From assembly GCA_964013405.1 (NCBI GenBank), contig CAXGWI010000076.1, positions 1-16,346 on the forward strand: a stretch of DNA of 16,346 bases, in the 5' to 3' direction. Below the pieces are notes generated by a model. It was not told the DNA's origin, did not search any database, and was given only the letters and a program-made list of their open reading frames with translations. Shown one piece after another: positions 1 to 16,346 of this stretch. The DNA is from an uncultured Myxococcales bacterium (GTDB lineage: Bacteria; Myxococcota; UBA4151). The position numbers and the translations under genes are program-made. Numbering within the stretch: position 1 is the first letter of the stretch; each line of letters begins with the position of its first letter.

Positions 1-101
1 TTGTACTCTATTACCTTGTCGTTTGGCCCCTCGGGAGGGATGCGGTAGAAGCCAACGCAACTCAGCGTGAAGGCCATCATCAAACACAGGACAGAACGCA
101 T
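1..101 (-). CDS. Putative lipoprotein, partial (N-terminus only; runs off the left edge)
   Basis: Not in the ORF track. Hand translation from the ATG at 101 gives MRSVLCLMMAFTLSC-VGFYRIPPEGPNDKVIEY, open to the edge: basic residue, hydrophobic core and a lipobox-like TLSC. Confidence 0.55.
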   Translation of the reverse strand, partial: MRSVLCLMMAFTLSCVGFYRIPPEGPNDKVIEY

Positions 102-187
102 GGACACGGCTCCCACCCCCATTGTCGCGCAAAGCAGCGTCTGAGGTAAACCTTGACCTGCTCGGCGATCGACCGCAGGAGCATGTC

Positions 188-601
188 ATGACCTTCCGGA
201 TGCTTACAATCGTGGTCCTGAGCGCCTGTTCCCAAGGTGCTGACCGAAGCCCTCCAGCTCGTGATGTGGGCCTTCCCCCGGTGCCTCCGCCGCCGGCAGA
301 GGTGGAATTTCAGCCCCCAGCCGCCGCCCACCTACCAGCCACTGAAGCAGTCTTTGTCACACCGGAAGGATGTCGACGCCTGGGCCCAGGTCTCGATGGA
401 GGGGCACCCCTTCCCTGGGTTGGTGTTTGGCTCTGTCCGCAAAAACAAGAGCCATCCGTCTTAGGGACCTGGCGTCCGAACAAAGAGCTTCCTGGTGGCG
501 TTTATGAGTTCGGCGAACTCGAATGGGTCGACACCTGGTCGAAAGCGACGGAGGGATGGCGACTCACCCGGACCGTTGGTCACCGGCACGGTCAGCCTTG
601 A
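188..601 (+). CDS. Putative lipoprotein of unknown function (137 aa)
   Basis: ATG at 188 with CAGGAG at 176-181. MTFRMLTIVVLSAC has an LSAC lipobox (Cys14), followed by a Pro-rich linker (PPVPPPP) and a small Trp-rich domain with two Cys. Confidence 0.65.
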   Translation: MTFRMLTIVVLSACSQGADRSPPARDVGLPPVPPPPAEVEFQPPAAAHLPATEAVFVTPEGCRRLGPGLDGGAPLPWVGVWLCPQKQEPSVLGTWRPNKELPGGVYEFGELEWVDTWSKATEGWRLTRTVGHRHGQP

Positions 602-659
602 GGGCATCGCAAAAAGATGCTTCCACTCTCTCCGGTCACAACGAAGAGGGTGGGGTCTA

Positions 660-1370
660 ATGGCAGTCTGGGGCATCTCGGATCTCCATCTCGGCTTTCG
701 CGCCGACAAGCCCATGACGATTTTTGGCTCCCATTGGGCCGAACACCCCGATTGCATGGCCGTGACTTGGGACGAAATCGTCGCCGATGATGATGTGGTG
801 TTGGTCCCAGGGGACAACTCCTGGGCCATGCGACTTGAGGAAGCCGATCTCGACCTGGCTTGGATCGCCGATCGACCGGGCACCAAAATCCTGCTCAAGG
901 GCAACCACGACTACTGGTGGAGCTCCATCGGTCGAGTGCGAGCCGCACTGCCCGAGAGTCTCCGGGCCGTGCAAAATGACGTGATCAGTGTCGACAAGTA
1001 CCATTTCGCAGGATCGAGACTGTGGGATCAACCAGGGCATCGTGGTTTTAACGCCAATGATAGGAAGATCTTTCTGCGGGAGATCGAGCGCCTGAAGTTG
1101 AGCTTGCAGTTGGGCAAGAAAGCAGCAGCCCGTGACGGCCGAGAGTTGATCGTTCTTTGCCACTATCCTCCCTTTGCCGAAGACGGTGGCCCTTCTCCAT
1201 TCACCGAACTGATTGAAGACAGCGGCGCTCGGCTCTGCGTCTACGGGCATCTCCATGGCCGGCGAGCCCGGGGTCAGGCCCGGGCCCGAGAAGGTGAGAT
1301 CGCTGGTGTTGAGTACAGACTGCTCAGCTGCGACCTCCTCAATTTCAGCCCACTGAAGCTCCGTGAATGA
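660..1370 (+). CDS. Calcineurin-like metallophosphoesterase, DR1119/COG1768-like (236 aa)
   Basis: All five metallophosphoesterase motifs present: SDLH, PGD, KGNHD, HYPP, GHLH. Subfamily-like segments KPMTIFGxxW and GNHDYWW. ATG at 660 follows a G-rich RBS (GAGGGTGGGG). Confidence 0.9.
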   Translation: MAVWGISDLHLGFRADKPMTIFGSHWAEHPDCMAVTWDEIVADDDVVLVPGDNSWAMRLEEADLDLAWIADRPGTKILLKGNHDYWWSSIGRVRAALPESLRAVQNDVISVDKYHFAGSRLWDQPGHRGFNANDRKIFLREIERLKLSLQLGKKAAARDGRELIVLCHYPPFAEDGGPSPFTELIEDSGARLCVYGHLHGRRARGQARAREGEIAGVEYRLLSCDLLNFSPLKLRE

Positions 1371-1984
1371 GCCGGATTGATTTCGTCCTCGCCGGCCTGA
1401 CCTCATGGTCTCCCCTCGATGACCAGCCCTCCGTCACCGGATCCTACCGCTGGTTTGTGGAAGATTGGACGGGCCACCTCCCCCCTTGCGACCGCTTCGC
1501 CGAAGCATGGGGTGTCGAGATTCAGGCTTGGCCCAGGGGCTTTGCAGAACAGATCGAAACCGCTTTAGCCGGCCAAACGGTGGTGCTCGTGAGTGGTGAC
1601 CCCCTGGTCGCAACACCACACGGACACCTCCTCACCGCCCTCAAGGATCATGGCCTCAACTGTCTGGTTCGCCGCCGGCCCGGGATCATTGATCTAGTCG
1701 CTGCGCGCATCGGCCAGCGCCCCCGGCTCCTTCCAGCCAGTGCATCGGCCGAGATCGATCTCCACCTTGGCGCCCGCCAGGACCCCCTTTTGGTGGTCGA
1801 AGATGACCAAGTCGAAGACCTTTGGCATCTCGGCAAAGCCTGGCAGCAAGCCGGCTGGAAAATCACCTGTTATGCGAACCTCGGCGGCGACGACGGCTGG
1901 GAGGGCTCCCTCGAGAACGCCCCAGCGCAAGGACTTCGCTGCCTCGTCTTTCAGGGTGATTTAGGCGTCTCGCCGGCCCCGTAG
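1367..1984 (+). CDS. Class III (tetrapyrrole-methylase fold) SAM-dependent methyltransferase-like protein, most reminiscent of diphthine synthase Dph5 (205 aa)
   Basis: ATGA overlap with the upstream gene. Contains VVLVSGDPLVATPH (GDP motif of the fold), preceded by IDFVLAGL and FVEDWT and followed by a PGI segment. Confidence 0.65.
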   Translation: MSRIDFVLAGLTSWSPLDDQPSVTGSYRWFVEDWTGHLPPCDRFAEAWGVEIQAWPRGFAEQIETALAGQTVVLVSGDPLVATPHGHLLTALKDHGLNCLVRRRPGIIDLVAARIGQRPRLLPASASAEIDLHLGARQDPLLVVEDDQVEDLWHLGKAWQQAGWKITCYANLGGDDGWEGSLENAPAQGLRCLVFQGDLGVSPAP

Positions 1985-2676
1985 GCAATGATGGCATCAG
2001 CCATCGCCTCCGCTAAGGCTTCCTGATGTTTCGGATCAAGCAGTTGCTTGCGCTCCTCAGGATGGCTGACGAAGCCCAGCTCGACCAAAATGGCTGCACT
2101 GCCCGCTCGGACGAGGACGGCGAAAGGTGCCTGCCGAACACTTCGGTCTTCACCGCCTACCCGTCCGATCAGTCGGTGCTGAACCAGATGGGCCAAGCGA
2201 CTTGATGCTTCCAACATGGCCCCCTTGTCCGCATCGGTGAGGATGGCCTGGATGACGTCGTCGGTCTGGCTCTCATCCTTGGACTCGATTAACTCAAAGT
2301 TCTCCCGGGCAGCCAAGAGTCGGGCCCGCCGGTCTGTCGCCCGGCTTGAGAGAAAATAGGTCTCAACACCCCGTGCAGTCGGCCGGGTCGAAGAGTTCGC
2401 GTGGATGCTGACAAAGACTTGAGCTTTCAAGCGATTCGCCATCTCTGCCCGCTGCTGGAGACTCAAGGTACGATCGCTACGTCGCGTCAGGAGGACCCGG
2501 GCCTTGGTCTTCTCTTTGAGTAGTCGAGCAAGGCGGAGCGAAACAGCGAGACAAATTCCTTTTTCCTGGGTCCCGTCGGGCGCCACAGCACCCGGTTGGC
2601 GGCCACCGTGTCCCGGATCGATCACCACCACATCGAGACCGGCGAGAAGAACTATGCTTGACAGAAAAGGCAGCAT
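1951..2676 (-). CDS. N-acetylmuramoyl-L-alanine amidase (Amidase_3, AmiA/AmiC-like catalytic domain; 241 aa)
   Basis: Zinc and catalytic motifs VIDPGHGG, QEK, SIHANS, LVELGF; also GVETY and QAPFAVL. ATG at 2676 with AGGAG upstream (the track start at 2841 is too long). Confidence 0.92.
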   Translation of the reverse strand: MLPFLSSIVLLAGLDVVVIDPGHGGRQPGAVAPDGTQEKGICLAVSLRLARLLKEKTKARVLLTRRSDRTLSLQQRAEMANRLKAQVFVSIHANSSTRPTARGVETYFLSSRATDRRARLLAARENFELIESKDESQTDDVIQAILTDADKGAMLEASSRLAHLVQHRLIGRVGGEDRSVRQAPFAVLVRAGSAAILVELGFVSHPEERKQLLDPKHQEALAEAMADAIIAYGAGETPKSP

Positions 2677-2695
2677 ACCGCTCCTAGGGGCCTCC

Positions 2696-3106
2696 ATGGA
2701 AACCTGCATTATCTGCAGCGGCCCCCTCGAAACGGCGGAGGCCCAAGTCTGTGTGACCTGCATCGACGTGTATACGTCGCCACAGGCCCCGAGCAAGCGC
2801 GCTCGACGCAATCGGAATGCCCACGGCACGCAAGTGGGCACATCGATCCGCTGTACGCGCTGCGGCGCCCAAGATCAGGTACCTTGGCGCCCCCATTCCC
2901 TGGATCGTATCCTGTGCCGGGGCTGTGCTGCAGAAGTGATCGGTGTCTATGCCCCCGGCGTGGCCCGCCCCCACGACGATGAAGCCTATTACCGTAAAGA
3001 AGGTATTAGCTTTAACCAAGGGCGGCGGGCGAAAGAGATCGACCTCAAAGACAAGTCGGCTGGCCAAATCGTCTATCGTCGAAAAAAACGAGAGCGGGAC
3101 GACTAG
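2696..3106 (+). CDS. Double zinc-ribbon protein with CxxC-x17-CxxC domain (136 aa)
   Basis: ATG at 2696. N-terminal CIIC-x11-CVTC, then CTRC-GAQDQVPWRPHSLDRIL-CRGC (exactly 17-residue spacer with VP[FW]xP), and a basic C-terminus RRKKRER. Confidence 0.75.
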   Translation: METCIICSGPLETAEAQVCVTCIDVYTSPQAPSKRARRNRNAHGTQVGTSIRCTRCGAQDQVPWRPHSLDRILCRGCAAEVIGVYAPGVARPHDDEAYYRKEGISFNQGRRAKEIDLKDKSAGQIVYRRKKRERDD

Positions 3107-3137
3107 CGCCCCGCTCTGTTCGAGCCAAAGCAGCCCC

Positions 3138-5024
3138 TTACTTGAAGCGGAAGCCCAACTGGGTGTCCATGCCCCACCGGAAGGTATTGCGGTAACCAGC
3201 CTCGACTTTGTCTTTACGCTCTGGGTCCACGCCGGTCGTATATTCTTCCGTCGAGAAACTCTTCTGGGCGTGAATATTGAACCAAAGGATCGGGAGCAGC
3301 TTCCACCGGACGGCGGACACGAGGATTTCATTATCACCGGCCAACTTGAAGGCCTCGCCCCAGTCGGTGAAGCCCCGCAGGTGATAGGTCGCAAAGACAT
3401 CGAGAAAGGCAACCGGGTGCTCCACATGCACCATCAGGTGCTGGTTACGAGACGGATCACCGCCCAGGACATTCTCGTAGGCAATCTGCAGAGCCCAGGC
3501 TCGAGGTTTGCCGAGTTGAAGATCAACACCATAGCCATTGACCGAACTCGCATCCGCCGCTGCATCGACAGTCGCCTGGAACTTTGTGGGGTCCGTGCTC
3601 GTGGCCACCTGGCCTGGTGCCGCAAACTGATAGCGCTGCACCGCGTAAAGACTATCAAAGTAGGAAGGCACAAAGCCGGGGGCAATGTTGCGGAAATCCG
3701 TGCGAATTCTCGCCGCCCAAGTGTCCGCACCCTCGCCAAAGTTCAACCGGGCCAGCAAGCCGCCGGTGATCCCTAAGCCGCCAGCAACCTCGGTCTGCGA
3801 CGAGTTCAGGAAACTCATTTGACTGACATCAAGGTAGAGCTTGAGGTCGGTCTTCGCATCAGCACTCTTGTAGACCTTATACTCAACATCCAAGCCAATG
3901 CCGGTCACCGACCCCTGGTCGCTCGCTTCAACAATGGGGGTGTAGCCGTTCTCCTTGTCCAAGTGGAGGCATTGATTGGAGGACCCTTCCGCCGCCGCGT
4001 CGTCACCCCCCTCACAAGCGCCTCGCTTGACAGCGACCGGCGCCGCCGGGTCCATGGCCCAATGGACACCAATCGATAAAGAGCGGGGCCCGGCCGGACT
4101 CTTGGTTGGATCCGCCTTCATGATGGCGCCGATCGGCTTGATGAAGACGAGTCCACCCGACACCGACTTGTCCGGCGCAGTCAGATTGGAAAAGAAGGAC
4201 TGAAAGCCGCCGAACTTTGTGTAGGCATCAAAGGAAACACTGGTGAAGGTCGTGTCCGTCGAAAGATTCGGGTTGTAGCGCCGCAACAGGGTCTCGTGGG
4301 CCAGACTCGCAGCGCCCACACGGCTCACATTGAGGAAGAACTTGTCCTCTTTCCGGCCGTACTGAGCGTAGAGTAGCGCGGCGAGGTAATCGTTCAACTC
4401 GTCGTAATCTTCGGCCCGAAGGCCAAAGTGTTGATTGGAGAAGAGATCAGGCCGCTCATCGCCCTTCGCGTTGTAAGCCAAGGCTCGCAGCGGCATGGAC
4501 AAGCCGACACGCCACTTGGGTCGAACCAAGTGCCATTCGGGAATGAGCTTCAAGTAGATGTCTTGGTCGATCGTATCGAGACCAATGCGCCCGCCCCACT
4601 CGCTGGTCTTAGGGATGTAGACCGTGCTGCCAGCCTTCGTGAGTTCACCTTTAATGAAGAGTAAGGGCTTCGGTTTTTCCTTGGGTTCTTCTTTCTTCTC
4701 ACCCTCGGCGGCCTTGTCGCCAGCTGCAGGCTTCGCTGCATCGGTGGCTTTCTCACCCTCCGCAGCCTTTGCACCGTCTGCGGCCTTCTCGCCCTCGGCA
4801 GCCTTCTCGCCCTCCGCAGCCTTCTCGCCCTCGGCGGGCTTCTCACCCTCGGCCGTCGCTGCTGCGTCAGCCGCGGCCCCACCACCGCCAGCTGCAGGCG
4901 CGCTGTCTTCAGCCTGCATCAACGCAGTTTCATTGGGGGGCACGGCTTTCGTCCCATCATGGTGAGCCTGGGCCGGTAGGCCCATCCCGAGGACGGTGAG
5001 TGCAAGGCAAAACCTGTTCTTCAT
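3138..5024 (-). CDS. Large secreted protein, probable outer-membrane beta-barrel with N-terminal low-complexity repeat region (628 aa)
   Basis: ATG at 5024 with GGAG upstream. Sec signal MKNRFCLALTVLGMGLPAQA; many alternating amphipathic strands (GIGLDVEYK, GYGVDLQLG); aromatic C-terminal strand WGMDTQLGFRFK. Confidence 0.75.
   Translation of the reverse strand: MKNRFCLALTVLGMGLPAQAHHDGTKAVPPNETALMQAEDSAPAAGGGGAAADAAATAEGEKPAEGEKAAEGEKAAEGEKAADGAKAAEGEKATDAAKPAAGDKAAEGEKKEEPKEKPKPLLFIKGELTKAGSTVYIPKTSEWGGRIGLDTIDQDIYLKLIPEWHLVRPKWRVGLSMPLRALAYNAKGDERPDLFSNQHFGLRAEDYDELNDYLAALLYAQYGRKEDKFFLNVSRVGAASLAHETLLRRYNPNLSTDTTFTSVSFDAYTKFGGFQSFFSNLTAPDKSVSGGLVFIKPIGAIMKADPTKSPAGPRSLSIGVHWAMDPAAPVAVKRGACEGGDDAAAEGSSNQCLHLDKENGYTPIVEASDQGSVTGIGLDVEYKVYKSADAKTDLKLYLDVSQMSFLNSSQTEVAGGLGITGGLLARLNFGEGADTWAARIRTDFRNIAPGFVPSYFDSLYAVQRYQFAAPGQVATSTDPTKFQATVDAAADASSVNGYGVDLQLGKPRAWALQIAYENVLGGDPSRNQHLMVHVEHPVAFLDVFATYHLRGFTDWGEAFKLAGDNEILVSAVRWKLLPILWFNIHAQKSFSTEEYTTGVDPERKDKVEAGYRNTFRWGMDTQLGFRFK
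4695..4856 (-). repeat. Nine degenerate 18-bp coding tandem repeats (AAEGEK hexapeptide)
   Basis: Plus-strand unit approximately cttctc(g/a)ccctc(g/c)gc(a/g)gc; encodes TAEGEK PAEGEK AAEGEK AAEGEK AADGAK AAEGEK ATDAAK PAAGDK AAEGEK. Confidence 0.9.
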
Positions 5025-5049
5025 AGAAACTCCGTTTCCGTTCGTGGGG

Positions 5050-5080
5050 TGATCATGGATGATCAAGCGCGACCCTTCAA
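5050..5080 (-). promoter_or_regulatory. Candidate sigma70-type promoter of the beta-barrel gene, overlapped by a 16-bp palindrome
   Basis: Minus strand TTGAAG (5080-5075)-N17-CATGAT (5057-5052); inverted repeat TGATCAT-GG-ATGATCA at 5050-5065. Confidence 0.4.
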
Positions 5081-5144
5081 GCCCCGTAAAGCATTGACAC
5101 GCGGGCGTCTTCCCCCCAGCGTGGGCTAACTTTGGAATTTGCCC

Positions 5145-5696
5145 ATGGCATCGAAGAACGATCCAACCAAGACGCTCCAGCCGGAATTAGAAGGCCTGCG
5201 GCAGGAATGGGATCGTTTTATCCAGGGCCTTGAGAAACGCCCGCCCATTCCTCGGCAGGAAAAGTTCGCCAAGAAAATGAGGCAGGCCATGGCGACACGA
5301 CAAATGGGTCACGTCGAACGTTTCAAGCTCAATCAACTTCAACAGCGGTTTATGACCTTGCGCAACCGCTGGGAGCGCGTTCTCCGGCAGATTGAAGATG
5401 GCACCTTCCGCCGTGAACGAACGAATCGGCCTTCAGCAGCTCCAGCACCGATGGTGATGCCGGGAAGTCAGCCCCCCACACAATCGACGACAAATAACCC
5501 AGATGATGCCGCCTTCGAGCGCTTTAAGTCCATTAATGATCGGGGTGGCGCTCAAACCCCGAGCCGGGAAGCTTTCCTCAGGTCCCTCGAGAGCAAGCGG
5601 GCTGCGATGCGAGAAAAGTACGGCTTCAATGTGAAGTTCGAGGTGGAAGACAAGGGTGGCAAACCCTCTTTGAAGGTGGTCAAAAGCGAGGACTGA
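5145..5696 (+). CDS. Conserved hypothetical protein resembling MXAN_5187 C-terminal-domain-containing proteins (183 aa)
   Basis: N-terminal helical domain (WDRFIQGLEKRPP...RFKLNQLQQRF...WERVLRQIEDGTFRR), Pro/Thr linker, C-terminal VKFEVEDKGGKPSLK. The pattern is recalled from myxobacterial/deltaproteobacterial proteins and the family name is unverified. Confidence 0.6.
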   Translation: MASKNDPTKTLQPELEGLRQEWDRFIQGLEKRPPIPRQEKFAKKMRQAMATRQMGHVERFKLNQLQQRFMTLRNRWERVLRQIEDGTFRRERTNRPSAAPAPMVMPGSQPPTQSTTNNPDDAAFERFKSINDRGGAQTPSREAFLRSLESKRAAMREKYGFNVKFEVEDKGGKPSLKVVKSED

Positions 5697-6439
5697 TGAC
5701 CGTTCTCATCGTGGCGAGCTTCGCGGCCTTCGCCGGGGCATTTCTCTCAGCCTGCATCGGCCTCGGTGGGGGCACACTCTTTATCGCCTGCCTCTACCTG
5801 GTCTTCGACCCACTGGTGGCGATCGCCCTGCACGGGGTCGTACAGATCGTGAACAACGCCGCGCGTTTGATTGTCTTCCGGCAGGCTGCTGTGGGAACCA
5901 TCATCCGTCCATTTCTCGTGGCGCTGCTGCCGGCCGTGGCCCTCGGCTGGTATCTGCTCGGCATCCTCGACAGCATCGTCTTGCAGGGGCTTCTGGGCGC
6001 CTTCATCCTGGTCAGCCTCACCACCCCTCTACTCACCCGGCTCACCCCTGGCCCCCGCGGTTGGTTTGGAATCGGCTTCGGCGCGACGCTGAGCTCCATG
6101 CTGGTCGGCGCTGCGGATCCGGCCCTCGCCCCTTTCTTCCTAGGCGAGCGGTTTCAGAGGCAGCAGATCATCGCCACCAAAGCAGCCTGCCAACTGGCCA
6201 CCCATATCCCGAAAGTTCTGCTCTTCGCGGTCCTCGGCATGCAGACTCAAGAGGGCTTTCGATACGCGGACCACAGCGGCGTGCTGCTCGCGATGATCGT
6301 CGCCGTCGTCCTGGGCGTCGTCGCCGGCAAGCGGACGAAGGTCAACCAGGCCCTCTTCCGTGGCCTCTTCCGAGGGGTTTTGTTCGTGCTTGGACTGAAG
6401 TTGCTGGTCTGGGATGCCCTGCGAACAGGCTGGTCTTAG
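5696..6439 (+). CDS. Sulfite exporter TauE/SafE (TSUP) family membrane protein (247 aa)
   Basis: TGATG overlap with the upstream gene; about 8 hydrophobic segments; N-terminal GLGGG motif with a degenerate second-half repeat (VGAADP) and IIATKAACQ. Confidence 0.85.
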   Translation: MTVLIVASFAAFAGAFLSACIGLGGGTLFIACLYLVFDPLVAIALHGVVQIVNNAARLIVFRQAAVGTIIRPFLVALLPAVALGWYLLGILDSIVLQGLLGAFILVSLTTPLLTRLTPGPRGWFGIGFGATLSSMLVGAADPALAPFFLGERFQRQQIIATKAACQLATHIPKVLLFAVLGMQTQEGFRYADHSGVLLAMIVAVVLGVVAGKRTKVNQALFRGLFRGVLFVLGLKLLVWDALRTGWS

Positions 6440-6840
6440 TCCCCGTTGACCAGTTCGCTGAGAGCTTGGGCCCAAGCGAGGTCATCTTGGGCGTCCTGCC
6501 AGCCTTCATCGGCCGGACCCGCAAGCTTCGCCAAGCTACCTTCAGCGGCCTGCATCGCTTGCTTCGCCTCGTCGGCGGCCACCTCACCGGGAAGGGATGA
6601 CTTTCCGGCGAGCACCCGAACATGGGTCGCGCCGACTTCGCAAATGCCAGTCCCGATGGCCAACTTCTCAGTTTGCCCTGCGACCATGACCTCGACCACG
6701 CCCGGCTGAATCTGCGCCAGCATCGCACCGTGACTCGGTAGCACGGTGAACTGACCCAGCACACCGGGCAGCGTCACGGCTTCGGCCTGACGCTCAAACG
6801 GCTCAGTACCAGGAACGATGATGGAAAGTGCCAGGCTCAT
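6436..6840 (-). CDS. atpC: F1 ATP synthase epsilon subunit
   Basis: VTLPGVLGQFTVLPSHGAML motif, beta-sandwich plus two helices; directly after atpD. Confidence 0.95.
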   Translation of the reverse strand: MSLALSIIVPGTEPFERQAEAVTLPGVLGQFTVLPSHGAMLAQIQPGVVEVMVAGQTEKLAIGTGICEVGATHVRVLAGKSSLPGEVAADEAKQAMQAAEGSLAKLAGPADEGWQDAQDDLAWAQALSELVNGD

Positions 6841-6849
6841 TGGTTTTCC

Positions 6850-9167
<2,318 letters not shown>

Positions 9168-9190
9168 TGAGGTCGTTCCAGAAGGTCGGG

Positions 9191-10804
<1,614 letters not shown>

Positions 10805-10818
10805 CTATCCCAGGTCGA

Positions 10819-11358
10819 TCAAACGCCTAGGTCTCTTTGCAGTTGTGCGAAATGGCCAGCGACGCTGCTCTCGATGCGTTGCGAACCAATCTGTACCCGA
10901 AGGCCTGCAACCAAACCTTCATTCACTTCTTCTTCCATGATGATATCGGAGCCCGTCCGCTGCCGTAGGCCCGCGGCCAAAGCAGTCCGCTGGGCCTCGC
11001 TGAGCGGGCGAGCACTTGTCACTCGGGCCCGACGACGCCCGAGGGCTCGATCAGTCAGGTCCTCAGCCGCTTCGGCGATCCCACTCAGGGCCGCGAGTCG
11101 ATCCTTGCTGATCAGCACCTTCACGAAGCGCTTGAGCAGGTCGTCCGCAGCCATCTTCTCGAGCACCTGCGCCAAGACCGCCTGTTGGGCATCCGACGAG
11201 AACGCCGGGTTCCGTACGAGCTGCTGCAACTCGGGATGGGATTGAACCATGCTGGCCAGCTCTTGGAGCTGCTGCGCGATCGGCTCCAACTTTCCTTCAG
11301 CTTGAGCCAACTCGACAAGAGCCCGGGCCCAGCGCCGCGAAACCGATGCTGGAATCAT
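10819..11358 (-). CDS. atpH: F1 ATP synthase delta subunit
   Basis: OSCP/delta pattern (RRWARALVELA, LVRNP, ARVTSARPL, LVAGLRVQIG); ATGA overlap with atpF; position before atpA. Confidence 0.95.
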   Translation of the reverse strand: MIPASVSRRWARALVELAQAEGKLEPIAQQLQELASMVQSHPELQQLVRNPAFSSDAQQAVLAQVLEKMAADDLLKRFVKVLISKDRLAALSGIAEAAEDLTDRALGRRRARVTSARPLSEAQRTALAAGLRQRTGSDIIMEEEVNEGLVAGLRVQIGSQRIESSVAGHFAQLQRDLGV

Positions 11359-11942
11359 TGGGATGCCTCCAAGTCGCGAACGAAGCCGGCGGTCAGCCGG
11401 TCGTGATCATCGGCGTTTGCCGCCTCCTGAACCCGACTCTGAGCCAGTTGCAAGGCCAAGGCCGCCGTCTCATGGCGTAGCTGGGAAGAAGCGGTCGATG
11501 CTTCCTGCTCCAGCTGGGCGCTTGCACTCTGCTTCAAGCGATCGATCTCCTTAGCCGTTCGCCGTCGGATCGCTTCTTCCTCCACCTCTAATTGGGCGGT
11601 GAAGCGATCCCGGACACTCTGGAGTTCGGCATCGAGGTTTGCGAGGCGCGCCTCGAGTTCTGCCTGGCGAGCGGCTGCCTTCTCTTCGGCAATTTTCGCC
11701 GCATCGATGAGCGCCTGGAACCGGTCCGCCCGATTCCTGAGCATACGAACGAAGGTCTTGCGCACCAGAAGGACGATAATGGTCACGAGTAGGGCAAAGT
11801 TGATGAGCAGCGTTCCCACGGGGAGGATGTGGGGGTCTGTGGACCACCACAGTCTGAGCGGCTCCTTGGTGGGATCACCACCGGCTGCCAACGCGGCACC
11901 ACCAACGAGTACAACCACTGCGAAGATCACCAGTCGGTTCAT
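11355..11942 (-). CDS. atpF: F0 ATP synthase subunit b
   Basis: LINFALLV transmembrane helix followed by a long Ala/Glu/Arg coiled coil. ATG at 11942 overlaps the b' stop; the in-frame GTG at 11945 is an alternative start. Confidence 0.9.
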   Translation of the reverse strand: MNRLVIFAVVVLVGGAALAAGGDPTKEPLRLWWSTDPHILPVGTLLINFALLVTIIVLLVRKTFVRMLRNRADRFQALIDAAKIAEEKAAARQAELEARLANLDAELQSVRDRFTAQLEVEEEAIRRRTAKEIDRLKQSASAQLEQEASTASSQLRHETAALALQLAQSRVQEAANADDHDRLTAGFVRDLEASQ

Positions 11943-12364
11943 CACAAGGTCCTTCCCAACACCCGGTGGCCGATCTCTCCGGCCATGGCTTCCGCCTCCT
12001 GCCGCAGGGACTGCCGGGCCGCTTCTGTCTGGGCTTGGAGTTGCTCCCGATGCTCACCGGCCTCGGTGGCAAGGCGCTGGCGCAGTTCGCCGATTTCCTC
12101 GTTCGAAGCCGCGATTGCCCGGGCTCGAGCCTCGGCATTGGCACTGCGGACCTCGTCCTCAGCGGCTTGAAGCGCTGTCATGACTTGCGCTTCCATGGCG
12201 TCCAACTCAGGGTGCGCTTCGTCTTCGTGACCGATGCCTGTTTCCAGGGCTTCCCGCTCATCGAGAATACGCAAGTAGGGTCGATACAGCAGTGGCGTGA
12301 AGACAAAAAGCAGGCCCAAAAACAGGACCAAGATAATGATCACACCAGGTAATGAGAGTGCCAT
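11942..12364 (-). CDS. atpF: F0 ATP synthase subunit b' (second b-type subunit)
   Basis: N-terminal TM helix, LYRPYLRILDERE motif, coiled coil ending IGHRVLGR; GGAGG RBS at 12375-12379. Confidence 0.9.
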   Translation of the reverse strand: MALSLPGVIIILVLFLGLLFVFTPLLYRPYLRILDEREALETGIGHEDEAHPELDAMEAQVMTALQAAEDEVRSANAEARARAIAASNEEIGELRQRLATEAGEHREQLQAQTEAARQSLRQEAEAMAGEIGHRVLGRTL

Positions 12365-12390
12365 CTGGTGTACACCTCCGGCATCGGCGG

Positions 12391-12423
12391 TCGCCCCTTA
12401 TCAAGGGCGATTCGCTCGGGCAA
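12391..12423 (-). promoter_or_regulatory. Candidate atp operon promoter with overlapping inverted repeat
   Basis: Minus strand TTGCCC (12423-12418)-N17-TAAGGG (12400-12395) with an extended -10 TGn; inverted repeat TCGCCC...GGGCGA at 12391-12410. Confidence 0.35.
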
Positions 12424-12450
12424 GGTCGCTAATTCAGCATTCGAAAATGC

Positions 12451-13125
12451 TTAGTCCGCCTTTGTTTCTGTCGCTTCTTCCATGTCTTCGACGGGGCTTT
12501 CGTCGGTCGCCTCTGCGGCCGCCGCTACGCCATCATCTGACTCGATACTTTCGGTCACCTCGGCATCGCCATCAGCGTCAGCCATGGCCACAGCTTCGCT
12601 GTCGCCCTCGGCCGCCTCAGCGCTTGCCTCCGTCGCCTCTTCCCCATCTTCTTCCGTTGCCGCCTCGGGATCAGGGGCACTACGGTCCTGAACCACCCAG
12701 ACCTTAATCTCTGCAACCACACCCACGCTCAGCGTGACGGGCACCTGGAAGACGCCGAGGGTCTTGATAGGCGTCTCAAGGACGATGCGCTTCGCTTCGA
12801 CAGGCCAGCCCTGCAGGGCCAGATCCTTGGCGATATCCCGAGCGGTCACCGAGCCGTAGAGGCGGTCGTTCTCGCCCACCCGGACCGGCAAGGTCACATT
12901 CACGTCCTTCATTCGCTCGGCCAGGGCTTCGGCTTCAGCCCGGGCCTTGCGCTTGGCATGCTCGGTCAGGCGCCTCGCATGCTCGATAGAGCGAACGGAG
13001 CCCGCATCTGCCACCAGGGCCATGCCCCGGGGGATCAAGTAGTTACGGGCATAGCCGGGCTTCACATTGACAACTTCACCGACGCTACCCAGCTTCGGCA
13101 CGTCTCTTTGTAGAATGACTTGCAT
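12451..13125 (-). CDS. rplI: 50S ribosomal protein L9 with 77-aa acidic C-terminal extension
   Basis: MQVIL...LG..GEVVNVKPGYARNYLIP; RLYGSVT; PIKTLG. Confidence 0.98.
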   Translation of the reverse strand: MQVILQRDVPKLGSVGEVVNVKPGYARNYLIPRGMALVADAGSVRSIEHARRLTEHAKRKARAEAEALAERMKDVNVTLPVRVGENDRLYGSVTARDIAKDLALQGWPVEAKRIVLETPIKTLGVFQVPVTLSVGVVAEIKVWVVQDRSAPDPEAATEEDGEEATEASAEAAEGDSEAVAMADADGDAEVTESIESDDGVAAAAEATDESPVEDMEEATETKAD

Positions 13126-13137
13126 GGCTGAGCTCCC

Positions 13138-13404
13138 TTAGTGCTGCTGACCCGAGTAGGGCAGCAGAGCCAACTGACGAGCCCGCTTGATTTCACGGCA
13201 CAACACTCGCTGATACTTGGCGCTGACCCCACTCACGCGGGCCGGCATGATCTTGCCCCGCTCGGTGATAAAACGCCGCAGCAGGTTGGGATCCTTATAG
13301 GTAATCTTCAGGTTCGGGTCGGCTTGAAAGGGGCACATCTTACGACGCCCACGGGCCAATCCCCGACCGGACACACGACCTTGACCTTCTTCTTCACCAG
13401 CCAT
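13138..13404 (-). CDS. rpsR: 30S ribosomal protein S18
   Basis: [33 protein letters not shown]. Confidence 0.98.
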
Positions 13405-13407
13405 GAT

Positions 13408-14175
13408 CTAGTCCTCCTTCGTTTCAGAGTCGGCATCAGCCTCCTCAGTTGTTGCCTCGGCGGCCGCTTCTTCAGCGGGCGCTGCCGCGGCTTCGACAGC
13501 CTCTTCAGCAGGAGCAGCCTCAACTGCCTCTTCAGCAGGAGCAGCCTCTGCTGCCTCTTCAGCAGGAGCAGCCTCTGCTGCCTCTTCAGCAGGAGCAGCC
13601 TCTGCTGCCTCTTCAGCAGGAGCAGCCTCAACTGCCTCTTCAGCGGGAGCAGCCTCAACTGCCTCTTCAGCGGGAGCAGCCTCTGCTGCCTCTTCAGCGG
13701 GAGCAGCCTCTGCCTCTGCAGCCGGCGCTGCTGCTGCAGCCCCGTCGGCGCTGTGGGTCCACTCTTTCGCCTTGGCCTTCTCAACAGCAGCAGCTTCCGC
13801 TGCCTCAGCCCGGGCTTGGTCCAACTGCTCCTGCTCGAGACGAGCACTTGCGATCCGCACTTCGGAATCCACATCGGTGTCGACCTGAATCGTCAGAAAG
13901 CGCCAAACGCCATCCATAATCCGCAGGTTACGTTCGAGCTCCCGGATCAATGCAGGCTTGTGGCCGAGGAAGCGATTGATGACGTAATAGCCCCGGCTGG
14001 ACTTGTTGATCTCGTAGGCGAGCTTGCGCTTACCCCAGTGCTCAACGCCCAAGTAGCTGCCGCCACTCTTGCCGATGACACCTTCGATCCGCTCGAGAAG
14101 GGCGTCTAGTTTACCCTCTTCCTCAAGGTCTGGATCGAGGATGCAGACGGTTTCGTATTCTCTCTGTAACTCCAC
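13408..14175 (-). CDS. rpsF: 30S ribosomal protein S6 with ~155-aa acidic C-terminal extension
   Basis: [27 protein letters not shown] start with GGAGG at 14181-14185. Confidence 0.97.
13499..13714 (-). repeat. Eight near-identical 27-bp coding tandem repeats ([A/V]EAAPAEEA) inside rpsF
   Basis: Plus-strand unit gcctcttcagc(a/g)ggagcagcctc(tgct/aact), starting at 13499, 13526, 13553, 13580, 13607, 13634, 13661 and 13688, with no spacers. Confidence 0.97.
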
Positions 14176-14227
14176 TTTTACCTCCTGGTCTTTAGTGGCG
14201 GAGCCCTCTGGGAACCCCGCAAGGAGT
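14176..14227 (-). ncRNA. S6:S18 ribosomal-protein leader (cis-regulatory RNA)
   Basis: The mRNA reads ACUCCUUG-CGGGGUUC-CCAGA-GGGCUCCG-CCA-CUAAAGACC-AGGAGG-UAAAA-GUG: CUCCU can pair with the SD, and an inner hairpin is followed by the CCR motif, as in the known S6:S18-binding leader. Confidence 0.8.
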
Positions 14228-14253
14228 GGATATCGCCTCCGAAAAGGCGGGGC

Positions 14254-14282
14254 TTGCTACACGATCAACCGCCAGCAAGCAA
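14254..14282 (-). promoter_or_regulatory. Weak candidate promoter for rpsF-rpsR-rplI
   Basis: Minus strand TTGCTT (14282-14277)-N17-TAGCAA (14259-14254), overlapping the pyrophosphatase stop; the -10 match is poor. Confidence 0.25.
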
Positions 14283-16346
14283 CGGCGCAATGACAAGGGC
14301 CACCACGGTCATTAACTTCACGAGGATGTTGAGGGCCGGACCTGCGGTGTCCTTGAAGGGATCGCCGACCGTGTCACCGATCACGGCAGCATGGTGAGAC
14401 TCGCTCCCCTTACCCTCATCGGCTTCAAGGTTCTGGGCTTCAGTTTCCACCTGCTTCTTGGCGTTGTCCCAGGCACCACCGGCATTGGACATGAAGATGG
14501 CCAGAAGGACGCCAGAGACCAGCGCACCGGCCAACAAACCGCCGAGCATGACCTTGGCATCAGCCAGGCCCCACGGCGCAAACTTGTACGAGAAGCCCAC
14601 GACCACTGGCGCCAAAATCGCCAGCAGGCCGGGCTTAATCATCTGCCGAATGGCTGCCTTGGTGGAGATATCCACACACTTGGCGTACTCGGCCTTCACA
14701 CCTTCTTTGCCTTCTTTGAGACCCTCGATCTCACGGAACTGGCGGCGAACCTCAACGATCATGTCGTTGGCCGCTTCACCCACAGCCTTCATGGCCATGG
14801 AGCTAAAGAGGTAGGGCAGCATGCCGCCAAGGAGGAGACCCGCGACCACCATCGGCTGAGCCAGGTCGATCGCCCCAACCTTCGCCACGCTTTGGAAGGC
14901 AGCGAACAGGGCGAGGGCCGTCAAAGCTGCGGAACCGATCGCGAAGCCCTTACCAATGGCCGCCGTGGTGTTACCCACCGCATCCAACTTGTCGGTACGC
15001 TCACGAACTTCAGGCTCCAGATGGGCCATCTCAGCAATGCCACCAGCGTTGTCAGCCACCGGACCGTAAGCGTCCACAGCCAACTGAATACCCGTGGTGG
15101 AGAGCATGCCCAACGCAGCCAGGGCGACGCCGTAGAGACCCGCAAAGTTATAAGAGATGAGGATCGCAACGACGATGTAGACGATCGGCAAGGCCGTCGA
15201 CACCATGCCCACACCCACACCGGAAATAATGTTAGTGGCCGGACCGGTCTTCGAAGCGGCCCGAATACTTAGCACCGGCCCCTTGTCGGTGGCGCAGTAA
15301 TGCTCGGTGGTGAAACCCACCGCGATACCGGCGATCAAACCACCGATGGTGGCGTAAAGGATTTCAACAGGACCCACCCCGGCGCCGTCGGGGCCCAGCG
15401 GGAGTTGGACCCCCTCGCCGAGAATCGCCTTGGCGATGAAGTACGTCGCCGGAACCATGACGGCTGCCGCACCCAAAGTGCCACCATCAAGGGCCCGCTG
15501 CGGGTTTCCACCCTCTTTCACATTCACGAAGAAGGTGAAGATGATCGAGCAGACAACGCCGACGGCAGCGATGACGAGTGGAATCAAGGCCGCCTTATAA
15601 CCGTAGATGCCACCGGCGACAGCGCCGAGCACCATGGCACCGATGATGGAGCCCACATAGGATTCAAAGAGGTCCGCACCCATACCGGCCACGTCACCCA
15701 CGTTGTCACCAACGTTATCGGCGATGGTGGCTGGATTGCGAGGATCGTCCTCGGGAATGCCGGCCTCGACCTTACCAACAAGGTCGGCGCCAACGTCAGC
15801 GGCTTTGGTAAAGATACCGCCACCCACGCGGGCGAACAGAGCGATTGAACTGGCGCCCAAGCTGAAGCCGGAGAGCACCTGAATCACTCGGGTCAGTCCC
15901 GATTCCTTCTGGCTCAGATCCACGGCGTCGAGACCGGCCAAGCCATTGGAATAGAGGATGAACAAACCGCCCAGCCCCAACAGAGCCAGACCGACAACGC
16001 TCATGCCCATGACGGCGCCGCCCCGGAAGGCGACCTTCAAGGCCGGCGGCAAGCCCTGACGGGCGGCGTTCGCGGTACGAACGTTGGCGGAGGTCGCAAC
16101 CATCATACCCGCGTAGCCCGCAATGGCGGAACACAGCGCGCCGATGACGAAACTCAGACCCACGAGCCAGTGAGACTTCGCTTCGCCACTGTTGCCGACC
16201 GCTAGCAGCACACCGACGATGACCACGAAAATGGCCAAGACCTTGTATTCGGCGGCGAGGAAGGCTCGAGCGCCGTCCTTAATGTTGCCACCGATTTCCC
16301 GCATGCGGTCGGTGCCGACGTCCTGCTTGTTGATCCACCCTGCTGT
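14265..16346 (-). CDS. hppA: Membrane-bound K+-dependent pyrophosphatase, probably Na+-translocating; 5' end beyond the window
   Basis: [64 protein letters not shown] indicates K+ dependence; DLFESYVGS has the Na+-PPase-type Glu. The frame stays open upstream of 16304 ([15 protein letters not shown]). Confidence 0.95.

Follow-up and report, generated by a model that had tools for sequence, protein, structure and literature searches.

The window, the whole stretch of 16,346 nucleotides analyzed here, derives from an uncultured Myxococcales bacterium with a genome assembly of 3.9 Mb that is 94% complete. It encodes at 1367..1984 (+) a 205-amino acid protein, referred to as P0001, which was assigned as a Dph5-like protein with the fold of class III SAM-dependent methyltransferases by profile searches, fold comparison, trees, and selection analysis. 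The translation contains the motif GDPLVATPH (1595..1621, +, residues 77–85, placed in a 37-row alignment), the sequence EDWTG (1460..1474, +, residues 32–36) as counterpart of the Dph5 ExYTS motif, and VRRRPG (1667..1684, +, residues 101–106), which sits where Dph5 has the HxxS loop. An earlier note on this DNA had described the protein as collinear with diphthine synthase (Dph5), which in archaea and eukaryotes methylates the aminocarboxypropyl (ACP)-histidine of elongation factor 2 (EF-2), and all of the ordered sequence blocks that it had claimed were present, in the same order, in the 205-amino acid translation. The pattern GDP[LM][VIL]AT[TP][HY] occurred once in the source genome (six-frame segments of at least 60 amino acids), so that its presence exceeds chance.

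A gene encoding a calcineurin-like metallophosphoesterase (660..1370, +; Pfam Metallophos, E = 3e-12) lies directly upstream, and its stop codon overlaps the ATG of P0001 in an ATGA sequence at 1367–1370. At its 3′ end, the P0001 gene overlaps by 34 bp with a convergent gene for an N-acetylmuramoyl-L-alanine amidase; beyond the latter, the window contains genes that, from reading their sequences, we take to encode ATP synthase, ribosomal protein, and H+-pyrophosphatase components. The GC content of the P0001 gene (0.63; GC3 0.70) matched that of atpA, atpD, and the genome (0.61), indicating resident bacterial DNA that is neither a recent nor a contaminating insert. RNA data comprised one run with one 176-nt contig at 570–745, the span of which does not reach the P0001 gene. 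Scanning for promoters and terminators yielded nothing above chance level, and PADLOC gave no match for P0001.

Further ORFs of the window were noted. A small lipoprotein-like ORF without Pfam match (122–601, +) is located upstream of the phosphoesterase gene, on the same strand in genomes G000 and G001, and on the opposite strand in G002 and G003. The 140-amino acid protein encoded at 2684–3106 (+) has two Cys-pair zinc-ribbon motifs with weak matches to zf_Tbcl_2 and TIGR04272, and is retained beside the amidase in G001–G003. The 642-amino acid product of 3138–5066 (−), which resembles secreted or outer-membrane proteins and has AEGEK-type repeats close to its N-terminus, gave no significant Pfam match; similar ORFs were found in loci L018 and L019. 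The gene products that are presumably ribosomal proteins S6 (13408–14175, −) and L9 (12451–13125, −) both possess long acidic, Ala/Glu-rich C-terminal tails, that of S6 being a tandem [13 protein letters not shown] repeat.

Sequence searches identified five relatives of P0001 with 41–78% amino acid sequence identity. A search of 1.84 billion proteins gave seven matches, five of which were true relatives; the two others (P0018 and P0019) were discarded as repeat artefacts. Among 61 related genomes searched with a profile, six were carriers: the source genome, three of the five others of its family, and two genomes of another class. The proteins form a long-branch clade A, which includes P0001, and a more Dph5-like sister clade B from the second class (P0007–P0012, P0020, and P0022). 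With a profile built from both clades and the best candidates of each genome scored (at most seven), 401 genomes of the phylum yielded six strong matches (E < 1e-50) and 23 weak ones; the latter 23 of 29, none with an E value better than 6.5e-7, were regarded as ordinary class III enzymes, those at CbiL or RsmI loci having been checked. The family is confined to two small Myxococcota classes, being present in four of six genomes of the source class (4/4 among those at least 90% complete) and in two of four genomes of the other class. Genome G004 is without the gene, and its phosphoesterase stops at a contig end; G005 is 59% complete. A motif scan of GTDB genomes returned 15 stretches, six of which were confirmed, one of these (L020, Opitutales) being a chance occurrence inside a 520-amino acid protein that reads like a sulfatase. 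No Dph5 relatives were found in the plasmids and viral contigs searched. The record titles of the relatives name Myxococcales or Myxococcota, and existing annotations of family members are "hypothetical protein," "SAM-dependent methyltransferase," or "precorrin-6B methylase 1."

In four clade A orthologs (P0001 and three relatives), the reading frame was intact with pN values of 0.23–0.46 and pS values of 0.61–0.80, the latter near saturation, and the catalytic-core motif was invariant despite saturated synonymous sites. The dN values of clade A exceeded those of the flanking phosphoesterase and amidase approximately 2.5- to 3.6-fold (0.33 versus 0.13 and 0.09 for the pair G000–G001). The clade A genes are under purifying selection, but this selection is relaxed or redirected.

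The earlier note had stated that the GDPxxATxH and ExYT-like motifs agree better with Dph5 than with CysG/Cob/Cbi, RsmI, or YabN, and Dph5 ranked on top in the NCBIfam, PDB sequence, Foldseek, VIA-align, and Atlas structure searches. In NCBIfam, P0001 matched dph5 alone (TIGR00522, E = 1.8e-4, 21 bits), which was also the sole family matched by all clade A members scanned (6/6). Clade B proteins matched dph5 with E values of 1e-10 and 3e-17 versus 4e-6 and 2e-7 for CbiL and 0.15 for YabN; the ranking placed dph5 above CbiL, CobJ, CobA, RsmI, and YabN. The scores of both P0001 (21 bits) and the sister clade (41–63 bits) were below the curated TIGR00522 cut-off of 114.3 bits. In Pfam, P0001 scored 25.4 bits with TP_methylase (PF00590), just below the cut-off of 27.8 bits, and the sister proteins scored 73 bits. 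Diphthine synthases accounted for all 60 among the matches listed in the PDB sequence search, redundant mutants dominating. Alignment of the clade A profile with a Dph5 profile (hhalign) covered 181 columns with a probability of 96.7. For comparison, a set of eight Dph5 (five checked, all over the cut-off) and 43 other class III enzymes from the same phylum (nine profile-checked) was used. With a profile of 18 bacterial members, the eight Dph5 scored 37–65 bits and the best of the 43 others 31 bits, a test that favors Dph5 because the eight had been retrieved with profiles containing bacterial proteins; the NCBIfam scans are free of this retrieval bias. The clade A profile alone ranked seven of the eight Dph5 on top. 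Sequence identity of the family was 19–24% to Dph5 versus 11–17% to the outgroups.

The RsmI profile TIGR00096 did not match P0001, the ATP-I/L-GN and SDAGxP motifs differ, and the source genome carries a separate RsmI. The YabN profile NF052436, by which alone YabN was compared, did not match P0001 and gave E = 0.15 with P0008. The motifs of CobA, CbiE/F/H/L, and CobF (GxGPG, GDPxxYG-type) were not present in P0001, and NCBIfam gave no match to these families; the neighbors of P0001 are the phosphoesterase and amidase genes, with no cob or cbi gene beside it. RsmI and P0001 were the only two TP_methylase matches in the source genome; thus, no tetrapyrrole methylation pathway was found there. 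P0001 is nearest to Dph5 but falls outside Dph5 proper. As a separate observation, a class III methyltransferase of genome G017 (L047:1366–2355, +) scored below every NCBIfam cut-off (best match CbiF, 68 bits) and formed a long branch near CbiF/CobA.

The AlphaFold model of P0001 (pLDDT 84, pTM 0.64) comprised two domains with five strands each, the layout given for class III enzymes in PMC1282579; together with the structure searches, this predicted model places P0001 in the class III methyltransferase fold. Foldseek listed diphthine synthases first (E = 2e-8) and CbiL at rank 35. In the non-redundant VIA-align comparison, the Dph5 structure 1vce obtained a Z score of 12.7 (rmsd 5.2, 202 residues aligned), followed by 3kwp (11.4) and CbiF (11.2), a small margin of 1.3 Z over the next fold. 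In the Atlas structure search, archaeal Dph5 clusters were first for both clades (TM 0.79–0.82 versus 0.77–0.78 for others), and the Atlas feature searches gave bacterial TP_methylase clusters only. Comparison of the clade B model with Dph5 gave a Z score of 17 at an rmsd of 11, which suggests a domain shift in the predicted structure.

Phylogenetic analyses likewise grouped the family with Dph5 and not with Cbi, Cob, or RsmI proteins, in line with the assignment of the earlier note. In a quick 69-row tree calculated with a mixture model, clades A and B and Dph5 were on one side of a branch with an SH-aLRT value of 97; in a careful 37-row tree (LG+G4), which left aside 4/10 clade A, 2/8 clade B, and 26/43 outgroup rows, this grouping had a support of 99/98. 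The values were 98/96 after removal of the GDPLVATxH columns and 100/99 for clade A plus Dph5 without clade B, the latter with a warning that long branches meet. CobA, CbiE/F/H/L, CobF, and RsmI served as outgroups with no YabN sequence among them, and the partial proteins P0015 and P0016 were excluded from all trees. AU tests rejected clade A with CbiE (p-AU 0.03) or CbiL (0.012), both clades with CbiL (0.010) and, narrowly, both clades with RsmI (0.046); clade A with RsmI (0.056) and clade A with clade B (0.23) survived. The eight Dph5, none of them eukaryotic, were monophyletic (98/95) with both bacterial clades beside them. Nesting of clades A and B with P0023 (p-AU 0.006) or P0025/P0026/P0028 (0.009) was rejected, and nesting with P0013 (0.057) or the DUF357-fused group (0.064) was not. 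Since the bacterial clades lie beside, and not inside, the eight sampled Dph5, no donor is shown. The stem branch of clade A is long (1.5–2.5 changes per site). The Dph5 lineage of the family is well supported.

In Dph5, SAM is contacted by the aspartate of the GDP motif, the threonine of the ExYT motif, and main-chain atoms. Motifs were compared in the 37-row alignment containing eight Dph5, 17 other class III enzymes as outgroups, and 12 bacterial rows. Residues A82, T83, and H85 were found in 8/8 Dph5 and 0/17 outgroups, H85 being replaced by Tyr in 2/6 clade B proteins; T35 of the ExYT-like loop was found in 10/10 clade A proteins, 8/8 Dph5, and 0/17 outgroups. The eight aligned Dph5 share invariant GDPLxATTH and ExYT motifs, of which P0001 keeps G, D, P, L, A, T, H, E, and T, with changes of T90 to P and Y34 to W; the Pro following AT resembles the "SDPG" of RsmI. 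Superfamily-wide features kept in the family are G10, G77-D78-P79, and the last strands; the motifs of the SAM pocket are thereby retained in part. In both clades, the His of HxxS, the GLxxYxFG linker, NxxxGLH, and PPH are replaced or deleted, and the C-terminal PGxLHFxExE helix was missing from 12/12 bacterial rows. As the earlier note had claimed, neither the KFG segment nor the C-terminal helix is retained; from its proposed drift of GLG to LAG, the glycine loss held and the position did not, as A9-G10-L11-T12 aligns with I-G-L-G of Dph5. In clade A, the second glycine of the GxG motif is gone (IGLG to AGLT), and the sister clade retains GLG and vPGvS. RsmI, an active class III enzyme, also aligned without GxG.

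Invariant in 10/10 clade A proteins were GDPxxATPH, T35, G10, and G106, and among the clade's own invariants R28, W29, W55, P56, and V101-R102-R103-R104-x-G106; W34 was conserved in 9/10. The V-R-R-R-x-G sequence that replaces the HxxS loop may form a new anion-binding patch; overall, the family proteins are not basic (pI 4.6–7.9). His260 of the human enzyme is presumably the His of the C-terminal PGxLHFxExE motif. In published work, His260 is modeled at the eEF2 interface (PMC9426662), and C-terminal truncations are reported to abolish activity (PMC9426662, PMC5371833).

The same metallophosphoesterase gene was directly upstream in 7/7 loci examined (six genomes and L031), with an overlap of 4–8 bp in five loci and a gap of 12–14 bp in two; all remaining neighbors differ between clades A and B. 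The phosphoesterase was present in 21 of the 61 genomes, mostly without a Dph5-like gene: in 14 of the 21 it is followed by another gene, and one ends at the contig end. Families f1, f9, f11, f17, f18, and f20 contain its close subtype; the phosphoesterase gene lies downstream of RlmE and L3 in f1, and between genes that we take to be TrmB-like and RecJ-like in f9. In an RpoB tree, f9, f11, f17, f18, and f20 joined with a support of 100, and placing the long-branched family of the window inside this group fitted at least as well as placing it outside (constrained tree better by 3.7 log units); the grouping of f1 with f18 was not rejected (p 0.25). The RecA tree was too weak and confounded by paralogs. 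Since common ancestry of the carriers was not rejected with RpoB, the two genes may simply have been inherited together: if the Dph5-like gene was acquired once, downstream of a resident phosphoesterase gene, with subsequent losses, the linkage may be explained without functional coupling. A coupling of the phosphoesterase with the Dph5-like protein is a tentative proposal, which we consider rather doubtful; the predicted complex of the two proteins scored 0.00 in two runs and was uninformative either way. A weak PADLOC match of the phosphoesterase to PDC-S10 (E = 2.6e-8) probably reflects a shared domain only. No solved relative of the phosphoesterase was retrieved by sequence at E values up to 1, and a search of the open-access literature with its family names found no paper.

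Components of the diphthamide pathway were sought in the carrier genomes, which are 82–94% complete. Dph2 (PF01866) was found in 0/6 carriers, with four archaeal controls positive. The Dph6 family (PF01902) had a weak, DUF71-type match fused to DUF5522 in 1/6 carriers. This fusion protein (L162:1477–2649, −, genome G001) combines DUF5522 with a weak Dph6/DUF71-family PP-loop domain; it gave no tblastn match in the source genome and no family match in the four other carriers. The EF-2 target loop has the motif HxDxxHRG (PMC6143161). This loop was found in 0/7 EF-G-family proteins from five carriers in which domain IV was read, an eighth being cut by a contig end, and the one EF-G domain IV match of the source genome belonged to an ordinary EF-G. 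Because neither Dph2 nor an EF-2-type loop was found and Dph6 was represented only by the weak fusion, diphthamide synthesis in the carriers is very unlikely. The missing Dph2 and EF-2 loop fit the suggestion of the earlier note that the protein is either a diverged Dph5 derivative acting on a new substrate or a pseudo-enzyme. Among other ACP-related families, DTW (DTW/TapT genes) was found in 1/5 carriers, Tsr3 in 0/5, and BtaA in 0/5 with the controls also silent. Both clade B genomes (L025 in G038, L028 in G031) additionally encode a divergent EF-G paralog with a remodeled domain IV, in which the usual YHDVDS loop is missing and an acidic His-containing insertion, not an EF-2 loop, is present; this paralog was not found in the clade A genomes searched.

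The best explanation, to which we assign a probability of roughly 0.55, is that P0001 is a repurposed protein of the Dph5 lineage, probably of archaeal origin, that likely functions as SAM-dependent methyltransferase on another small substrate, probably one with a phosphate or carboxylate group. SAM would bind between the two domains, where main-chain atoms would contact it together with the T35 loop and the retained GDPLVAT motif, and deletion of the YKFG linker and the C-terminal helix would have taken away the EF-2 docking surface. The residues R28, R102–R104, W29, W34, and W55 of clade A may form a new site for an anionic acceptor substrate, to which the methyl group would be passed in an SN2 reaction like that of Dph5. 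The cotranslated phosphoesterase might act on the same compound, a weak and rather unlikely extension. We regard catalytic activity with a probably anionic acceptor other than EF-2 as reasonably likely. The missing Dph5 features (second glycine of GxG, HxxS loop, linker, and C-terminal helix), the long stem branch, and a rate of evolution above that of the neighboring genes also agree with the main rival reading, a Dph5-derived pseudo-enzyme that has kept the fold and perhaps SAM/SAH binding and serves as noncatalytic partner or sensor, e.g., for the phosphoesterase. We consider such a protein doubtful, however, as GDPxxATPH, T35, G10, and G106 are invariant throughout clade A, the active RsmI also does without GxG, and the sister clade retains GLG and vPGvS. 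A precedent for binding without turnover is yeast Dph5, which can bind EF2 without catalysis (PMC6193676).

An archaeal origin by transfer is probable and would imply that the ancestor of a deep-branching Myxococcota group acquired the gene once and that some descendants lost it again; it is favored over ancient inheritance because of the narrow range (6/401 phylum genomes). The monophyly of the eight Dph5 with both bacterial clades outside, the two rejected nestings, and the genome-like GC and GC3 values would agree with an ancient bacterial sister paralog of Dph5 that descended vertically and was lost almost everywhere, with no archaeal transfer. Such a history appears unlikely given the restriction to two small classes of one phylum with five true relatives in the 1.84-billion-protein search, the nestings with P0013 or the DUF357-fused group that were not rejected, and a root that attracts long branches. 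It is highly improbable that P0001 is a fast-evolving bacterial class III methyltransferase of the RsmI, CbiE, or YabN type made Dph5-like by convergence or long-branch attraction: the grouping with Dph5 persisted without the motif columns and without clade B, the states at A82, T83, H85, and T35 occurred in 0/17 outgroups, and the genome already has its own RsmI, although the union of clade A with RsmI was not rejected, the long-branch warning applies, the trees were calculated without YabN, and the Pro after AT recalls RsmI. A true diphthine synthase-like step, in which a non-Dph2 transferase equips a bacterial protein, tRNA, or lipid with an ACP group for methylation by P0001, would account for the retained Dph5-specific ExYT and ATxH motifs, the DTW/TapT genes of one carrier, and the remodeled EF-G paralog of both clade B genomes. 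The scarcity of DTW (1/5), the lack of Tsr3 (0/5) and Dph2 (0/6) matches, that of BtaA (0/5) with silent controls, and the single, ordinary EF-G domain IV match of the source genome make it very unlikely. A more far-reaching, speculative variant, which we hold to be unlikely, is a two-enzyme pathway with the phosphoesterase, in which an archaeal translation-factor methylase, taken up by a deep-branching Myxococcota lineage, (poly)methylates an amino acid-like amine carried by an RNA, protein, or metabolite of the bacterium; if true, it would represent the first bacterial Dph5-lineage enzyme, an undescribed two-enzyme pathway, and a bacterial analogue of diphthine chemistry.

Archaeal Dph5 (TIGR00522; PDB 1vhv, the 1vce/PH0725 series, and 1wde) shares with P0001 the two-domain class III fold and was the best match in profile, fold, and tree tests; it is collinear with the family over approximately 180 columns with GDPLVATxH and ExYT-like motifs in common. 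In contrast to archaeal Dph5, P0001 is approximately 45–60 amino acids shorter and bacterial, with no Dph2 or EF-2 loop found in its genome. RsmI, CobA/CysG, CbiE/F/H/L, CobF, YabN, and the borosin N-methyltransferases (7ltc, 7twm) have the same fold (Z 8.4–11.4), but differ in that they have neither the ATxH nor the ExYT states, score lower with the profiles, and stand on the other side of the tree; members of this superfamily have already been turned toward RNA, tetrapyrrole, and peptide substrates. A parallel is provided by the bacterial DUF71/COG2102 proteins, homologs of Dph6, which likewise represent a diphthamide-pathway family in diphthamide-less bacteria and are read as archaeal transfer with functional shift (PMC3541065). 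These PP-loop ATPases are widespread and clustered with B12 salvage genes (PMC3541065), whereas the P0001 family has few members and is accompanied by a phosphoesterase gene. Bacteria are described to be without all known diphthamide genes (PMC3541065), Dph5 is among the archaeal single-copy markers (PMC6143161), and the homology of Dph5, RsmI, and Cbi methylases is noted (PMC7617358). No report of a bacterial Dph5 homolog was found in the searchable open-access literature, supplements aside. Apparently undescribed so far, the P0001 family represents a real variation on a known enzyme type and is best regarded as a putative class III methyltransferase derived from Dph5.

The reach of the finding is limited by the rarity of the family and by uncultured hosts with no phenotype. 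A maintained bacterial Dph5 offshoot would mean that the Dph5 enzyme can be detached from EF-2. The natural series of Dph5 and its mildly and strongly remodeled relatives could serve to distinguish SAM-binding from EF-2-recognizing parts, and the two clades point to a methylation reaction still to be assigned in these bacteria.
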